64,000 nucleotides of DNA. Origin: an uncultured Cryobacterium sp. (lineage in GTDB: Bacteria; Actinomycetota; Actinomycetes; Actinomycetales; Microbacteriaceae). The notes under the pieces were generated by a model that saw nothing but the letters and a program-made list of their open reading frames with translations, did no database searches and was not told where the DNA came from. Position 1 is the first letter of the stretch. Each line of letters begins with the position of its first letter. The stretch covers positions 273,547-337,546 of the forward strand of contig CAZYYE010000001.1 in NCBI GenBank assembly GCA_964651535.1, written 5' to 3'. Of the stretch, positions 1 to 64,000 are shown piece by piece. A program made the position numbers and the translations under genes.

Positions 1-166
1 GCACGGCGTGGGTGACGCGCTCCGACCACTTTTGCACGAGCGCCTGGTTTTCGTCGACCGCGAGGACCTCGCGGCCGAGCCGATCGAGCTGGCCGGCCGC
101 CCCGGCGCCGAATCGACCCAGGCCGACGACGAGTACTGGCGCATTGTGCGCAATTTTCTCAACCAA
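1..166 (-). CDS. trkA: Trk potassium uptake NAD-binding subunit TrkA, N-terminal part (gene continues past the left edge)
   Basis: Hand translation of the minus strand gives IAHNAPVLVVGLGRFGAGAAGQLDRLGREVLAVDENQALVQKWSERVTHAV, a Rossmann GxGxxG TrkA-N signature. A candidate TTG start at 166 overlaps the trkH stop (TTGGTTGA). It is absent from the ORF track because it is truncated. Confidence 0.7.
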   Translation of the reverse strand, partial: MVEKIAHNAPVLVVGLGRFGAGAAGQLDRLGREVLAVDENQALVQKWSERVTHAV

Positions 167-1583
167 CGATCGGCCTCTCTTCGGCTCGCACAAACAGTTG
201 TCGGCGTTGGCTGGCCGCCAGCGCTGCGGCAAGGGTTACTGTACCAACTCGACCTGCCCACATGGTGGCGGCGAGAATGTACTTCCCGGCATCCGGCATC
301 TCCTCGGTGGCCCCCGTGCTGAGCCCGCACGTGCCGAACGCTGAGATCACGTCGAACAGCACGCGATTGAGGGGGAGATTCGACACCTGAAGGAGCGCGA
401 TCGTCGATACCGCGACGATCGTCGCACCCCACAGCACGACGCTGACCGAGACGCGCAGCACGTCCGGCGGAATACGGCGATTGAACACCTGAATGTCGTT
501 GTCGCCCTTTGCTTCCGCGAGCGCCGCGAGGAACAGCACGGCGAGCGTTGTCACTTTGATTCCGCCTGCCGTGGACGCCGAACCTCCGCCCACGAACATG
601 AGCATGTCCATGACGAGAAGCGTCGAATCGTGCATTTGGCCGACGTCGACGGTCGAGAATCCGCCCGACCTCGTCATGACGGACAGGAACGTCGCGGTCA
701 TGGGGCGCACGGCGGAGTCCTGCGCGCCGAGAGTTTGGGCGTTGTTCCACTCGAGCGCGTAGATGGCGATCGCGCCGAGCACGATGAGGGCGGTCGTTGT
801 CGCGAGCGTGAGCTTCACGTGGATGGAGAGCCGGTGCTTTCCGCGCCACCCTTTCGTGAGCGCGTAGATGACAGGAAAGCCGAGGCTGCCCACGAATACT
901 CCCAGGCCGATGACGGAGAGCATCCACGGGTCTGACGCGAATTGGGTCATTCCGTCGACGTGGGGCACGAAACCGGTATTCGTGAAGGCGGAGGTGGCGA
1001 AGTAGAAGCCTTGCCAGATCGAAGTCCAGACGTCTTCGCCGGCCACGAGCAACCGGGGGACGATGAAGGTCATGAGCACGGCTTCGATCGCGAAAACGCT
1101 CACGGCGACGGTTGCGAGGAGTCCGCCGATCTCTCCCAGTCGAATGGCCTGGCCTTCGGCAACCGGTCCCGAGTGGATTCGCAACGGGTTGCTGTCGCTC
1201 GCCGCGATGAGTTTCGCCCTGAGACCGAGCCTGCGCGAAACCACCAGGCCGAGAATGCTCGCAAGGGTGAGCACGCCGATTCCGCCGACCTGAAGTCCGA
1301 TGAGGATGGCGACGTTCCCGAACGTGGACCAGTGGGTCGCCATGTTCACGGTCGTGAGACCCGTAACGCAAATGGCGGACATCGCGGTGAAGAAAGCATC
1401 CGCGAGGGGCGTGACGTTGCGTTCGGCGGTGGCGATCGGCAGGGACAGGATCGCGGTCAGGATGAGAACGAGACCCGTGAAAATGACGAGCGCGAACCGC
1501 GCGGGGGAGGCAGACACGAAGAAGTCGCCGAATTCGCGGATTCCCTGGAAGACGGAACCGCGTTGTGCGGACCTCGCGCGCAT
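159..1583 (-). CDS. trkH: TrkH-family potassium uptake membrane protein
   Basis: 474-aa multi-pass membrane ORF with repeated pore-loop-like segments (ICVTGLTT, GGIGV, TNTGF, TAGGIKV) typical of TrkH/KtrB. It is coupled to the downstream trkA. Confidence 0.9.
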   Translation of the reverse strand: MRARSAQRGSVFQGIREFGDFFVSASPARFALVIFTGLVLILTAILSLPIATAERNVTPLADAFFTAMSAICVTGLTTVNMATHWSTFGNVAILIGLQVGGIGVLTLASILGLVVSRRLGLRAKLIAASDSNPLRIHSGPVAEGQAIRLGEIGGLLATVAVSVFAIEAVLMTFIVPRLLVAGEDVWTSIWQGFYFATSAFTNTGFVPHVDGMTQFASDPWMLSVIGLGVFVGSLGFPVIYALTKGWRGKHRLSIHVKLTLATTTALIVLGAIAIYALEWNNAQTLGAQDSAVRPMTATFLSVMTRSGGFSTVDVGQMHDSTLLVMDMLMFVGGGSASTAGGIKVTTLAVLFLAALAEAKGDNDIQVFNRRIPPDVLRVSVSVVLWGATIVAVSTIALLQVSNLPLNRVLFDVISAFGTCGLSTGATEEMPDAGKYILAATMWAGRVGTVTLAAALAASQRRQLFVRAEERPIVG

Positions 1584-1670
1584 CCTGACCCTTCGGTCTG
1601 CTGGACTTCCTGCACAGCAATGCAGGAGCTTGACATGGTACTACTCAGGCTAGATCGGTAGCCTACTGAG

Positions 1671-2225
1671 ATGGCAGACATCTTTGACGTTATTGCGGAT
1701 CCCACCCGGCGGGAATTGCTGCGGGTGCTCCTGGAGAATCGTCTCGAGCACCAGCAGGATGCCGGCGAGGTGAGCGTCGGTGGCCTTGTGGAGGCGCTCG
1801 AGCTGAGCCAGCCCACCGTTTCCAAGCACTTGAAGGTGCTGCGCGACAACGGACTCGTTACCGTTCGCGAAGAGGGCCAGCATCGGTATTACCGGCTCGA
1901 ACCGGCACCCCTGGAGGTGATAGAAGACTGGCTCATTCCCTTCCTGAGCGCCGATATCGAATTCCTGAGCGACGACGCCGGGTCGACCGCTTTTGCCGCG
2001 TGGGCCGGGTCGGGTCTGCCGAAACCGCTGCGCAGGGTCGCAGAAACGATGGAACACCCGTCGGATGCCGGTCTTGCCGTGGGGCGCACGGTTGCGGAAG
2101 CGTCCCACCAGGTCCGTTCCGTCATCGAGGGCGCAACCCGCAAAATCGAGGAAGCGACAGCGAAGGTGGAAAAGAAGGTCATCGACCCTGTCCGCGAGAG
2201 GCTCGGCCGCAAATCGAACGATTAG
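1671..2225 (+). CDS. ArsR/SmtB-family transcriptional regulator with C-terminal extension
   Basis: Winged HTH pattern DPTRRELLRVL ... LSQPTVSKHLKVLRDNGLV ... RYYRL in the first ~100 aa. It is divergent from trkH. Confidence 0.8.
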   Translation: MADIFDVIADPTRRELLRVLLENRLEHQQDAGEVSVGGLVEALELSQPTVSKHLKVLRDNGLVTVREEGQHRYYRLEPAPLEVIEDWLIPFLSADIEFLSDDAGSTAFAAWAGSGLPKPLRRVAETMEHPSDAGLAVGRTVAEASHQVRSVIEGATRKIEEATAKVEKKVIDPVRERLGRKSND

Positions 2226-2334
2226 CGGCATGCGTGACCATTAGAGGGCATGGACAAAGTGTCACTCTGGCCCCTAAGGTATCGAATGAGCACTCTGGTA
2301 ACACCCGAGCGGGTGCTCTTAGCCAAGGGGAACG

Positions 2335-2541
2335 ATGTCCAGCGATCTTTCCGACGTGAGGTTTCTCACGGTTGCGGAAGTGGCCGAAATGATGCGCGTG
2401 TCGAAAATGACGGTGTATCGGCTCGTCCACTCCGGTGAACTGCCTGCCATCCGGTTCGGGCGCTCCTTTCGCGTTCCCGAGTCCGCGGTGCAATCCGCTA
2501 TCGACACCCACATCACGGGGCGGGACAGCGCTGTCGGGTAG
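2335..2541 (+). CDS. Excisionase/MerR-type helix-turn-helix DNA-binding protein
   Basis: 68 aa with LTVAEVAEMMRVSKMTVYRLVHSGELPAIRFGRSFRV, a typical excisionase-family HTH. From memory, it is a conserved neighbour of bS22 in Actinobacteria. Confidence 0.8.
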   Translation: MSSDLSDVRFLTVAEVAEMMRVSKMTVYRLVHSGELPAIRFGRSFRVPESAVQSAIDTHITGRDSAVG

Positions 2542-2682
2542 TCAGCGCCGTCGGCTGACGCGGGCGCTCATCGAGCGGGATGGACGATCCGCTAGACTTG
2601 TCCGAGGCATTTTTCGCGGTTCGAATCGGACCCGATCGTCACGGCCCCCACTTTTCGCGGGGCCACAATCAGTGAGGTGTGT

Positions 2683-2781
2683 ATGGGTTCGGTAATCAAG
2701 AAGCGTCGCAAGCGCATGGCAAAGAAGAAGCACCGCAAGTTGCTGCGCAAGACGCGTCACCAGCGCCGCAACAAGAAGTAG
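2683..2781 (+). CDS. 30S ribosomal protein bS22 (AURKAIP1/COX24-type, 32 aa)
   Basis: ORF below the track cutoff, translated by hand as MGSVIKKRRKRMAKKKHRKLLRKTRHQRRNKK. This extremely basic peptide matches my memory of actinobacterial bS22. Confidence 0.75.
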   Translation: MGSVIKKRRKRMAKKKHRKLLRKTRHQRRNKK

Positions 2782-2796
2782 TCTCGCTCGACCGCC

Positions 2797-3054
2797 GTGG
2801 CTGCCGTCGAGCTCACGATTATCGGCAAACCCGATTGTCACTTGTGCGATGTCGCCCAGTCCGTCATCGACGCCGTCGTGACCGAACTCGAAGCTGACGT
2901 CCCGACCACAATCGTGAAGCGCTCGATCCTCGACGACCCTGAGCTGCATGAGCGCTACTGGGAGAAGATTCCCGTGATCCTGGTGAACGGCTCAGAGCAC
3001 GCGCACTGGCACGTGGACGCCCAGAAGCTGCGCACAGCCATTCTGGAAGGCTGA
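2797..3054 (+). CDS. Glutaredoxin-like (DUF836) thioredoxin-fold protein
   Basis: 85 aa with a CHLC redox motif near the N terminus (IGKPDCHLCD) and IPVILVNG, as in glutaredoxin-like proteins. Confidence 0.75.
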   Translation: MAAVELTIIGKPDCHLCDVAQSVIDAVVTELEADVPTTIVKRSILDDPELHERYWEKIPVILVNGSEHAHWHVDAQKLRTAILEG

Positions 3055-3056
3055 GC

Positions 3057-3356
3057 ATGCTGCGCCACATTGTCCTGTTCCGCATGAAAGCGACCGCGGA
3101 TGCGGAGCGCGCGAGCAGCGTCGAGCGCCTCTCCGGGGCGCTTCTGGCGCTTCCCGCGCACATTGGAGAGATCCGCGCGCTCTCGGTGGGCGCGAACATT
3201 CTCGAGCGGCCGGGAAACTGGGATCTCGCCCTCACGGTCGACGTGGACGACCTCGACGCGCTCGAGGTTTACCGCCTGCACCCGGAGCACAAAAAGGTGC
3301 TCGCGCTCGTCGACGAGTTGGCCGCAGAGCGGTGCGCTGTCGACTTCACTGTCTAG
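3057..3356 (+). CDS. Dabb (stress-responsive alpha/beta-barrel) family protein
   Basis: 99 aa with an HIVLFRMK start and a conserved HPEHKKV segment typical of Dabb domains. Confidence 0.8.
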   Translation: MLRHIVLFRMKATADAERASSVERLSGALLALPAHIGEIRALSVGANILERPGNWDLALTVDVDDLDALEVYRLHPEHKKVLALVDELAAERCAVDFTV

Positions 3357-4005
3357 AGACCATTTCCGCAATCCACAGCGGAACGAACGGCGACGTGCAG
3401 TTCGGCGGTGTCGGGTAGTCCTTGAGCACTTCGAGGCGCTCGCCGATGTCGATGGCGCGCGCCCGAAACTCCGGGTGTTCGATCCCGATGTGGCCGAGGC
3501 ATGTGTTCATCGCCCACTGCAGGCGGTCGGGGGCGTCCTTCATGTGCGCTTCGATGGTGTCGAGCAGGGCCGCCAGGTCGAGACCAGTCGGGTCCTTGAC
3601 GACGCGGTCGGCGGTCAGCGCCCAGCCGGCACTCGCGACCACCGGGTCCGGGTCCGCGAACCACAACTCGCGGAGATCCTCCGCGTGGGCACTCTTCTTC
3701 ACGACGTAGCTCAGCAACCAGTCATGCACCTTCGGAATGCGCGCCTCGCGCAGCATCGCATCCAGTTCGTCCCGCGTGAACGATTTCGGGCGGCAGATCA
3801 GAATCGACAGCAGTCGCGCAACGGTGTCGCCCGTGGCCCATAGGTTCTGCGCCAGGTCTTCCTGCGTTTTCAGCCGCTTGGCAAACGCGCGGAGTTTGCC
3901 GAGATTGACGCCGTGGTCGTCCCCGTGCCTCTCGTTCACGGCGCGGACCTTCGGGTCCTCAAGCCCGGCGAGCTCGGCCATGACGTCGGTCAGTGTGTCC
4001 GTCAT
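3346..4005 (-). CDS. DNA alkylation repair protein (AlkD-like HEAT-repeat family)
   Basis: 219 aa helical-repeat protein that resembles the DNA alkylation repair enzyme family. It overlaps the preceding gene tail-to-tail by 11 nt. Confidence 0.75.
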   Translation of the reverse strand: MTDTLTDVMAELAGLEDPKVRAVNERHGDDHGVNLGKLRAFAKRLKTQEDLAQNLWATGDTVARLLSILICRPKSFTRDELDAMLREARIPKVHDWLLSYVVKKSAHAEDLRELWFADPDPVVASAGWALTADRVVKDPTGLDLAALLDTIEAHMKDAPDRLQWAMNTCLGHIGIEHPEFRARAIDIGERLEVLKDYPTPPNCTSPFVPLWIAEMVSRQ

Positions 4006-4059
4006 CTCGACCTCCAGAATGTCGCGCGGTGCCAGTTTACGTGGCCGCCGGAACGCGGA

Positions 4060-5418
4060 TCAGGGCAGGAGGCGCGTCGGACCGCGGAACAGGTACGTGG
4101 CTTCGCGCAGGTTCGTAAGGCCCAGCATGAGCATGAGCACGCGCGCGAGCCCCATCCCGAATCCGCCGTGCGGAGGTACTCCGTAGCGGAAGAAGTCGAG
4201 GTAGAAGGAGAGCTCTTCCGGGTCGACGCCCTTCTGGCGCGCCTGAGCTTCGAGCACCTCGACGCGGTGTTCGCGCTGGGCTCCCGTGGAGATCTCGACG
4301 CCGTTCAGAATCAGGTCGTAGCTCTTCGTGAGGCCGGCATCCCCGTCGTGCCGCATGTGATAAAACGGGCGGATGCTCGAGGCGTAGTCGGTGAGGAACA
4401 CGAAGTCGTGCCCGAACTTCTCCTTCACGTATGCCGAAATCTGGCGTTCGCCCTCCGGGTCCATGTCGTCGTCGTGGCGGGGGACCTCGTAACCGCGCTC
4501 CGCCACAATCTTCTTCGCTTCGGCGAGCGGGATGCGCGGGAACGGCGTCGACGGCACGGCGAGTTCGATGCCGAACGCCTCCAGAATCTCGGCGCCGTGT
4601 TTCTCCTTCACCGCGGTGTACCCGGCCACCATGAGGTCTTCGTGCAACCGCATGACGTCTTCGTGACTGTCGATCCAGCTGATCTCCGAGTCGACGCTCG
4701 TGAACTCCGTCGCGTGGCGGCTCGTGAAGCTCGGGTCGGCGCGGAACGCGGGGCCGATCTCGAACACGCGGCCGAATCCGGCAGGCTGCGCCATCTGCTT
4801 GAAGAATTGCGGGCTCTGGGCGAGGTACGCCGTGCCCTCGAAGTACTTCACTTCGAACAGCTCGGCCTTCGACTCGCTCGCGCTCGCCATGAGTTTGGGG
4901 GTGTGGATCTCGACGAAGTCGTGCTCGACCCAATACGTGCGCCAGGCGTGCTCGAGCGTGGTCTGGATTCGGAACACGAGGTGGTGCTTCGGCACGCGCA
5001 GGTCGAGGAAACGCCAGTCCATGCGCTTGTCGACGCCCGTGTCCTCCGCGATCGGCGACTCGAGTGCCTCCGACACGACGTCGATCGAACCGATGAGCAC
5101 CTCGATACCGCCGAGCTTCACGCGCTCGTCGTGCTTGAGGGTGCCCGTGACCGTGATGAACGTGCCCGTGCCGAGCGCGGAGATGGTGTCGGCGATGGGG
5201 TCGGACGCTGCCTGTTGGCTCCCTTCGAGACGGTTGCCTTCGGCAACCTCCTCAGGGAGCGCCGCGCGCGGGTGGACGAGCTGGAGGGCACCGGACTCGT
5301 CGCGCAGTACGACGAACTGCACCTTCTTCTGGTCGCGAACCGTATCCACCCACCCGGAGACAGTCACGGGTCCGTCGGTTCTGGCGGCAAGATTTCTGAT
5401 GAGGGTGCGTTCGGTCAC
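4060..5418 (-). CDS. aspS: Aspartate--tRNA ligase, type 2 (archaeal-like, possibly non-discriminating)
   Basis: 452 aa with an N-terminal OB anticodon-binding region and a class IIb core carrying FEIGPAFRAD and GGFGMGLARVLM motifs. Confidence 0.9.
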   Translation of the reverse strand: MTERTLIRNLAARTDGPVTVSGWVDTVRDQKKVQFVVLRDESGALQLVHPRAALPEEVAEGNRLEGSQQAASDPIADTISALGTGTFITVTGTLKHDERVKLGGIEVLIGSIDVVSEALESPIAEDTGVDKRMDWRFLDLRVPKHHLVFRIQTTLEHAWRTYWVEHDFVEIHTPKLMASASESKAELFEVKYFEGTAYLAQSPQFFKQMAQPAGFGRVFEIGPAFRADPSFTSRHATEFTSVDSEISWIDSHEDVMRLHEDLMVAGYTAVKEKHGAEILEAFGIELAVPSTPFPRIPLAEAKKIVAERGYEVPRHDDDMDPEGERQISAYVKEKFGHDFVFLTDYASSIRPFYHMRHDGDAGLTKSYDLILNGVEISTGAQREHRVEVLEAQARQKGVDPEELSFYLDFFRYGVPPHGGFGMGLARVLMLMLGLTNLREATYLFRGPTRLLP

Positions 5419-5461
5419 CGCTCAAGTCTAGAGTCCAGACAGACTTGCTTAGACTGGACGG

Positions 5462-6106
5462 GTGCCCGCATCGCTCATCCACCTGGTCCGCCACGGGGAG
5501 GTTCACAACCCCGACGGCGTGCTCTACGGACGGTTGCCCGGCTACCACCTTTCCGAGCTCGGCGTGCGGATGGCTGCTGCTGCTGCCGAATCCGTGAAGG
5601 CGGAAGGGCGGCCGGTCGCGAAACTCGTCTCCTCGCCGCTTCAGCGCGCCCAGGAGTCGGCTGAACCCTTCTCCCGCGTGTTCGGGCTCCCCATCGAGAC
5701 GGATGAACGCCTCATCGAACCGACCAACCGATTCGAGGGCAGAACGTTCGAGTTCGGGCCGCAGGTGATCCTGCGTCCGCGGTCATGGCCGTGGGTCGTG
5801 AACCCGTTCCGGCCGAGTTGGGGCGAGGCATACGACTCCATTGCGAGCCGGATGCTCGCGGCGCTCGAGGACGCGTGGAACGGCACTGACAGTGGCGACG
5901 CCGTGCTCGTGAGCCACCAGTTGCCGATTTGGACGCTCACGAACGCGCTCGCCGGCAGGCGCCTCTGGCACGATCCGCGAAAGCGCCGTTGCAGTCTCTC
6001 CAGCATCACGACGTTCGAGCGTCGCGGAGACGAGTTCGTGGAGGTCGCCTACCGAGATCCGGCATCCGACCTTCTCGCTCAGGCTGTGGACTCGGGGGCC
6101 GTGTGA
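5462..6106 (+). CDS. Histidine phosphatase (PGAM-like) family protein
   Basis: N-terminal RHG motif (LVRHGEVHN). It is the usual first gene of actinobacterial ccs clusters. Confidence 0.85.
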   Translation: MPASLIHLVRHGEVHNPDGVLYGRLPGYHLSELGVRMAAAAAESVKAEGRPVAKLVSSPLQRAQESAEPFSRVFGLPIETDERLIEPTNRFEGRTFEFGPQVILRPRSWPWVVNPFRPSWGEAYDSIASRMLAALEDAWNGTDSGDAVLVSHQLPIWTLTNALAGRRLWHDPRKRRCSLSSITTFERRGDEFVEVAYRDPASDLLAQAVDSGAV

Positions 6107-6723
6107 CGCGGCCACCCACCCGCCTCGGCGCCGTACGTTTCGGAGTCGTCGCGGCCATCACATCGCTCCTGCTCGTCGGCTGCTCGGCACCCGACCAGCT
6201 CGCCATCGACTACGGTTCCGGCGGCAACAAGAACTATGTGGCAGGGGACGGCAGCGTCCTCGAGATCGCGCCCGAGAACCGGAAGGACCCCATCGTGTTC
6301 ACGGGAACGACAGATTCGGGGATGGAGGTTTCCCGTGTCGACTACGAGGGCAAGGTCCTCGTCGTGAATTTTTGGGCAGGCTACTGCGCGCCGTGCAGGG
6401 CCGAGGCGCCGCTCCTGGAGAAGTCGTCGCAGAAGTGGGCGGGCCAGGGGGCGAACTTCCTGGGAGTGAACACGTACGATGAGCCGCAGACCGCGCAGGC
6501 GTTCGCACGCAACTACGGCGTCACCTACCCGTCCATCATCGACGCGAACTCCGGCGCAGTTCAGCTCGCGTTCGCCGGAACCGTGGCGCCGAGCGCCCTC
6601 CCCACGACGATCGTGCTCGACCGTGAAGGGCGAGTCGCCGCGCGCATTCTCGGCGAGATCCAGTCCGCGTCGATTCTGGACGCCATCATCAAGACCGTCG
6701 TCGAAGAGGAAAGCGGTCCATGA
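6103..6723 (+). CDS. TlpA/ResA-type thiol-disulfide oxidoreductase lipoprotein
   Basis: Signal peptide with lipobox LLLVGC and a thioredoxin active site WAGYCAPCRAE. I place the start at GTG 6103 (GTGA overlap with the upstream stop) rather than at track position 5929. Confidence 0.85.
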   Translation: MTRPPTRLGAVRFGVVAAITSLLLVGCSAPDQLAIDYGSGGNKNYVAGDGSVLEIAPENRKDPIVFTGTTDSGMEVSRVDYEGKVLVVNFWAGYCAPCRAEAPLLEKSSQKWAGQGANFLGVNTYDEPQTAQAFARNYGVTYPSIIDANSGAVQLAFAGTVAPSALPTTIVLDREGRVAARILGEIQSASILDAIIKTVVEEESGP

Positions 6724-7475
6724 ATCCCGTCGGCGAACTCGTTCTGAGCGGGAGCCTGGTCATCGCACTGCCGATTGCCCTCCTGGCCGGGATCATCTCC
6801 TTTGCCTCACCCTGCATCCTGCCCCTCGTTCCCGGATACCTCGGGTTCGTGGGCGGATTCGCCGGTGGGGACGGCGAGGGGGCAACCCTGTCGCAAAACC
6901 GGAGGCGCCTCCTGCTGGGTGTCGCGCTGTTCGTGCTCGGATTCAGTCTCGTGTTCGTCACGTTCGGCCTCGTGTTCGGGGTGGCGGGGCTCCTGCTCAA
7001 ACAGTGGATGGACATCATCACGCGCGTAGCGGGCGTCATCGTCATCCTCATGGGCCTCGTGTTCATCGGCCAGTTCACGTTCCTGCAACGCACGGCCAGG
7101 CCAGGCTGGCGCGTCGCCACCGGCCTCGCCGGCGCCCCGTTCCTCGGCCTCGTGTTCGGCCTCGGCTGGGCGCCCTGCATCGGGCCGACGCTCACGGCGG
7201 TTCTCGCCCTGAGCCTCGACGGCGGTTCCCCGGCGCGCGGTGCGCTGCTCGGCGCCGTGTACTGCCTCGGCCTCGGAATCCCGTTCCTGCTCGTCGCGCT
7301 CGGGTTCGGCTGGGTGAGCGGATCCGTCACGTGGTTGAAGCGCAACATCCGCGTCGTCAATGTCGTGGGCGGCGCGGTGCTCGTCCTCGTCGGACTGCTC
7401 ATGGTGACAGGACTCTGGCAGGCGATGGTTTCGGCGTTCGGGGCGGTGATTGGAGCTTTTGTCACGCCCCTTTGA
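6720..7475 (+). CDS. ccdA: Cytochrome c biogenesis thiol-reductant transporter CcdA
   Basis: 251-aa polytopic protein with the two conserved Cys segments FASPCILPLVP and GWAPCIGP. ATGA overlap with the upstream gene. Confidence 0.9.
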   Translation: MNPVGELVLSGSLVIALPIALLAGIISFASPCILPLVPGYLGFVGGFAGGDGEGATLSQNRRRLLLGVALFVLGFSLVFVTFGLVFGVAGLLLKQWMDIITRVAGVIVILMGLVFIGQFTFLQRTARPGWRVATGLAGAPFLGLVFGLGWAPCIGPTLTAVLALSLDGGSPARGALLGAVYCLGLGIPFLLVALGFGWVSGSVTWLKRNIRVVNVVGGAVLVLVGLLMVTGLWQAMVSAFGAVIGAFVTPL

Positions 7476-9111
7476 CCACGTCGAGGGTTCGGGACCGCCC
7501 GTGCGCCCCAACCCCAACATCACGCAGCCGCGACTGAATTTTTCCGGGTACGTGCGGTTCTTCTGGCGCCAGCTCACGAGCATGCGCACCGCGATCGTGC
7601 TCCTGCTTCTGCTCGCGGTCGCCGCGGTCCCTGGGTCGATGTGGCCGCAACGCAGTTCCGACCCGAACGGCGTGATCCAGTTCTATGCGAACAACCCGCA
7701 GCTCGCACCCGTGCTCGACCGCATCCAATTGTTCGACGTGTACACATCCGTCTGGTTCTCGGCCATCTACCTTCTACTGTTCATTTCGCTCATCGGTTGC
7801 GTGCTCCCGCGAACGCTGCATCACTTTCGCGCTCTTCGCGCGAAGCCGCCGCGCACGCCCGCACGCCTCGAGCGCCTCGCGTCCTTTGAGACGGCAACGC
7901 TCGAACCCGCCGAGGGCGTGGATGCGGCCGCGGCGGTCGAGGCCGCCCGCGTCCAGCTTCGCGCGAGCGGGTACCGGGTGGCGCAGTTTCACGGCGCAAA
8001 GGACCTGTCGGTCTCGGCGGAGCGCGGCTACCTGCGCGAGACCGGAAACCTCGTGTTCCATACCGCCCTCATCGGGATTCTCGTCGCGGTGGGTCTCGGA
8101 GGCGGATTCGGCTACACGGGCCAGAAGGTTCTCGTCGAGGGGCAGTCGTTCGTGAACATCAAGGGGGCCTACGACTCGTTCACGCCCGGGCGGTTCTTCA
8201 CCGACTCGTCCCTGCAGCCGTACCGCCTCACGCTCGACAAGTTCTCCGCAACGTACGAAGAGGAAAGCATCCGAGCGTACGGGCAACCGATCGATTATGT
8301 CGCCGACGTGACCACGTGGTTGCCCAGCGGCCACAGCGCCGAATCGATCATCAAAGTCAACGAACCGCTCGAGTTCTCGGGTACCCACCTCTACCTCCTC
8401 GGCAACGGCTACGCCCCCACGATCACGGTGCGGGACGGCATGGGGAACATCGCCTTCACGGCATCCGTTCCGTTCCTTCCGCAGGACTCCAACCTCACAT
8501 CCACGGGGGTCATCCGGGTCCCGGATGCGCTGCCGGAGCAGCTCGCGTTCCTCGGATTCTTCTACCCGACGGCTGCGCAATTGTCCACGGGCGCGCTCAC
8601 GTCGATTCACGCCGACTTGCGCAACCCCGTGCTCACGCTGTTCGCCTACAAGGGCGACCTTGGCCTCGACAGCGGCATCCCCCAGAACGTGTACGCTCTC
8701 GACCCGAAAGACCTCACCCAGATCGCCGGCGGCGACAGCGGCATCGACGCGCTCGAGTTGCGGCCGGGCCAAACGGTCGATCTGCCGGACGGGCTCGGCT
8801 CGGTGACGTTCGAGAGCGCATCGCCGGATGCCGCCGAGGGGGACTGGTCGGGCAGCGTTCCGCGGTTCGCCTCTTTCGACATCCACCACGACCCCGCACA
8901 GGCATGGGTTCTGCTGTTCGCGGTTCTCGCCGTGCTCGGGTTACTCAGTTCGCTGTTCATTCCGCGCCGGCGCGTGTGGGTCAAGGCGCTCGACGAGAAG
9001 GACGGTTCCGTGAGAGTCGAGTACGCGGGGCTCGCCCGCGGTGAGGACCCGGGGCTCGATGCCGCGGTCGCGGCAATCGCGCAGCGCCATGCCGCCGGGC
9101 TGAAGGCTTAG
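7450..9111 (+). CDS. resB: Cytochrome c biogenesis protein ResB/Ccs1
   Basis: FWRQLTSMRTAI N-terminal signature, N-terminal TMs, a large extracytoplasmic domain and a C-terminal TM. The start could instead be GTG 7501. Confidence 0.85.
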   Translation: MELLSRPFDHVEGSGPPVRPNPNITQPRLNFSGYVRFFWRQLTSMRTAIVLLLLLAVAAVPGSMWPQRSSDPNGVIQFYANNPQLAPVLDRIQLFDVYTSVWFSAIYLLLFISLIGCVLPRTLHHFRALRAKPPRTPARLERLASFETATLEPAEGVDAAAAVEAARVQLRASGYRVAQFHGAKDLSVSAERGYLRETGNLVFHTALIGILVAVGLGGGFGYTGQKVLVEGQSFVNIKGAYDSFTPGRFFTDSSLQPYRLTLDKFSATYEEESIRAYGQPIDYVADVTTWLPSGHSAESIIKVNEPLEFSGTHLYLLGNGYAPTITVRDGMGNIAFTASVPFLPQDSNLTSTGVIRVPDALPEQLAFLGFFYPTAAQLSTGALTSIHADLRNPVLTLFAYKGDLGLDSGIPQNVYALDPKDLTQIAGGDSGIDALELRPGQTVDLPDGLGSVTFESASPDAAEGDWSGSVPRFASFDIHHDPAQAWVLLFAVLAVLGLLSSLFIPRRRVWVKALDEKDGSVRVEYAGLARGEDPGLDAAVAAIAQRHAAGLKA

Positions 9112-9121
9112 GCTGGAAGCC

Positions 9122-10039
9122 GTGTCCGAAACCCTCGCGTCCTACGCGCTTGTCGCCATCTACTCGGCCATGGCCGTCTACCTCCTGGCCTTCGTGTTCT
9201 TCACGCTCGACCTCGCCAAGCGCTCAGCGGAGAACCAGAAAGCGGCCGAAGTTCCGCGCGAAGCGGAGGGTGGTCTCGCTGCCGGCTCCGGCGCCCGCAG
9301 GATGGAGCGCATCGCGTTTTCGCTGACCGTGCTCGCCTGGGTGCTGCACGTGGCGGGGGCCGTGCTGCGGGGACTCGCGATCGGCCACGTGCCGTGGTCG
9401 AACATGTTCGAGTTCTCGCTCGTGTCCTCCGGCGTCATCGTGGGGGTGTTCCTGCTGCTCCAGTTCTGGCAGAACCTGAGGTTCCTCGGGACCTACATTT
9501 CCGGGGCCGCGCTCGTCGTGCTCGGCGTCGGCACCGTCAATTTTTACGTGCCGATCTCGCCCCTTCCGCCGGCGTTGCAGTCCTACTGGCTCGTCATCCA
9601 CGTGTTCGTCGCAACCCTCGGGACCGCGTTCTTCGCCGTGGGCGCCGGACTTTCCATCTTCCAGCTGCTCCAGTCGCGCCGCGAAGCGGACCGCCTGGCC
9701 CGCCTCAGCTTCCTCGGCACCATGCCGGCCGCGGAGAAGCTCGAGAACCTCGCATACCGCGTGATCGTTGTGGGGTTCGTGTTCTGGACGTTCACGCTCA
9801 TCGCGGGATCGATTTGGGCTGAGCGCGCGTGGGGCCGCTACTGGGGCTGGGACACGAAGGAAGTCTGGACGTTCATCATCTGGGTGCTGTTCGCCGGGTA
9901 CATCCATGCGCGGGCCACTCGCGGCTGGCGCGGCACGCGTTCGGCGTGGCTTGCGCTCATCGGGTTCGGTTCCGTCGTGTTTAATTACACCATCGTGAAT
10001 CTCTTCTTTAAGGGGCTCCACGCTTACTCCGGACTCTGA
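9122..10039 (+). CDS. ccsB: c-type cytochrome biogenesis protein CcsB/ResC
   Basis: 305-aa polytopic protein with the Trp-rich heme-handling motif WGRYWGWDTKEVW. Confidence 0.9.
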   Translation: MSETLASYALVAIYSAMAVYLLAFVFFTLDLAKRSAENQKAAEVPREAEGGLAAGSGARRMERIAFSLTVLAWVLHVAGAVLRGLAIGHVPWSNMFEFSLVSSGVIVGVFLLLQFWQNLRFLGTYISGAALVVLGVGTVNFYVPISPLPPALQSYWLVIHVFVATLGTAFFAVGAGLSIFQLLQSRREADRLARLSFLGTMPAAEKLENLAYRVIVVGFVFWTFTLIAGSIWAERAWGRYWGWDTKEVWTFIIWVLFAGYIHARATRGWRGTRSAWLALIGFGSVVFNYTIVNLFFKGLHAYSGL

Positions 10040-10040
10040 T

Positions 10041-10853
10041 TTGCAACAACCTTCGGCCATGCGACGATTCCTCGCGTGGCGATGGTGGCGCGGCTGGCGC
10101 GGCTGGCGCGGCTGGGTCGTGTTCGCCGTCGTCGCGATCGTCGCGTGCACGGCGGGCGGAATCGCGCTCGCCCGAGCGTTCTCGCCGCCCGCAGAGCCCT
10201 GGAGTCGGTTCCCCGGCGTTCCGCAGGTCTCGACGGATCAGATCCTGCGGAACGAGACCGTCGAGCAATTGTCGGCGCGCGTGGATGCCGCCATGGCCGA
10301 CATCCGCGCCGCCCTCGCCGACGAGTTCGGTTTCGATTGGGTCCGCAAGGGCGAGGACGACGTTGTTCGCGAATCGAACCGTTTCCGGGGGACCTCGCTG
10401 CTCAACACGTACGACAGCGCAACGTGGCAGACCACGCAAACCTTGAGATCCGAGGCGGACAAGAAGAACGCCATCGCGATCGTCACGAAAATCATGGCGG
10501 AACACGGGTTTGGCAATCCTGAACTCGAGAACATCCAGGGGCCGGAAGGCGTGCCGGAGTTCGGAGGATTCACGCTCGCCGATCAGGGCCGCTGGGTGCT
10601 GTCCGGTGCGCCGCCGCAGGTGAGCAGGGGGAGCCTGCAGTTCACGATCCTCGATCTCAGCCAGGACAGGACGGGTGTCCTGGCCGCCGAATCCGCCCAG
10701 GCAGTCGCCGCGTTCGGCTGGGAGCCGGAGTACATGTCGATCGCGTATCACGGCGACTTCATGCTGCGGGAGGCGGATCGGGCCGAGTTCGAACGCCGGG
10801 CCGAGATCTATCGCGGGCACATCCAGCCGGTGCCAGGTCGGAACACGGACTAG
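10041..10853 (+). CDS. Hypothetical membrane-anchored secreted protein
   Basis: 270-aa ORF with GC3-rich codons, an N-terminal WRG x3 tail and then one TM (VVFAVVAIVACTAGGIALA). I do not recognise the family. Confidence 0.5.
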   Translation: MQQPSAMRRFLAWRWWRGWRGWRGWVVFAVVAIVACTAGGIALARAFSPPAEPWSRFPGVPQVSTDQILRNETVEQLSARVDAAMADIRAALADEFGFDWVRKGEDDVVRESNRFRGTSLLNTYDSATWQTTQTLRSEADKKNAIAIVTKIMAEHGFGNPELENIQGPEGVPEFGGFTLADQGRWVLSGAPPQVSRGSLQFTILDLSQDRTGVLAAESAQAVAAFGWEPEYMSIAYHGDFMLREADRAEFERRAEIYRGHIQPVPGRNTD

Positions 10854-11827
10854 TCGAGCAGCCGGCGGCAGCGTTCGAGGCGTTCGAGCCACCACGCGGT
10901 GCGATCCGGCGCCGCCGCGTGATGCTCCAGAAGCTCGTCGCTTACCTCAACTCTGCGCACCGGGATAGCGCCGTCCACGGGGAGCAGCGGCTGATCGCTC
11001 ACGTCCCCCGAGAGCAGGGCCGCGGTGCCGAGGCCGCAGTCGTAGTCGAGTTCGGGAATCGCGGCAGCGAGCCAGGCGCCCATCGAAAGCCCGACGGAGG
11101 TGTCGAGCGCGCTCGAGACGACCACGGGAAGGCCGGCGTCCGCCACTATGCGCAGGGCCGCCGTGATCCCGCCGAGCGGCTGCGCTTTCACGACGAGAAT
11201 GTCCGCGGCACCGGCTCTCGCGACCGCGAGCGGGTCGAAGGCCTTGCGCACACTCTCGTCCGCCGCGATCAGAACTGCCAGGTCCGCGATTCTCGCTCTC
11301 AGGTTCGCCAGTTCCGGCACGCTCGCGCACGGCTGCTCCACATACTCGAGATCGAATTCGACGAGGGCGCGAATCGCGCGCTCGGCTTCATCGAGCCCCC
11401 ATCCGCCGTTCGCGTCGAGGCGGATGCGGCCGCCCGCACCGAGCCGGCTTCGCACTGCCGCGACCCGGTCGAGGTCATCGTCCAGCGTCTGCCCCCGCTC
11501 GGCGACTTTCACTTTGACCGTTCGGCATCCCGGGAACCGGTCGAGAACTTCGGCGACCGCCGCGGAGTCCACCGCCGGAAGCGTCGCGTTCACGCGCACG
11601 GAGTCGCGCAGAGGCTCGGGCTGCCGGTTCCACCCGAAGTCGATTGCGGCGGCGAGCCAGGACGCCGACTCGGCGTCGTCGTACTCGACGAAGGGCGAAA
11701 ATTCGGTCCAGCCCTCCGGCCCTTCCAGAAGCATCGCTTCGCGCACGTCGATTCCGCGAAACCGCTGCGCGAGAGGAAGCGACACGACGCGTGCCGCCCC
11801 GAGCAATTCGGAGGCGTTGGGATACAC
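10850..11827 (-). CDS. menC: o-Succinylbenzoate synthase
   Basis: Enolase-superfamily motifs (KVKV, DANGGW, EQP, ADES) and a MenC-like N terminus. I prefer the GTG start at 11827; the track start at 11908 adds an implausible leader. Confidence 0.85.
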   Translation of the reverse strand: MYPNASELLGAARVVSLPLAQRFRGIDVREAMLLEGPEGWTEFSPFVEYDDAESASWLAAAIDFGWNRQPEPLRDSVRVNATLPAVDSAAVAEVLDRFPGCRTVKVKVAERGQTLDDDLDRVAAVRSRLGAGGRIRLDANGGWGLDEAERAIRALVEFDLEYVEQPCASVPELANLRARIADLAVLIAADESVRKAFDPLAVARAGAADILVVKAQPLGGITAALRIVADAGLPVVVSSALDTSVGLSMGAWLAAAIPELDYDCGLGTAALLSGDVSDQPLLPVDGAIPVRRVEVSDELLEHHAAAPDRTAWWLERLERCRRLLD

Positions 11828-11908
11828 CCGTCCAGTCTGCCTCGTTCCCGAGCGCAATTTCCTGAAAGGATGGAGGCGAAGCGCCACCACGAGGCAAAGG
11901 AACCACAC

Positions 11909-12253
11909 GTGCTCGACGATTACGTTGCCGGGGAAACCCGCGAGGAGACGCCAGGAGACTCTGCACCTAGCGCCAAGCGCCCTCTGCCGTGGGGGTTGAT
12001 CGCGTTCGCGATCGCCGTGATCCTCGTGATCGCGGAGGCGATAGCGATCAATCTCGCGACGAGCGGGCAGCCGCTCGCCGCGACGGCCATCGGGCAGACC
12101 CTCGTGGTCCTCACCGCCGTGCCGCTCGCCCTCGGATTGTTCGTCGCCCTGCGCGGCCCCAGGCGCGAGTGGGGCATTGCGGCCATGGTCGTCGCGGTCA
12201 TTGCGAACCCGCTCATCCTGCTCAACGTGCTCTCCTTCTTCGGAACACTCTGA
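11909..12253 (+). CDS. Small hypothetical membrane protein (3 hydrophobic helices)
   Basis: This is the last 114 codons of track ORF 10919..12253; the rest of that ORF is antisense to menC. GTG start at 11909, and its stop overlaps the menB ATG (TGATG). Confidence 0.5.
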   Translation: MLDDYVAGETREETPGDSAPSAKRPLPWGLIAFAIAVILVIAEAIAINLATSGQPLAATAIGQTLVVLTAVPLALGLFVALRGPRREWGIAAMVVAVIANPLILLNVLSFFGTL

Positions 12254-13164
12254 TGGCCGCGGTTTCGGAGCTTTTCGACGCTGCGCTGTGGAAGCCCGTC
12301 GACGGATTCGGCGAACTCGAGGACATCACGTACCACCACGACGCGGCGGGCCGGATGGCGCGGGTCGCGTTCAACCGACCCGAAGTGCGCAATGCGTTCC
12401 GTCCGGGCACCGTGGACGAACTGTACCGGGCGCTGGATGATGCGCGGCAGAATCCGCGCATCGGCGTCGTCCTGCTCACCGGCAACGGGCCGAGCGCGAA
12501 AGATGGCGGCTGGGCGTTCTGTTCGGGTGGCGACCAGCGCGTGCGCGGGCGCAGCGGGTACGAGTACTCGGGGGACTCGGGCACGCGCGGGCATCCGGAT
12601 GCCGGTAGGGCCGGCCGGCTCCACATCCTCGAAGTGCAGCGGCTCATCCGTTTCATGCCGAAGGTGGTCATCGCAGTGGTCCCGGGCTGGGCGGCCGGCG
12701 GTGGGCACTCTCTGCATGTCGTGTGCGACCTCACGATCGCGAGCGCGGAGCACGCCCGCTTCAAGCAGACGGATGCGGATGTCGGCTCGTTCGATGCCGG
12801 TTACGGCAGCGCGTATTTCGCACGTCAGGTGGGGCAGAAGTTCGCGCGCGAAGTGTTCTTCCTCGGGCAGGAATACTCTGCGCAGCGGGCGCTCGAGGCC
12901 GGGGCCATCAATGCCGCCGTACCGCATGCCGAACTGGAGCGCACGGCCTGGGCGTGGGGGCAGGAGATCCTGAGGAAATCGCCCACGTCCATCCGCATGC
13001 TCAAGTTCGCGTTCAACGCGGTCGACGACGGTCTTGTGGGGCAGCAGGTCTTTGCAGGGGAAGCGACGCGCCTCGCGTACGGCGCCGACGAAGCCGTCGA
13101 GGGCAGGGATGCGTTCCTTGAGAAGCGCGAACCGGATTGGTCGCCGTTCCCCTGGCAGTTCTGA
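12253..13164 (+). CDS. menB: 1,4-Dihydroxy-2-naphthoyl-CoA synthase
   Basis: Crotonase fold with the MenB-specific GNGPSAKDGGWAFCSGGDQ segment. Start at ATG 12253 (MAAVSELF). Confidence 0.9.
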   Translation: MAAVSELFDAALWKPVDGFGELEDITYHHDAAGRMARVAFNRPEVRNAFRPGTVDELYRALDDARQNPRIGVVLLTGNGPSAKDGGWAFCSGGDQRVRGRSGYEYSGDSGTRGHPDAGRAGRLHILEVQRLIRFMPKVVIAVVPGWAAGGGHSLHVVCDLTIASAEHARFKQTDADVGSFDAGYGSAYFARQVGQKFAREVFFLGQEYSAQRALEAGAINAAVPHAELERTAWAWGQEILRKSPTSIRMLKFAFNAVDDGLVGQQVFAGEATRLAYGADEAVEGRDAFLEKREPDWSPFPWQF

Positions 13165-13197
13165 TGTTCAGCACGCCGAAATGACCAGCCCACTCCC

Positions 13198-14298
13198 ATG
13201 ACCAGGCCGCTTCGGGTCGTGCCCGACGATGTGCGCACGGTGCTGCCGGCGCTGCGGGATGCGCTCGCCGGCGGCGACGCCATCCTCCCTTTGGACAGCG
13301 CTGCGGAGCGTCGAACTGTCCCCACCCACGTGGAACGGTCGGTGGCGCTCGTCGTGCAAACGAGCGGCTCCACCGGGGTGTCGAAGCGGGTCGCGCTGAG
13401 CGCCGGGGCGCTCCTCGCGAGCGCCGCGGCGGCCGAACAGGCTCTCGGGTCGCGGGGGCAGTGGCTCCTGGCCCTGCCCGCGCACTACATCGCGGGGATC
13501 AACGTGCTCGTTCGCTCGATCACGTCCGACACCGAACCGGTGGTCCTGAACTCCGCACACTTCGAACCATCCTCATTCGTCGCGGCCGCGGCCTCGCTCG
13601 ACAATCCCGTTCGGTACACCTCGCTCGTGCCAGCCCAGCTCGCCCGCCTCCTGGAGTCCCTCCCCGCGATCGAGGCGTTGAGGCGATTCGACCGAGTTCT
13701 GGTGGGCGGTCAGTCCACGCCGGCCGCGCTACTCGCGCAGGCGCTCGAGCTCGGGCTCAACGTGACGCGCACATACGGTTCGAGCGAGACGAGCGGCGGC
13801 TGCGTGTACGACGGCGTTCCGATCGGGGACACGCGGATGCGAGTGGTCGACGGCGAGATCGAGCTCGGCGGACCAACGCTCGCGGAGGGCTATCTCGGCG
13901 ACGACGAACGAACGGCGCTCGCGTTCCATGCGGATGATGCCGGCCGCTGGTACCGCACGTCGGACTCCGGGCTGATCACCGACGGGATTCTGCGGGTGAC
14001 GGGCCGCCTAGACGACGTGATCGTGTCCGGAGGTCTCAAGGTTTCGCTGACCGCGGTTGAGAAAGTCGTGACCTCTCTGCCGGGCCTTGAGGGTGCTGTG
14101 GTAGTCGGGCGAGCCGACGACACCTGGGGAGAAGTGCCCATCGTGTTCTCGACAACCTCCGTGGACCTCGAACTCGTGCGCAACGCAGTCGGTTCGGCGC
14201 TCGGCGCAGCGGCGCGGCCGGCGGAGGTCGTCGTCGTGGACTCCATTCCGGTCCTTTCGAGCGGCAAGCCGGATCGGGTCGCGTTGCGGCGTCGATAG
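13198..14298 (+). CDS. menE: o-Succinylbenzoate--CoA ligase
   Basis: AMP-binding motifs TSGSTGVSKRV and TYGSSETSGG. Position in the men cluster supports the call. Confidence 0.85.
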   Translation: MTRPLRVVPDDVRTVLPALRDALAGGDAILPLDSAAERRTVPTHVERSVALVVQTSGSTGVSKRVALSAGALLASAAAAEQALGSRGQWLLALPAHYIAGINVLVRSITSDTEPVVLNSAHFEPSSFVAAAASLDNPVRYTSLVPAQLARLLESLPAIEALRRFDRVLVGGQSTPAALLAQALELGLNVTRTYGSSETSGGCVYDGVPIGDTRMRVVDGEIELGGPTLAEGYLGDDERTALAFHADDAGRWYRTSDSGLITDGILRVTGRLDDVIVSGGLKVSLTAVEKVVTSLPGLEGAVVVGRADDTWGEVPIVFSTTSVDLELVRNAVGSALGAAARPAEVVVVDSIPVLSSGKPDRVALRRR

Positions 14299-14307
14299 GA
14301 TTCTGTC

Positions 14308-15387
14308 GTGGCCAAGAACAGCAGACCCAAACAGCAGCGCGTCGACCCGGCGAAGACTCCCGTGAAGGGTGCGGTTCGCGAACCGGTGAAGCAGTCTGCG
14401 AAGCAGAAGGTCGCGGAGACTCCCACGTACGAGAAGAAGGCGCCGGCCAAACGCAAGAAGCGCAAGGGCGGTCGCCCCGGGGGCCGCTCGCCCATTCCCG
14501 TGACGCCGCGCGCGACGGCGAAAGACTGGATCGCCGGAGCGCGGGTTCGCACGCTCTCGCTGGCCATTTCCCCTGTGGCCCTCGGCACTGCCGCCGCCTA
14601 TGCGGCATCTGGATTTCAGGACTGGCACTGGGTGCGGGCGCTGCTGTGCCTCGCGGTGGCCCTCGGGCTTCAGATCGGGGTGAACTTCGCGAACGATTAT
14701 TCGGACGGGATCCGCGGCACGGACAACCATCGGATCGGCCCGTCGCGGCTCACCGGGTCCGGTGCCGCGAAGCCGCGCACTGTGCTCGCGGTCGCCCTGT
14801 TCTTCTTCGCGGTTGCCGCGGTTGCCGGTGTTGCCGTCGTCGTGCTCAGCGAGCAGTACTGGTTGCTCGCGGTCGGTGCGGCGTGCGTGCTCGCCGCGTG
14901 GTTCTACACGGGCGGAAAGCATCCGTACGGCTACTACGGTTTCGGCGAACTGTTCGTGTTCGTGTTCTTCGGCGTCGTGGCGACGGCGGGGACGACCTAC
15001 GTCCAGGTCGGAACGGTCAATCTGGAGAGCTGGCTCGGCGGAGTCGCGGCGGGGTTCCTGGCCTGCGCCGTTCTACTGGCGAACAACCTGCGGGATCTGC
15101 CGCAGGACAAAGTCGCCGGCAAGCGCACGTTGTCCGTTCTCATCGGGGATCGGCCGTCGCGAATCCTGTTCGCGATCTTCACTCTCGTGCCGTTCGCGAT
15201 TCTGTATTTCTACGTGCTGTTCTACCTGAACGCGTACTTCGTCTACTTCACGCTCCTGCTGGCGGTGCCCGCGGTCGTCATCGCCCTGACGGCGAAGACC
15301 TCCCGCGAGTTCCTGCTCGTATTGAAGCTGTCAAGCCTGACCGCGCTCGTGTACGGCGTGTGGCTCGCGATCACGATCGCGTTCTAG
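14308..15387 (+). CDS. menA: 1,4-Dihydroxy-2-naphthoate polyprenyltransferase with Lys-rich N-terminal extension
   Basis: UbiA-family core (NFANDYSDGIRG, many TMs). The first ~65 codons encode a K/P/A-rich tail with coding-like GC3. A shorter start at GTG ~14500 is possible. Confidence 0.85.
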   Translation: MAKNSRPKQQRVDPAKTPVKGAVREPVKQSAKQKVAETPTYEKKAPAKRKKRKGGRPGGRSPIPVTPRATAKDWIAGARVRTLSLAISPVALGTAAAYAASGFQDWHWVRALLCLAVALGLQIGVNFANDYSDGIRGTDNHRIGPSRLTGSGAAKPRTVLAVALFFFAVAAVAGVAVVVLSEQYWLLAVGAACVLAAWFYTGGKHPYGYYGFGELFVFVFFGVVATAGTTYVQVGTVNLESWLGGVAAGFLACAVLLANNLRDLPQDKVAGKRTLSVLIGDRPSRILFAIFTLVPFAILYFYVLFYLNAYFVYFTLLLAVPAVVIALTAKTSREFLLVLKLSSLTALVYGVWLAITIAF

Positions 15388-15389
15388 GC

Positions 15390-15656
15390 TCAGTCTCCCG
15401 CGTGGCGGTCCAACGCCGCGTTCTCGACGTCGTTATCGGTGTCGGTTTTCGAGTGCGACCGCCAGGCGGCCACGGCTTCGGCGACATCGTTGCGCTGACG
15501 GTCCAGGAAGATGTAGGAGATGCACGCGGCGATCACGGCGGCGGCGATCGCGGATACCCACCACCAGATGTTCAGGAGCATGAGCACGATGAAGGGGATC
15601 GCGAACAGGGCGACTCGCAGTATCGAGTAGAGGACGATCCGGCGTGTTGAACTCAC
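15390..15656 (-). CDS. DUF4229 domain-containing membrane protein
   Basis: 88 aa with two adjacent TMs and an acidic tail. The pattern and the menA neighbourhood match DUF4229 as I remember it. Confidence 0.7.
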   Translation of the reverse strand: MSSTRRIVLYSILRVALFAIPFIVLMLLNIWWWVSAIAAAVIAACISYIFLDRQRNDVAEAVAAWRSHSKTDTDNDVENAALDRHAGD

Positions 15657-15740
15657 GGTTCCAGTCTAGGTCGGCGCGGTGGGGAGGGTTCGCCCGGCCC
15701 CGTTTCGTTGGCGGCGGGCGGTTGAGGATAGGTTGGCCAC

Positions 15741-16604
15741 ATGGAGCAGTCGGATCTTGCGGGGTCAGCTGAATCAACCTCTGTCGCCGCCATGGCAAAC
15801 GCGCATCCTGCCGCAGACCGGGGGCGTTGGGCCGGCGCGTTTTTAGGCAGCGCAGCCGTTCTGGGTTCCGGCTCGTACTTGTGGAGCGGTTACGAACTGC
15901 TGGGCAGTGCAGGGGTTGGAGTGGCGATTCAGGTGCTTGCCCTGATTTTTGCCGCGCTCGGGATTCTTTCCGGCATCGCAGCGCTCATGGCTTTCAGGGG
16001 GCGCGCTTGCGCGTCAACTGCTGTGGGGGATGTCCGAATCACTGCCGGGGAAAGCGCTGCAGGGAACGGTGTTGCTGGGAAAAGCGCTGCCCGGAAAGGA
16101 GCATTCCGTTCTCGGCAACTGTCCGGCCCCGAGCGCCTCGGGCTGGCTGTCCCTTTCGCTGCACTCGTTCTCGCGACGGTGGGTGTGGGGGTTCTGCACA
16201 TCACGGTGTGGAATCCGATGGCGAGGGTTCCCGGACTCACACTGGATGAAATTTACGGAAGGATGGCGGCAGCCAACGAGTCGCCGCTTGTGGCCTCCAT
16301 CGTGGCGTGGGCGGTCGTGTGGGGCGGTGCATCGTTGACATTCCTGGTTCTCGCCGGAACCCCGCGCTACAGTCCGCTTTCTTCGGCTCGGCGCATTATC
16401 GTGACCGGGCTGCTCCTCCACTGGGCGACAGCCACGCTTTTTTGGTTTGCAGGATTCAACATGGGCATGTCGCTCGCGGACACGTTCATGACGAGCGGTG
16501 GCGACGCCGCGGCCAGCGGCCCGATCATCGCGATCGTCGGCCAGTTTGCGCTCGTTGCCGCGCTTCTCGTCGGGCTTGCGCCGCCGGCACGCCGGAAGCG
16601 ATGA
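15741..16604 (+). CDS. Hypothetical polytopic membrane protein
   Basis: 287 aa with several hydrophobic helices. I do not recognise the family. Confidence 0.55.
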   Translation: MEQSDLAGSAESTSVAAMANAHPAADRGRWAGAFLGSAAVLGSGSYLWSGYELLGSAGVGVAIQVLALIFAALGILSGIAALMAFRGRACASTAVGDVRITAGESAAGNGVAGKSAARKGAFRSRQLSGPERLGLAVPFAALVLATVGVGVLHITVWNPMARVPGLTLDEIYGRMAAANESPLVASIVAWAVVWGGASLTFLVLAGTPRYSPLSSARRIIVTGLLLHWATATLFWFAGFNMGMSLADTFMTSGGDAAASGPIIAIVGQFALVAALLVGLAPPARRKR

Positions 16605-16650
16605 GGTCGGGCGGATCGTTCAGGCGGGCGTGAAAAGCCAACCAAAATGC

Positions 16651-16666
16651 TCGAACATATGTTCGA
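16651..16666. promoter_or_regulatory. LexA (SOS) box TCGAACATATGTTCGA
   Basis: Perfect match to the actinobacterial/mycobacterial SOS-box consensus TCGAAC-N4-GTTCGA. It lies 31-46 nt upstream of the HNH gene ATG, with an extended -10 (TGGTAAACT, 16683-16691) between them. Confidence 0.65.
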
Positions 16667-16696
16667 TACTCGGGTCAAATTGTGGTAAACTGAGCT

Positions 16697-18121
16697 ATGC
16701 GAAACCTCGCCCCTGAACTCGACTCGATCGTCGAACAACTCGGTCGGCTGGGCGCGCCAGACGAGGTTTCCGGCCTGGCCGATGACGAGCTGTTGATGTC
16801 CACGGGGGCGCTGGAGCGGTTGGCTCGATGGGTTGGTGCACTGCAGGTTGCGGTGGCTGCCGAGGTGGATCACCGTTCGCGCCATGAACTCGGCACTGAT
16901 GGTTTGGCGGCGACGAAGGGGTGTCGTACGTCGACGGAACTGCTTGAGCGGATCACGCTCGCTTCCAGCGAAACGTTATCGAAGCGGCTGAAGGTCGGGC
17001 GCAATACACGTACTCGGTGTTCGCTCGTGGGGGAGCAGATGCCCGCGTCGTTTCCCCATGTGGCGGAGGCGCTCGCATCGGGCAGCCTCGGACTCGACAG
17101 TGCCTACCTCATCGTTCGAGGGCTCGCCTCGGTTGCGCCCGTGGTGGATGCGCTCTCCATTGAGACCGCGGAGTTTGAACTCGTCGCCGCGGCCACCTGC
17201 ACTGCACCCGAATCGCCGTACCCCTGCACCGCCGATGACACGAAGATTCACACCGAGGTGTGGAAGGCGCGGCTGGACCAGGATGGCCGCCTCCCCATCG
17301 AGGAGCGTGCCCTGCGGATGCGCTCGTTCACGATCGGGAGGGAGCAGAACGGGCTCGTGCCGGTTCGTGGTGCGCTCATCCCGGATGTCGCCGCGAAGTT
17401 CACCGCCCTCGTGAATGCATACACGTCGCCGCGCACGGCGCCCGCGTTTCTCGACGCGGAAGAACTGGCTGCACACGATCTGGAACGGGACCCGCGCACG
17501 CGGGAACAGCAGTGCCATGACATTTTCGCGGGCATTGTCGACACAGCCGCACGCAGCGCCCAAACACCCTCGATGGGTGGCGCGGCACCGGCCGTCATGG
17601 TCAGTGTTCGGCTGTCCGACCTTGACGCCGGCATCGACAACAACAGGGGAGTCGGGCACATCGACGGGCTGGATACCCCGGTTTCCATGCGGGTGGTCAA
17701 GCAGTACACCTGCAATGGCGGTATCCAACGGGTCGTGTTCGACGACTACGGCCGCATCATCAACATGGGTTCGACCGAACGCTGCTTCACCCCTCAACAG
17801 CGTCGAGCGATCGCCCTGCGGGATGGGGAATGCAGCGTCCCCGGCTGCCACATCCCCGCCGCGTGGAGCGAAATTCATCACGTCGACCCGGCCGAAAATG
17901 GTGGCCCAACTCATACAGACAATGGCATTTTGCTGTGCTGGTTCCATCACCGAACCCTCGACACATCCGGTTGGCAGTTCCGGATGATCAACGGTGCACC
18001 CCACGTGAAGGCACCACCGTGGCTCGACACCACCCAAAAATGGCGACCAACCACCGGATCCCGCATCCGACAAATGGATGCCGTCGACAAAGTCCCCATT
18101 CTGGTCGGCGACCGGCAGTAA
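16697..18121 (+). CDS. DUF222 / HNH endonuclease domain protein (REP13E12-like)
   Basis: 474 aa with a C-terminal HNH motif, CSVPGCHIPAAWSEIHHVDPAENGGPTHTDNGILLCWFHH. The N-terminal region resembles DUF222. Confidence 0.85.
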   Translation: MRNLAPELDSIVEQLGRLGAPDEVSGLADDELLMSTGALERLARWVGALQVAVAAEVDHRSRHELGTDGLAATKGCRTSTELLERITLASSETLSKRLKVGRNTRTRCSLVGEQMPASFPHVAEALASGSLGLDSAYLIVRGLASVAPVVDALSIETAEFELVAAATCTAPESPYPCTADDTKIHTEVWKARLDQDGRLPIEERALRMRSFTIGREQNGLVPVRGALIPDVAAKFTALVNAYTSPRTAPAFLDAEELAAHDLERDPRTREQQCHDIFAGIVDTAARSAQTPSMGGAAPAVMVSVRLSDLDAGIDNNRGVGHIDGLDTPVSMRVVKQYTCNGGIQRVVFDDYGRIINMGSTERCFTPQQRRAIALRDGECSVPGCHIPAAWSEIHHVDPAENGGPTHTDNGILLCWFHHRTLDTSGWQFRMINGAPHVKAPPWLDTTQKWRPTTGSRIRQMDAVDKVPILVGDRQ

Positions 18122-18215
18122 CCAACCGCAAACACGTCGGCGATCGGGCCCGGCAACGAACGTTGCGCCCGGGCGCTCCCCGGCAGTTCTCGGCCTGCTG
18201 GCCTAGAATCAGCAC

Positions 18216-18554
18216 ATGCGAGCCTTTCTGACACTAGCCGTTGGTGCACTCGCCGTCGGATTCTGGGTTTATGCCGTCGTCGACTGCTCACTGACCGACG
18301 CCCGCCGTGCTCGAGGGGTTCCCAAGGGTGTTTGGATCGTCGTGATCCTCGTGCTCAACGTCATTGGCGGCGCGCTCTGGTTCATCGTCGGCAAGGATCG
18401 CAGCCAGGGTAAAGGGCGAAGCCGGATCGGCACAGCCCCGGACGATGACCCGTCATTCCTGCGCCGGATCGCCACCGACGCCGAGCAGGAGGAACGCATC
18501 CGCCAGCTCGAGAAGGAAATAGCCGACCTCGACGACGACTCCAAACACACATGA
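18216..18554 (+). CDS. PLD nuclease N-terminal (PLDc_N) domain membrane protein
   Basis: Two TMs with VWIVVILVLNVIGGALWFIVGKDR, typical of the PLDc_N / cardiolipin synthase N-terminal domain, followed by a charged tail. Confidence 0.75.
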   Translation: MRAFLTLAVGALAVGFWVYAVVDCSLTDARRARGVPKGVWIVVILVLNVIGGALWFIVGKDRSQGKGRSRIGTAPDDDPSFLRRIATDAEQEERIRQLEKEIADLDDDSKHT

Positions 18555-20248
18555 CCCACGGCGCCACCGCCACCGAATTCTCGGCGGCAGTGCTAGCCGA
18601 ATTCGTGCGGCAAGGCGTTCGCCATGTCGTCGTGTGCCCCGGATCGAGATCGCAGGCGCTCGCGCTCGCGGCCGCGCGATTCGAAAAGGCAGGGCTCATC
18701 ACGCTCACCGTTCGCATCGATGAACGCGGGGCCGGATTCCTCGCGCTCGGACTCGCGGTCGAGACCGGAACGCCGGCCATCGTCATCACGACCTCGGGGA
18801 CAGCAGTCGGCAACCTGCTCCCCTCCGTACTGGAGGCGCACCACTCGGGAGTCCCGCTCATCCTGCTGACGGCGGATCGCCCGGAGGAATTACGCGGGAT
18901 CGGATCGAACCAGACCACGAACCAACGCGGGATGTTCGGCGAATTCGTCCGGTTCGCCCGAGAGGTCGAGGCACCGAGCGTTGGCGGATTCGACAAAGGA
19001 TTCCCCGCGCAACTGGCCAGAGCGGCGGTCTCCGCAGCGGTCGGAAACTCGGGAACCCCCGGACCAGTGCACGTGAACATGGCGTTCCGCGAGCCCCTCT
19101 CCGGCCCGTTCGACTCCGCCGTCCTCGACGGCGTGGGTGGGGCGGACCCCGCCCGCGTCGCGCGCCCGGTCGAACCGATCAAGATCGCGCCAGAGCCGTT
19201 CACCGTCGTCATCGCAGGGCACGCCGCGGGCGAGGAGGCGGAAGCGGTCGCGCGAGCGCTCGGGGCCCCCCTGATTGCGGAAGTATCCAGCGGCGCGCAC
19301 TTCGGACGCAACCTCGTCGTCGCATACCGTGAACTGCTCCGCACTCCAGAGTTCGGCGGGCGCGTCCGCCGCGCCATCGTGTTCGGGCACCCGACGCTGA
19401 GCCGTGAAGTTCCGCAGCTCATCGAACGCGACGACGTCGAAACCATTGTGGTCAGAGGGGATGCCGGCGAGGCGTTCAACCCCGGGCACCGGGTCGAGAC
19501 CTTCACCGAGGCCATCGAGGTTGTCGGACCAACCGCGGACGCCGACCCGAGCTGGCTCGGCAGTTGGGTGGCTGCGAGCCGCGCACTCGTCGACGACGAC
19601 ACCGCCATCGACCCTGCAGCAGCGCGCACGGACGACACCGCAGCGGTTGCCGCGTTTGCGAAAGCTCAGCTCGAGGTCTACCGTGAGCCCGTCACGCGAC
19701 GCATGCTCGTGGACGCCGTGTGGCAGAAAACCTGGCCTCACGACAGGCTCGTGTTCGGATCGTCGCGGCTCATCCGCGAAGCCGATAGCGTCGTGCCGGG
19801 CAAACGCATCCGCGTGCATGCGAATCGTGGCCTCGCCGGAATCGACGGCACGATAGCAACGGCGGTAGGAATCGCCCTCGGCAGCCAGCTCGCCGCGGAT
19901 GCCGGAAACGCGCCGGCGGGGACAACCCGTCTGGTGTTGGGGGACCTCGCCTTCCTGCACGACGCGGGGTCTCTCCTCGCAGCGCCCGGCGAACCGGAAC
20001 CGCGCATCCAGGTGATCGTCGGCAACGACGGCGGCGGGACGATCTTCGACTCCCTGGAGGTCGCGGCAACCGCGGACTCGGAGGTATTCGACCGTGTCAT
20101 GTACACGCCGCACGCCGCCCGGCTTGACGCAGTGGCCCACGCGTACGGATGGCAATACCGTCTGGCCGCCAATCGCGGCGAACTCGACGAAGCGCTCAGC
20201 AGCCCCAAAGGACGGACCATCATCGAAGTTCCGCTGCCCCGAGCCTGA
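18551..20248 (+). CDS. menD: 2-Succinyl-5-enolpyruvyl-6-hydroxy-3-cyclohexene-1-carboxylate synthase
   Basis: 565-aa ThDP enzyme with CPGSRS, TTSGTAV and GDLAFLHD motifs. ATGA overlap with the upstream gene. Confidence 0.9.
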   Translation: MTHGATATEFSAAVLAEFVRQGVRHVVVCPGSRSQALALAAARFEKAGLITLTVRIDERGAGFLALGLAVETGTPAIVITTSGTAVGNLLPSVLEAHHSGVPLILLTADRPEELRGIGSNQTTNQRGMFGEFVRFAREVEAPSVGGFDKGFPAQLARAAVSAAVGNSGTPGPVHVNMAFREPLSGPFDSAVLDGVGGADPARVARPVEPIKIAPEPFTVVIAGHAAGEEAEAVARALGAPLIAEVSSGAHFGRNLVVAYRELLRTPEFGGRVRRAIVFGHPTLSREVPQLIERDDVETIVVRGDAGEAFNPGHRVETFTEAIEVVGPTADADPSWLGSWVAASRALVDDDTAIDPAAARTDDTAAVAAFAKAQLEVYREPVTRRMLVDAVWQKTWPHDRLVFGSSRLIREADSVVPGKRIRVHANRGLAGIDGTIATAVGIALGSQLAADAGNAPAGTTRLVLGDLAFLHDAGSLLAAPGEPEPRIQVIVGNDGGGTIFDSLEVAATADSEVFDRVMYTPHAARLDAVAHAYGWQYRLAANRGELDEALSSPKGRTIIEVPLPRA

Positions 20249-20304
20249 GCTCGAGCCCAGATCTTCCGGCTGCGGTCAGGGGTTCGCGCCGGTAGCATCG
20301 GCTC

Positions 20305-21156
20305 ATGTCGAGATCCGAGTGGATAGCAGACCCCGCACCCCTCCTCGCGGTGGGAGACGGATTCGCGTTGTCACAGGTCGACCCGAGGTCCACGCCGGGC
20401 TTCGCCGGCGACAAGCAGGACGGCGAGAGGGTTCTCGCCGAATCCGGCGCCGCCGTCGCCGAGCTCCAGGAGCGCTTGTACGCCCAAAGCCGATCCGGGG
20501 ACGCGAGGCGGGTCCTTCTCGTTCTGCAGGCCATGGATACGGCGGGCAAGGGCGGGGTGATCCGCCACGTGATCGGGGCGATCGACCCGCAGGGGACGAA
20601 AGTCTACGGGTTCAAGAAACCGACGCCGGAGGAGCTCTCCCACGACTTCCTCTGGCGCGTACGCCGCCAGGTTCCGGGACCCGGGATCGTCGGAGTGTTT
20701 GACCGCTCCCACTACGAAGACGTGTTGATCGGACGGGTGCGGAGCCTCGCGCCGATCGACGAAATCGAGGCGCGGTACGGGCAGATCGTGGCGTTCGAGG
20801 ATGAGCTCGTCGCGGAGGGCACGACGATCATCAAAGTCATGCTCCACATCAGCCCCGGCGAACAGAAGGCGAGGCTCGCGGAGCGTCTCGATCGCCCGGA
20901 CAAGCACTGGAAGTACAACCCGGGAGACATTGACGAGCGAGTGTTGTGGCCCGACTACCAGGACGCGTACCAGCTCGTGTTCGAACGCACGTCGACGCCG
21001 GCCGCGCCGTGGTTTGTGGTTCCCGCCGATCGCAAATGGTATGCCCGGATTGCCGTGCAGCGGCTTCTGCTGGGTGCGCTGCGCCGACTCGACCCGAAGT
21101 GGCCCGTCGCCACCTTCGATGTCGAAGCGGAACGGAAGCGTCTCGCGGCATCCTGA
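20305..21156 (+). CDS. Polyphosphate kinase 2 (PPK2) family protein
   Basis: Walker-A-like QAMDTAGKGG, FDRSHYEDV and the overall PPK2 length. Confidence 0.85.
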   Translation: MSRSEWIADPAPLLAVGDGFALSQVDPRSTPGFAGDKQDGERVLAESGAAVAELQERLYAQSRSGDARRVLLVLQAMDTAGKGGVIRHVIGAIDPQGTKVYGFKKPTPEELSHDFLWRVRRQVPGPGIVGVFDRSHYEDVLIGRVRSLAPIDEIEARYGQIVAFEDELVAEGTTIIKVMLHISPGEQKARLAERLDRPDKHWKYNPGDIDERVLWPDYQDAYQLVFERTSTPAAPWFVVPADRKWYARIAVQRLLLGALRRLDPKWPVATFDVEAERKRLAAS

Positions 21157-21187
21157 ACAGGACGAGCTTCGGTGTTGCGGAGCGAGC

Positions 21188-22441
21188 TTACGCGGTGAAC
21201 GCCTCGATGATGGGGCGGAACTTGAGCGACGTTTCCGCGAGTTCGTGGTCAGCGACAGACTCGGCGACGATGCCGGCGCCCGCGTAGGCGCGCAGAACAT
21301 CGTCACGACCGATCTGGGCGCAGCGCAGGGCGATCGCCCACTCGCCGTCGCCATCCGACCCGACCCAACCGACGGGTCCCGCGTAACGTCCGCGGTCGAA
21401 CGGTTCGAGCTCATCGATGAGGGACACCGCCGACCGGGTCGGGGTGCCCGCAACGGCAGCCGTCGGGTGGAGTGCGCCGATCAGGTCGAGTGAACTCGAG
21501 CCGTCGGCGAGCGCGCCCTCCACATCGCTCGCGAGATGCCACAGGTTCGGGAGCCTCAGCGTGAACGGCATTTCGCTGGCCGTGACCGCAGGGCTGTGCG
21601 GCCGGAGAGCGGCGAGCACGCTCTGCACCGCGTACTGGTGCTCGTCCTGGTCCTTGGCCGAGGTGGCGAGCGCGACGGATGCCTGCTGGTCGGTTGCCGA
21701 GTCCACTCCGCGCGCTGCGCTGCCGGCGAGCACGCGCGCCGTCACTGTGCCGGTGCTCACTCCCACGAGGGTTTCCGGGCTCGATCCGAGAAAATCGTCG
21801 ACCGCGAACGTCCAGCAGTCGGGGTACCCGCTCGCGAGCACCGCCAACGCCGCCGCGGTGTCTGCGCCCGGCGGCAGTTGCGCGACCATGTCCCGCGCGA
21901 GCACGACTTTGCTCGGTTCACCGCTGTCGATTCTGGACAAAGCCGCATCGACCGCCGCGAGGTAACCGTCGGGGCTGAGCGCGCCGCTGCCGAAGGCGAC
22001 GCTCCCGATCGGGGTGGGCGTGCGCGGCGCGGGCACCGCAGTTTCCGGTTGAGCATCGTCGGTGAGGCGAATGCGGGTGAGCCAGGCCTGCCCGTCCCGA
22101 CGGCCCACGACGAGCGACGGGACGATGAGAACGCTGGGGGCTTCAGAGCGGCTCGAGAACGCGAACGCGCCGAATGCGATGAGACCTGAGCCCTGGATGC
22201 CGAGCGGATCGTCCACCGTCGCGCGACCGGCAAGTGTGCGCCAGTCTCTGGCCGCATCCTCGAATCGGTTTGCTCCGGAGAACTCGAGGCGAAGAGCGGA
22301 GCCGAACCCCACCATTCCTTCGCCGCGGCGCAGCCACAGCAACTGTTCCCTCGGCGGGAGGAGGTCGGCAAGCGATGTCAGGTCGTCGATTCGCACTGTC
22401 GATGAAGTGAGGGAGGGAAGCTCTCGTCCGCGCTCGATCAC
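21188..22441 (-). CDS. menF: Isochorismate synthase
   Basis: Chorismate-binding C-terminal motifs (FDRGRYAGPVGW, AGAGIVA). I use the GTG start at 22441; the track start at 22615 would overlap menG. Confidence 0.85.
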   Translation of the reverse strand: MIERGRELPSLTSSTVRIDDLTSLADLLPPREQLLWLRRGEGMVGFGSALRLEFSGANRFEDAARDWRTLAGRATVDDPLGIQGSGLIAFGAFAFSSRSEAPSVLIVPSLVVGRRDGQAWLTRIRLTDDAQPETAVPAPRTPTPIGSVAFGSGALSPDGYLAAVDAALSRIDSGEPSKVVLARDMVAQLPPGADTAAALAVLASGYPDCWTFAVDDFLGSSPETLVGVSTGTVTARVLAGSAARGVDSATDQQASVALATSAKDQDEHQYAVQSVLAALRPHSPAVTASEMPFTLRLPNLWHLASDVEGALADGSSSLDLIGALHPTAAVAGTPTRSAVSLIDELEPFDRGRYAGPVGWVGSDGDGEWAIALRCAQIGRDDVLRAYAGAGIVAESVADHELAETSLKFRPIIEAFTA

Positions 22442-22506
22442 GTCACCAGCGTAGCCTCGGTTGGGGTGACGGCGGCGCGTCCCCGTGGCCGAATAGACTG
22501 GCAGGT

Positions 22507-23247
22507 ATGGCCACGGCGGATTTGAGCAGGCAACCCGACGAGGTTGCGGCGATGTTCGACGGCGTGGCCAAAAACTACGACAGGACGAATGCCCTCCTGT
22601 CGGTGGGAAATTCATGGTTGTGGCGGTTCCAGACCGTACGGGCGATCGCGCCCGTCACGGGGGAGCGCATCCTCGACATTGCGGCAGGAACCGGTACGAG
22701 TTCCGCCGCCATCGCCCGCAGCGGCGCGGACGTGGTCGCCGTCGACTTCTCCCCGGGCATGATCGAGGTGGGCCGCACGAAGCACCCGAAAATCGAGTTT
22801 CTCGAGGCGGACGCAATGGCGCTTCCCTTCAAAGCGAACGAATTCGACGCTGTCACGATCTCGTTCGGTTTGCGCAACATCGAGGATCCGCGCAAAGCGC
22901 TTAAGGAGATGTTCCGAGTGTTGAAGCCCGGCGGGCGCGTCGTCGTGTGCGAGTTCTCCAAACCGACTCAAGCGCTCCTTCGTGCCGGATACGGCGCGTA
23001 CCTCAAGTACGTCATGCCGCGGGTCGTCGAAGTCGCGAGTTCGAACCCCGAGGCCTATACCTACCTCGCCGAGTCGATCAACGAGTGGCCGGATCAGGCC
23101 ACGCTCAGCCAGTGGATGCGCGGCGCCGGTTTCACCCGGGTCGCCTACCGCAACCTGACCTCCGGTGTCGTGGCCCTGCATCGCGGCCACAAGCCGAATC
23201 GCAAGGCACGGGCGAAGCCGGTGACCGGGGAAGCGAAGACGGCATGA
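22507..23247 (+). CDS. menG: Demethylmenaquinone methyltransferase
   Basis: UbiE/MenG pattern: FDGVAKNYDRTN, SAM motif ILDIAAGTGTSS and RVLKPGGR. Confidence 0.9.
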   Translation: MATADLSRQPDEVAAMFDGVAKNYDRTNALLSVGNSWLWRFQTVRAIAPVTGERILDIAAGTGTSSAAIARSGADVVAVDFSPGMIEVGRTKHPKIEFLEADAMALPFKANEFDAVTISFGLRNIEDPRKALKEMFRVLKPGGRVVVCEFSKPTQALLRAGYGAYLKYVMPRVVEVASSNPEAYTYLAESINEWPDQATLSQWMRGAGFTRVAYRNLTSGVVALHRGHKPNRKARAKPVTGEAKTA

Positions 23248-24317
23248 GGTCTCAGCAGGAGATCCAGCAATTGCGGCGCCGCCACAAGCTGAAGTCGGCA
23301 ATCGGCCTAGGCGAAACGCTTTTCGCGTCCGCGGAGGACAGACGATTCGCTGTCGCGCTGGAGGAGGGTCTCGAGAAGGTGGAGAGCGGCCTTCTCGCCG
23401 AAATGACGTTCGCCGACAATCTGGCGGACGTCACGGCCCGCTATCTGTTCGACGCGGGAGGCAAGCGGATCCGTCCGACCCTGACCCTTTTGACGGCGCA
23501 ACTGGGCGAGGGGAACATCGATGATGTCATCGTGGCTGCCCAGGCGATGGAGATCACGCATCTCGCATCGCTGTACCACGACGACGTCATGGATGAGGCG
23601 GAACTGCGACGGGGCGTTCCGAGTGTGCAGTCGGTGTGGGGAAACTCGGTCGCAATCCTCACCGGTGACCTTCTCTTCGCGCGAGCCGGCAGGCTCATCG
23701 CGAGCCTCGGCGAGCGGGCTGTGCGGTTGCAGGCTTTGACGTTCGAACGCCTTTGCCTCGGGCAGCTTCACGAAACGATCGGGCCGGATCCTGACGATGA
23801 CCCGATCGAGCACTACATTCAGGTGCTTAGGGACAAGACGGGGTCGCTCATCTCCGCGGCGGCCGAAGTCGGGGTGATCTTCTCGAACGCGCCGACCGAG
23901 TACGAGAAACCGGTGCGCGAGTTCGGCGAGAAGATCGGGGTCGCGTTCCAGTTGATCGACGACGTCATCGACCTTTCGGCGGAAGTGGATGAAACCGGGA
24001 AGACGCCGGGGACCGACTTGCGTGCCGGGGTCGCGACGCTGCCCATCCTGTACCTGAGGAAGCTCGCCGTGGATGACGCCGACGCGGCGGCCCTTCTGGC
24101 GCGCATCGATCGCGGTGTGAACGGCGGGCCCGTGGCGACTGAGGAGTTCACTCACGCGGTCGCCGAGCTGCGTGTCCACCCGGTGACCGGGGCAACGCTC
24201 GACGAAGCACGCCGGTGGGCCCGGGAGGGCGTTGAGGCGCTGTCCGCGCTCCCCGACGCACCCGTCCGCCGCGCGCTCACGAGGTTCGCCGACACGCTCG
24301 TCGAGCGTTCTAACTGA
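23244..24317 (+). CDS. Polyprenyl diphosphate synthase (menaquinone side chain)
   Basis: Two DDxxD motifs (LYHDDVMDEA and FQLIDDVIDL). Start at ATG 23244, in an ATGA overlap with the menG stop. Confidence 0.9.
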   Translation: MRSQQEIQQLRRRHKLKSAIGLGETLFASAEDRRFAVALEEGLEKVESGLLAEMTFADNLADVTARYLFDAGGKRIRPTLTLLTAQLGEGNIDDVIVAAQAMEITHLASLYHDDVMDEAELRRGVPSVQSVWGNSVAILTGDLLFARAGRLIASLGERAVRLQALTFERLCLGQLHETIGPDPDDDPIEHYIQVLRDKTGSLISAAAEVGVIFSNAPTEYEKPVREFGEKIGVAFQLIDDVIDLSAEVDETGKTPGTDLRAGVATLPILYLRKLAVDDADAAALLARIDRGVNGGPVATEEFTHAVAELRVHPVTGATLDEARRWAREGVEALSALPDAPVRRALTRFADTLVERSN

Positions 24318-24331
24318 GACTGCGCAACCCA

Positions 24332-25723
24332 ATGGGTCCCACTCCGCAGGAGACTTCAGTGACGGAACTGCCGCGCACCACGCTGCGCGTGGCGATCGTC
24401 GGCGCGGGCCCCGCCGGGATCTTCGCGGCCGACCTGCTCCTCAAGGCGGAGCGGCACTTCGACGTGTCGATCGACTTGTTCGAGCAGTTGCCTGCACCCT
24501 ATGGCCTCGTGCGGTACGGCGTCGCCCCCGACCATCCGCGGATCAAGGGAATCGTGAACGCCTTGCGGGAGGTGCTGGATGGCGGCAACATCCGCCTGTT
24601 CGGCAACGTGCGATACGGCCGCGACATCACGCTCGACGATCTGAAGCGCCACTACAACGCGGTGATCTTCACGACGGGAGCCGTGAAGGATGCCGAACTG
24701 GAGATCCCCGGCGTGAACCTGCCCGGCAGTTTCGGCGCCGCCGAGTTCGTGAGCTGGTACGACGGTCATCCGGACGTTCCGCGCGACTGGCCGCTCGACC
24801 AACGAACGGCGGCCGTGATCGGCAACGGCAATGTTGCCCTCGACGTCACGCGCATGCTCGCGAAACACGCCGAGGACCTGCTGCCGACTGAGGTGCCGGC
24901 GAGCGTGTACGCGCGGCTCGCCGCATCGCCCATCACGGACGTTCACCTGTTCGGTCGGCGCGGGCCGCTTCAGGTGAGGTTCACGCCGCTCGAATTGAGG
25001 GAGCTCGGCGAGTTGCGGGACGTCGACCTCATCCTCGACGAGGCGGACTTCGGAATCGACCCTTCGGATGAGCGTTCCATCGCCACGAACAAGCAGTTGT
25101 TCGTCATCAACCGGGTCCTCACCGACTGGCGATCGCGTTCGACAGGCCAGGCGTCGCGCCGCATCCACTTGCACTTCTATTCGCGCCCCGTCGAGATTCT
25201 CGGAACTGACCGGGTGACCGGGATCCGCGTTGAGCGCACAGCCCCGGATGGCGAGGGCGGCGTCGAAGGCACGGGGGAGTTCCGCGACTACGCGGTCGAC
25301 GGCGTGTACCGGGCGATCGGCTACTTCGGCACGCCGCTTGCGGACATCCCGTTCGATGATCGCCGGGGCGTCATCCCCAACCGTGCTGGCCGTGCGATCG
25401 ACGATGAGGGCGAAGAAGTGCCTGGGGTGTACGCGAGCGGCTGGATCAAGCGGGGCCCGGTCGGGCTGATCGGCGCGACGAAGAGCGACGCGATGGAGAC
25501 CGTGCAGGCCGTTCTCGGGGATCAGGCTCAATGGTGGTCGCCCGAGGAGCCGTCACCGGAGGCGGTCGCGGCCATGCTCGACGCACGCGGCATCCGGTTC
25601 ACGACGGTGGAGGGTTGGCACCGGTTGGATGCGCACGAGCGCGCTCTTGGCGAAGCAGAGGAGCGCGAACGCATCAAGGTGGTTCCTCGGGACGAGATGG
25701 TGGACATCTCGCGCGCGGACTGA
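24332..25723 (+). CDS. FprA-type NADPH:ferredoxin (adrenodoxin-reductase-like) oxidoreductase
   Basis: FAD motif VAIVGAGPAGIFAA, NADP motif VIGNGNVALDV, and an overall resemblance to mycobacterial FprA. Confidence 0.85.
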   Translation: MGPTPQETSVTELPRTTLRVAIVGAGPAGIFAADLLLKAERHFDVSIDLFEQLPAPYGLVRYGVAPDHPRIKGIVNALREVLDGGNIRLFGNVRYGRDITLDDLKRHYNAVIFTTGAVKDAELEIPGVNLPGSFGAAEFVSWYDGHPDVPRDWPLDQRTAAVIGNGNVALDVTRMLAKHAEDLLPTEVPASVYARLAASPITDVHLFGRRGPLQVRFTPLELRELGELRDVDLILDEADFGIDPSDERSIATNKQLFVINRVLTDWRSRSTGQASRRIHLHFYSRPVEILGTDRVTGIRVERTAPDGEGGVEGTGEFRDYAVDGVYRAIGYFGTPLADIPFDDRRGVIPNRAGRAIDDEGEEVPGVYASGWIKRGPVGLIGATKSDAMETVQAVLGDQAQWWSPEEPSPEAVAAMLDARGIRFTTVEGWHRLDAHERALGEAEERERIKVVPRDEMVDISRAD

Positions 25724-25728
25724 GCGCC

Positions 25729-27192
25729 TCACTGCACGGCTGATGTGAGCCGCGCGAGGTTGTCGAGCACTTTCGAGAAGAACGGGCGTGCGAGCCACTC
25801 GTCGAGGCCGAGCTCCCTGCTGTTGCGTCGGTAGTCGTCCTCCAGCTCGCGCAGGTCGCTCACGAATGAGTGACCTCTCACCATCACGGAAATCTCCAGG
25901 TTCAGGCTGAACGACCGCATGTCCATGTTGCTCGAGCCGATCACGGCCACCTGGTCGTCGATCGTGAAATGCTTCGGATGCAGCACGGTGGGGGCGCGAT
26001 AAAGCCAGATCCGCACCCCGGCCTTCAGCAACTCCTCGTAGTAGCTGCGCTGGGCGTGGTACACGACAGGCTGATCGCCGATCTCCGACATGAAGACTTC
26101 GACGTTGAGCCCGCTCTGCGCGGCGGTCGTGATCGCATACAGCATGGATTCGTCTGGCACGAAATAGGGGCTGCAAATCGTGATGCGCTCCTGTGCCGCG
26201 TAGAGCAGCGAGTTGAACAGGCGCAGGTTGTTCTCCCCGTCGAACGACGGCCCGCTCGGGACGACTTGCGCTCCGACCCGTTCCCGCACGGGAGCCTTTC
26301 GCGCCGGGCTCACTTCGCGCGTGATCAGTTCGTCGGTTTCGCTGTACCAATCCGTGACAAACAGCGCGTTGATTCCCGCGACGATGGGCCCTTCGAATCG
26401 CACCATGAGGTCGATCCAGTGCAGGCCGCGGCGCAGGTTGGAGCGTTTGTTGTAACTGGAATCGATGATGTTCTGCGAGCCGGTGAACGCGACGAGCCCG
26501 TCGACGACAAGGAGCTTGCGGTGGTTGCGAAGGTCGATGCGCTGGAATCGTCCGCGGAACGGCTGGAACGGGAGCATGAGCTGCCACTTCACTCCCATGG
26601 ACTTGAGTCGGCGAATCGTCCTGCGGTAACCGGGCGAGCGCAGCGATGCAATGTGGTCGAGCAGAACCCGTACCGTCACCCCCCGGGCTGCGGCCGCTTC
26701 GAGGGCGTCGAAATAGGGCGCGGTCGTCTCGTCCAGGGCCATGATGTAGAACTCGGAGTGCACGTACTTCTTCGCCTTGCCCACAGCATCCGTCATCGCC
26801 TGCAGGGATTCCAGATAGTCGGGGTACAGTTGCGCGTCGTTTCCGCCTACGAGGGGCATCGCGCCGAGGTTGCGGTTGAGGGTCGCGATCGGCTCGAGCC
26901 ACTCCGGCCACGGGTGCTCATGCGAGAGCTGGTCGATGCCTTCCGTAGTTTCCAGGATGTAGCGGTTGATTTCGTCCTGTTTGTCGCGGCGGCCCTTCGG
27001 AAGGTGCCGGCTGCCGAGCACGAGGAACAGCAGGACGCCGATGTAGGGCAGGAAGAAGATGGCGAGCAGCCACGCCATGGCGGTTTGCGGCCGCCGGTTT
27101 CGCGGGACGACGATGAGCGCGACGACGCGCACCACGAAGTCGATTGCGACGAGGATCGCGGCAATCCACACGGTCAGTGTCCAACCGTTCAC
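25729..27192 (-). CDS. cls: Cardiolipin synthase (PLD superfamily)
   Basis: Two N-terminal TMs and two HKD motifs (NHRKLLVVDG and LHPKHFTIDD). Confidence 0.9.
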   Translation of the reverse strand: MNGWTLTVWIAAILVAIDFVVRVVALIVVPRNRRPQTAMAWLLAIFFLPYIGVLLFLVLGSRHLPKGRRDKQDEINRYILETTEGIDQLSHEHPWPEWLEPIATLNRNLGAMPLVGGNDAQLYPDYLESLQAMTDAVGKAKKYVHSEFYIMALDETTAPYFDALEAAAARGVTVRVLLDHIASLRSPGYRRTIRRLKSMGVKWQLMLPFQPFRGRFQRIDLRNHRKLLVVDGLVAFTGSQNIIDSSYNKRSNLRRGLHWIDLMVRFEGPIVAGINALFVTDWYSETDELITREVSPARKAPVRERVGAQVVPSGPSFDGENNLRLFNSLLYAAQERITICSPYFVPDESMLYAITTAAQSGLNVEVFMSEIGDQPVVYHAQRSYYEELLKAGVRIWLYRAPTVLHPKHFTIDDQVAVIGSSNMDMRSFSLNLEISVMVRGHSFVSDLRELEDDYRRNSRELGLDEWLARPFFSKVLDNLARLTSAVQ

Positions 27193-27234
27193 GGTGCTCC
27201 GATCCGTCGTGCGCCCTCGCGCTGCGGCGCTGCG

Positions 27235-27723
27235 CTATCTGAAGTTGACGAACTGCAGGTCGACGTCGAGTTTCGCGCCCTTGAGCATCGCCATCGTGGC
27301 CTGAAGGTCGTCGCGGCTTTTCGAGCTCACCCGCAGTTCGTCGCCCTGGATCTGCGCCTTCACGCTCTTGGGGGCTTCGTCGCGGATCAGCTTCGAAATC
27401 TTCTTGGCATCCTCCTGCGCGATGCCCTGCTTGACGCCCGCCTCGATGCGGAACTCCTTGCCCGAGGCGTACGGTTCGCCGGCGTCAAGGCTGCGGAGGG
27501 AAATGCCGCGTTTGATGAGTTTGGATTCGAACACTTCGAGCACCGCCTTCACGCGCTCTTCCGTGCTGGCCTTCATGAGGATCTTCTCGCCGCTGAATCC
27601 GATGTCGGCGCCCACATTCTTGAAGTCGTACCGCTGGGCGATCTCCTTCTGGGCCTGGTGGAGCGCATTGTCGAGCTCCATCTTGTCCACTTTGCTGACG
27701 ATGTCAAAGGTTGAATCTGCCAT
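27235..27723 (-). CDS. YajQ-family nucleotide-binding protein
   Basis: 162 aa starting [35 protein letters not shown] and ending FVNFR, the canonical YajQ/DUF520 pattern. The track start at 27897 is an upstream extension. Confidence 0.85.
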
Positions 27724-27786
27724 GCGCCCAATGGTAGCCGGGACCCGTGTCGGCAGTTCCCGGGTTCGCATGGTGAGATAGCCGGG

Positions 27787-28578
27787 ATGACTTCCATTCC
27801 GCGCCGACTTCCGAGGATCGCCACTGTCGTCGTGGCGGTTGTGCTCGGCGTCGCCGTGCTCTCCGCGTTGACCATCATCGTGCTCACTCCCCGCCACCAG
27901 GAGCCGGTGCCAACGTCGTCGCCCGCGGAACCGCCCGGCCCGGACTATGCGTTGCCGCCGGAGCCGCCTCCCGTGGCGGCCGAGCCGATCCGCGGCGGCG
28001 TGGCAGGCTACGCCGATGACGGGTGGGTCAGGCGAGTCTCGCTGGCTTCAGGGATTCCGGAGCGTGCATTGGCTGCCTACGCGGGCGCAGCAATTGCGAA
28101 GGCCAGCGCCATGCCGTCGTGCGGGCTGGGTTGGTCGACGCTTGCCGGGATCGGTTTCGTCGAAAGCGACCACGGCAGGCACGGCGGCTCGACGGTGGGC
28201 GAGGACGGCACGGTCTCTCCGCCAATCTTCGGGATTGCGCTCGACGGTTCCGCGTCCTCGCACATCCCGGATTCCGATGGCGGAGAGATCGACGGCGATG
28301 CCGAGTTCGATCGCGCGGTCGGGCCGATGCAGCTCATCCCGCAGACCTGGCGAAACTGGCATGTCGACGGGAGCGGCGACGGGGTCGAGGATCCGCAGAA
28401 CATCGACGACGCTGTCGTCGCAACCTCCAACTACCTGTGCAGGGCCAGCGGCGACATGGTGGATCGTGCGGGCTGGCGTGCCGGCGTGCTCGCGTACAAC
28501 GGCTCCGACGAGTATGCGCAGGCGGTCGCGAACGCGGCCAACCGTTACGCAAAGGCCGCGGCCGGCTTCGGCGGGTGA
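27787..28578 (+). CDS. Lytic transglycosylase domain protein
   Basis: N-terminal TM, a Pro-rich linker, then GFVESDHG ... [10 protein letters not shown] ... NYL, typical of MltB-like actinobacterial transglycosylases. Confidence 0.8.
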
Positions 28579-28682
28579 ATCGGGGCAGGAGCAGAGCGTC
28601 GAAAGTGATCATGCGTGCCCGCAGAGCACGCTATCCTTGAGTTCTGTCTCCGGTCAGATGAATACATGTGGCCGGAGCACCT

Positions 28683-28767
28683 GGCAAGTTACCCAAGCGG
28701 CCAAAGGGATCTGACTGTAAATCAGACGTCTCAGACTTCACAGGTTCGAATCCTGTACTTGCCACCA
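28683..28767 (+). tRNA. tRNA-Tyr (GTA), CCA encoded
   Basis: Folded by hand: acceptor GGCAAGT/ACTTGCC, anticodon loop CTGTAAA, long variable arm, T-arm ACAGG-TTCGAAT-CCTGT, discriminator A plus CCA. Confidence 0.9.
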
Positions 28768-29588
28768 TGACTACACGCAACGAGCTGCTTTCCCTCGCGA
28801 CGGACATTGCCGTCGAAGCCGGCGAGCTGGCCATGCGGAGCCGCGCGGAAGGCGTCACGGTTGCGGCGACGAAGTCCTCCGTCGAGGATGTCGTCACGCA
28901 GGCGGATCGCGACACGGAAGACCTCATCCGATCACATCTGGCGGCGGCGAGACCGGATGACGGCATCCTCGGGGAGGAGGGCGGCGGTTCGGTTGCCGGA
29001 ACGAGCGGCCTCACGTGGGTCGTCGATCCGATCGATGGAACGGTCAACTACCTGTACGGAATCCGGCACTACGGCGTGAGCATCGCCGTCGTGGAAGGCG
29101 GGCAGGATCCGTCGACCTGGACTGCGCTCGCCGGGGTCGTCAACAATCCGGCGGCCGGCGAAGTGTTTGCGGCGGCCAGGGGCGACGGTTCGACTCTCAA
29201 CGGCGCGCCGATCAGGGTCGCGGCACCGGTCGATCTGTCTCGAGCGCTCATCGGCACGGGGTTCGCCTACCTCGCCCAACGTCGCACGGAGCAGGCGCTC
29301 GTGATCGCCGAACTGATCAGTCAGGTGCGAGACATCCGCAGGCAGGGCGCAGCGGCGCTCGATTTGTGCGATGTGGCCATGGGGCGGCTGAACGGCTACT
29401 TCGAGACCGGTCTGAATCCGTGGGATCATGCCGCGGGTGCGCTCATCGCGCAGGAGGCCGGAGCTCGAGTCGGCGGGCTGGCGGGTTCCCGCGGCTCCGC
29501 CGAGTTTCTACTGGCTGCGGAACCGAGTGTCGCGGAGGCTCTGGAGCGAGCAATTGTCACGAGTGGAACCCCCTTCCGGGGGTGGTAA
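28767..29588 (+). CDS. Inositol monophosphatase family protein (SuhB/ImpA-like)
   Basis: Motifs ILGEEGG, WVVDPIDGTVNY and WDHAAG. The ATG at 28767 shares its A with the tRNA-Tyr CCA end. The upstream part of track ORF 28668 runs through the tRNA and is not coding. Confidence 0.85.
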   Translation: MTTRNELLSLATDIAVEAGELAMRSRAEGVTVAATKSSVEDVVTQADRDTEDLIRSHLAAARPDDGILGEEGGGSVAGTSGLTWVVDPIDGTVNYLYGIRHYGVSIAVVEGGQDPSTWTALAGVVNNPAAGEVFAAARGDGSTLNGAPIRVAAPVDLSRALIGTGFAYLAQRRTEQALVIAELISQVRDIRRQGAAALDLCDVAMGRLNGYFETGLNPWDHAAGALIAQEAGARVGGLAGSRGSAEFLLAAEPSVAEALERAIVTSGTPFRGW

Positions 29589-29790
29589 ATTCACAGGGTC
29601 ATGGGCTATTCTTTATGAGTTCGTTACCTGACCGGGTGTCGATTGCTGCGGTAACGGGCCGGTTCGACTTGCGTGCCCCCTGTCCTTGTCGGCCAGATGT
29701 TTGAGGAGATTCGCTGAAATGTGGACGTTGCAGTGTGATGTGCGCGCGTCCAGCGAACCCACCAACTTCGAGATTGAGAACTGATAGTCC

Positions 29791-31035
29791 GTGAGTGAGT
29801 TCAGGAAGCGCAGAGCCGACGGCTCGCACACTCCCGACCCGGATTCCGGATTCGCTCTGCTCGGATTCGACACCAGTTCTGTTTCTCCGACGACTGCCAG
29901 CACCCGTGTTCCGACGGTGGCCGAACAACTTGCGGACGCACCAACGCCCGTTGCGGCTCAGGTTGTGCGGCCCGAAGTGACTTCCGCGCCCGCGCCGCTG
30001 ACGCCGCTGACCCGTCGCGAACTTCGCGCACAGGAGCAGGCTGCGCTCGCGGCGGCCACGTCCGCAACGGCGAGTGCGGTTCCGGAACCTGCGCGGCAGG
30101 CGATGCCGCACGAGACCGCGCCAGCTGCGCCCTCGCTTCAGACCCCGCTCTCGCATGCATCCACCGCGACGCGGCGCGGAGCCGCTTCGAGTTCATCGCG
30201 CAAGGTGAAGGCGCCCAGAAAGCCGAAGGCGTCGAGACCGGTGAAACCGCCTCGCGGCACGTTGCGTCCACGCGCAGCGACAGCACCGCCGCGCCGCACT
30301 TCGTCGGGGCCAGTTCGGAAGAAGTCGCTCAAGCGCCAACTTTTGTCCAAGCTCATGACGATGGGCGCGATGATTGGCGCCGGCCTCATGATGGTGTCGA
30401 CGTCGTTGCCCGCCAATGCGTTTTTCCCCATGGAGGCGACGACAGGCACTGTCGCCGCACCCGCCCAGGCAGCACCCGTCGAAGTCCAGTCGCTGAAGGT
30501 GTCGGCTGTGGGGGATCAGACTTTTGCGCGTGACAACTACACGGCGGTGTCTCTCCGCGAGCGTCTGTTCCTCAAGTTCGGCAACCGCAACTGGGCATTC
30601 ACCAACAACCCCAACGGCACCATCCAGTGGCCGTTTGCAATTTCCGTCCCCATCAGCAGCGGGTTCGGCGAACGTATTGCGCCGTGTCGCGGTTGTTCCT
30701 CCTTCCACGAGGGCGTTGACTTCACTCCGGGTGGCGGGTTCCCGATTCAGGCGATTGCGGACGGCGTCGTGAGCCTGGTCGCCAACGACACGTGGGGTCT
30801 CGGCTCGCACGTGATCATCGATCACCACATCAACGGGCAGCTCGTGCAAAGTGTTTACGGGCACATGCAGCGCGGCTCGATTGCGGTGACGGTGGGTCAG
30901 CAGGTCAAGGTGGCCGACCAGGTCGGAAACGTCGGATCGACGGGTATTTCCACGGGTGACCACTTGCACTTCGAGATCCATGTCAATGGCGTGAAAGTGG
31001 ACCCGTTCGACTGGCTCAAGGCGAACGCGAACTAG
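29791..31035 (+). CDS. M23 family peptidoglycan metalloendopeptidase
   Basis: C-terminal LytM domain with HEGVDF and GDHLHFEI. The N-terminal half is disordered and Pro/Ala-rich, with one TM. Confidence 0.85.
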   Translation: MSEFRKRRADGSHTPDPDSGFALLGFDTSSVSPTTASTRVPTVAEQLADAPTPVAAQVVRPEVTSAPAPLTPLTRRELRAQEQAALAAATSATASAVPEPARQAMPHETAPAAPSLQTPLSHASTATRRGAASSSSRKVKAPRKPKASRPVKPPRGTLRPRAATAPPRRTSSGPVRKKSLKRQLLSKLMTMGAMIGAGLMMVSTSLPANAFFPMEATTGTVAAPAQAAPVEVQSLKVSAVGDQTFARDNYTAVSLRERLFLKFGNRNWAFTNNPNGTIQWPFAISVPISSGFGERIAPCRGCSSFHEGVDFTPGGGFPIQAIADGVVSLVANDTWGLGSHVIIDHHINGQLVQSVYGHMQRGSIAVTVGQQVKVADQVGNVGSTGISTGDHLHFEIHVNGVKVDPFDWLKANAN

Positions 31036-31317
31036 CTACACTTCGGTGAGCCGGTAGCCATCCGGGTCTCGAATCTCCCACTCGTCGAAGGGATGATTCT
31101 CGACCGCCGCGCGTGCGCGATTCACGGAGGCTTCCATCGCGTCGCGGGATCCCCACAGCGCAAGGCCGACGAGCACGCCCGCGTCCGCATCCTGCAGCGT
31201 GTGGACGCTGATGAGGCCCGGGGCACCTTCCAGGGCGTCGCCGTAGGCGTGCATGGATTCGATGAGCGGGCCGGTGGCGTCCGGCTTGGGGTGGTGGATG
31301 GAGAGCTGCACGAACAT
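31036..31317 (-). CDS. Antibiotic biosynthesis monooxygenase (ABM)-like small protein
   Basis: 93-aa ferredoxin-like alpha+beta pattern. Its stop abuts the M23 gene stop with no spacer. Confidence 0.65.
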   Translation of the reverse strand: MFVQLSIHHPKPDATGPLIESMHAYGDALEGAPGLISVHTLQDADAGVLVGLALWGSRDAMEASVNRARAAVENHPFDEWEIRDPDGYRLTEV

Positions 31318-31424
31318 GGTGTTCCTCTCGAGGGATCATTATGGTCGAACACGTCGAAACTACTCCGTGTTCCGGTGTTAGTCTCTTACGGTGCCAATCC
31401 CGCGCATGTCGCGGTCTTTTGTGC

Positions 31425-31496
<72 letters not shown>

Positions 31497-31531
31497 CGGC
31501 CATCCGGTAGTTTTTGTCCGCCGGATGCCGT

Positions 31532-31605
31532 GGCTGGGTAGCTCAGTTGGTGAGAGCGCACGACTCATAATCGTGAGGTCGCGGGTTCGAATCCCGCCCC
31601 AGCTA
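31532..31605 (+). tRNA. tRNA-Met (CAT), elongator type; integration target
   Basis: Acceptor GGCTGGG/CCCAGCT, anticodon loop CTCATAA, T-arm GCGGG-TTCGAAT-CCCGC. Its 3' 42 nt are duplicated at 36157. Confidence 0.9.
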
Positions 31606-31607
31606 CA
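31564..31607 (+). repeat. attL: 44-bp direct repeat (anticodon loop to 3' end of tRNA-Met)
   Basis: CTCATAATCGTGAGGTCGCGGGTTCGAATCCCGCCCCAGCTACA is identical to 36157-36200. Confidence 0.85.
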
Positions 31608-32607
31608 GATCAGAAAGCCCGAGAATCCGGAGTTTTGCCGCCTTCTCACCCCCCTCGAAAGTGACCTCACGATTCGAGGGGTTCATCTTTTCTCGGATGG
31701 CCAACGCCGCATCGGTTGACGACGAGCGCGTATAAAGCTCAGTTGTCGAGATGGAGGCATGGCCGGCTACCCGCTGAATGTTCTGGGGCGAGTTCCCGGC
31801 ACGAGCCAGCCGCGTAAGGAACGTGTGCCGCAGATCATGAAAGCGCAAAGCTCTACCGTCCGCGAATGTGGCGATTCCGTCGCGTATCTTCTCCCACTTC
31901 ACAGCGCGGGAAAGGTTGCCACTATCGAACGGGCCGCCACGCACGCCAGTAAAGACGTGCTCGAAACCCGCTTGCTGCGCCAGCTCGAGCCACGGCATGA
32001 GTTCATTGAGAATTGGCACGCTGCGGATGCGGCCGCTTTTGGTGGCGCGAATCTCGAGCTTGCCGTGACCGTTGGGCGAGAACGTGCGCCGCACCGTTAT
32101 GAGGCCCTGCCCTGCATCCACATCCTCCCAACGAAGGCCGACCAGCTCACCGAGCCGCAGACCAGTGAAGGCAAGCCCGGCAAGAGCACGCTGCCCGAAC
32201 GGGTGAAAGGCGGTGAGGGTAAGCATGCGAGCGACCTGTACATCACTGAGGGCGCGGCTAGCAGGGTCAGCATCGTGATTCTTGCCACGCGACCGAGGGA
32301 GCGAACGGCAGGGGTTCGAACCGATGCGGCCATCCATCACCGCAAGCTCGAGCAGACGCGAAAGCAGGGCGAGAGCATCCTGTTTGGTCGATGCGCTCCC
32401 ATCCCATGCAGCACGAGCGCGGGAAATGACGAGGGCCGTTAGCCCAGAAAGGGGCAGGCTCCCCAGTGAAGGTCGCACACGTAGCCGCCAGGCACGCTCA
32501 TAGGCCGCGACAGCATTAGAGACCAAGCCTTCCTCGACCAGCGCGTGATTCTCGTCGTAGAAATCGGCAAGCGTCACCCCCGCACGATCGTCGGTCATTA
32601 GTCTCAT
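31603..32607 (-). CDS. Tyrosine-type site-specific integrase
   Basis: Catalytic residues in context: LRLGELVGLRWEDV (Arg), HDLRHTFLTRLA (His-x-x-Arg), GHASISTTELYTR (His, Tyr). Its stop codon lies inside attL. Confidence 0.9.
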   Translation of the reverse strand: MRLMTDDRAGVTLADFYDENHALVEEGLVSNAVAAYERAWRLRVRPSLGSLPLSGLTALVISRARAAWDGSASTKQDALALLSRLLELAVMDGRIGSNPCRSLPRSRGKNHDADPASRALSDVQVARMLTLTAFHPFGQRALAGLAFTGLRLGELVGLRWEDVDAGQGLITVRRTFSPNGHGKLEIRATKSGRIRSVPILNELMPWLELAQQAGFEHVFTGVRGGPFDSGNLSRAVKWEKIRDGIATFADGRALRFHDLRHTFLTRLARAGNSPQNIQRVAGHASISTTELYTRSSSTDAALAIREKMNPSNREVTFEGGEKAAKLRILGLSDL

Positions 32608-32652
32608 AGTCCGAGACTAAAGGACTACACGAGTTAGTGCAACACTTTGCGA

Positions 32653-33045
32653 CTAGCCCTTTTCTTGGCGCTCCGCCATTCCCTTCACGAATGCGGCAAC
32701 ATCGACCTTTAGGCCAGGGAACTCGTAGATGTCGGGGTGCTCTCCAAAGACGCCTCGGAACTGAGAAACTCGTCGGTAAACGCTTGATCTGCTCATGCCG
32801 AGGTTCTTCTGCATCCCTTCAAAACCGCCCACCAGTCGCCACATCACCCAGAATCCAACTAGGTCGAACAATGTGGAGTTGACGTAGCCGCGCATGAGTG
32901 TTTTTAGGCCGGGGAAGGCCGAGAGAAGCGGCTCGTTGACGGACTTGTTCGCGGCGTAGTACGTGTCCCACGCTGATTCGAGGGCGCTCTTCGCCCGACC
33001 TTCACCCTCTGGTGATGGCATTCGATCCGCTCTAAAGTCCGCCAT
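32653..33045 (-). CDS. Hypothetical HTH protein (candidate element regulator or recombination directionality factor)
   Basis: 130 aa with a C-terminal HTH-like GMSRSSVYRRVSQFRGVFG. It sits between the effector and int. I do not recognise the family. Confidence 0.5.
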   Translation of the reverse strand: MADFRADRMPSPEGEGRAKSALESAWDTYYAANKSVNEPLLSAFPGLKTLMRGYVNSTLFDLVGFWVMWRLVGGFEGMQKNLGMSRSSVYRRVSQFRGVFGEHPDIYEFPGLKVDVAAFVKGMAERQEKG

Positions 33046-33168
33046 GACGCCTCATCTCGTAGTTCAACTATCTGAGACTACAAGACTAAGGCTTTGCGCC
33101 GTCATGACGCTACCTAAGCCAACTCTCCCGAAATCCTCTATACAAGATCAAGAGATCTCCCTGATCGC

Positions 33169-33678
33169 TCAGAGGAAACTGTCAATAACGACAGCCAGTG
33201 TGCACGCAAATGATGCCAAGGCGATCATCCAAAGGCCAAGCTGGATACCTCGATACTTCCGATCGACGATTCCGGAGATGATCTTTAGCTGATCGAATAC
33301 CCGAGCATCGATCCCCTTCGACGTGCGGATCAGGTTGGCCTCGAGCCGGTTGGCTGGCGTAGCTACGACATCTCCAAAGTAAGCGATGATCGCAGGTACC
33401 CGCTCGCCCCTGTATGCAGTGCGCGGGTACACGGAGTAAGCAAATGCGACGATTGCGCCAACGCCGCTGGCGCTACCTACCCACCAAAGCCATTGCACGC
33501 ACGCCATGAGATCGAATGGAGTCCAGTCACCGGCGACAATAGCGGCGACGATTGCGCCAAGCGCTACCCCCGCTGCAGCAAGCAACAGGGACGACTTACC
33601 GTCGGCTCGGGCAAGTTCCTCACGAGCCTCGCGCAGGATCGTCTCAGCAAGAACGATGTGACGTTTCGACTTGGACAT
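33169..33678 (-). CDS. Small three-TM protein resembling Pycsar TM effector (formerly DUF5706)
   Basis: 169 aa with an N-terminal helix ending in ELARADGKSSLLL that runs into TM1, plus two further hydrophobic helices. Its start overlaps the cyclase stop by 1 nt (TAATG). Confidence 0.6.
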   Translation of the reverse strand: MSKSKRHIVLAETILREAREELARADGKSSLLLAAAGVALGAIVAAIVAGDWTPFDLMACVQWLWWVGSASGVGAIVAFAYSVYPRTAYRGERVPAIIAYFGDVVATPANRLEANLIRTSKGIDARVFDQLKIISGIVDRKYRGIQLGLWMIALASFACTLAVVIDSFL

Positions 33679-34619
33679 TACTTGAGAAGTTCCTCAATCA
33701 GGGACAGATGCTCCGCCTTCCACTCGACGCGCGCTAAGTCTCGTCGCTTGCGCGCGTCTTGCTTCTCAACCGAACCAAAAGAAAGCAAATTTCGTTCACT
33801 ACGCACAGACTGTGGGATGTCGTCGCGCTTGGTCTTGCCGTCTAAGATTGCCTGGCAAAAGTCCTCACCGTGATTCACGCACCACTTGGTCTCAAGGGAC
33901 TTACCGTACATCTCGTCATCCGGGATCTTCTCAATGTCGTAGTCGTGCCACAAAAGGGTGGGCCCCGAGTTGCAGCCGCATGAGAATGCTATGTAGTCGT
34001 TGTCTTCGATCGCGTCCCAAACGCTGGCCGTAACCAGTAGCGCGTCAGGTTCAGTTTGCTGGGCTGCCTTTGCGGCATAGTTAACGGGGCGTCCGGCCCA
34101 CACGGGTTCTTGCAGTTCGAGGTGGCGAGGAAGCCCCACGCGTTTCACAAGCACCGGCCCGCTCGCAACGGCAACCTTGAAGCCGGTTTTAGGTGACTCG
34201 GTCCACTTGGCCAGGAGTTGGGTCGCGAAATCATCACTGAAAGAACGGGTAGTGATGGCAGCTGCCATCGCTCGCTCGTATCGACGGTCGCCCCAAAAGA
34301 GTGCGAATCCGCCGTCGCCCTGAATGTCGACGAAATCTGCATCGAAAGTCTCGAAAATTACGACGACTCCACCAACCCCGGCGTCATAGATGCTTGCGAC
34401 GCTGCGCGGATTCTTTCCCTTGGCGAGATTTGTAGATGATTTCAAATCGACCATCACAGCGACTACATCAGAAAGCCGATGCCACTCGTCGCCGATTTTG
34501 AGATTACCAATGTCGAAGTTTCCGTCCTTGCTGATGACCTTTGGCATCAACTCAAACTTCTTCTTTGTGCGAGCGGACAAGTTGTCCAATGTTTCAAACA
34601 GCGCGGTAGTCATGGCCAT
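33678..34619 (-). CDS. Class III nucleotide cyclase domain protein (Pycsar PycC-like) with C-terminal extension
   Basis: Motifs in canonical order: VAVMVDLKSST (metal Asp), DIQGDGGFALF (second Asp), VAVASGPVLVKRVG, VWAGRPVNYAAKAAQ, LLVTASVWD. The second ATG at 34613 has better SD spacing (GGAG-N6). Confidence 0.7.
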   Translation of the reverse strand: MAMTTALFETLDNLSARTKKKFELMPKVISKDGNFDIGNLKIGDEWHRLSDVVAVMVDLKSSTNLAKGKNPRSVASIYDAGVGGVVVIFETFDADFVDIQGDGGFALFWGDRRYERAMAAAITTRSFSDDFATQLLAKWTESPKTGFKVAVASGPVLVKRVGLPRHLELQEPVWAGRPVNYAAKAAQQTEPDALLVTASVWDAIEDNDYIAFSCGCNSGPTLLWHDYDIEKIPDDEMYGKSLETKWCVNHGEDFCQAILDGKTKRDDIPQSVRSERNLLSFGSVEKQDARKRRDLARVEWKAEHLSLIEELLK

Positions 34620-34897
34620 CTCCGTTCGGGTTCGGGTTGGGGGTACTGACCTTAGTCCTAGACATGCGGAATCGACGTAGCGACACGCCGAAACGAGGGT
34701 CTAAGTACTTCCAGCTGCCGCCCTTCGCGCTTTGCGCTCCGGTTGCCCTTGATCTGAGGGTGTGGCACCGCAATGGCCGGGTTGCTGGTCCGGAGTATGG
34801 ACGGGTGGTCGTGCGGCGCCTCGCGTTCGCCCCTTCGGGGCACCACGCGCAGCATCCGCACGACCGCCTAACCCTTGTGGCCGATCAGCGTCACCGG

Positions 34898-35032
34898 TCA
34901 GGCGCAGTACGCGCACAACTCACTACCCAGCGCATCCCGCACCCCGTTAGCCGGAGTTGGGTTACCGCACTTGTCACACGCGCGAAGGCCCATCATTGCG
35001 CACATCTCGCAATCTGGTTCAGCCATGTTCAT
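34898..35032 (-). CDS. 44-aa triple-CxxC (zinc-ribbon-like) miniprotein
   Basis: Hand translation: MNMAEPDCEMCAMMGLRACDKCGNPTPANGVRDALGSELCAYCA. It starts 16 nt after the rep stop and is below the track cutoff. Confidence 0.4.
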   Translation of the reverse strand: MNMAEPDCEMCAMMGLRACDKCGNPTPANGVRDALGSELCAYCA

Positions 35033-35047
35033 CACCCCCTTTCCCCA

Positions 35048-36130
35048 TCACGGCACCGCCGCCGAACAGGGAGCCAGCTCACGCCGCAACCGCACCGCGC
35101 GACCCTCCACCGCCCCCACCAGGTCAACGACCGGCACCGACGATTCGGCCCTTGCCGTGTCAACCCCTTGGGAAAGGAACCACTCCAGCCGCAGTCGGCG
35201 CTGCACCGTCCGAGTTAGCCCAGTGAACGACCAACCGGTGCGGTGCTTGGTGCGCCGCGATGCACTCACCACTTGCGAGCGTGACCCGTACCGGTCATGG
35301 ACACGGCTTCGGCAATCCACCAACGTGCAGTCCACCGAGCAGCGCATGGCCGCCGCCGCACGCTCGAGCGCGGCCAGGTGCGCCCACACCTGCGTGTGCA
35401 CCCTCTCCCCGGTCTGCACCACGTCCTTCATCACATAGTTCAGCGCCTTGGAGAGATACCAAATCGTTTTTGCCCCGTCACCGTCCGCACGGAACATGTC
35501 GCACCGGAATTGCGCGCCCCACTCCACGAATGTGCCGTCAATTTTCGAGATCGCCACCGCAGACCGTGCCGCCTCGCCCAACACCGTCGCAGCCGGTGCC
35601 TCGCCCCGAGCAATACGCACGAGGGCGTGAACATGCAGCACTCCACGGTCCTGCCATTCACGCACAATGAAGTACTCGGCAGAATCCCATCGGTCACGGA
35701 TGCGCCGTCGAGTGCGATCCCACAGCACACCCGCGTCACGGTTCCACGCAACCTGCCCCGCGTAGTCATACCGCGACGCATCCAGGGGAACACCACGCAG
35801 CCCCGCATCCGTCGTGCGGTGATGCTCACCACAGCCGCACCTGGCCGAGCTACCCGAGTCGGCACGCGGCACCCGATGCACCGCACCAAACGACGGAGCC
35901 GTCAACGTCAGCAGATAGAACTGGAACTGCGATACTGGGCCGTCGAAAACCCCCGACCGAGCAATCGCCGCCCAGTCACCCCGGTACAGCTCTGCGCAGG
36001 ACGCGCACGCACTCCGCACCCGCGAACCACATCGAACCCAGATACCGGTCTTAGTCTTGATTGGCCGAACACAGCCACGACTGAGAACCTCAGCTGCACC
36101 GTCTTCGAGTGGGTTCGTACTTGCTCGCAT
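35048..36130 (-). CDS. RepSA-like replication initiator protein (actinomycete integrative element type)
   Basis: 360 aa with CGSRVRSACASCAELYRGDW, FYLLTLTAPSFGAVH and VREWQDRGVLHVHALVR, as in pSAM2-family Rep proteins. Confidence 0.8.
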   Translation of the reverse strand: MRASTNPLEDGAAEVLSRGCVRPIKTKTGIWVRCGSRVRSACASCAELYRGDWAAIARSGVFDGPVSQFQFYLLTLTAPSFGAVHRVPRADSGSSARCGCGEHHRTTDAGLRGVPLDASRYDYAGQVAWNRDAGVLWDRTRRRIRDRWDSAEYFIVREWQDRGVLHVHALVRIARGEAPAATVLGEAARSAVAISKIDGTFVEWGAQFRCDMFRADGDGAKTIWYLSKALNYVMKDVVQTGERVHTQVWAHLAALERAAAAMRCSVDCTLVDCRSRVHDRYGSRSQVVSASRRTKHRTGWSFTGLTRTVQRRLRLEWFLSQGVDTARAESSVPVVDLVGAVEGRAVRLRRELAPCSAAVP

Positions 36131-36156
36131 AACGAGCGACTACTACGGACACACGC

Positions 36157-36200
36157 CTCATAATCGTGAGGTCGCGGGTTCGAATCCCGCCCCAGCTACA
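36157..36200 (+). repeat. attR: second copy of the 44-bp tRNA-Met 3' segment
   Basis: Identical to 31564-31607. It is preceded by element DNA and is not a full tRNA, since there is no 5' half. Confidence 0.85.
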
Positions 36201-36270
36201 CATCGCGGATACGGCCTGCGTGCAGCCGACATTCAGACAACTCACACGAACTCTGACTACTTTGGCGCGC

Positions 36271-37179
36271 ATGGCACGTTCGTCGAGTGCACAGGCTCAG
36301 ACCATCGTCGTGGGCGGCAAACGCATCCACGTAACGAGCCTCGACAAGGTGATGTATCCGTCCACCGGCACCACCAAAGCCGACATTCTCGACTACTACA
36401 CGCGCATCGCCGAGGTGTTCATCCGGTACGCGCACGACCGGCCGGCAACGCGCAAGCGCTGGGTCGACGGGGTGGGGACAGCGCAGAAGCCAGGTGAATT
36501 CTTCTTCCAGAAAGACCTCGGCGAATCCGCGCCGGCATGGGTACAGCGTCGAACCATCAAACACAAAGAGCGCACGAACGAATATCCGCTTGTGAACAAC
36601 GCCGCCACTCTGGCGTGGCTCGCGCAGATCTCCGCTCTCGAAATCCACGTGCCGCAATGGCAGTTCAATCGCCGAGGTGATCCACGAAAACCTGACCGGC
36701 TCGTCCTGGATCTCGACCCCGGCGACGGGATCGGGCTTCCCGAATGTGCGGAAGTCGCCCGAGCCGCGGCGGCGATTCTCGACGACAAGAAAATGGCATG
36801 CTTTCCGGTGACGAGCGGCAGCAAAGGCATCCACCTCTACGCGCCCCTCGACGGAAAGCGCACGTCAGACGAGGTATCCGACATCGCGAATGAACTGGCG
36901 CGAGCGCTCGTCGCTGATCTGCCTGATCTGGTCGTCAGCGACATGAAACGAGCGCTGCGACCCGGCAAAGTCTTCGTGGACTGGAGCCAGAACAGGGCAT
37001 CCAAGACGACCATCGCCCCCTATTCCCTCCGAGGGAGGCTGCGACCCACCGTGGCAGCGCCGCGAACGTGGGCGGAATTGGAGTCGCCGACGCTCGCCCA
37101 ACTCGAATTCGGTGAGGTGCTCGAACGGGCAGAGGGCGGGAACGACCCTCTCGCGTCACTGATTCGAACGTCACCGTGA
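36271..37179 (+). CDS. Stand-alone LigD-type primase-polymerase (NHEJ PolDom-like)
   Basis: 302 aa with KVMYPSTGTTKADILDYY, LVLDLDP and SGSKGIHLY, typical of the LigD polymerase domain. The track ORF start at 36166 runs through attR and was rejected. Confidence 0.85.
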   Translation: MARSSSAQAQTIVVGGKRIHVTSLDKVMYPSTGTTKADILDYYTRIAEVFIRYAHDRPATRKRWVDGVGTAQKPGEFFFQKDLGESAPAWVQRRTIKHKERTNEYPLVNNAATLAWLAQISALEIHVPQWQFNRRGDPRKPDRLVLDLDPGDGIGLPECAEVARAAAAILDDKKMACFPVTSGSKGIHLYAPLDGKRTSDEVSDIANELARALVADLPDLVVSDMKRALRPGKVFVDWSQNRASKTTIAPYSLRGRLRPTVAAPRTWAELESPTLAQLEFGEVLERAEGGNDPLASLIRTSP

Positions 37180-37210
37180 AACCCGTCATCGGCGAAAGAA
37201 AGGAACTGCG

Positions 37211-37477
37211 ATGCCAGGCAAGAAGAATCCGCAACTGAAAGATCCGGAGCTCTACGGGGAGTTGCGCGATGAAGGTGCGTCCAAAGAGAAAGCCGCTCGA
37301 GTCTCCAACGCGATCGCGAAACGCGGAGCGTCCGCGGTGGGGCGAAAGGGCGGGAAATCCGGATCCTACGACGACTGGACGGTCAGCGAACTCCGCGACC
37401 GTGCGAAAGAACTGGGGCTTGAAGGGTACTCGGGGAAAAGAAAGTCGGAACTCATCGACCTGCTGCGTCACCACTGA
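37211..37477 (+). CDS. Rho termination factor N-terminal (Rho_N) domain small protein
   Basis: 88 aa with a C-terminal TVSELRDRAKELGLEGYSGKRKSELIDLL, a SAP/Rho_N-like motif. Confidence 0.75.
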   Translation: MPGKKNPQLKDPELYGELRDEGASKEKAARVSNAIAKRGASAVGRKGGKSGSYDDWTVSELRDRAKELGLEGYSGKRKSELIDLLRHH

Positions 37478-37531
37478 ACAGTCCCGAACTCTGGCCGAGA
37501 GGCTCTATCGTGAAAGAAAGGATGGCCCGAC

Positions 37532-38002
37532 ATGGCAACGGATCCGCTGCTGCCGAGTGAAGTTTCACCTGTGGTCGGCGGCTTCGACCGCTTCGCGGAA
37601 GGTGCGTCGAAAGTCGCCAGCCGCGCGTGGTTCTTCGCGTTTTGCGTGCTGCTCGTCGTGGTGTGGGCGCCGTCGATCATCTTTCTCAAAGACATCGACA
37701 CGTGGCAGCTGATCATCAACACCCTCACGACGATCGTGACATTCCTCATGGTCGCTTTGTTGCAGAACAGCCAGACGCGCGCGGACCTGGCGCTTCAGCA
37801 CAAACTCAACGCCATCGCCGAAATGCTGGCGCATATCGCCGAGGACCGGGGTCTGAGCGACGACGCCACGGAGCTTCGCGATGCGGTCGGACTCGAGACG
37901 CGTGAGAGCACGAGCGACAACAGCACCGACGAGAATGCGTCGGCACAGAAGAAGCCGGCACAGAAGAAGTCGACACAGAAGAGCTCCCGAACCAGGAAAT
38001 AG
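37532..38002 (+). CDS. Low-affinity iron permease family protein
   Basis: Two TMs with WQLIINTLTTIVTFLMVALLQNSQ and LALQHKLNAI, as in the low-affinity Fe permease family. Confidence 0.75.
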   Translation: MATDPLLPSEVSPVVGGFDRFAEGASKVASRAWFFAFCVLLVVVWAPSIIFLKDIDTWQLIINTLTTIVTFLMVALLQNSQTRADLALQHKLNAIAEMLAHIAEDRGLSDDATELRDAVGLETRESTSDNSTDENASAQKKPAQKKSTQKSSRTRK

Positions 38003-38162
38003 GGTCCAGCGCACGCGTATAGTTTTCTGCGAACGTGACACGATCCGAGGAGGTGAGCCCGATGCACGCACTGTCCACTTTGGGCGCTCCTTCGAGATCA
38101 CGATCACGCGACTGACGTAGCCGTCGCGGGGGCGCCACACGCACTCCCAGAAAGCCACGGCT

Positions 38163-39077
38163 ATGAAACCTTCTCTTCAACGCGACACCGAGGCGCCCTC
38201 CGGCGACGCCTCGGGATTCACAAACCGCACAGCGCTCGTCCTGGGTGGTGGCGGATCCGCAGGCAATGCCTGGTTGATCGGCGTCATCGCCGGCCTGCAT
38301 GGCGCGGGGCTGGATGTCACCAATGCCGACCTCATCATCGGCACGTCGGCCGGCGCAACAGCGGCGGCCCAGATCACCGGCGCCAGTCCCACCGAACTGT
38401 TCGCGAGCATTCTTACGGCACCGACACTGCAGCGAGTTGCGGCCGGACCCATTCCGAACCTCCAAAGCGAGGGCCTGGAGAGGGTCACCCGAATCAGCGC
38501 AGCTTCCGTGGATGCGGCCGATATGCGCCGCAGGATGGGCGCGGCCGCCATCGAACTGGATGCCGACTCCCATGGTTCCGACCGCTGGCGCGCCATCGTG
38601 GCCGCTCGGCTGCCGAATCCTGCATGGCCGCAGCAGAGGGTGGTCATGACCGCCGTCGATGCGGGTACGGGAGAGGACGCCCTGCTGGACCGCGACAGCG
38701 GTGTGGATCTCATCGACGCGGTAGCCGCGAGTACATCCGGCGGGCCGGCCTACCGCATCGGCGAAAGGAAGTACATCGATGGCGGGTACCGCCGCAACGA
38801 GAACGCCGATCTGGCCGCGGGCTACGAGCGCGTGCTTGTGCTGTCGCCGCTCGGCGGGAGGACACTGCACCCGCTGGAGTGGCGCATGCAGTTGTCCGCG
38901 CAGGTCGAAGACCTGGAGGCGAGCGGAAGCACGGTCGAGGCGATCCTGCCGGACCGCAACTCTCTCGAGGCGTTCGGCGACAACATGATGAACCTGTCGA
39001 CGCGCCCGGCCGCAGCCCAGTCGGGGCACGACCAGGGAACGGCGCTCGCGGAACAGCTCGCAGAATTCTGGCGCTGA
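38163..39077 (+). CDS. Patatin-like phospholipase
   Basis: Oxyanion GGGGSAG, nucleophile elbow GTSAG and catalytic DGG (IDGGYR). Confidence 0.85.
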   Translation: MKPSLQRDTEAPSGDASGFTNRTALVLGGGGSAGNAWLIGVIAGLHGAGLDVTNADLIIGTSAGATAAAQITGASPTELFASILTAPTLQRVAAGPIPNLQSEGLERVTRISAASVDAADMRRRMGAAAIELDADSHGSDRWRAIVAARLPNPAWPQQRVVMTAVDAGTGEDALLDRDSGVDLIDAVAASTSGGPAYRIGERKYIDGGYRRNENADLAAGYERVLVLSPLGGRTLHPLEWRMQLSAQVEDLEASGSTVEAILPDRNSLEAFGDNMMNLSTRPAAAQSGHDQGTALAEQLAEFWR

Positions 39078-39084
39078 GCGAGGG

Positions 39085-39423
39085 TCAACTTTGCGGATCG
39101 AAACCGAACTCCCGCAGCTCTTGCGAGCAACGGCAGGCGACCGCAATCTTTCTGGCCCACTCTTCGGCATCCGCCCGGGTTGGCAGCTCAAGGACGGTGA
39201 ACCCGCCATTGAGCTGTGAGCCGGGATAGATCTCCGTGGATACCGACCCGTCCGCGGAAACCATTACCGGGTCGACGCTCTCGTCGATGCCGCCGCCGAA
39301 CACGTAAACGCCTGCCGCCTTCGCCTCCTCGATGACGGCGTGGGATTCCGCGACGACAACAGGGAACTCATCGTCGGTGAGCACCATGGCTTCGCTCGGG
39401 AAAGAAATGAGATACTTCGTCAT
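39085..39423 (-). CDS. YciI-like family protein
   Basis: 112 aa from MTKYLISFP, about the size of a YciI-like protein with a similar pattern. The track start at 39495 is an extension. Confidence 0.65.
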   Translation of the reverse strand: MTKYLISFPSEAMVLTDDEFPVVVAESHAVIEEAKAAGVYVFGGGIDESVDPVMVSADGSVSTEIYPGSQLNGGFTVLELPTRADAEEWARKIAVACRCSQELREFGFDPQS

Positions 39424-39519
39424 TGCTTCATGGTGCTCCGTGGTCGTCCTGGGTGGCAAGTGCAGGATCTCGCGCCGACGTGGAGCGTCCTCCATCGTTC
39501 AGCGCGAACTCCCCTGCCG

Positions 39520-40476
39520 TCAGCGGCGGTTGTCGCGAATCGTCTTGAGCCAACCGTCGATGATGTCCCACAACCCGAATCCGATGATCCCGGCGCCCAC
39601 GATGGTGGCGAGTATGCGGAGGGTCTCCGCGGTCACTCCGTTGTCCGTAAACACGACGGCGATGAATTCGGGGTTCAGCAGTTGCCCGGCGACGAGCAGA
39701 GCCATCGCCGGAACCGCGAACGCGATGGCGAGCGCAGTATTCAAGGCCGCGAACATCGCGCTCCAGCGCCCTGTCCGGTAGACGGAAATCACGAGGGCGG
39801 TCTTTGCCGCCATGATCGCGAGCAGCCCGACGATCCACCACGGCCACAATTCGGGGGCGAGGACGGGAAGCCACTCGGAGTCGATGTACGCCAAGCCGCG
39901 GATCCGGTCCCAGAGAAGCACGCCGACGCCAGCGGCGAGAAACACGAGGCTCGCAATCAGGTCGGACAGGCCAGCGCCCCTGTGCCGAATCTCTGGAAGC
40001 ATCTCGACACCCCATGCGGTCGGCACCGTTGCGCCGCTGGTGCGCTCCAGCACGGCAAACACGAGAGTCACCCAGAACGCAAGGTGAACGACGACGGCCA
40101 ATCCCACCGAGATCGCGCTTCCGATGATTCCGCCGACGGGCGCCCCGGAGAGCACCATGCTGAGAACCACACCTCCCATGGACACGGCGGGAACGATCGC
40201 GAGGAGCACTTTCAGCAGGCGCCACCACGTGAGGTAGAAACGCGGCCCGATGAGGTGCAGCGGCCGATCAGCGTATCCCGCGGCGAGAACGCCGGGGTCG
40301 CCGAGGTCCGTCAGCACGTCCCGCTCGGAGATTTCGGGAGTCACCCCAGTCGCGGCGCGCGCTTCAATGGCATCGGCGATGCTGACCTCGAGTTCGGTCC
40401 GCACATCGTCGCGGGATGCGGGCGGGAGGCTGCGAATCACAGCGTCGATGTATCGTTCGGTGAGTGTGGCGGTCAT
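39520..40476 (-). CDS. Membrane protein, PadR-associated (permease-prefix-like N terminus)
   Basis: 318 aa from MTATLTERYIDAVIRSLP, the typical N terminus of proteins encoded downstream of padR, followed by about 6 TMs. Confidence 0.65.
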   Translation of the reverse strand: MTATLTERYIDAVIRSLPPASRDDVRTELEVSIADAIEARAATGVTPEISERDVLTDLGDPGVLAAGYADRPLHLIGPRFYLTWWRLLKVLLAIVPAVSMGGVVLSMVLSGAPVGGIIGSAISVGLAVVVHLAFWVTLVFAVLERTSGATVPTAWGVEMLPEIRHRGAGLSDLIASLVFLAAGVGVLLWDRIRGLAYIDSEWLPVLAPELWPWWIVGLLAIMAAKTALVISVYRTGRWSAMFAALNTALAIAFAVPAMALLVAGQLLNPEFIAVVFTDNGVTAETLRILATIVGAGIIGFGLWDIIDGWLKTIRDNRR

Positions 40477-40477
40477 A

Positions 40478-40816
40478 TCAGTGCTCCTCCTCTGTGAGCG
40501 AGGCAATCGCGGCGGTGAGCGTGAGCCATTCTCGGGTGAGAGTGTCGGCGAGCTGGATGCCGGAGGCCGAGGTGCGGTAGAACTTGCGGGGACGTGCTTG
40601 CTCCGTATTCCACTCACTGGTCAGGAAACCCTGCTTTTCCAGCCGGCGGAGGAGCGGATACAACGTATTGGCGTCGGTAGCGAATCCCGATTTTTCGAGC
40701 TCTTCGAGCAGGCCATAGCCGTAACCGGGAGCGCGCAGCAGTTGGAGGCACGCCAGCACCATCGTGCCGCGGCGCAACTCCTGCAGGTGCGTATCCAGCA
40801 GCTCGTTCTCGCTCAT
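40478..40816 (-). CDS. PadR family transcriptional regulator
   Basis: GYGLLEELEKSG ... LYPLLRRLEKQGFL winged-helix signature. I prefer ATG 40816; GTG 40840 is possible. Confidence 0.85.
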   Translation of the reverse strand: MSENELLDTHLQELRRGTMVLACLQLLRAPGYGYGLLEELEKSGFATDANTLYPLLRRLEKQGFLTSEWNTEQARPRKFYRTSASGIQLADTLTREWLTLTAAIASLTEEEH

Positions 40817-40979
40817 GTCAAGCACATTACTGTGTGTCACACACTATTGTCAATATCCAGACGCGGGTTCGCTCGCAAGGGTGGCTATGATTCACAACGA
40901 ATCCGGTTTCCGGTTTCGAGTCGGCAATGATCGCGTGAAGTGAAGGCGTGTGTCGGACCTCGTTCGCTTGGAGAACTGC

Positions 40980-41166
40980 ATGGGGAAACTTGTCTACGGC
41001 GGGCAATCCGCGGAGATAGAGCTGGATCGACCGGTCCATTCCCCTGTATTTCACCTTCTACGGCAGCAAAATCCCGACCATAAACTCGGTATGGCTGGAA
41101 ATGCTCAACGACTCCGCGAACAGCGCCCCAGGCCTTGTCCTGATGTCCGAGCCTGAGGTCGAGTGA
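40980..41166 (+). pseudogene. Decayed paralogue of the 98-aa gene at 41169-41465 (internal deletion plus +1 frameshift)
   Basis: Frame 1 gives MGKLVYGGQSAEIELDR, compared with MGYLLYGRPAEEIEIEDR in the intact gene. From 41038 the +1 frame gives IPLYFTFYGSKIPTINSVWLEMLNDSANSAPGLVLMSEPEVE, compared with IPLHFKFHESKQPELDRVWLEALMKTANSVDGLRLIPEPE. Confidence 0.55.
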
Positions 41167-41168
41167 TC

Positions 41169-41465
41169 CTACTCGGGCTCGGGAATGAGCCTCAAACCGT
41201 CCACGCTGTTCGCCGTTTTCATGAGAGCCTCAAGCCAGACTCGGTCGAGCTCCGGCTGTTTCGATTCATGAAATTTGAAGTGCAGAGGAATCGCCGGATG
41301 GAGCCAGACGGTTGAGCGGCCTTCTTCCCCGTCCTCGTGCTGGAACGAGAAGGGGAACGGCTCCCCCCGGCGCAGCTTCGTCAGGATCACAATTTTGACG
41401 TGCGCGAGAACTCGGTCCTCAATCTCGATTTCTTCGGCGGGCCGGCCGTAAAGGAGATATCCCAT
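41169..41465 (-). CDS. Conserved hypothetical small protein
   Basis: 98 aa, MGYLLYGRPAEEIEIEDRVLAHVKIVILTKLRRGEPFPFSF. It resembles a conserved actinobacterial hypothetical family that I cannot name with confidence. Confidence 0.6.
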   Translation of the reverse strand: MGYLLYGRPAEEIEIEDRVLAHVKIVILTKLRRGEPFPFSFQHEDGEEGRSTVWLHPAIPLHFKFHESKQPELDRVWLEALMKTANSVDGLRLIPEPE

Positions 41466-41473
41466 GAAGTCAC

Positions 41474-41719
41474 CTAGGGCTCGTCGAGCCCCAAATGGCT
41501 GCCCTCCGTCGTCGCGGTTTTGGCGTGCAGGACGTGATCTTTCCCATTTGCTGTGTTTAGGCCAATTTGCACTTCGATTGCGGCAGGTCGGCCTGTCGGG
41601 TTCAGGGTCACAATTGCGGACATTCCGCTACTGGCCAACGTGGTAGCAAATTGCTCCAGAGCGTCGGCAACATCGTCCTCCAAAACGACTGTTCCGCCTG
41701 CGTGGCTGATTTCCTTCAT
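41474..41719 (-). CDS. Hypothetical protein
   Basis: 81-aa ORF lying 8 nt upstream of the 98-aa gene, probably in the same operon. I do not recognise the family. Confidence 0.45.
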   Translation of the reverse strand: MKEISHAGGTVVLEDDVADALEQFATTLASSGMSAIVTLNPTGRPAAIEVQIGLNTANGKDHVLHAKTATTEGSHLGLDEP

Positions 41720-41903
41720 GATTCCATGCTGTTTGGTGGGTTTAACTTCGTCAACCCCCTTGCGGCGAGCCGCGTGCGGTGTCCGGATTCTTTATCAGCT
41801 TCTGTGTGGGTTGGCAAGGCCCTTGATCCACCCCGCACGGGCCAGCACATAATGTGGCCAGGGTCGAGTTGGTCGATCTCAGAGCGAAAGGTAGGACCGG
41901 GAA

Positions 41904-42068
41904 ATGAGTTCACTTTTTGTCATTCTGGCGATTATCGCCATCATCCTGCTGTTTGTCGGTGGATTCGTCAAAGCCGTCAACTTCCTGTTGTGGGTGGGCA
42001 TCATCCTTTTGATCGTCGCCGTCATCGGATGGCTCTTTCGATTCATCACCGGGCGTCGATCGGTGTAG
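41904..42068 (+). CDS. 54-aa two-TM miniprotein (Lmo0937-like)
   Basis: Hand translation: MSSLFVILAIIAIILLFVGGFVKAVNFLLWVGIILLIVAVIGWLFRFITGRRSV. It is below the track cutoff. Confidence 0.5.
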   Translation: MSSLFVILAIIAIILLFVGGFVKAVNFLLWVGIILLIVAVIGWLFRFITGRRSV

Positions 42069-42160
42069 CTCGCTGCAAAGCGGTCCAGCCCGCGTCCTCT
42101 CCGGTCTGGACCGCAATCGCGCTGCGTGCTTCTGGTGGAGCGGCGGAAGGGGTATTGGAG

Positions 42161-42379
42161 ATGGACAGGAACCGTCCAGCCAATGTGGCTGCGCCGACAA
42201 ACGAACGCGATTGGGAAGTGCGCGGCGGAAATTGGGATCGCGTTGGCGGAGGACACCTCATTGGCTACATCGCCGAGGTCGGGGGCGTTTACGAAGTCGA
42301 AAAACTGACGGGGGTGAGGGTGCACGAATACTGCGCCACCTTCAAAGAAGCGATGGAGCGTTTCGAAGAAGAGGGGTGA
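42161..42379 (+). CDS. Hypothetical 72-aa protein
   Basis: This is the tail of track ORF 41567..42379, starting at MDRNRPAN. The rest of that ORF crosses other genes. Confidence 0.4.
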   Translation: MDRNRPANVAAPTNERDWEVRGGNWDRVGGGHLIGYIAEVGGVYEVEKLTGVRVHEYCATFKEAMERFEEEG

Positions 42380-42384
42380 GTTTG

Positions 42385-42573
42385 ATGGTCAGTGCTGCGG
42401 TCATTTGGGCAGGGCTGCTCGTCGCCAGTACGGCAGGGGGACTGATTTTCGCCCATGTGGGCTCGCACTCACTGCGACTGACGATGGCGACGGGCGGTGT
42501 ACTCGCGTGCATCATGGTTTCGTCGATGGCGACGATCCTGCTGGTCACGAGCGGCGCCCTCGGAGTGGGCTGA
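42385..42573 (+). CDS. Hypothetical 62-aa two-TM protein
   Basis: MVSAAVIWAGLLVASTAGGLIFAHVGSHSLRLTMATGGVLACIMVSSMATILLVTSGALGVG. It follows the previous ORF closely. Confidence 0.35.
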   Translation: MVSAAVIWAGLLVASTAGGLIFAHVGSHSLRLTMATGGVLACIMVSSMATILLVTSGALGVG

Positions 42574-42779
42574 TCTCGGTCGCCCGAACTGCGCTCTTGG
42601 GGCGCTCTACGAGCGGACGTGTCAGTGGCCTTAGACTCCAGAAGCCGCACGAGGGCCCGGTTGTTCGACATAGGCTGAACGCGATTGCCGCATTGCCCGC
42701 CGATTGCGCTGGCGGCGAGGGCGAAGTGTGATGTGGCTCCCGAACGAGACGATGCGGCGGAAATTGCGAAAGGCACCCA

Positions 42780-43604
42780 GTGAAATCAGTTGAAGGACGC
42801 ATCGTCGTCATCACGGGCGGCGCCATGGGCATGGGCAAAATCTATGCCGAGCGTGCGGTCGCCGAGGGCGCTTCCCACGTGGTGCTCCTCGACGTGAACG
42901 CGGATGCGCTCGCCGCGACGGTGGCCGAACTTGAGACTGCAGGCGGCACCGTCGCCAGCTACGTCGTCGACCTCGCGTCGCGCACCGCCATCGCGAAGGT
43001 CGCGGCGCGCATCCGCAAGGACGTCGGCGACCCCCAGGTTCTCATCAACAACGCGGGGATCGTGCGCAGCAGCTACTTCTGGGAGCACGACCCGGCGCGC
43101 GACATCGAGGCGACGATGCAGATCAACGCGCTCGCGGCCATGTACCTCTCCCGCGAATTCCTGCCCGCCATGATCGCGGATGCCGGGCCGTGCCGCATCC
43201 TGAACATCGCCTCAGCCGCGGGCACCGTGTCCAACCCGCGGATGAGCGTCTACGCCGCGTCCAAGTGGGCGATGATCGGCTGGAGCGACTCCGTGCGCCT
43301 CGAGCTCGAGAAAGCCGGGCATACCCACGTGAAGGTCACGACGTTCGCGCCCACCTACATCAGCACGGGCATGTTCGAGGGCGCCCGCGGGATGCTGTGG
43401 ACACCCGTCATGACGCCCGAAGGAGCGACGACCGCGGCATGGAACGCGATGCTGAAGGGCCGCCCGCTGCTCATGAAACCATGGACCGTCGGTTTCGGGC
43501 GCGCCGTGAAAGGATTGCTGCCCACTCGGGCGTGGGACTTTTTGGCCCGGCGCGTGTTCAGGGTGTACAGCTCGATGGACGAGTTCACGGGCCGCAACAC
43601 GTAG
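42780..43604 (+). CDS. SDR family oxidoreductase
   Basis: ITGGAMGMG cofactor motif, NNAG, and the catalytic YAASKWA (YxxxK). Confidence 0.9.
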   Translation: MKSVEGRIVVITGGAMGMGKIYAERAVAEGASHVVLLDVNADALAATVAELETAGGTVASYVVDLASRTAIAKVAARIRKDVGDPQVLINNAGIVRSSYFWEHDPARDIEATMQINALAAMYLSREFLPAMIADAGPCRILNIASAAGTVSNPRMSVYAASKWAMIGWSDSVRLELEKAGHTHVKVTTFAPTYISTGMFEGARGMLWTPVMTPEGATTAAWNAMLKGRPLLMKPWTVGFGRAVKGLLPTRAWDFLARRVFRVYSSMDEFTGRNT

Positions 43605-43625
43605 CGGGCCGGATATCATGACGTC

Positions 43626-44525
43626 GTGAAGTCGAGCGATGAGGCAGCGCAGAAAGACGCGGTGCTCGCTGAGTTCGACTGGAGCGTTCTCCCTCCCGGA
43701 AGCACGGCATCGAGATTCGCAGCGCCGAGCGGGGACCTCGCGTTCGTCGCCATGGGCGATGAGGATGCGCCGCGCGTCGTGCTCGTCCCCGGCGTGACGG
43801 GCTCGAAGGAAGACTTCTCGCGCATGCTGCCGGGCCTGGCCGAAGCCGGATATCTCGTGCAGAGTTACGACATCGCGGGGCAATTCGAATCCGCCGCCGC
43901 CGGCCCCTCGCACCGCGGCCCGGGCCGCGCTCACTACGACTACGAACTGTTCGTTGCGGACCTCATCGCCGTCCTCAAGTCCGGTCGCCGCCCTGCACAC
44001 GTGCTCGGGTACTCGTTCGCAGGCGTCGTCGCCCAGATCGCCCTCGAGCGCAGACCCGATCTGTTCGCCAGCATCAGCCTTCTCAGCACTCCGCCGCGGC
44101 CAGGCCAATCGTTCCGCACCGTCAAGCGGATCGGCTGGCTGTCCGGAATCACGGGCGGGAGGCTCGGGGCCGCCCTCATGATCTGGGGCATCCGCCTCAA
44201 CGTCGTACCCGCAGACGCCGACCGGGTGAGGTTCGTCAAACACCGGCTCACGTTCACGCGGCGCAGCAGCGTTCGCGACGTCATCCGATTGATGAAACGC
44301 ACTCCCGACCTGAGGCGCATGCTCGCCGAGTCGCCCATACCTAAGTTGGTGGCGGTCGGCAGGCACGACTTGTGGCCGGAAGAACTCCACCGGGAATTCG
44401 CCCGTGAAATTGGTGCGCAGTTCGCCGTGTACCCGACCGGGCACAGCCCCTGCGAGACCACCCCGAACCAACTCAATCGCGACTTGCTGGCACTGTTCGC
44501 AAGGTCGAGCGGCACAGCCCGCTAG
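43626..44525 (+). CDS. Alpha/beta hydrolase
   Basis: Nucleophile elbow GYSFAG, a C-terminal GHSP His, and the expected overall length. Confidence 0.85.
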   Translation: MKSSDEAAQKDAVLAEFDWSVLPPGSTASRFAAPSGDLAFVAMGDEDAPRVVLVPGVTGSKEDFSRMLPGLAEAGYLVQSYDIAGQFESAAAGPSHRGPGRAHYDYELFVADLIAVLKSGRRPAHVLGYSFAGVVAQIALERRPDLFASISLLSTPPRPGQSFRTVKRIGWLSGITGGRLGAALMIWGIRLNVVPADADRVRFVKHRLTFTRRSSVRDVIRLMKRTPDLRRMLAESPIPKLVAVGRHDLWPEELHREFAREIGAQFAVYPTGHSPCETTPNQLNRDLLALFARSSGTAR

Positions 44526-45265
44526 GTGCTTTCCGCCGTCCGCCGCGCGTCACGCCTCTCCCGCGGTGAGGGGAAATCCTGGTTCATCCGGATCGTGCGC
44601 CACGCCCACACGAGCCGCCTCGACAGCCCAGGCCAGTTGTCGAACGGGCGCGCCGAGATCCCCACGCGCAACCGCGAATCGTAGAGGACCTCCATGTCCG
44701 GCTGGATGCGAAAGCTGATGTAGAGGTCGTCATGGACGTGCGCGAGCGTGGGGTCCACGAGGGGCCGGATGCGGCTCCACGCCCGGGCACGGATCGCCAT
44801 GTTCGAGCCGAAGAGCGGCGGGTGACCCAGGTACAGGCCAATGGCAAGGAAGTATCCGCCAATGTAGACGACGCGGCCGAGCCAGCACACGAGGGGGCCC
44901 GCGCCGTAAAAGTCGCCCGGCCCGGTCACTGCGGCCAGACCTCGGTCGCCGCGGAACGTCCGGTCCACTCGCTCCAGCCAATCCGGCGGCGGAACGGAAT
45001 CGGCATCCAGCCGGGCCAGGATGTCCCCCGTCGCTGCGTCGAAACCCGCCGTAGTCGCGGGAAGAATTCCACGCACGGGTTGAGAGATGACGCGAGCACC
45101 TCCCGCCCGTGCCACCTCGGCGCTGTTGTCGGTGCAGCCGTTGTCCACGACGATGATTTCGTCTGCTGGCCGCGACTGAGCGGCCAGGGCATCCAGACAC
45201 GTACGCAACATGGTCGCGTCATTGAGAACCGGAATCACCACAGATATCGAGGCCATCGTAGGCAT
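44522..45265 (-). CDS. Glycosyltransferase family 2
   Basis: VVIPVLND, VVDNGCTD and RLDADS (DxD) motifs. Confidence 0.85.
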   Translation of the reverse strand: MPTMASISVVIPVLNDATMLRTCLDALAAQSRPADEIIVVDNGCTDNSAEVARAGGARVISQPVRGILPATTAGFDAATGDILARLDADSVPPPDWLERVDRTFRGDRGLAAVTGPGDFYGAGPLVCWLGRVVYIGGYFLAIGLYLGHPPLFGSNMAIRARAWSRIRPLVDPTLAHVHDDLYISFRIQPDMEVLYDSRLRVGISARPFDNWPGLSRRLVWAWRTIRMNQDFPSPRERRDARRTAEST

Positions 45266-45310
45266 GATCTTATGATGATCCGCCCGCTACCTCACTCGGG
45301 ACCACGACGG

Positions 45311-45598
45311 TCACTCCGTCAGGTCCGACAGGCGCTTCATGAGTTGGCGGTTTGTTGCTTCCAGGTCCAGCACGCGGCGCGCTCCAGCGAGGTTCACGCC
45401 TTCCTCCAGAAGTGCGACGATTCTGCGCAGTACCGTCACGTCGCGCTCGCTGTACCGCCTGGTCCCACCCGCTGTGCGCACCGGGGTGAGGAGCCCCTTT
45501 CGTTCGTAGAGGCGAAGGGCTTGTTCGCGAGCGCCGGACAGTTCGGCGGCGACGGTAATACCGTAAACACCCCGTGTGGATTCAGAGTCGTTCGTCAC
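45311..45598 (-). CDS. HspR-like MerR-family heat-shock transcriptional regulator
   Basis: YGITVAAELSGAREQALRLYERKGLLTPVRTAGGTRRYSERDV ... GVNLAG closely parallels HspR. It is divergent from hsp20. Confidence 0.85.
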   Translation of the reverse strand: MTNDSESTRGVYGITVAAELSGAREQALRLYERKGLLTPVRTAGGTRRYSERDVTVLRRIVALLEEGVNLAGARRVLDLEATNRQLMKRLSDLTE

Positions 45599-45619
45599 CA
45601 GATTCTCCAGATTTCAGGC

Positions 45620-45678
45620 TTGAATTTCTCATCGAAGAGAGATATAAAATCTATACCACTCGACATAGATGTGTCGAG
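45620..45678 (+). promoter_or_regulatory. Candidate hsp20 promoter (TTGAAT-17-TATAAA) with downstream inverted repeat CTCGACA-N6-TGTCGAG
   Basis: -35 at 45620-45625, -10 at 45643-45648, and a perfect 7-bp-arm inverted repeat at 45659-45678. The intergenic region is AT-rich. Confidence 0.45.
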
Positions 45679-45714
45679 ATTTCCCTAGACAAGTGAAATG
45701 GAGGAGTTCGAGAA

Positions 45715-46155
45715 ATGCTGTTGCAACACGACCCTTTCCGCGACCTCGACCGGCTCACGCAGCAGGTCTTCGGGACCGTCGCCAGACCGAGCAGTATGCC
45801 CCTGGACGCGTGGCGCGAGGACGACGAATTCGTGGTCGAACTCGACCTGCCGGGCATCGACCCCGACCGGCTGGACATCGATGTCGAGCGCAACGTGCTC
45901 ACAATCCGCGCCGAGCGCCTGAGCAATGTTCCGGATGCTGCCAACATGGTGGCGGCCGAGCGTTCGTGGGGCGTCTTCAGCCGCCAGTTGGTCTTGGGCG
46001 ATGCACTCAACACCGACAAGGTCGATGCGGACTACACGGCCGGAGTGTTGAGATTGCGAATCCCCATCGCTGAGCAGGCCAAGCCTCGCAAGATTGCGAT
46101 CTCGAGTCGCGATTCCCTCGAAGGCAAAAAGGAGCGCAAGCGGATCAGCGCGTAG
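45715..46155 (+). CDS. Hsp20/alpha-crystallin family small heat-shock protein
   Basis: Alpha-crystallin domain ([30 protein letters not shown] ... GVLRLRIP). Confidence 0.9.
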
Positions 46156-46176
46156 CGCGCGGTATCAGGATGGGGT

Positions 46177-46458
46177 GTGACAGTGACGATGTCAGCGGCA
46201 AGGGCCGCCACCACCGTTCCGAAAGGCGATCTCATCGCCCTGGAAGTGCTGCTCCTCGATCGGGACTGGGTCGCCGCCGAGTTTGCGGCGATCATGAACG
46301 CCTCCGGGTTCCGTGACACGACCGGTGTCGCAACCCTGAGCCCCCGGCCATCCGAAACGGCGCGGCGCCGCTTTGAGCGGGAGAGTGGGGCCCACGCGCG
46401 GGACGCTCTGGCTGGACCGCGCGGTGACGTGAAGGTGCGGTCGCCTCCGGAGAGGTGA
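46177..46458 (+). CDS. Hypothetical protein
   Basis: 93-aa ORF downstream of hsp20. I do not recognise the family. Confidence 0.4.
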   Translation: MTVTMSAARAATTVPKGDLIALEVLLLDRDWVAAEFAAIMNASGFRDTTGVATLSPRPSETARRRFERESGAHARDALAGPRGDVKVRSPPER

Positions 46459-46551
46459 CTATTCACGATGCGCCCGGAGCCCCGGTGTAGGGCTCCGGGC
46501 CAGACCGGGGCACGTTGCCCCGCAAGAGGCAAGCGGAAGGAGTTGAGGACT

Positions 46552-46797
46552 ATGACAATGACGCTGGAGCGACCACGGGAGAATGTGCGCGAATCCGCGC
46601 ACTTCCTGCAATGGCGCGCTCATCAAGCCGGAGTGTGGCTTGCCTATCAGTCCCATCGCTTCGTCGGCATGGTTGAAGAGAGCTGGGGCAACGGATTCAC
46701 CGCGACGACGAGGCTCGGGCGAACTGTCGGGCAGTTCCCGACGCTCGGGCAGGCGAAGTCCGCACTCGAAAGCGCCGCCGTCGAATCCTCGCTGTAG
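46552..46797 (+). CDS. Hypothetical protein
   Basis: 81 aa from ATG 46552, preceded by GGAAGGAG. The track start at 46468 is probably an extension. Confidence 0.4.
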   Translation: MTMTLERPRENVRESAHFLQWRAHQAGVWLAYQSHRFVGMVEESWGNGFTATTRLGRTVGQFPTLGQAKSALESAAVESSL

Positions 46798-46940
46798 CGG
46801 CGGACGCACGCGCGCTCCCTAAGCCATTCCCGACGGCGCCGGTGCGGCCGGGACCGCCGACAGGTTCCGGCCGCACGGGCGCGGCGCCGAGCTAGTCCCT
46901 CCGCCGAATATGCTGGTGTGCGGACAGTCAAAGAGGAGCG

Positions 46941-47567
46941 ATGGCAGAGAGCAAAACCGCCGCGCGCACCGGGCGCTCGCCGAAAGGCGCAGTCAAACGC
47001 GAGGCGATTCTGGATGCGGCGCTCGCCGTGTTCGGCGAGGTGGGCCTCCACGGTGCGTCGCTTCGCGAGATCGCGAGCCGGGTCGACGTGAGCCACCAGT
47101 CGCTCATGCACTACTTTCCGACCAAGAACGAACTGCTCATGGCGGTGTTGCGCCGACGCGACGAACGCCTGCGCCGGCACTTCACCGATGAGGGCGGTAT
47201 GGCGCTCGGCGAGCTTCTGTCTCTCGCCGAGGACAACGCGGGGATGCCGGGCGTCATCGAGCTGTACAACATGGCATCGGCGGAGGCGACGAACAGCGAA
47301 CATCCGGCGCACGCCTATTACGCCGAGTTCTACGAGAGCATCATCGCCTCGAGCGCGCGATACCTGCAGCGTGCTGCAGATCGCGGCGCCCTGCGGGAAG
47401 GATGGACGCCGGAGACGGCGGCGCGCGCGATCCTCGGGATGATGGACGGATTGCAGCTCCAATGGCTCTACGACCGCGACGATGTTCATGTGGCGAAGAC
47501 ATTGAACTTGCTGGTCAGCAGCATAATTTCGGTACCGCTCGCCGATCTGGACGGGCCCGCGAAATAA
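46941..47567 (+). CDS. TetR family transcriptional regulator
   Basis: N-terminal HTH, FGEVGLHGASLREIASRVDVSHQSLMHYFPTK. Confidence 0.85.
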   Translation: MAESKTAARTGRSPKGAVKREAILDAALAVFGEVGLHGASLREIASRVDVSHQSLMHYFPTKNELLMAVLRRRDERLRRHFTDEGGMALGELLSLAEDNAGMPGVIELYNMASAEATNSEHPAHAYYAEFYESIIASSARYLQRAADRGALREGWTPETAARAILGMMDGLQLQWLYDRDDVHVAKTLNLLVSSIISVPLADLDGPAK

Positions 47568-47606
47568 ACTTGCCACTTGGCAAGGTTTAGGGACTATTCT
47601 GGCATC

Positions 47607-50600
47607 ATGGCCAAGTCTTCCTCTGTGCGCGCACGCCCATCGGCCTCCGCGCACGACACCACCCCCGCGCTCCCCGAGACGATCGGCAACGATGCCGTCG
47701 AGCTCGCCCGCGACTGGGCGCGGCGGGGCGCCGAGAACGGAACGGACGGCTCGGCCGCACTCCTTGCGCAAGTGCTCAAGGACGAGAACGGCCTCGACTT
47801 CACGATCGGATTCGTGGACCGCGTCATCCGCCCGGAGGACCTCCGCGTCGCCGCCCGCAATCTCGCCTACCTTGCGAGGCGCACCCCCGCATTCCTGCCC
47901 TGGTACATGAAGTTCGCTATCCGACTCGGCGGCCTCGTCGCCCCGATCCTGCCGTGGCCGGTCGTTCCGATCGCCCGAGCCGTGCTGCGCCAGATGCTCG
48001 CGCACCTCATCGTGGATGCGCGCCCGGCCAAGCTCGGGCCCGCCATCGCCCGGTTGAAGAAGCCCGGCATCCGGCTCAACATCAACCTGCTCGGCGAGAT
48101 CGTGCTCGGCAAAGCCGAAGCCGAGCGCCGCCTTGAAGGCACGAAGAAGCTCCTGCAGCGCCCGGATGTCGACTACGTCTCCATCAAAGTGTCCTCGATC
48201 GAGAGCCAGCTCAACCTGTGGGCGTTCGACGAGACGGTCGAGCGCGTACGCAAGCGCCTCACGCCGCTGTACGAACTCGCCGCAAAAAGCCCGACCCCCA
48301 AATTCATCAACATGGACATGGAGGAGTACCGCGACCTCCACCTCACGATCGCGGTGTTCGAGGCCATCCTCGACCAGCCCCAGCTGCTGAAGCTCGAGGC
48401 GGGCATCGTGCTTCAGGCCTACCTTCCGGATGCGCTCGCCGCCTACCAGCACATCGTCGAGTGGTCGACGGCGCGGGTCGCCCGCGGCGGGGCGCCGGTG
48501 AAGATCCGCCTCGTGAAGGGCGCGAACCTCGCCATGGAGACCGTCGAAGCGACCCTGCACGGCTGGGAGCTCGCGACGTGTCACAGCAAACAGGCGACCG
48601 ACACGAATTACAAGCGCGTGCTCGACTGGGCGCTCACGCGCGAACGCACGACGGCCGTGCGCATCGGAGTCGCGGGCCACAACCTGTTTGACGTCGCGTT
48701 CGCGCACTTGCTCGCCGAAGCGCGCGGCGTCTCCGACCACGTCGACTTCGAGATGCTGCTCGGCATGGCCGAGGGCCAGGCGGATGCCGTGCGCAAGGAC
48801 GTCGGCGGCCTGCTGCTCTACACGCCCGTCGTGCTTCCGCAGGAGTTCGACGTCGCAATCGGCTACCTCGTGCGCCGGCTCGAGGAGAATGCGAGCCAGG
48901 AAAACTTCATGTCGGCCGTATTCGAACTCGTCGATAACGAAGAACTGTGGAACCGCGAGCGCGACCGTTTCCTCGCGTCGCTTGCGGACCTCGACACGGT
49001 CGTGCCGAAGCCCAACCGCCAGCAGTCCCGCCTCGCCCCGCACACGCCCTTTGGCGCCGAGTTCGCGAACACCCCGGATACCGACCCCGCGCTCCCCGCC
49101 AACCGAGAGTGGGGCACGAAGGTGCTCAGCGCGGTGGAGAAGAGTCCTCTCGGCGTCGACATCGTCGCGGCGGCCGCCGTGGCCGACGAGAAGCAGCTCG
49201 ACGCCGTGTTTGCGCGCGTCCTTCCTGCCGCGAAGGGCTGGGCCGCCCTCGGCGGCAAGGGCCGCGCGGCGATCCTTCGCAAGGCCGCCGACGTGCTCGA
49301 GGAAAGCCGCGGCGACCTCATCGAGGTCATGGCCGCCGAGGCGGGCAAGACGATCGGCGAGGGCGACGTGGAGGTGAGCGAGGCGATCGACTTCGCCCGC
49401 TACTACGCGCAGCTCGCAGAAGAACTCGAAAACGTGGATGGCGCGAAGTACACGCCGTCGCAGCTCATCGTCGTGACTCCGCCGTGGAACTTCCCCGTCG
49501 CGATCCCCGCAGGCTCGACGCTCGCTGCGCTCGCTTCGGGCGCATCCGTCATCATCAAACCTGCGAAGCAGGCGCAGCGCTCCGGGGCGGTCATGGTGGA
49601 CGCGCTCTGGCGGGCTGGCGTGCCGCGCGACGTGCTCGCGCTCGTGGACCTCAAGGACCGCAGCCTCGGCGAGAAGATGGTGGCGCACCGCCAAGTGGAT
49701 CGCGTGATTCTCACGGGCGGCTACGAGACGGCCGAGCTGTTCCGCTCGTGGCGGCCGGAGCTGAACATCCTTGCCGAGACGAGCGGCAAGAACGCGATCA
49801 TCGTCACGCCCTCCGCCGACATCGACCTGGCCGTGTCCGACGTCGTGAAGAGCGCGTTCGGCCACGCGGGGCAGAAGTGTTCGGCCGCGAGCCTCGTGAT
49901 CCTGGTCGGGTCCGTTGGCCGATCTGAACGGTTCGAGCGGCAGCTCGTGGATGCCGTGACGACGCTGCGCGTCGGCTACCCGAGCGATCCGACGACGCAA
50001 ATGGGTCCGATCATCGAGGCCGCCAACGGCAAGCTCAAGAAGGGTCTCACCGAGCTGGGCCCTGGCGAGCGCTGGCTGCTGGAACCCGAACGGCTCGACG
50101 AGAGCGGCCGCTTGTGGTCGCCTGGAGTGCGCACCGATGTGACGCCGGGCAGCTACTACCATCTCACCGAATTCTTCGGGCCGATCCTCGGCATCATGCG
50201 CGCGGCGACCCTCGAAGAAGCGATCCGCCTGCAGAACCAGGTCGACTACGGGCTCACCGCGGGGCTGCACTCGCTCAACCCTGATGAGCTCGCCACGTGG
50301 CTCGCCACAGTCGAGGCCGGAAACCTGTACGTGAACCGAGGCATCACCGGGGCGATCGTGCGCCGGCAGCCGTTCGGCGGGTGGAAGCGCTCCGTCGTCG
50401 GCGCGAGCACGAAGGCCGGCGGCCCGAACTACCTCGTGCACCTCGGATCGTGGAAGAGCGCGAAGGCCACGACTCCCGATTCGGTGCAGCTTTCGGATGC
50501 GGTTGCCGCGATCGTTGCCGCTTCGGGCTCGGACTTCGTCACGCGTGCCGCGCGCAGCGACCAGGCGGAGTGGGAGCGCGAGTTCGGCGTCGCGAAGGAC

Positions 50601-51110
50601 GTGTCGGCGTTGGGCGTCGAGCGGGACGTGTTCCGCTACCGCCCGCTGCCGGTGACGGTTCGGTTGAATGCGGGCGGCTTGGTCGACGAGCTCGCGCGCG
50701 TCGTCGCCGCCGGTGTCCGGGCCGGCGGGTTGCTCGCCAACGGGGAGGCCGCTGACCGTGACAAGACCGGGCGCAATGTCTCGGTGAGTGTTGCGGAGCG
50801 GCTGCCTGCAGAGCTTGAGCGGGCGATCAAGGCGACCGGGGCATCCGTCTCGGTGGAAAGCGACGAGGAATGGCTCGCACGTGCGCGCGACGGAAAGCTC
50901 GACACGTCGCGGGTGCGGCTGGTCGGTGGCGGTCACGTCGCTCTCGCGGAGGCGCTCGGCGGAAGCCCCGACGTCGCGATCTACTCGGAGACCGTGACGG
51001 AGGCAGGCCGCGTTGAGCTCTTGCCGTTCCTGCGCGAGCAGGCGATCGCGATCACGGCGCACCGTTTCGGCAACCCGGACCACTGGTCCGAGGCCGTGCT
51101 GCCGCTCTGA
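47607..51110 (+). CDS. putA: Bifunctional proline dehydrogenase / L-glutamate gamma-semialdehyde dehydrogenase
   Basis: 1167 aa with a PRODH barrel followed by an ALDH domain carrying ETSGKNA and FGHAGQKCSAAS (catalytic Cys). I prefer the start at ATG 47607. Confidence 0.9.
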   Translation: MAKSSSVRARPSASAHDTTPALPETIGNDAVELARDWARRGAENGTDGSAALLAQVLKDENGLDFTIGFVDRVIRPEDLRVAARNLAYLARRTPAFLPWYMKFAIRLGGLVAPILPWPVVPIARAVLRQMLAHLIVDARPAKLGPAIARLKKPGIRLNINLLGEIVLGKAEAERRLEGTKKLLQRPDVDYVSIKVSSIESQLNLWAFDETVERVRKRLTPLYELAAKSPTPKFINMDMEEYRDLHLTIAVFEAILDQPQLLKLEAGIVLQAYLPDALAAYQHIVEWSTARVARGGAPVKIRLVKGANLAMETVEATLHGWELATCHSKQATDTNYKRVLDWALTRERTTAVRIGVAGHNLFDVAFAHLLAEARGVSDHVDFEMLLGMAEGQADAVRKDVGGLLLYTPVVLPQEFDVAIGYLVRRLEENASQENFMSAVFELVDNEELWNRERDRFLASLADLDTVVPKPNRQQSRLAPHTPFGAEFANTPDTDPALPANREWGTKVLSAVEKSPLGVDIVAAAAVADEKQLDAVFARVLPAAKGWAALGGKGRAAILRKAADVLEESRGDLIEVMAAEAGKTIGEGDVEVSEAIDFARYYAQLAEELENVDGAKYTPSQLIVVTPPWNFPVAIPAGSTLAALASGASVIIKPAKQAQRSGAVMVDALWRAGVPRDVLALVDLKDRSLGEKMVAHRQVDRVILTGGYETAELFRSWRPELNILAETSGKNAIIVTPSADIDLAVSDVVKSAFGHAGQKCSAASLVILVGSVGRSERFERQLVDAVTTLRVGYPSDPTTQMGPIIEAANGKLKKGLTELGPGERWLLEPERLDESGRLWSPGVRTDVTPGSYYHLTEFFGPILGIMRAATLEEAIRLQNQVDYGLTAGLHSLNPDELATWLATVEAGNLYVNRGITGAIVRRQPFGGWKRSVVGASTKAGGPNYLVHLGSWKSAKATTPDSVQLSDAVAAIVAASGSDFVTRAARSDQAEWEREFGVAKDVSALGVERDVFRYRPLPVTVRLNAGGLVDELARVVAAGVRAGGLLANGEAADRDKTGRNVSVSVAERLPAELERAIKATGASVSVESDEEWLARARDGKLDTSRVRLVGGGHVALAEALGGSPDVAIYSETVTEAGRVELLPFLREQAIAITAHRFGNPDHWSEAVLPL

Positions 51111-51355
51111 CGAAATCCCCTCGAAAGACACCGTTCAGCCGCTTTAAGGGGCATATTCCGTATGGGACGGGCTCCCGCGCGCCCACGAATGTCGGTAGCA
51201 CGGCGTATTCTTGGAAAAAGTTCGCGACACGCCGAAACCACAACATGTAGGGGAATGACACGGGTGTGATTCCCGTTATATAGTAGGAGACCACGTGGGG
51301 GCCGGATTGGTTCCTATCCAGTTTCCGGCTCCAATTACAGACTTAGGAGGTCACC

Positions 51356-51439
51356 ATGGAGAACGACACCGACAGCGTTGGCGGTTACGCAGTTCCCGTC
51401 GACCCAATGGATCTTCTGCAGTGCGACAGCTGCCAGTAG
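51356..51439 (+). CDS. Orphan 27-aa ORF (MENDTDSVGGYAVPVDPMDLLQCDSCQ)
   Basis: AGGAGG lies 5 nt upstream of the ATG. Promoter-like ATGACA / TATAGT boxes sit at 51255-51284, and a hairpin terminator follows directly. The ORF is below the track cutoff and I recognise no homologue. Confidence 0.4.
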   Translation: MENDTDSVGGYAVPVDPMDLLQCDSCQ

Positions 51440-51464
51440 GCAGCGCACTGACGTAATCCCCCAG

Positions 51465-51504
51465 CGAAGCCCCGGACCCCAAAGGTTACCGGGGCTTCGT
51501 CTTT
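51465..51504 (+). terminator. Stem-loop CGAAGCCCCGG / CCGGGGCTTCG followed by TCTTT
   Basis: Perfect 11-bp GC-rich stem (51465-51475 / 51489-51499), 26 nt after the small-ORF stop, with a short T-containing tail. Confidence 0.55.
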
Positions 51505-51515
51505 CCCCACGACCC

Positions 51516-51578
51516 CCGCGAGTGTGCACTTGTGGCGGTTCTGGGGCGATGAAAACGACCACAAGTGCACACTCGCGG
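51516..51578. other. 20-bp perfect inverted repeat (CCGCGAGTGTGCACTTGTGG / CCACAAGTGCACACTCGCGG), 23-nt loop
   Basis: Arms at 51516-51535 and 51559-51578, checked base by base. The repeat ends 18 nt before the start of the MaoC-type gene. Confidence 0.7.
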
Positions 51579-51596
51579 ACATGAGAGGATGGGCGG

Positions 51597-52043
51597 ATGG
51601 CAGTGAACCCTGACATCGCCGGGCGTGAGTTCCCCCCGGCCGCGCCATACCTGGTCGGCCGCGAGAAAGTGCGCGAATTCGCCCGAGCCGTGTTCTCCGA
51701 CAACCCCATCAACCACGATCCGGATGCCGCGATCACCGCAGGCTACCCGGATGTTGTGGCCCCGCCCACGTTCCCCATCGTCGTGCAGGAGCGCACCCTC
51801 GCCCAGCTTCTCGCCGAACCGGATGCCGGCATCGACTTCGCCCGTGTCGTCCACGGCGACCAGAAGTTCAGCTACTCGCGCCCCATCGTCGCCGGCGACG
51901 AGCTCACGGCAACGCTCACCGTCACGAGCGTGAAATCGCTCGGAGGACACAGCATGGTCACCTCCGAGTCGACCATCGTCGACGCGGCGGGCAAGCACGT
52001 CGTGACCGCGACATCCACCCTCGTCGTACGGGGTGACGAATGA
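51597..52043 (+). CDS. MaoC-like dehydratase, N-terminal hot-dog subunit (HadA-like)
   Basis: 148 aa with the FAS1-like dehydratase N-terminal pattern (PYLVGREKVREFARAV). ATGA overlap with the next gene. Confidence 0.8.
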   Translation: MAVNPDIAGREFPPAAPYLVGREKVREFARAVFSDNPINHDPDAAITAGYPDVVAPPTFPIVVQERTLAQLLAEPDAGIDFARVVHGDQKFSYSRPIVAGDELTATLTVTSVKSLGGHSMVTSESTIVDAAGKHVVTATSTLVVRGDE

Positions 52044-52441
52044 GCGAGCTGACCGTGGGCGACATTGTCGCCGAACGCGATTTCCAGCTCACGCGCGACT
52101 CGCTCGTGCGGTATGCGGGCGCCTCGGGCGACTTCAATCCCATCCACTACCGCGACGACGTCGCCACGAGCGTCGGCCTGCCCGGCGTGCTCGCCCACGG
52201 GATGCTCACCATGGGCATCGCCGCCCAACCCGTCATCGACTGGCTCGGCGACCCCGGCCGCGTCGTCGACTACCAGGTGCGCTTCACGCGCCCCGTTCTC
52301 GTCGACGCGACGGATGGCGCACGCGTGCGCGTGGTCGCCAAGGTCGGCGCCATCGATGAGGACAGCGCCAGAGTCGACCTCACCGTCACGTTCGAGGATG
52401 AAACCGTGCTGGGCAAAGCCCAGTTGCGCATCCGCCTATGA
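52040..52441 (+). CDS. MaoC family (R)-hydratase/dehydratase catalytic subunit (HadB-like)
   Basis: 133 aa with YAGASGDFNPIHYRDDVA (hydratase motif) and GMLTMG. Confidence 0.85.
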   Translation: MSELTVGDIVAERDFQLTRDSLVRYAGASGDFNPIHYRDDVATSVGLPGVLAHGMLTMGIAAQPVIDWLGDPGRVVDYQVRFTRPVLVDATDGARVRVVAKVGAIDEDSARVDLTVTFEDETVLGKAQLRIRL

Positions 52442-53517
52442 CCGAGACGTCGTCGCAACCTCTCTCCGAGCTCACGACGCTGCACGTGGGCGGCGCAGCG
52501 CGCGAACTGCTCTCGCCGAGCACCACGGCCGAGCTCGTCGAGGCGACCCTCGAGACGTGGTCGCGCCGGGAGCCGTGGTTCGCGCTCGGGGGAGGTTCGA
52601 ACCTCCTCATCGCCGACGACGGATTCGACGGCACGGTCATCCGGGTGCTCTCGCGCGGCATCGATCGCACATCCCTCCCTGAGGGATCGCGAAGCGATCG
52701 ACTCGAAGGTGGCAACACGATCCTGCGCGTTCTGGCCGGCGAACCCTGGGATTCCGTCGTCGTGCACGCCGTCGAGCAGGGCCTTTCCGGCATTGAGGCG
52801 CTGTCCGGCATCCCCGGTTCGGCGGGCGCCGCCCCCATGCAGAACATCGGCGCGTACGGCCAGGAACTTTCCGAGGTTCTCGTCTCGGTGGACTTCCTCG
52901 ACGAGGCGAGCGGCGAGCGGGTCACGCTCGCGGCATCCGAGCTTGAGCTCGGCTACCGCACCTCGTCGCTCAAGCGCGGGCGACGCGGAGTCGTTCTGTC
53001 CCTCGACCTGCGGCTCAGAGAAAGCGAGTTGAGCGGGCCGATCGCCTACGACCAGCTCGCGGCGGCTCTTGACGTGCCGGTGGGCGAGCGCGCGCCGCTC
53101 GCGGATGTGCGCAGCGCCGTTCTCGGGCTGCGCTCGTCGAAAGGCATGGTGCTGGACCCCGACGACCCCGACTCGGTGAGCGCCGGGTCGTTCTTCACGA
53201 ACCCGATCGTGGCGGAAAACTTCGCACGCGGTTTGCCGCGAGATGCGCCGCGCTGGATACTCGACCCCGACGCGCCAGAGTCCGATGTGAAGCTGAGCGC
53301 CGCGTGGCTCATCGAGCACAGCGGGATCACTCGCGGCTTCGCCCTTCCCGGATCGCGTGCTGCCGTGAGCTCCAAGCACACGCTCGCGCTCACGAACCGC
53401 GGCGGCGCGACCGCAGGCGACATCGCAGAACTGGCCCGCTATATCCACTTGCGCGTCCTGAACCAGTTCGGAATCCTCCTTCAGCCCGAGCCCCAGTTCG
53501 TCGGCCTCACCCTTTAG
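52438..53517 (+). CDS. murB: UDP-N-acetylmuramate dehydrogenase
   Basis: FAD-binding PCMH domain (GGGSNLL, GIPGSAGAAPMQNIGAYG) and a MurB C-terminal domain (SAGSFFTNP). Confidence 0.9.
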   Translation: MTETSSQPLSELTTLHVGGAARELLSPSTTAELVEATLETWSRREPWFALGGGSNLLIADDGFDGTVIRVLSRGIDRTSLPEGSRSDRLEGGNTILRVLAGEPWDSVVVHAVEQGLSGIEALSGIPGSAGAAPMQNIGAYGQELSEVLVSVDFLDEASGERVTLAASELELGYRTSSLKRGRRGVVLSLDLRLRESELSGPIAYDQLAAALDVPVGERAPLADVRSAVLGLRSSKGMVLDPDDPDSVSAGSFFTNPIVAENFARGLPRDAPRWILDPDAPESDVKLSAAWLIEHSGITRGFALPGSRAAVSSKHTLALTNRGGATAGDIAELARYIHLRVLNQFGILLQPEPQFVGLTL

Positions 53518-53523
53518 ACGGGC

Positions 53524-54147
53524 TCACAGCAGACCCAATTCCATCGCCCGCGTCACCGCGCGCGTGCGGTCGCTGACTTCGAGTTTCTCGAACGCGTGCA
53601 GCAAATGTGTCTTTACGGTCGCCTCGGAGAGGAACAACTCGCTCGCTATTGCCGGGTTGCTGCGGCCCTGCGCGACAAGTTTCAGCACCTCGGTTTCGCG
53701 CGGGCTGAGGCTCGGCGCGACGGGACGCTGCACTCGGCTCACGAGTAGCGCCGCAATGCGCGGCGCAAGCGCGACCTCGCCGCGCGCGACGGAGCGGATG
53801 CCCGCGAGCAATTCCTCTTGCGGCGCCGCCTTCAACAGGTACCCACTCGCGCCCGCCTCGATCGCGGTCAGGATGCTGTCGTCGCTCTCGTACGTGGTGA
53901 GCACGAGCACGCGGATGCCGGGCCGCTCGGCGAGGATTCGCGCGGTCGCTTCGTCCCCGTCGATGCCGGGCATGCGCAGGTCCATGAGGACGACGTCCGG
54001 CTCGAGCTCAAGTGCGTGGCGAACCGCCTCGAGGCCGTCGGCGGCTTCACCCACGACGTCCAGGTCATCCGCCGTGCCGAGGAGCGCCACGATTCCGCCG
54101 CGCACGACCGGGTGGTCGTCGGCCACGAGGATGCGCGTGCGGCTCAT
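53524..54147 (-). CDS. NarL/FixJ (LuxR-type) response regulator
   Basis: Receiver domain (ILVADDHP, VLMDLRMPGIDG) plus a LuxR HTH (LSPRETEVLKLVAQGRSNPAIASELFLSEATVKTHL). Confidence 0.9.
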   Translation of the reverse strand: MSRTRILVADDHPVVRGGIVALLGTADDLDVVGEAADGLEAVRHALELEPDVVLMDLRMPGIDGDEATARILAERPGIRVLVLTTYESDDSILTAIEAGASGYLLKAAPQEELLAGIRSVARGEVALAPRIAALLVSRVQRPVAPSLSPRETEVLKLVAQGRSNPAIASELFLSEATVKTHLLHAFEKLEVSDRTRAVTRAMELGLL

Positions 54148-55298
54148 GCCGGCACCGCTGCGGGCACCCGTGCGGTGAGGACCGTACCGTCGTTGCTGGT
54201 TTCCACGTCGAGGGAACCGTCGACGAGGGCGAGCCTCTCCCTCATTCCGGCGAGCCCGAAGCCGCCGCTGTTCTGGCCATCCGAGAATCCCATGCCGTCA
54301 TCGGCGACGCGCAACTCCACGTCGCGGCCGTTCCCTGTCGCCGTGAGCGTCACGGTATCCGCCTTCGCGTGCTTCCGGATGTTCGCGAGGGCTTCCTGCG
54401 TGCACCGCAGCAGCACCACTTCGCTGCCGCGGTCGAGCGCGGGGATATCGTTCGCCGCCACCGACACTCTCACCCCGGTCTCCCGCTCGAAGCGCTCCGC
54501 CAGTCGGTGAAGCGCCGGGACGAATCCGCCCGGCACTTCCACGGCCGCCCCGGATGCGACGAGCGAGCGCGTCTCCACGAGCGTCTCCCGCGTGTTCTCC
54601 TCGATCATGGCCAGTGCGGCCTTCGCCGCCGCGCTGTCGCCGGCGTCCAGGTCGCGGCGCGCGCCCTGCACGAGCATCACGAGGCCCGTGAGGCTTTGCG
54701 CGATCGTGTCGTGCAACTCCCGGGACAGCCGCTCCCGCTCGCTCGTGACGCCGGCGTCCCTGTGCATCGCGGCAAGCTGACCTTGAGCGGCGCGGAGGTC
54801 GTCGATGAGTTCCTGACGCTCGGCGGCGAGGTCGAAAATGCGGGTGATCCACAAACCGAGGGCAATGCTGAAGGCCAGGGACAACGCCGCCGTGAATGCC
54901 GCCTGCAGCGCCGACTCCGGGGTGAGCCCGAAGCTAGTCGCAATCCCGACGCCGACCGACAGGGCCAGCGCGATGTTCGCGAGGATGGCGTTACGCAAAT
55001 CGTGCGTGATCACCCAGACCAGCGGGAACGCAACGCACTGCATGACCGCCATCGCCGGGTAGAAGCTCGCCGCGACGCCGGCGCTCACGATCATGATGGC
55101 CAGGAACGCGACGGCGGCCCAGCGGCGCGTCCACGCGAGCCTTCCGATTGTGTACCAACTGGCTGCGAACACGGCGAGTGCCGCGAGCGCGCCCGCGATC
55201 CTCACAGGGCTGAGGTTCTCGATGAAGAAGAGCATGACGGTGAGCACGGCGGTGACGACTCCCACCGCCACGTGCCACCACTTCGGATTCTCCATCAA
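54144..55298 (-). CDS. Sensor histidine kinase (HisKA_3 type)
   Basis: N-terminal TMs, H-box SRELHDTIAQSL, N-box EALANIRKHA and G-box GFGLAGMRER. 4-nt overlap with the response regulator gene. Confidence 0.85.
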   Translation of the reverse strand: MMENPKWWHVAVGVVTAVLTVMLFFIENLSPVRIAGALAALAVFAASWYTIGRLAWTRRWAAVAFLAIMIVSAGVAASFYPAMAVMQCVAFPLVWVITHDLRNAILANIALALSVGVGIATSFGLTPESALQAAFTAALSLAFSIALGLWITRIFDLAAERQELIDDLRAAQGQLAAMHRDAGVTSERERLSRELHDTIAQSLTGLVMLVQGARRDLDAGDSAAAKAALAMIEENTRETLVETRSLVASGAAVEVPGGFVPALHRLAERFERETGVRVSVAANDIPALDRGSEVVLLRCTQEALANIRKHAKADTVTLTATGNGRDVELRVADDGMGFSDGQNSGGFGLAGMRERLALVDGSLDVETSNDGTVLTARVPAAVPA

Positions 55299-55319
55299 TC
55301 GATTCTCCCTGATTGCGGT

Positions 55320-56198
55320 TCAGGTGTCCTTGCGGATCCAGCGGAACGTCATCCGGGTGAGCAGGAGCCCCACGACGAACCAGACGCCCATGATGATCGC
55401 CACCCACGGAAGGTTCCACGTGCCGCCCTGTTCGAGCGTGGCGAAGGATTCCGGCAGGAACACGGCGCGCATTCCCTGCGCCATCCACTTGAGCGGGAAC
55501 ACGCTCGCGAAGTTCTGCAACCACTCCGGCAGCATCGTGAACTGCAGGTACACGCCCGAGATGAACTGCAGCAGCAGCACGATCGGAATGACGACGGCCG
55601 TTGCGCTCTTGCCGCTGCGGGGCAGCGCCGAGAGGGCAATCCCGAGCACGCAGCTCGTGATGACGCCGAGGAGGAACACCCAGGCGAACAGCAGCCACTT
55701 ATCCGGATCGGTCGGCAGCTCGACGTTGAATCCGACGCGCGCGACGAGGAGGATGAGCCCCGCTTGAACGACGGCGCTCAGGAACACCATGCCGATCTTG
55801 CCGATGAAGTAGGAGATCACGGGCAGCGGGGATCCGCCGAGGCGTTTGAGCGTGCCGTCGCCCTTCTCGGTGGCGATGTCGACGCCTAGGTTCTGCACGC
55901 CGCTCAGGAGCATGCCGGCCGCGATCATCCCGGGCAGGTAGTACGCCGCCCACGAGATGCCGCCCGTGCCGTCCGGTGCCGCGCCGAGGTTGCCCATGCC
56001 GCTGAACGCGACAGCGAAGATCGAGAGCATGAGGATCGGGAACAGGAACGTGAAGAACACGGAGTCGCCCTGGCGCGAATACACCTTCAGTTCGTAGCCG
56101 ATGCGGGAGATGCCGAGTCGGATGGCGCGGCCGAGAGTGTCGGTGTGCTGAGCCGGGCCGGTGCCGCTCGTGCCTTTGGTCGTGGTCAGGGTAGTCAT
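55320..56198 (-). CDS. ABC-2 type transporter permease
   Basis: 292 aa with six hydrophobic helices. It overlaps the upstream ATPase gene stop. Confidence 0.85.
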   Translation of the reverse strand: MTTLTTTKGTSGTGPAQHTDTLGRAIRLGISRIGYELKVYSRQGDSVFFTFLFPILMLSIFAVAFSGMGNLGAAPDGTGGISWAAYYLPGMIAAGMLLSGVQNLGVDIATEKGDGTLKRLGGSPLPVISYFIGKIGMVFLSAVVQAGLILLVARVGFNVELPTDPDKWLLFAWVFLLGVITSCVLGIALSALPRSGKSATAVVIPIVLLLQFISGVYLQFTMLPEWLQNFASVFPLKWMAQGMRAVFLPESFATLEQGGTWNLPWVAIIMGVWFVVGLLLTRMTFRWIRKDT

Positions 56199-57079
56199 GC
56201 GAGTGCCGCCTCAGTGTTCAAGTCGTCGGCGCGGCTCGCGCCGACGAGGTCCAGGTAGATGTCTTCCAGGCTCGGCCGGATGACTTCGAGGCCCTCCGGT
56301 TCGCGTCCAAGGTCTGTGTGAAGCTTCGCGACGAGAGCGGCGGGTTCGTGCGTGCGCTGCTCCCGTTTCGTGCCGCCGTCGTTCCAGCGGACGACGGGCA
56401 CGCGCGCCTCGGTGCCGCCGATTTCATCGATCGTGCCCATGTCGACGATGCGGCCGCCGTTAATGACCGCCGCGCGGTCGGCGAGGTGGGCGGCCTCGTC
56501 GAGGTAGTGGGTTGTGAGGAGGATGCTCGTCCCGTCGGCCTTGAGCCCGTCGATGAGCGTCCAGAACTGGCGTCGCGCTTCAGGGTCGAATCCCGTCGTG
56601 GGCTCGTCCAGGAACAGGAGCTCGGGGCGTCCGATGATGCCGAGTGCGACATCCACGCGCCGCCGCTGGCCGCCCGAGAGCTTGCCGATGCGGGTCTTCG
56701 CCTTGTCCCTGAGGCCCACGGCATCGATCACTTCGTTGATATCACGGGGATTCGGGTAGTAACCGGCGAAGTGGGTTAGCTGCTCGAGCACGGTGACGTT
56801 TCCGCTTTCGCCCGTGCTCTGCAGCACGATGCCGATGCGCGCCTTCCAGTCGATGCCTCCCCGCTGCGGGTCGACGCCGAGCACGCGCGCGTCGCCACTC
56901 GTGCGGTCGCGGTAGCCTTCCAGGATTTCGATCGTGGTGGATTTGCCGGCGCCGTTCGGCCCGAGCAGCGCGAACGTTTCGCCGCGGCGGATGTCGAAGG
57001 TCACGCCGTCGAGCCCCGTCACCGAACCATAGTTCTTGCGGAGGTCGGACACGCATACGACGTTGTCAGATTTGTTCAT
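56195..57079 (-). CDS. ABC transporter ATP-binding protein
   Basis: Walker A GPNGAGKST, signature LSGGQRRR and Walker B LLFLDEPT. Confidence 0.9.
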   Translation of the reverse strand: MNKSDNVVCVSDLRKNYGSVTGLDGVTFDIRRGETFALLGPNGAGKSTTIEILEGYRDRTSGDARVLGVDPQRGGIDWKARIGIVLQSTGESGNVTVLEQLTHFAGYYPNPRDINEVIDAVGLRDKAKTRIGKLSGGQRRRVDVALGIIGRPELLFLDEPTTGFDPEARRQFWTLIDGLKADGTSILLTTHYLDEAAHLADRAAVINGGRIVDMGTIDEIGGTEARVPVVRWNDGGTKREQRTHEPAALVAKLHTDLGREPEGLEVIRPSLEDIYLDLVGASRADDLNTEAALA

Positions 57080-57186
57080 GCCACCATCGTGGTCGCCGCC
57101 GGTCGTGCGCGGTAGCGATCATCCGGTGGGATTCCGCATCCACCGATCGGTTGACCCTCGCCGCCATTGCCCTTCGTACATCCCCT

Positions 57187-57241
57187 GAGTTGCGAGTTTG
57201 TGCCCTTCCCTGCACGCGCGAAGGGCACAAACTCGCAACTC
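57187..57241. terminator. 22-bp perfect inverted repeat (GAGTTGCGAGTTTGTGCCCTTC / GAAGGGCACAAACTCGCAACTC), 11-nt loop
   Basis: Arms at 57187-57208 and 57220-57241. The right arm overlaps the stop codon of the minus-strand gene 57240..58016, so the hairpin forms at its 3' end. Confidence 0.5.
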
Positions 57242-58016
57242 ACGCCATGAGGGGTCGGACTTTTAGCACAGTACGGATGCGCTCCGCCAGTTCGCGCGGG
57301 TTGCTCAGGTCGTCGTTGTTGACCTGCATCACGAACCAGCCGTCGGCTTCGAGCCGCGAAATCCGGGTCATGTCCGCCCGGAAATCCTTCGACTCGTCGT
57401 GGAAGCGGCTTTGATACTCGATCACGACCTTCCTCTCGCCGGTCACGACGAGGACGCGGAGGAGCGACTCCCGCCGCGATTCGGATCGATCGTTGAGAAG
57501 CGGCAGCGCGGCACGCAATGCCGGATTGCCGCGACGGCCTGCGTAGTCAGCCACCGCCACTTCGAGGCGCTCGGCCGTGGTGAACGGGAGCCGATGGTGG
57601 ATCAGATAGTCTCCCGCGGCAACCAGGTCGGGCAGGGTGAGAACGGCTCCAAGTTGGCACCAGGTGAACTCAGCGGAACTTATGCGAATGCCGTGCCAGG
57701 AGCCCACGTGGTCGGGGTGAGAGACGAAGGTGTGACTCCGAATGTTCTTGCCTGTGGGTGTGCGAAACGGTGGCGGAACTGCCACGTGAAGCACCCGGGA
57801 TTCCTCGTGCCGGCGCGGAAGCGGGATGGACATCAGGACCGCGGCGGTGGCGCCGCAGAAGTACGCGTGACTTGCCATCGACTGTTGATACGCAGCACAA
57901 AGGCCCTCTATCGTGAGTGGGCCCGTTTGGGGCGAACGAATCCCTCGGAACGGGCGTTGGAGATCACTGCCACGCAGCCTTTTGACCCCCAGGCCTGCCT
58001 CGATTCCCTGACGCAC
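57240..58016 (-). CDS. DUF559-like endonuclease-related protein, apparently with an internal deletion in the nuclease core
   Basis: The C terminus, SESRRESLLRVLVVTGERKVVIEYQSRFH ... RISRLEADGWFVMQV, resembles the Vsr-like DUF559 fold. The segment normally found between the AG and the xIEY strand seems to be missing. Confidence 0.55.
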   Translation of the reverse strand: MRQGIEAGLGVKRLRGSDLQRPFRGIRSPQTGPLTIEGLCAAYQQSMASHAYFCGATAAVLMSIPLPRRHEESRVLHVAVPPPFRTPTGKNIRSHTFVSHPDHVGSWHGIRISSAEFTWCQLGAVLTLPDLVAAGDYLIHHRLPFTTAERLEVAVADYAGRRGNPALRAALPLLNDRSESRRESLLRVLVVTGERKVVIEYQSRFHDESKDFRADMTRISRLEADGWFVMQVNNDDLSNPRELAERIRTVLKVRPLMA

Positions 58017-58056
58017 CGTGAACGACCCTGAGCGAAGGTGGTCAGCGGGCGGCTAG

Positions 58057-59259
58057 CTAACTGAACAGGCGCTGCAGGCGCTGGATGCCCTCCAGGAGCG
58101 GCTCGTCGCCCAGTGCGTAGGAGAGTCGCACGTATCCGCTCGGTCCGAACGCCTCGCCCGGCACCACGGCAACCTCCGCCTGTTCGAGGATGAGGTCGGC
58201 GAGCTCGAGCGACGTCGTCGCCTTCACACCGCCCCACGCTCGCCCGAACAACCCCGTCACATCCGCATACGCGTAGAACGCACCGTGCGGCATGGGGGCG
58301 TGGACGCCCTCGATCTTGTTGAGTTCCTCGATGATGACGTTCCGGCGGCGCTCGAACGCCTGCCGCATGAGCTCGACCGTCTCCTGCGGCCCGGTGAGCG
58401 CCGCGAGCGCCGCGCGCTGCGAAATGTTAGACACGTTGGAGGTCAGGTGCGATTGCATGTTCGCGGCGCCCTTGATGGCATCCGCGGGCCCGACCATCCA
58501 GCCGAGCCGCCATCCGGTCATCGCATAGCTCTTGGCGACTCCGTTCACGAGCAGCGTCTGCTCCGCGAGCCCCGGGACGGCCTCGACGATGGAAACGGCT
58601 TTCACGCCGCCATAGACGAGGTTCTGGTAGATCTCGTCCGTCATGACCCAAATGCCGTGCTCGAGCGCCCACGACCCGATCGTCGCGGTCTCTTCCGGCG
58701 TGTACACCGCGCCCGTCGGATTGGACGGCGAGACGAAGATCAGCAGCTTCGTCCGCGGGGTGCGGGCCGCCTCGAGCTGTTCCACCGTCACCTTGTAGCC
58801 CTGGTCGGCGCCGGCGAACACCTCGACGGGCACCCCTCCGGCGAGTTTGATGACCTCCGGGTAGGTGGTCCAATACGGCGACGGCAGGATGACCTCGTCC
58901 CCGTCGTCGACGACGGTCGCGATCGACTGGTAGACGGCCTGCTTTCCGCCGTTCGTGACGATGACGCTGGACGCGTCAACGTCGAGGCCGCTGTCCCTGC
59001 GGGTTTTCTCCGCGATCGCCTCGCGCAGCTCGGGAAGTCCGGCGGCAGGCGTGTAACGGTAGTTGCGGGGGTCGAGGACCGCGGCGGATGCGGCATCCAC
59101 AACGTTCGATGGCGTCACGAAGTCGGGCTCGCCGGCCGCGTAGGAAATGATCGGGCGCCCCTGCGCCTTCAGTGCCTTTGCTTTCGCATCGACCTTGAGC
59201 GTCGCAGATTCGGCGATGGCGGCTATTCTGCGGGAAAGGCGCGAGTGTTCACTGGTCAC
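58057..59259 (-). CDS. Pyridoxal phosphate-dependent aminotransferase (aspartate aminotransferase class I)
   Basis: [25 protein letters not shown] (PLP Lys) and a 400-aa length. Confidence 0.9.
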
Positions 59260-59279
59260 GGTTCCCAGCTTAAAGCACT

Positions 59280-59313
59280 GGCGCGACCGGGGTCGGGAAA
59301 CCCCGGTCGCGCC
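59280..59313 (-). terminator. Hairpin GGCGCGACCGGGGT-CGGGAA-ACCCCGGTCGCGCC after the surface-protein gene
   Basis: Perfect 14-bp stem starting 22 nt downstream of the stop at 59335 (minus strand), followed on that strand by GTGCTTTAAG. Confidence 0.6.
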
Positions 59314-59334
59314 GTCTACCGGCGGCCGTCGAGA

Positions 59335-61263
59335 CTAGAGCTCGATCGTTGTTGGGTGGTTCCTCCGGTAACCCTTTCGTGCGAGCCAGATGCCAGCGAT
59401 CAGCAGCCCGAGCAGCGCTGCGAGCATCGCTCCGATCGCCACGCCCGTGTAGGCGAGGGAGCCGGCGCTCATGATGTCAGAACTGACTTCCCCGGTCGGC
59501 GTGGTGCCCGGAGTTCCCGGATCGCCCGGAGTTCCCGGACCGCCGGGTCCTCCCGGCGTGCCAGGTCCGCCCGGCACGCTGGCGTCCACAGCGGGTGCGA
59601 CGGATGCCGCGGCGAGGCTCAACGTTGTGAGCCCGCCCGATCCGGCCGGTTTCAGAACGGACACCCTCATCGCCGTTTGCGTGAACACCGTGTTGGTGGC
59701 CACTCCGAGGCCGCCGCCGTTCAGCGTCGTCTCCTGCAGGTTGACCCTGATGGACAGGATGTTGGACAGCACCCCTTGAACGCCGGCGGACCCGAGCAAC
59801 CCGGCGTTCGCGTGGCTGAGCAACGATCCGCCGAGCACGCCGCGGAGGACGGGCATGATGCCGCCCGCATCGTAGATGCAGCGGCCGAGCTCGAGCCTCA
59901 GCGAGGTCAGGATGCGCTCCGTGCTGATCGTCACCGGTATCCCGAGAACCTGCGCGGACACCGTCGCCGGCGTCTGGCCATTCAGGATGTGGGACACGGT
60001 GCCGTGCACGTCGACCGCGACGGACGTCTGCAGTTTGGGCAGAACCGTGGTTGTCGGCGTGCAGATGAGGGTGCCGAGCAGCTTGCCGAGCACATCGCTC
60101 AGGATGTTCCCCTGACTGTCCCGGTACTGGCACGTTTCACCGAGAATCGGTGCCTGATCAGTGAGCAGGTTCAGGTCGACATCGACATCCAGCATCACGT
60201 TGCCGAGCGCGGCGTCGAGACGGGCGAGCACCTGGTCGCTGAGCGCGGCAACGTTGTGCCCGATGGTCGTCACGATTTTGTTGATGTTCGCGCTCGTGAG
60301 GACTTCGGAGTTCACCGGACGGTTGTTGAGGTTGTCTCCGATGAGTTTGTTGAGGTCGACGGCGACTTTCCCCGTCGTCACGTTGAAACTCACTCCGGAT
60401 CCGCCCCAGGTCGACGTGAGCAGCTCGGCAACGACGGCCTGCAGGTTGCGCGTGAGCGTGATCGACACGGATGCATCGCCCGCGAGCGAGAGCGCCGGAT
60501 TCGACGCGACCAGCACGGCATTCAGGGCCGCCGCGAGGGTGCCGCTCCTGCCGGCGAGCCGATCGAGCTTGGCGTCCGCCTCATCGACTGCTTTCGTAAT
60601 GGTCGAGGAGATTCTGGCGAGCGCCGGGCTCGTGAACGTGAGCGTGAGCCCTTCGATGTAGTAGTCGCCGTCGACGGACTGCAACGTACCGCGGGCGTTG
60701 GCGGCGATCGCGCGCACCGCGAGTTTCAGGTCCGCGATCACGGAAACGTAGGAGTCCTCGATGAGCCGGTCGAGCGAAAGGCTGAGCGCATCGGCGGGGT
60801 TCGACTGGTTGGGACCGATGGCCCCGCCCTCTCCTACCGATCCGCTCGCGCCGAGTGCCACTCCCGACTTCTCCGCGCGAGCATACTGGGAGAGCACGCC
60901 GCCGGTCGTCTGGGTGTTGAGCACGGCATCGGGGCTGACCCTGACTGCACCGATATTGATGGGCACGGTGCCGAGCAGGTTGACCGCGAGGGGATCCGCG
61001 ACTTCCTGCGTCCCCTGCGTTCCGCCGTTCCAGGCGGTCGCGGGCGTGAGGCTCGCAATCGTGTCGAGGTCGAGCCCCGCGAGCGACCCTGAAAGGAATC
61101 TGCCCTGAGCCCACGTGGCGTGTGCGGTGGTGGCGCTCGCAGCGGCAGGTGCCGCGACGGCGAGAGCGCCGATGATGCCGAGGGTGCCGAGAATGGCGGT
61201 AGAGCTGGTGATGATGGATTTCCCGACTGAGCTTCCAGTCCGTCGAATTCGTGCAGTGAACAC
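59335..61263 (-). CDS. LAxTG-anchored cell-surface protein (choice-of-anchor-G-like) with Pro/Gly stalk
   Basis: N-terminal signal peptide and a Thr/Ser/Gly/Leu-rich body. The C terminus is PGGPGTPGGPGGPGTPGDPGTPG ... LAYTG followed by a hydrophobic helix and a basic tail (sortase signal). Confidence 0.8.
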   Translation of the reverse strand: MFTARIRRTGSSVGKSIITSSTAILGTLGIIGALAVAAPAAASATTAHATWAQGRFLSGSLAGLDLDTIASLTPATAWNGGTQGTQEVADPLAVNLLGTVPINIGAVRVSPDAVLNTQTTGGVLSQYARAEKSGVALGASGSVGEGGAIGPNQSNPADALSLSLDRLIEDSYVSVIADLKLAVRAIAANARGTLQSVDGDYYIEGLTLTFTSPALARISSTITKAVDEADAKLDRLAGRSGTLAAALNAVLVASNPALSLAGDASVSITLTRNLQAVVAELLTSTWGGSGVSFNVTTGKVAVDLNKLIGDNLNNRPVNSEVLTSANINKIVTTIGHNVAALSDQVLARLDAALGNVMLDVDVDLNLLTDQAPILGETCQYRDSQGNILSDVLGKLLGTLICTPTTTVLPKLQTSVAVDVHGTVSHILNGQTPATVSAQVLGIPVTISTERILTSLRLELGRCIYDAGGIMPVLRGVLGGSLLSHANAGLLGSAGVQGVLSNILSIRVNLQETTLNGGGLGVATNTVFTQTAMRVSVLKPAGSGGLTTLSLAAASVAPAVDASVPGGPGTPGGPGGPGTPGDPGTPGTTPTGEVSSDIMSAGSLAYTGVAIGAMLAALLGLLIAGIWLARKGYRRNHPTTIEL

Positions 61264-61645
61264 GGCTGGTACCTTCCCTTATCCATAGAGGATCCAGGAA
61301 ACGTGTCAGGCGACTGCTCGTGACAACTCGGGATATTGGAACGAAGGAAGCCGCCTGTGTTCAGCTTCCCGGTGTCCTATTGAGTTGAAGGAGCGGATTC
61401 GCGAATACGGTTAGGGACCGTGGGTACATCCGCAAATCTGCCCACTTACCTGAACAGACTCGTCTGCTCACGATTTATGACGCGAAAGTTGAATATTCTT
61501 TTCTGGACCCTGCGAGCTTTGCGCGCGCATACCCGGGTCGCTTACACTGGTTCGAGGTAGTTGAAATCTGCCATGCTTTCGTGCGCCAATTTTTGGCAGA
61601 AACCCTCGGGCCGTCGTCGCGAATCCATGGCGTTTGGCACTGCTT

Positions 61646-61718
61646 AGGGCGGTGGCTCAATTGGTAGAGCAGCGGTCTCCAAAACCGCAGGTTGCAGGTT
61701 CGAGTCCTGTCCGCCCTG
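61646..61718 (+). tRNA. tRNA-Trp (CCA)
   Basis: Acceptor AGGGCGG/CCGCCCT, anticodon loop CTCCAAA, T-arm GCAGG-TTCGAGT-CCTGT. Confidence 0.9.
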
Positions 61719-61803
61719 CAGCTGGATTCGGGCGAATGCTCGTGCCAGCGCGAGTACGACCGGTCACCGTGGCCGGCTGAGCACCATCCGGAAGGTAGCC
61801 AAC

Positions 61804-62082
61804 GTGGCGAGAAGAGTAGCCGACGAACCCAGTGAGGACATCGTCGCCAATGCCAAGATGGATCGCGCCAAAATGCGCGGACCGTTCGGCAAGATTGCGC
61901 TGTTTCTGCGTCAGGTGATGAACGAGCTCCGGAAGGTCATCACGCCGACCCGCAAGGAACTCATCAGTTACACCGGCGTCGTCCTGGTGTTCGTGGTGTT
62001 CATGATGGCGATAGTTTCGCTGCTCGACCTGGCGTTCGGGACGGGCGTCGGCTACATCTTCGGAAATGGTCCGACTCAGTAA
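61804..62082 (+). CDS. secE: Preprotein translocase subunit SecE
   Basis: 92 aa with FLRQVMNELRKVITPTRKELISYTGVVLVFVVF, the canonical SecE C-terminal TM region. Its position between tRNA-Trp and nusG supports the call. Confidence 0.85.
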   Translation: MARRVADEPSEDIVANAKMDRAKMRGPFGKIALFLRQVMNELRKVITPTRKELISYTGVVLVFVVFMMAIVSLLDLAFGTGVGYIFGNGPTQ

Positions 62083-62160
62083 TTGCTTCGCGCGACTGCG
62101 CGGCCGTGTACGTGCGATCTGTCCCAAAGGGCGGATCCCAAGAAAATGGAATGAGATTCA

Positions 62161-63102
62161 GTGCCTGACAAGGAGTTAGACAAACTCGAAGACCTCGACC
62201 TTGCGACTGCCACCGAGCAGTCTTCCGAGGTCGCGGAAGCGCAGGAAGGCGATGTGCTTGAGAAAGAAGTTGCCGCCGACGCGCTCGCGGCAGAGCGTGA
62301 GCTGAACGTGGTCGGAATGAAGCTCGTCGGCGAAGGCGAGGGCGTCGAGGCGAAGCTCGAGGCGGCACTCGATGTCGTGCGGTCCGCGTCGGACCCGGAA
62401 GCGGATGCCGCAGTGGCGGATGCCAAGGAGGAGATCGCGGCACAGGAGGCCGTCGACGAGGCTGCAGCCGAGGCCGCGGAAGTCGAGGTCGACCCGTATG
62501 CGGAATTCCGCGCCGAGCTCAAGGCCAAGCCGGGCAAGTGGTACGTGATCCACTCCTACGCGGGATTCGAGAAGCGCGTGAAGTCGAACATCGAGAACCG
62601 CCGCGTGAGCATGGCCATGGAGGATTACGTCTTCGAGGTGCAGGTTCCCATGGAGGATGTCGTCGAGATCAAGAACGGCCAGCGCAAGCTCGTCAACCGC
62701 GTGCGCATTCCCGGGTATGTGCTTGTTCGCATGGAGCTCAACGAAGACAGCTGGTCGGTCGTGCGCCACACCCCCGGCGTCACCGGATTCGTGGGCAACT
62801 CGCACAACCCGACCCCGCTGCGGTTCGAGGAGGCGTTCTCGATGCTGCAAAGCCTCGTCCAGATCGTCGAAGCACCCGCGAAGGCCGGCGCAAAGGGCGG
62901 CAAGTCGACGGCGCGAAGCATTCCGCAGGAAGTCGATTTCGAGGTCGGAGAGACCATCACGATCAAGGAAGGCTCGTTCGCGGGCCTGCCGGGATCCATC
63001 AGCGAGATCAAGCCGGAGAGTGGCAAGCTCACGGTGCTCGTCTCGCTCTTCGAGCGTGAAACCCCGGTCGAACTCAGCTTCGACCAGGTCACCAAGCTCT
63101 AA
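62161..63102 (+). CDS. nusG: Transcription termination/antitermination protein NusG (with acidic N-terminal extension)
   Basis: NGN domain [14 protein letters not shown] and [24 protein letters not shown]. The first ~120 aa are an E/A/D-rich extension. Confidence 0.9.
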
Positions 63103-63176
63103 CCCCACAAACCACCGCATCCGGTCCGGATGTCGGGAGCGTCATCCAACCGGATGGCACGACAGTAAGGAAAACA

Positions 63177-63608
63177 ATGGCACCGAAGAAGAAGGTCACT
63201 GGGCTCATCAAGCTCCAGATTCAGGCCGGCGCCGCGAACCCTGCACCGCCCATCGGGCCGGCGCTCGGCCAGCACGGCGTGAACATCATGGAGTTCTGCA
63301 AGGCGTACAACGCAGCGACGGAGTCGCAGCGCGGCAACGTCATTCCCGTGGAGATCACGGTGTACGAGGACCGCTCGTTCACGTTCATCCTGAAGACCCC
63401 GCCCGCCGCGGAGCTCATCAAGAAGGCGGCCGGCGTCCAAAAGGGTTCAGGTACTCCGCACACCGAGAAGGTCGGCAAGCTGTCCAAGGATTCGCTGCGC
63501 CAGATCGCGGAGACGAAGATGGCCGACCTCAACGCGAACGACGTCGAAGCGGCAGAGAAGATCATCGCGGGCACCGCCCGTTCGATGGGGATCACGGTGG
63601 AGGCGTAA
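63177..63608 (+). CDS. rplK: 50S ribosomal protein L11
   Basis: [45 protein letters not shown] is the canonical uL11 N terminus. Confidence 0.95.
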
Positions 63609-63610
63609 TC

Positions 63611-64000
63611 ATGGCTACGAAATCCAAGGCATACCGCGCCGCTGCCGAAAAGCTGGAGGCAGGGAAGTACTACACGCCGCGCGAAGCGGTGGGCATCGCC
63701 CGCACGACGGGTTCGGCGAAGTTCGACTCCACGGTCGAAGTTGCCCTCAAGCTCGGCGTCGACCCGCGCAAGGCGGATCAGATGGTGCGCGGCACGGTCA
63801 TCCTGCCGCACGGTACGGGCAAGACGGCGCGCGTGATCGTGTTCGCGACAGGCCCCGCCGCAGAGGCGGCCATCGCTGCCGGCGCGGATGAGGTCGGCGG
63901 CGCCGAGCTCATCGAGAAGGTCGCGGGCGGGTACACGAACTTCGACGCGGCGGTCTCGACACCGGAGCTCATGGGCCAGGTCGGCCGCCTCGGAAAGGTA
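63611..64000 (+). CDS. rplA: 50S ribosomal protein L1, N-terminal 130 codons (runs off the right edge)
   Basis: Hand translation: [71 protein letters not shown], canonical uL1. Confidence 0.9.

Follow-up and report, generated by a model that had tools for sequence, protein, structure and literature searches.

The described systems that are closest to the locus analysed here are the integrative and conjugative elements of actinomycetes (AICEs), which integrate by a tyrosine integrase into the 3' end of a tRNA gene, leaving direct repeats, and which in the case of pSAM2 are replicated by a RepSA-family initiator with pC194-type rolling-circle features (HUH motif, catalytic Tyr, CTTGAT nick motif), pSAM2 belonging to the pC194 family (te Poele et al. 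2008, PMC2440964). By the criteria of Ghinet 2011 and the rule of ICEfinder, which PMC10201445 quotes, an AICE has a site-specific recombinase with att direct repeats, typically at a tRNA 3' end, a replication protein (RepSA, RepAM or Prim-Pol), a Tra/TraB DNA translocase with an FtsK/SpoIIIE domain and a Kor (GntR), Pra or NUDIX (Pif) regulator. Two other kinds of system are also comparable. Integrative mobilisable elements (IMEs) and the 'minimal hitchers' (Ares-Arroyo 2026, bioRxiv 10.64898/2026.01.13.699239) have their own integration and excision module, lack transfer machinery, are small and carry adaptive or defence cargo. PICMI (PMC10803314) and the P4-satellite defence hotspots (PMC9122126) are small and combine a minimal set of integrase, regulator and replication genes with a hypervariable locus that holds one anti-phage system per element.

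Here we describe an element of 4,593 bp, lying within positions 31564-36200 of a 64-kb stretch of DNA (the window) from an uncultured Microbacteriaceae bacterium, at the 3' end of a tRNA-Met gene. It is probably a site-specific integrative element that belongs to a family resembling AICEs stripped of the transfer gene, and that is replicated by its own Rep and bears a Pycsar system. With AICEs it shares the mode of integration, the type of initiator and the gene order, with rep, a small helix-turn-helix (HTH) gene and int following as in repSA-xis-int. By contrast with AICEs, which measure 9-24 kb (mean 17 kb, PMC10201445), it has only 4.6 kb, is without Tra/FtsK, Spd, Kor (GntR), Pra and NUDIX (Pif), and has a dedicated cargo slot holding one defence system.

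Boundaries, target site and occupancy

The two copies of the att core (Table 1) are exactly identical and are spaced by 4593. The repeat search returned a 53-nt family with mismatches at 31563 and 31608 only, and the exact block is therefore 44 nt long; its recurrence inside 8 kb far exceeds what chance would give. The repeat begins 2 nt ahead of the CAT (31566-31568), within the anticodon loop, and stops 2 nt beyond the discriminator of tRNA-Met, for which ARAGORN and Rfam give the same start (31532) and 3' ends at 31606 and 31605, respectively. Because mismatches flank the core at 31563 and 31608, attL consists of the left side of attB and the right side of attP. A 44-bp attP core has been recombined with tRNA-Met by the Xer-like tyrosine integrase, with the core duplicated and the tRNA left intact.

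Between the repeats there are six supported genes, Int, ORF130, PycTM, PycC, Cys45 and Rep, all on the minus strand, while a 59-aa ORF at 34594-34773 has no family match in four libraries. Int carries HDLRHTF and the C-terminal Tyr, and its stop codon runs 5 nt into the att core; unlike the AICE integrases it is Xer-like, without a long N-terminal arm-binding domain. The recombinase and the att repeats at the tRNA 3' end required for an AICE are thus present. It is noted that the original prediction of perfect 44-bp repeats at tRNA-Met, six minus-strand ORFs between them and an integrase abutting the intact tRNA agrees with the exact repeat, with both tRNA annotations, with the gene count and with the PF00589 gene ending inside the core.

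Table 1. Coordinates in the window of the features of the element and of its target tRNA gene
Feature	Position	Strand	Evidence or remark
Intact tRNA-Met(CAT), integration target	31532..31606	+	ARAGORN; Rfam RF00005, 76.5 bits
attL, left 44-bp att core, formed by the tRNA-Met 3' part	31564..31607	.	exact repeat
Int, tyrosine integrase, Xer-like, 334 aa	31603..32607	-	PF00589 2.9e-25; phrog_1 integrase 3e-47
Operator-like TAGTC/GACTA repeats	32599..32655	-	conserved in tRNA-Met-type and tRNA-Phe-type relatives
ORF130, all-alpha, C-terminal helix-turn-helix (predicted), 130 aa	32653..33045	-	family conservation; AF2 model
Upstream operator-like site: TAGTCTTGTAGTC, 11 nt, then GAACTAC	33050..33090	-	directly ahead of ORF130 start
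28-nt box CTTGATCTTGTATAGAGGATTTCGGGAG, candidate double-strand origin	33125..33152	-	contains nick motif CTTGAT; conservation
PycTM, Pycsar transmembrane effector, 169 aa	33169..33678	-	PF18967 40.1 bits, cut-off 27.2; PADLOC 6e-15
PycC, Pycsar pyrimidine cyclase, 313 aa	33678..34619	-	PADLOC PycC PDLC02369 6e-87
GC-rich long hairpin downstream of the Cys45 gene	34807..34865	-	RNAalifold, 9 relatives
Cys45, 45-aa microprotein, three CxxC pairs, zinc-ribbon-like	34898..35035	-	directly downstream of rep
Rep, RepSA-family HUH rolling-circle initiator, 360 aa, short subfamily	35048..36130	-	PF20199, PF23343
attR, right 44-bp att core, partial tRNA-Met 3' half	36157..36200	.	exact repeat

If the element is site-specifically integrated, an empty tRNA-Met site joined directly to the sequence at 36201 would be expected to exist, as was predicted from the window, and such sites are found in near-identical populations. 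The metagenome contig L002, with 99.9% identity to the window over 6.4 kb of flank, has an unoccupied site with the order tRNA-Thr, complete tRNA-Met and then straight into the sequence at 36201. Three further contigs (L005, L006 and L007) are also unoccupied, passing through the core from the tRNA-side variant into the flank, while contig L001 carries the element and matches the window at 100% identity. Terminal overlaps are present in no contig, and the contigs give no evidence of a free circular form. One contig, L050, has an int-core-rep junction, which a tandem array would explain equally well, as two different elements lie in tandem at a single tRNA-Phe in L085.

Replication module and operon next to the integrase gene

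Rep matches PF20199 with 120.7 bits against a cut-off of 34, which agrees with the prediction of a pSAM2/RepSA-type initiator at the far end and provides the replication protein that is required for an AICE; it also matches the HUH domain PF23343. The residues H166-V-H168, Y225-LSK and Y232-VMK do not vary among 16 homologues, so that Rep has both the HUH motif and the catalytic Tyr motif of the pC194 superfamily. The assignment to the RepSA equivalog itself was rejected, NF041486 giving 86 bits against a cut-off of 700 with an alignment covering residues 30-181 only, and Rep is about 100 aa shorter than RepSA. By these matches Rep is a Pfam RepSA-family member of a distinct short subfamily. 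It has 480 homologues of about 355 aa, and among the 120 listed all the named sources are Microbacteriaceae genera or unclassified MAGs. The start codon of rep lies 26 nt from the att core.

Cys45, for which no database family match was found, has the pattern MA.(P/A)DC..C...G.R.CD.CG...GRELC.YC, which is kept in 22 of the 59 elements of the family described below. The conserved hairpin behind its gene has 24 pairs, of which 5 show compensatory changes, and is retained in the centroid fold; it is a candidate for either a single-strand origin or an operon terminator. The 28-nt box occurs once in the entire window, and 57 of the 59 elements have it exactly once each, on the rep strand. Replicons of the pC194 superfamily have a double-strand origin with the nick site CTTGAT and pass through single-stranded DNA intermediates; its motif and its conservation make this box a putative double-strand origin, around which there is no significant fold or hairpin (z = -1.2). 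A search of the element for promoter-like sites gave none.

A single conserved box with a nick motif in each element could also be expected if the element were an integrative mobilisable one whose HUH Rep also served as its relaxase, with the CTTGAT box as oriT and with single-stranded DNA exported by the T4SS of an ICE or plasmid in the host. Relaxases related to rolling-circle initiators reportedly occur in streptococcal IMEs. Moreover, T4SS-type ICEs exist in Actinobacteria (PMC3429521). However, the six proteins include no coupling protein and no match to a MOB family, no T4SS is known for these hosts, and the fuller relatives use an FtsK-type translocase of double-stranded DNA, so we consider this reading improbable. 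Like an IME, the element does have its own excision and integration module without a complete conjugation apparatus, and it presumably depends on a helper. An IME further has a cis site (oriT or clt) or a relaxase through which it exploits the helper's transfer machinery, with mobilisation demonstrated, and the CTTGAT box could be a site of this kind. Nevertheless, it differs from IMEs in retaining its own replication initiator and, while IMEs and iOriTs exploit relaxase/T4SS conjugation via an oriT, its likely helper is the single-protein FtsK-type translocase of double-stranded DNA of actinomycetes.

The place taken by xis in AICEs is occupied by ORF130, which is not an Xis but an HTH protein outside the curated families. 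Its AF2 model (pLDDT 79) has five helices, its matches are only weak ones to HTH domains, and the searches gave no membership in a curated family and no significant structural or sequence relative; its role is thus deduced from its position and from the repeats around it. Copies that are 57-79% identical adjoin int in the genome-collection relatives, the gene adjoins int in 37 of the 59 elements, and all 120 homologues found come from this element family, which identifies ORF130, by conservation and predicted fold, as an HTH protein of the backbone and not as cargo. The operator-like repeats include the palindrome TAGTCTCGGACTATGAGACTA across the int start codon, another TAGTC/GACTA site overlaps the stop codon of ORF130, and in the 37 elements these pentamers are enriched about 36-fold beside ORF130 versus the rest of the element. 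ORF130 is therefore a putative regulator of the orf130-int operon, although it may possibly be a recombination directionality factor (RDF) instead. It was predicted that the element has no excisionase and no Kor/Pra-type regulator; there is indeed no member of the Xis, Kor or Pra families, but since a conserved HTH protein lies beside int with TAGTC operator repeats on its flanks, a regulator (possibly an RDF) is probably present.

Relatives, cargo and missing transfer gene

In Microbacteriaceae we delimited 59 relatives with bounding repeats, of which 57 measure 3.1-6.7 kb. They are inserted at tRNA-Met or tRNA-Phe in about a dozen genera, with repeats that are mostly exact over 40-51 bp (range 19-104 bp). 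The backbone order is att, rep, the zinc-ribbon gene (22 of 59), a variable cargo slot, the 28-nt box, the HTH regulator with TAGTC operators, int and att. Wherever the match extends to residue 1 of Rep, the ATG of rep is found 21-29 nt beyond the core, and the stop codon of int is, in most elements, no more than a few nt from the core. The identity to the window Int is 55-91% at tRNA-Met and 36-44% at tRNA-Phe, with L081, at tRNA-Phe with an Int 58% identical, as the single exception; judged by these identities, integrase lineage and target tRNA go together in the family. The element is thus not a one-off: it belongs to a widespread and apparently so far undescribed family of replicating integrative elements of 3-7 kb, whose cargo slot is hypervariable.

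The slot, between rep and the 28-nt box, holds 83 ORFs across the family, almost all singletons and mostly of defence type (OLD, GmrSD, AIPR, TIR, HEC-01, restriction-modification); the defence gene differs in nearly every member of the family. In the window element, the defence-like cargo that had been predicted is specified by PADLOC and Pfam as a Pycsar pair, complete by gene content. As in described Pycsar systems, a PycC cyclase and an adjacent PycTM membrane effector form a two-gene operon; the difference is the context of a 4.6-kb replicating integrative element. PycC matches the 'uridylate cyclase' of PDB 8jsz with 3.4e-32, the VD..K.ST and GDG segments being identical in the alignment. 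The TAA stop of PycC overlaps the ATG of PycTM (TAATG). We take the VD..K.ST and GDG segments to contain the metal-binding Asp residues, as in class III cyclases.

As for transfer, no FtsK/Tra, GntR/Kor, Pra or NUDIX domain and no match to PF01580 or any ATPase was found in the six proteins, as the original prediction had it for FtsK/Tra-like genes, so that the translocase and the Kor/Pra/NUDIX (Pif) regulator of an AICE are both absent. The same PF01580 search does find an FtsK/SpoIIIE gene in two larger relatives of 9.4-9.5 kb, L081 (Rep 66% identical to the window Rep) and the more distant L047 (about 53%). Because these two keep that gene, descent from AICEs is supported, which is also consistent with the prediction of a stripped-down AICE relative. 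Note also that the element would escape traB-anchored AICE searches and the AICE rule of ICEfinder, going by the criteria stated for them.

The lack of a transfer gene could be read in another way, namely that the element is a minimalist, PICMI-like phage satellite, excised upon induction by a helper phage and packaged as rolling-circle concatemers in helper capsids, with the defence cargo acting against competing phages. Rolling-circle replication naturally yields multimers. In addition, the size and the gene set (int, HTH regulator, initiator and one defence system) resemble those of PICMI and the P4 defence hotspots (PMC10803314, PMC9122126). By contrast with these satellites, the element has no packaging or hijacking genes, and it differs from them in host phylum and in the family of its replication protein. 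The six proteins contain no packaging-related domains, genes for a capsid, a terminase small subunit, AlpA or a primase are lacking, no relative of Rep occurs in 2.9 million IMG/VR contigs or 50,697 INPHARED phage genomes, and the closest larger relatives carry the FtsK/SpoIIIE conjugation gene, not phage genes. Moreover, a unit of 4.6 kb would require many-fold concatemer packaging. We thus regard spread as a phage satellite as unlikely.

It could also be argued that the element is the immobile remnant of a decayed AICE, kept only for its useful Pycsar cargo, the repeat being a trace left by an old insertion. Elements without tra have been termed remnants in Frankia and Streptomyces (PMC3218068, PMC9513070), and this would be consistent with the absence of a circular form among the contigs. 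If this were true, however, one would not expect presence and absence of the element between populations with 99.9% identical flanks, perfect 44-bp repeats, six genes that are all intact with the catalytic residues of Rep and Int conserved, or strong conservation of the non-coding box and operators. Nor would one expect the same compact architecture in 59 elements at two tRNA sites, including the tandem of different elements in L085, which implies independent insertions. Decay to an immobile remnant is thus very improbable.

Proposed pathway of the mobile element

Based on our preferred reading, that of a replicating integrative element related to AICEs, the following pathway is proposed. Int would excise the element in circular form, which would bring the stop of int, the attP core and the start of rep next to one another over about 70 nt in all. 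Rep would then nick the CTTGAT box and copy the circle by rolling-circle replication, while ORF130 may bind the TAGTC sites, controlling its own gene and int. Since the element has no transfer gene, cell-to-cell spread would need a helper, most likely a related AICE, such as L081, with its FtsK-type Tra. No helper element was identified within the window, and pSAM2 itself has no known clt-like site (PMC9513070). In the integrated state, the Pycsar pair would give the host abortive-infection immunity, with phage-triggered cUMP/cCMP activating the membrane effector, and this benefit may pay for the carriage of the element.

Finally, we note that the GC content drops to 52-58% over the cargo and ORF130 (window composition), and that the long plus-strand ORFs within the element are antisense to the six genes.

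Repeat-bounded insertion and its empty site

A repeat search finds direct repeats of 53 nt, 31559-31611 and 36152-36204, which are mismatched only at 31563 and 31608, so that the exact block is the 44 nt of 31564-31607 and 36157-36200, with a spacing of 4,593 bp. With the tRNA positions given by ARAGORN and Rfam, the block begins in the anticodon loop of tRNA-Met and ends 2 nt beyond its discriminator, as had been predicted from the sequence. The six minus-strand genes expected between the repeats are also present as supported genes, where the sixth one is Cys45; the 59-aa ORF at 34594-34773, considered for this place, has no family match in four libraries and was rejected. The GC content is 52-58% across 32400-34800 versus 62-67% in rep, int and the flanks.

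Features of the integrated element and its tRNA target in the window
Feature	Position	Strand	Length	Description
tRNA-Thr	31425-31497			just before tRNA-Met
tRNA-Met(CAT)	31532-31606 (ARAGORN); 31532-31605 (Rfam)			
Int	31603-32607	-	334 aa	tyrosine integrase
ORF130	32653-33045	-	130 aa	HTH protein, outside curated families
28-nt box	33125-33152		28 nt	CTTGAT-bearing site
PycTM	33169-33678	-	169 aa	Pycsar membrane effector
PycC	33678-34619	-	313 aa	Pycsar cyclase
Hairpin	34807-34865	-	~60 nt	GC-rich, 3' of Cys45
Cys45	34898-35035	-	45 aa	zinc-ribbon-like microprotein
Rep	35048-36130	-	360 aa	RepSA-family initiator
Inverted-repeat region	36125-36160	-		rep start codon in loop

By using the exact 88-aa flank protein (37211-37477) as the lookup query, 10 contigs were obtained. 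L001 is 100% identical to window 27211-47477, with the site occupied. L002 (Logan SRR17651513), which is 99.9% identical to window 36152-42574, has in order tRNA-Thr, the complete tRNA-Met and directly CACATCGCGGATACGGCC, i.e., the window sequence from 36199 onward, which is the empty attB that the original prediction had called for. In L005, L006 and L007 the core is crossed from the tRNA-side variant (A at the position of 31563) into the right flank, so that these contigs are empty as well, while L003, L004, L008 and L009 start within the core, at 30-31 nt, where a k=31 graph should break when the core occurs with two different left sides. Based on the mismatches beside the core, attL has the left side of attB and the right side of attP, with attR having the reverse, and a crossover that would lie within the 44 bp fits these mismatches. 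The contigs show a site-specific insertion with presence/absence polymorphism, and the observation of a repeat-bounded element is confirmed. The element is present in the samples SRR5690703 and ERZ869909. Its host is an uncultured Microbacteriaceae bacterium, the ribosomal protein L11 of which shares a 90% cluster with Curtobacterium and Microbacterium. The junction predicted for attP is ...ACGAGCGACTACTACGGACACACGC + CTCATAATCGTGAGGTCGCGGGTTCGAATCCCGCCCCAGCTACA + GATCAGAAAGCCCGAG... and that predicted for attB is ...GAGAGCGCACGA + core + CATCGCGGATACGGCC....

The family, its targets and its cargo slot

For Rep, 480 homologues with a length of about 355 aa were found, and the named sources among the 120 matches listed are all Microbacteriaceae genera or unclassified MAGs. 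When the Rep alignment was used for scanning, 40 loci in genomes and 79 in metagenomes were obtained, on which 59 repeat-bounded elements (a few being the same contig in two collections) were delimited by mapping the window proteins, the tRNAs and the flanking repeats. The size is 3.1-6.7 kb in 57 of the 59, with two outliers of 9.4 and 9.5 kb, and the exact repeats are of 40-51 bp in most elements (range 19-104 bp). In the rep orientation the backbone has the order of att, rep, (Cys45), cargo slot, 28-nt box, regulator, int and att. The rep ATG lies 21-29 nt past the core wherever the match reaches Rep residue 1, and at the other end most elements have their int stop no more than a few nt from the core; with such tight ends the gap from int to rep in a circle would be about 70 nt, nearly all of it attP.

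The targets are either tRNA-Met(CAT) beside tRNA-Thr or tRNA-Phe(GAA) beside tRNA-Asp and tRNA-Glu. Compared with the window Int, the integrases of tRNA-Met elements are 55-91% identical and those of tRNA-Phe elements 36-44%, the only exception being L081 (58%). Since the integrase lineage tracks the target, the repeats are tied to the integrase, and the alternative that the second 44-mer belongs to an unrelated tRNA pseudogene duplication is excluded. In the locus L085:700-5935 two different elements, with Ints 46% identical, stand in tandem at one tRNA-Phe with a core copy between them, which shows accretion at the att site. The MAG Salinibacterium ACE_ACT13 has two elements, L029 (on ACT13_6) and L035 (on ACT13_5), one at tRNA-Phe and one at tRNA-Met, with different cargo. 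Isolates that have a member of the family include Microbacterium sp. PA5, CJ88 and 2FI and Parafrigoribacterium humi.

For the circular form, none of the 79 metagenome loci has a terminal overlap. L051 (Logan, 4,609 bp), which was considered as a circle, is made up of the interior of the element and two 30-nt pieces of core, matching the expected k=31 unitig broken at the repeat, and so was rejected as circle evidence. A 1-kb MEGAHIT contig of a Salinibacterium MAG (L050:1-1027) has the int 3' end, the tRNA-Phe core and the rep 5' start; this junction is ambiguous between attP of a circle and a tandem array, because L085 proves tandem arrays of different elements. No relatives of Rep are found in IMG/VR or in phage genomes, by which a satellite lifestyle is disfavoured, and the PLSDB plasmids give only distant Streptomyces-type matches to Rep of <=37% identity.

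In the 31 genome-derived elements the cargo slot holds 83 ORFs, nearly all singletons, and Pycsar is present in none of the other family elements. The recognised contents are listed below, to which DUF6414, DUF6941 and an SDH protease are added.

Cargo of the slot in relatives of the window element
Locus	Cargo
L032, L023	OLD-type ATPase-TOPRIM
L042, L029, L072	GmrSD
L013	AIPR
L028	TIR
L015	TIR-TM
L040	HEC-01A + HEC-01B
L022	AAA_21 ATPase
L034	DndB-like
L029	HEPN RiboL-PSP
L037	NOV_C
L011	FRG / PDC-S15
L072	EcoRI-type methylase + Mrr
L081	type IIG restriction-modification
L036:11379-12635, L037:1806-3002, L038:11066-12088, L012:11466-12473	unmatched
L053:8857-10407, L016:12471-13418, L034:12618-13097	unmatched

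The seven unmatched proteins (159-516 aa), each checked individually, have no match in Pfam or PADLOC and by their slot position are candidates for unrecognised defence genes. The defence-like cargo that had been supposed is seen both in the window element, as Pycsar, and in the slots of the relatives, mostly as different defence domains. The earlier interpretation is largely right, with one correction, on the regulator, and one large extension, to a family-wide platform of defence cargo. In the literature searched no description of the family was found; while the individual element would be unsurprising to a specialist, a compact family with fixed borders and a hypervariable defence slot is a useful find. 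The defence gene in the slot differs between almost all copies, the property by which the P4/P2 hotspots became useful for finding new anti-phage systems, and the fixed borders of the slot, with the rep and zinc-ribbon genes to one side and the 28-nt CTTGAT box to the other, provide a discovery handle for defence genes.

Genes and non-coding signals of the backbone

The matches of Int are PF00589 (2.9e-25) and phrog_1 (3e-47), and its best ones in NCBIfam are Xer-type recombinases; with 334 aa and a core-binding domain from about residue 30, it is too short to include a lambda-type arm-binding domain. Rep has 120.7 bits against PF20199 (RepSA, cut-off 34), also matches the HUH domain PF23343, and has only 86 bits against the RepSA equivalog (cut-off 700 bits). 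In the alignment of 16 homologues, H166-x-H168, Y225, Y232 and four N-terminal cysteines of Rep are invariant. Rep and Int are shown to be intact in their catalytic residues. It is noted that the public gene calls (NCBI, ENA) give Rep as 197 aa (L001:7838-8431), missing the conserved N-terminal 163 aa including the cysteine cluster, and such truncated calls could hide the family from Rep-based screens.

PycC matches PADLOC PycC at 6e-87 and the solved 'uridylate cyclase' 8jsz at 3.4e-32, with the VD..K.ST and GDG segments identical in the printed alignment; in class III cyclases these segments contain the metal-binding Asp residues. PycTM has 40.1 bits against PF18967 (cut-off 27.2) and matches PADLOC PycTM at 6e-15, and the PycC stop and PycTM start overlap as TAATG. 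Cys45-type microproteins, of 42-60 aa with three CxxC pairs, lie directly 3' of rep (window; L011-L094), with the pattern MA.(P/A)DC..C...G.R.CD.CG...GRELC.YC kept in 22 of the 59 elements and no match to a database family; we regard Cys45 as a real gene.

FtsK/SpoIIIE, GntR, NUDIX and excisionase domains are found in none of the six element proteins. The claim that the element has no FtsK/Tra-like gene, excisionase or Kor/Pra-type regulator therefore stands as far as such domains are concerned and is to be amended for the regulator, which is probably present as ORF130. Copies of this gene adjoin int in relatives from the genome collection (57-79% identity) and, in total, in 37 of the 59 elements, and its 120 database homologues all fall within the family. 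We thus take ORF130 to be backbone, not cargo. Its Pfam matches are all to sub-threshold HTH families, with no curated family, and searches of PDB sequences with ORF130 and with Rep gave nothing significant. The AlphaFold model of ORF130 (pLDDT 79) has five helices, with the HTH at about residues 75-100, and Foldseek against the PDB gave nothing at E < 1, only weak HTH domains. Elements devoid of ORF130 carry a different HTH gene, XRE-type, about 140 aa long and divergently transcribed; the plus-strand ORFs considered as its alternative there are low-complexity junk, the real gene being on the opposite strand.

The 28-nt box, CTTGATCTTGTATAGAAGATTTCGGGAG, begins with CTTGAT and is a single-copy feature, invariably on the rep strand, of 57 of the 59 elements; in the window it lies 17 nt past the PycTM stop and is the single copy in the 64 kb. 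CTTGAT is the nick site of the pC194 family, of which pSAM2 is a member (AICE review, PMC2440964). From its motif, conservation and orientation, the box is read as a putative double-strand origin. The fold of the box region is not significant (z = -1.2). As a -35/-10 promoter the box is a poor fit by eye, and since a sigma-70 scan gave 0 sites within the element, the promoter is left unassigned.

TAGTC/GACTA repeats are present upstream of ORF130, over the ORF130 stop and over the int start, where the palindrome is TAGTCTCA, 4-6 nt, TGAGACTA, and they are conserved in both integrase lineages. Because the window-wide counts of the 10-mer CTTAGTCTTG, tried as the signal, are those of chance, a family-wide test of the TAGTC pentamer was used instead, giving a density of 3.14 per 100 nt around ORF130 versus 0.088 elsewhere (37 elements). 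ORF130 is the obvious candidate for the protein that would bind these sites. Moreover, the hairpin downstream of Cys45, kept in the nearest relatives, has 24 pairs, 5 of them with compensatory changes, and could be a single-strand origin or a terminator. Note also that in the tRNA-Met-type elements the rep start codon is in the loop of a short inverted repeat (GCTCG, TTATG, CGAGC) and that the 26-nt spacer which separates core and rep in the window contains a TAGTC half-site; these hint at a control of rep translation or transcription.

Relation to AICEs and a possible mechanism

Both large outliers have FtsK_SpoIIIE genes (L081:7760-8635, 2.4e-12; L047:16646-17872, 5.8e-7). The L081 protein has 291 aa, which is about the size of TraSA of pSAM2. 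Since L081 has a Rep (66% identical) and a 28-nt box that are both common to the mini-elements, the family is placed within the AICE diversity, although the mini-elements are without the transfer gene that defines AICEs. The prediction of a stripped-down relative of AICEs is supported by these features of L081 and by the FtsK_SpoIIIE genes of the outliers, and we consider the window element to be an AICE-derived, tra-less, replicating integrative element. Published searches for actinobacterial elements use traB as the anchor (PMC9513070) and published AICE criteria need a translocation protein (PMC10201445), so that by the stated criteria a tra-less family would be missed; tra-less elements have so far figured only as remnants or as elements that may be mobilisable (PMC3218068). 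They represent a blind spot of the current surveys.

We infer that the element would be excised as a 4.59-kb circle, which would be copied by rolling-circle replication from the CTTGAT box, with ORF130 regulating its own expression and with transfer being dependent on a helper. A farther-reaching proposal, which we consider rather improbable, is that the family is a dedicated actinobacterial defence-gene shuttle with excision-coupled rep expression and Rep-mediated cargo capture. Here rep would be on only after the excision, read through attP about 70 nt downstream of int, the excision would switch on the replication and hence the defence-gene dosage, and new cargo would be captured by aberrant HUH-Rep termination of rolling-circle replication; it is because of this capture that the cargo slot would abut the 5' side of the CTTGAT nick. 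If this proposal is true, Rep would be a gene-capture enzyme as well as a replicase, and the many cargo proteins left unmatched by Pfam and PADLOC would be new anti-phage systems.

A self-replicating integrative element for study could hardly be smaller than a 3-kb unit made up of rep, origin, regulator and int, which may also serve as a genetic tool for Microbacteriaceae. The question is also raised of whether the FtsK-type single-protein conjugation of actinomycetes has its own parasites.

Finally, we note that L002, L004 and L005, from near-identical populations, have about 1.5 kb with a heliorhodopsin gene (PF18761) and an ORF of 122-142 aa (L002:6542-8040), in place of which only 155 bp are present in the window (42575-42729) and in L001 and L003. 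This indel is a further case of presence/absence polymorphism, at a distance of 6 kb from the element, and it adjoins a window region (40600-42000) that has a GC content of 55-58% and contains PadR, DUF7882 and several small ORFs.

Follow-up and report, generated by a model that had tools for sequence, protein, structure and literature searches.

We consider it very probable that the two adjacent genes described here form a functional Pycsar abortive-infection system of the zinc-ribbon type, carried as the sole cargo of a tRNA-Met RepSA element that lacks a transfer gene, in the genome of an uncultured soil-type actinobacterium of the Microbacteriaceae. The element is located within the 64,000-nucleotide stretch of DNA that was analysed (the window), and its features are listed in Table 1. 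A first-pass annotation of the same DNA, made from the letters alone, had proposed a Pycsar-like cassette consisting of a 313-aa and a 169-aa open reading frame (ORF), and both ORFs were found exactly where that annotation had placed them.

Table 1. Features of the integrated element and its target site, with coordinates in the window
Feature	Position	Strand	Evidence or remarks
tRNA-Met (CAT), integration target	31532..31606	+	ARAGORN; Rfam tRNA 76.5 bits
attL, left repeat copy, integrase-proximal; 3' part of tRNA-Met	31559..31611		Repeat search, 2 copies, 96% identical
Tyrosine integrase, 334 aa	31603..32607	-	Pfam Phage_integrase E=2.9e-25; PHROG 1 integrase E=3e-47
130-aa ORF, candidate excisionase/regulator	32653..33045	-	Weak HTH_28/HTH_23 matches, E ~0.2
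PycTM effector, 169 aa	33169..33678	-	N-terminal cytosolic helix, then 3 TM helices
PycC cyclase, 313 aa	33678..34619	-	N-terminal helix, class III core, Zn ribbon, helical C-terminal tail
42-aa Cys-rich ORF, three CxxC pairs	34898..35026	-	Just downstream of repSA
RepSA-type rolling-circle replication initiator, 360 aa	35048..36130	-	Pfam RepSA E=1.2e-34
attR, right repeat copy, displaced 3' tRNA-Met fragment	36152..36204		Repeat search

The 313-aa protein was identified as PycC by PADLOC, by a PDB sequence search and by a fold search. PADLOC PycC models matched it at E=6e-87 and E=6.6e-53, and the closest solved protein by sequence was AnPycC (8JSZ, E=3.4e-32). The AF2 model of the protein had a pLDDT of 88.4, and the top Foldseek matches were 8jsz (TMt 0.86) and 7r65 (TMt 0.87), followed by class III cyclases (E ~1e-11, TMt 0.72-0.81). 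The two metal-binding Asp residues that had been read in the motifs VAVMVDLKSST and DIQGDGGFALF proved to be correctly assigned: D58 and D102 are aligned to D62 and D106, the catalytic residues of AnPycC, and were invariant across 26 homologues, as were N180 and K184 in VWAGRPVNYAAKAAQ. The zinc-ribbon ligands C214, C216, C247 and H250 correspond to C221, C223, C260 and H263 of AnPycC and were likewise invariant (26/26 homologues). Among 89 representatives, the first three of these positions were C in 82, 77 and 86 sequences, respectively, and the fourth was H or C in 80. The C-terminal zinc ribbon C-x-C...C-x-x-H by which clade D is recognised is present in the window cyclase, which belongs to this lineage, and the system probably corresponds to the 'Pycsar-2' group of a recent preprint (10.64898/2026.08.12.744502).

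A search with Pfam Guanylate_cyc (PF00211), which the first-pass annotation had proposed as a check of the cyclase, gave no match even at E<=1, and an NCBIfam scan of the cyclase also returned no match. The missing Guanylate_cyc match is attributed to divergence and not to loss of the fold, the class III kinship being visible only through the PycC-specific models, the PDB sequence matches and the fold comparison. No relative of the cyclase was found by tblastn in 50,697 phage records or by a pattern scan of IMG/VR.

The 169-aa protein is PycTM, scoring 40.1 bits against the Pfam model of that name, above its gathering cutoff of 27.2, and matching the PADLOC PycTM model at E=6e-15. PF18967 was present in all PycTM homologues found (39/39), and relatives are publicly annotated as 'Pycsar system effector family protein'. 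The RADxKxS-type helix leading into three hydrophobic helices, on which the effector had originally been recognised, could be defined as a REEL-RAD-K motif (E17, R19, E21, L22, R24, A25, D26, K28) that was invariant in 21 homologues. The AF2 model (pLDDT 89) consists of three long helices with hydrophobic stretches that make up three TM segments, at approximately residues 29-50, 60-83 and 146-168. At 169 aa, the protein is too short to include a canonical cyclic-nucleotide-binding domain. PDB sequence and fold searches with PycTM gave chance-level matches only.

The junction of the two genes on the minus strand reads AAGTAATGTCC, in which TAATG has one base common to the TAA stop of the cyclase and the ATG start of the effector, the 1-nt overlap reported earlier. 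The genes are translationally coupled, and the cyclase is accompanied in the same operon by an adjacent effector of a recognised Pycsar class. In about 14 of the 33 related genomic loci examined, a multi-TM ORF of 170-200 aa overlapped or abutted the cyclase stop. Since GGAG is found 6 nt upstream of the second ATG of the cyclase ORF, and public gene calls are of 311 aa, a start at 34613 is more likely than one at 34619; the true product is probably the 311-aa form. When the window was compared with a sibling element, L038, dN/dS was 0.10 for PycC and 0.13 for PycTM, with the ORFs intact. Both genes are under purifying selection, which shows that they are functional but not which function they serve. 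The GC content of the cargo was 54-58%, against 65% for the window, and a simple promoter scan found no promoter-like site in the element.

The element comprises 4,593 bp between 53-nt direct repeats (51/53 identical, repeat spacing 4593 nt) at tRNA-Met. The repeats enclose a tyrosine integrase and RepSA, in agreement with the earlier description of a tiny tRNA-integrating replicon. Its genes are ordered RepSA, 42-aa Cys-rich ORF, PycC, PycTM, 130-aa ORF and Int, with the Pycsar pair in the same orientation as repSA, orf130 and int. The catalytic motifs HDLRH and LYTR were readable in the integrase translation, as were the HUH (LHVHALV) and YxxK (YLSKALNYVMK) motifs in that of RepSA, which matched NCBIfam rep_init_RepSA at E=2.5e-24 with a score far below the equivalog cutoff. 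The 42-aa ORF, for which no family match was obtained, is a backbone gene of the element. The 130-aa ORF showed 78% identity to its L038 counterpart with a dN/dS of 0.06, and its position makes it a candidate excisionase or regulator. Apart from tRNAs, an Rfam scan of the element returned nothing but a piece of a tRNA/tmRNA end at 36173-36190, within attR.

The RepSA rolling-circle initiator, the tyrosine integrase, the integration at the 3' end of a tRNA gene and the rep...int order are all reminiscent of an AICE. Of the features by which AICEs are defined, the integrase and the tRNA att sites are present, and the replication module (RepSA, RepAM or Prim-Pol) is represented by RepSA; the FtsK/SpoIIIE-type Tra translocase, however, is absent. 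The six genes largely fill the element's 4.6 kb, and no transfer gene and no FtsK/Tra match was found among them. Also lacking in comparison with AICEs are Spd, Kor and Pra genes, and the size of 4.6 kb contrasts with an AICE mean of ~17 kb (PMC10201445). Because it has no Tra/FtsK gene, the element is not a self-transmissible AICE. Rather than a strict AICE, it is an integrative element that may be mobilisable, for which 'remnant AICE or mobilizable integrating element' is the better description.

A 4,609-nt Logan contig (L002), consisting of the exact element with a 16-nt terminal overlap, was considered as an excised circle and rejected. Its ends, at 36186/31578, coincide exactly with the points at which the att repeat, through its 44-nt identical core, forces a k=31 de Bruijn unitig to end, and the contig is therefore an assembly by-product. 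Circular forms suggested by contigs L044 and L047 were rejected likewise, again with the de Bruijn break at the att core.

The sibling element L038 has the same gene order, uses the same tRNA-Met site and holds PycC and PycTM in the same slot, which bears out the earlier view of the pair as cargo of the att-bounded RepSA/Int element. The element proteins of the window and L038 were 74-84% identical (integrase 83%), with 76% over 41 aa for the 42-aa ORF, whereas flanking genes of the hosts reached 37% and 63%. The host of L038 is much more diverged than its element, and the pair was co-transferred with the element. L038 has an extra 175-aa ORF beside the Pycsar pair, for which PADLOC and Pfam scans gave no match. 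RepSA has ~400 close homologues, mainly in Microbacteriaceae, and the element is a member of a populous family of 4-5 kb in these bacteria. In 35 genome loci with related cyclases, no cyclase had RepSA beside it (0/35), and RepSA has so far been seen together with Pycsar only in the window genome and L038. Elsewhere, close relatives of the pair were associated with a different integrase plus resolvase, with large plasmids or with the chromosome; given these other contexts, the pair is a portable unit and not part of the RepSA backbone. In four related elements, L042, L043, L045 and L046, the cargo slot was occupied by single genes of 190, 211, 335 and 361 aa, which had no Pfam match and no significant PADLOC match.

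Three characterised systems were compared with the window pair. The most similar is AnPycsar of Anabaena sp., a clade D system that also consists of a cyclase gene and a PycTM gene, and whose cyclase makes cUMP and provides defence in combination with PycTM (PMC11224242). AnPycC is the best match to the window cyclase in both sequence and fold, with ~29% identity in the fold alignment, and the two share the catalytic Asp pair, the zinc ribbon and the N-terminal helix preceding the core; the window pair differs in its actinobacterial host and its mini integrative carrier. BcPycC of Burkholderia cepacia LK29 (7R65), a clade B cUMP synthase, shares the fold and the positions of the catalytic Asp residues but is only 20% identical and has no zinc ribbon, and its base pocket of Y50, D94 and R97 is replaced by M56, Q100 and G103. 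The Pucsar systems (PucC with PucTM or PucTIR), a cGMP-making sister branch, follow a similar logic of a cyclase with a 3-TM protein of the 'pJV1-spdB3 family' (10.64898/2026.08.12.744502). By the description given for Pucsar, the window cyclase is set apart from PucC, being in the zinc-ribbon pyrimidine clade and having no Glu at the purine-specifying position. EcPucTM is a hexameric membrane cylinder (10.64898/2026.08.12.744502), which by analogy provides a plausible model for the assembly of the window PycTM.

From these relatives, a mechanism can be proposed. The cyclase would act as a dimer, holding two metal ions through D58 and D102, and upon phage infection would cyclise a pyrimidine NTP; UTP, giving 3',5'-cUMP, is the most likely substrate. 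The cyclic nucleotide would then bind a PycTM oligomer at its cytosolic face, formed by the conserved REEL-RAD-K helix at the N-terminus together with the loop joining TM2 and TM3. PycTM would in turn compromise the membrane, so that the infected cell would be arrested or killed ahead of phage release. We infer the dimer, the cUMP product, the membrane damage and the abortive infection from AnPycC/AnPycTM with the account of Tal et al. 2021 (PMC11224242), and from the EcPucTM hexamer (10.64898/2026.08.12.744502).

The product is the step at which an alternative has most to be weighed. F60, K104 and F109 are reported to be highly conserved base-pocket residues of clade D that AnPycC needs in order to use UTP, the need for K104 in cUMP synthesis having been shown in a triple mutant (PMC11224242). 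This pocket is not reproduced in the window cyclase, where the equivalents are M56, Q100 and F105, with only one of the three (F105) the same. Residue 56 was variable among relatives, and Q100 was invariant in the actinobacterial group. Across 89 full-length cluster representatives, the residue-100 position was Q in 48 and K in 28, and the Q-type members closest to the window cyclase also have V, A, S or M in place of the aromatic residue 56. The window cyclase further has a C-terminal tail of ~50 aa with two predicted helices that AnPycC lacks; G261, R265 and R293 are conserved. It is a member of a Q100-type sub-lineage with a C-terminal tail. Such cyclases could make another nucleotide (cCMP, cGMP or another cNMP), with PycTM tuned to that signal. 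Two residues ahead of the second metal Asp, the base pocket is lined by K104 in AnPycC, D94 in BcPycC and Q100 in the window cyclase, and D94 has been named among the pyrimidine-selecting residues of BcPycC; moreover, Pycsar-related cyclases have diversified to cGMP (10.64898/2026.08.12.744502). A different product nevertheless seems rather unlikely. All of the clades tested, A-D, make cUMP (PMC11224242), both nearest solved relatives are cUMP synthases, and AF3 ligand scoring in the preprint favours UTP for Pycsar-1, -2 and -3 (10.64898/2026.08.12.744502). F105, the counterpart of AnPycC F109, is invariant, and the canonical class III position for specifying a purine, four residues before the metal Asp, carries D98; AnPycC also has Asp there, and cGMP-making PfPucC has E. 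The first-pass annotation had held base specificity to be unpredictable. The base is more constrained than this implied, since AnPycC, a member of clade D, makes cUMP; as M56 and Q100 differ from AnPycC and the tail is extra, 3',5'-cUMP from UTP is put forward as the most likely product by analogy.

Two further readings concern the role of the pair as a whole. It might mainly serve the element, as an addiction or stabilisation module, as a weapon against competing mobile elements, or through a TM protein acting like SpdB3, one of the 'spread' proteins encoded by conjugative plasmids of Streptomyces. The pair is indeed the sole, co-oriented cargo of a very small element, PycTM proteins were termed 'pJV1-spdB3 family 3TM' by Aravind and co-authors, and SpdB3 of pSVH1, which is toxic in E. 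coli, is required for pock formation and for the spread of the plasmid within the mycelium (PMC4447253). The element, however, lacks a TraB/FtsK translocase as a partner for Spd proteins, and a tblastn search of PycTM against 72,556 plasmids had two annotated Pycsar effectors as its sole matches, with no spd gene from Streptomyces among them. Microbacteriaceae are not known as mycelial organisms, which was also counted against an Spd-like role. As the TM gene is coupled in translation to a cyclase of the PycC family, an arrangement shared with proven defence systems, and as close relatives of the pair occur in other contexts, a role centred on the element is improbable. The least likely reading, considered very improbable, is that of a housekeeping adenylate/guanylate cyclase beside an unrelated membrane protein, or of a decaying defence relic. 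NCBI names several relatives of the cyclase 'adenylate/guanylate cyclase domain-containing protein', but the PycC-specific models match far better than generic ones, PF00211 not matching at all. The partner is PycTM, both ORFs are intact with dN/dS ~0.1, and the pair is found on a mobile element of lower GC than the host.

Pycsar is known mostly from work on Proteobacteria. The clade D example, AnPycC, is from a cyanobacterium, Anabaena sp. (PMC11224242). The Pycsar system identified here adds a clean actinobacterial example of the zinc-ribbon lineage to an already known type, and as an identification it is fairly ordinary. Owing to its variant pocket (Q100, M56) and extra tail, the cyclase offers a convenient test of nucleotide specificity and sensing in clade D.

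In practical terms, the carrier may be more interesting than the defence pair. It is very small, is apparently able to integrate and replicate without being capable of self-transfer, is common to distantly related hosts and has only a defence pair aboard. We tentatively suggest that the tra-less 4-5-kb RepSA/Int elements of Microbacteriaceae could be minimal 'one-slot' cargo shuttles that swap defence genes, the slot being the interval between repSA and the orf130-int pair. If so, the genes in this slot of sibling elements would be new anti-phage genes by guilt by location, as they share it with Pycsar, and would make up a short, well-defined list of candidate defence genes from a poorly explored phylum. 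Outside the slot, every related mini-element had a 133-136-aa ORF next to int, and this ORF was on the opposite strand in L042 and L046/L047; small ORFs were called at the position of the 42-aa ORF in L045 and L047.

Both ORFs of the gene pair proposed in the first-pass annotation, a 313-aa cyclase (PycC) and a 169-aa effector (PycTM), were present in the ORF listing of the window. The minus-strand junction (...CTCAAGTAATGTCCAAG...) confirmed the 1-nt stop/start overlap, the TAA of pycC and the ATG of pycTM having one base in common. The second ATG of pycC was preceded by GGAG 6 nt upstream and the public gene calls for an identical deposited protein (P0001) were 311 aa, so the true start of PycC is probably at 34613. 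By every feature testable from sequence, the locus is a member of the Pycsar systems.

Every class III cyclase motif cited by the first-pass annotation was found in the 313-aa protein. The Pfam Guanylate_cyc match that had been proposed as a check was absent, with zero Pfam-A matches of any kind, and the NCBIfam scan of PycC gave no match. The PADLOC check produced very strong matches to two PycC models, PDLC02369 (E=6e-87, PycC residues 10-262) and PDLC00763 (E=6.6e-53). The only real matches in the PDB sequence search were Pycsar cyclases, namely 8jsz ('uridylate cyclase', E=3.4e-32, residues 45-260) and 7r65 (E=7.5e-5). The former is AnPycC from Anabaena sp., a cUMP-making clade D PycC that protects E. 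coli when paired with AnPycTM (PMC11224242). The AlphaFold2 model of PycC, built from an alignment of 26 homologues (mean pLDDT 88.4, pTM 0.86), retrieved 8jsz at rank 1 in Foldseek (E=5e-23, TMt 0.86) and 7r65 at rank 2 (TMt 0.87), followed by classical class III adenylyl and guanylyl cyclases (E ~1e-11). D58 and D102 of PycC aligned with the catalytic residues D62 and D106 of AnPycC (PMC11224242), and were invariant in the 26 homologues, as were N180 and K184. The C-terminal zinc ribbon of AnPycC, a clade D hallmark (ligands C221, C223, C260 and H263), is common to both enzymes, with the PycC equivalents C214, C216, C247 and H250 also invariant in the alignment; by this ribbon, PycC is assigned to clade D.

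The 169-aa protein scored 40.1 bits against Pfam PycTM (PF18967; curated threshold 27.2) and matched the PADLOC PycTM models (E=6e-15 and 3.8e-13), in agreement with the proposed effector family. PF18967 was present in 39/39 homologues found, several of which are named 'Pycsar system effector family protein' by NCBI. The 'RADxK' helix singled out earlier proved to be where conservation across the family is highest, with E17, R19, E21, L22, R24, A25, D26 and K28 invariant in the homologue alignment; W52, W65, W66, G68, P85, Q130 and K141 were invariant elsewhere. The model (pLDDT 89) contained long helices at 3-48, 59-83 and 123-168, whose hydrophobic stretches account for the three predicted TM segments. 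Sequence and fold searches of solved structures with PycTM returned no resembling structure.

What is established for the pair itself is limited to the families of the two proteins, their conserved residues, the operon structure, selection and mobility; the product of PycC, its trigger and the action of PycTM we infer by homology from AnPycsar and further Pycsar systems (PMC11224242; preprint 10.64898/2026.08.12.744502). By this analogy, PycC would form a head-to-tail dimer and, upon infection, make a 3',5'-cyclic pyrimidine mononucleotide, with cUMP the likeliest, which would activate a PycTM oligomer, damage the membrane and abort the infection. The main live alternative, that the signal is a nucleotide other than cUMP, was considered rather unlikely. 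It concerns the base pocket which, with the C-terminal tail, is where PycC and the characterised clade D enzyme differ. F60, K104 and F109 of AnPycC are required, as shown by a triple mutant, for cUMP synthesis (PMC11224242). Since only F109 is kept in PycC (as F105), cUMP as the product appears less certain than clade D membership would imply. K104 is replaced by Q100, a Gln invariant across the actinobacterial group of the alignment, and F60 by M56, where relatives have V, F, M, A or N. Among 89 full-length cluster representatives, the position of Q100 was Q in 48 and K in 28. In the K-type representatives, position 56 was always F or Y and the C-terminal tail was nearly absent, whereas the Q-type representatives nearest PycC had V, A or S there and a tail of 33-45 aa. 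AnPycC lacks the tail, which in PycC was modelled as two helices (270-280 and 284-312, pLDDT 78-89), with G261, R265 and R293 conserved. In the 'Pycsar-2' subclade, the C-terminal domain was named the AGS-C sensor domain by its authors (preprint 10.64898/2026.08.12.744502). The PycC layout of N-terminal helix, core and Cys-rich C-terminal domain, together with a TM partner, fits 'Pycsar-2', a putative equivalence.

The pair could instead serve the element itself, through addiction, through exclusion or by promoting spread as SpdB3 does. PycTM has been placed in the 'pJV1-spdB3 family'; SpdB3 itself is toxic and required for plasmid spread in Streptomyces. However, the window element is without TraB, pycTM is coupled to a PycC gene, and the Pycsar pair is found in unrelated contexts. 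This role was judged distinctly improbable. Comparison with the sibling element L038 indicated purifying selection on both genes (dN/dS 0.10 for PycC, 0.13 for PycTM). Housekeeping signalling or decay was considered very unlikely. The preferred reading is that of a Pycsar pair carried as cargo.

The carrier, described earlier as a tiny tRNA-integrating replicon, was bounded by a 53-nt direct repeat (51/53 identical; 31559-31611 and 36152-36204, spacing 4,593 nt) at tRNA-Met, and these att repeats enclose an integrase and RepSA, bearing that description out. All genes between the repeats were on the minus strand.

Features of the window element and coordinates of related mini-elements
Feature	Coordinates	Strand	Remarks
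tRNA-Met	31532-31606		3' part is the first repeat copy
Tyrosine integrase (int)		(-)	in window element; Pfam E=2.9e-25
orf130, 130-aa ORF		(-)	between pycTM and int; weak HTH similarity
pycTM	33169..33678	(-)	169-aa ORF
pycC	33678..34619	(-)	313-aa ORF
42-aa ORF	34898-35026	(-)	just after repSA; three CxxC pairs; MAEPDCEMCAMMGLRACDKCGNPTPANGVRDALGSELCAYCA
repSA, rolling-circle initiator	35048-36130	(-)	Pfam RepSA E=1.2e-34; HUH and YxxK motifs readable
Mini-elements	L042:6001-9613; L043:6001-10039; L045:6001-9949; L046:6001-10181		also L044, L047

The RepSA ORF was intact (360 aa, Pfam model covering residues 28-299). In the NCBI/ENA annotation of the identical genome it is called only as a 197-aa C-terminal fragment, and is probably under-called. 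The 42-aa ORF is smaller than the default ORF size cutoff; it was 76% identical in L038, and a family search gave no match. The GC contents of PycC (54.4%) and PycTM (57.5%) were below those of RepSA (64.9%) and the whole window (64.8%). A pair of TAGTC-containing motifs, GTAGTCCTTTAGTCT and TTAGTCTTGTAGTCT, was noted at 32614-32628 and 33075-33089 (-), one immediately upstream of int and the other immediately upstream of orf130. As operators, they might be bound by the HTH-like product of orf130; the pattern was picked post hoc, and at least two matches occurred in 6/100 shuffles, which is weak support. A stand-alone LigD primase-polymerase gene (36166-37179 (+), Pfam E=1.5e-82) starts at attR; its longest ORF begins within the att repeat and the public gene calls are 302 aa. 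This gene is probably part of the chromosome (NHEJ), although Prim-Pol genes also serve as AICE replication genes. Of the integrase, RepSA and Tra criteria for an AICE, the first two describe the window element and no FtsK/Tra gene was found in it, so the carrier ranks as integrative and possibly mobilisable. Integrated mobile elements are well documented carriers of defence genes (PMC10201445). Those surveyed there had mean sizes of 17-27 kb, compared with 4.6 kb here, and the window element is unusual only in this size and its single-purpose cargo.

The window host is an uncultured member of the Microbacteriaceae: its cardiolipin synthase clustered at ≥90% identity with MAGs labelled Cryobacterium, Terrimesophilobacter or Micrococcales, and its L11 with Microbacterium and Curtobacterium. 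L038, from an 'Actinomycetales bacterium' MAG, had the same gene order plus one additional 175-aa ORF, at the same tRNA-Thr/tRNA-Met site (72-nt repeats, 5,318 nt apart). The element proteins were 74-84% identical between the two, compared with 37% and 63% for the flanking M23 peptidase and inositol monophosphatase, indicating that the element and its Pycsar cargo moved between quite different hosts. Just beyond the L038 att site, 209 nt of the repSA-pycC spacer (1504-1712 and 5499-5707, 92% identical) and 30 nt of the pycTM-orf130 spacer (4113-4142 and 8017-8046, 100% identical) were repeated, which points to either the decayed remains of another copy or tandem accretion beside the intact element. 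The 30-mer was also found in the window (33124-33152).

The window RepSA had ~400 close homologues, mostly in Microbacteriaceae. The four contexts examined, all at tRNA-Met or tRNA-Phe, shared the 4-5-kb plan of the window element (RepSA, small ORF, cargo, ~133-aa ORF, Int); such mini-elements form a populous family in Microbacteriaceae (Salinibacterium, Parafrigoribacterium, Microbacterium and Rathayibacter). In each of the four, the cargo position was occupied by one gene, different in every case (190, 335, 211 and 361 aa), for which Pfam and PADLOC scans gave no Pfam match and no significant PADLOC match. These are candidate unknown defence genes, and the variable cargo slot, which goes beyond the original claim, is the most promising lead. 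Three Logan contigs, L002, L044 and L047 (4,609, 4,128 and 4,336 nt), contained one whole mini-element apiece. L002 (window 36186-31578) spans exactly the window element, its two termini overlapping by 16 nt, and so resembles a circle. Its ends are obligatory k=31 unitig breaks imposed by the 44 identical core nucleotides of the att repeat; L002 is therefore uninformative on excision. None of the three should be taken for a circular replicon, the k=31 explanation having been worked out for L002.

The PycC family was small: a search of 1.84 billion representatives yielded 325 clusters (50% identity) at a cutoff of E≤1e-3, of which 52 passed E≤1e-30. With few exceptions, close relatives (49-88% identity) belonged to Actinomycetota, among them Arthrobacter, Paenarthrobacter, Leifsonia, Microbacterium, Cryobacterium, Agromyces and Mycobacterium. 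Thirteen were plasmid-borne, and none was found in phage records or IMG/VR. A 170-200-aa multi-TM ORF overlapped or abutted the cyclase stop in ~14/33 related genomic loci examined, and RepSA was near the cyclase in 0/35. On another metagenomic contig (L039:5649-9502), a 71%-identical pair lay directly after a tRNA-Met. The carrier there was a different one, having a 422-aa integrase together with a 70-aa ORF and a resolvase. The pair is thus a portable unit captured by different elements, and unrelated integrative elements have captured the same cargo at the same kind of site. The 608-kb plasmid D40 of Curtobacterium sp. MCBD17_040 (NZ_CP126274.1; L041:5033-7246) also carries a PycC-PycTM pair, after which comes another gene annotated as adenylate/guanylate cyclase; the 2026 Pucsar preprint (10.64898/2026.08.12.744502) mentions multi-cyclase Pycsar loci, of which this is one case. 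In L040, a 69%-identical pair was adjoined on the opposite strand by a 692-aa NERD and UvrD-helicase protein (L040:1888-3966), a defence-island-like neighbour.
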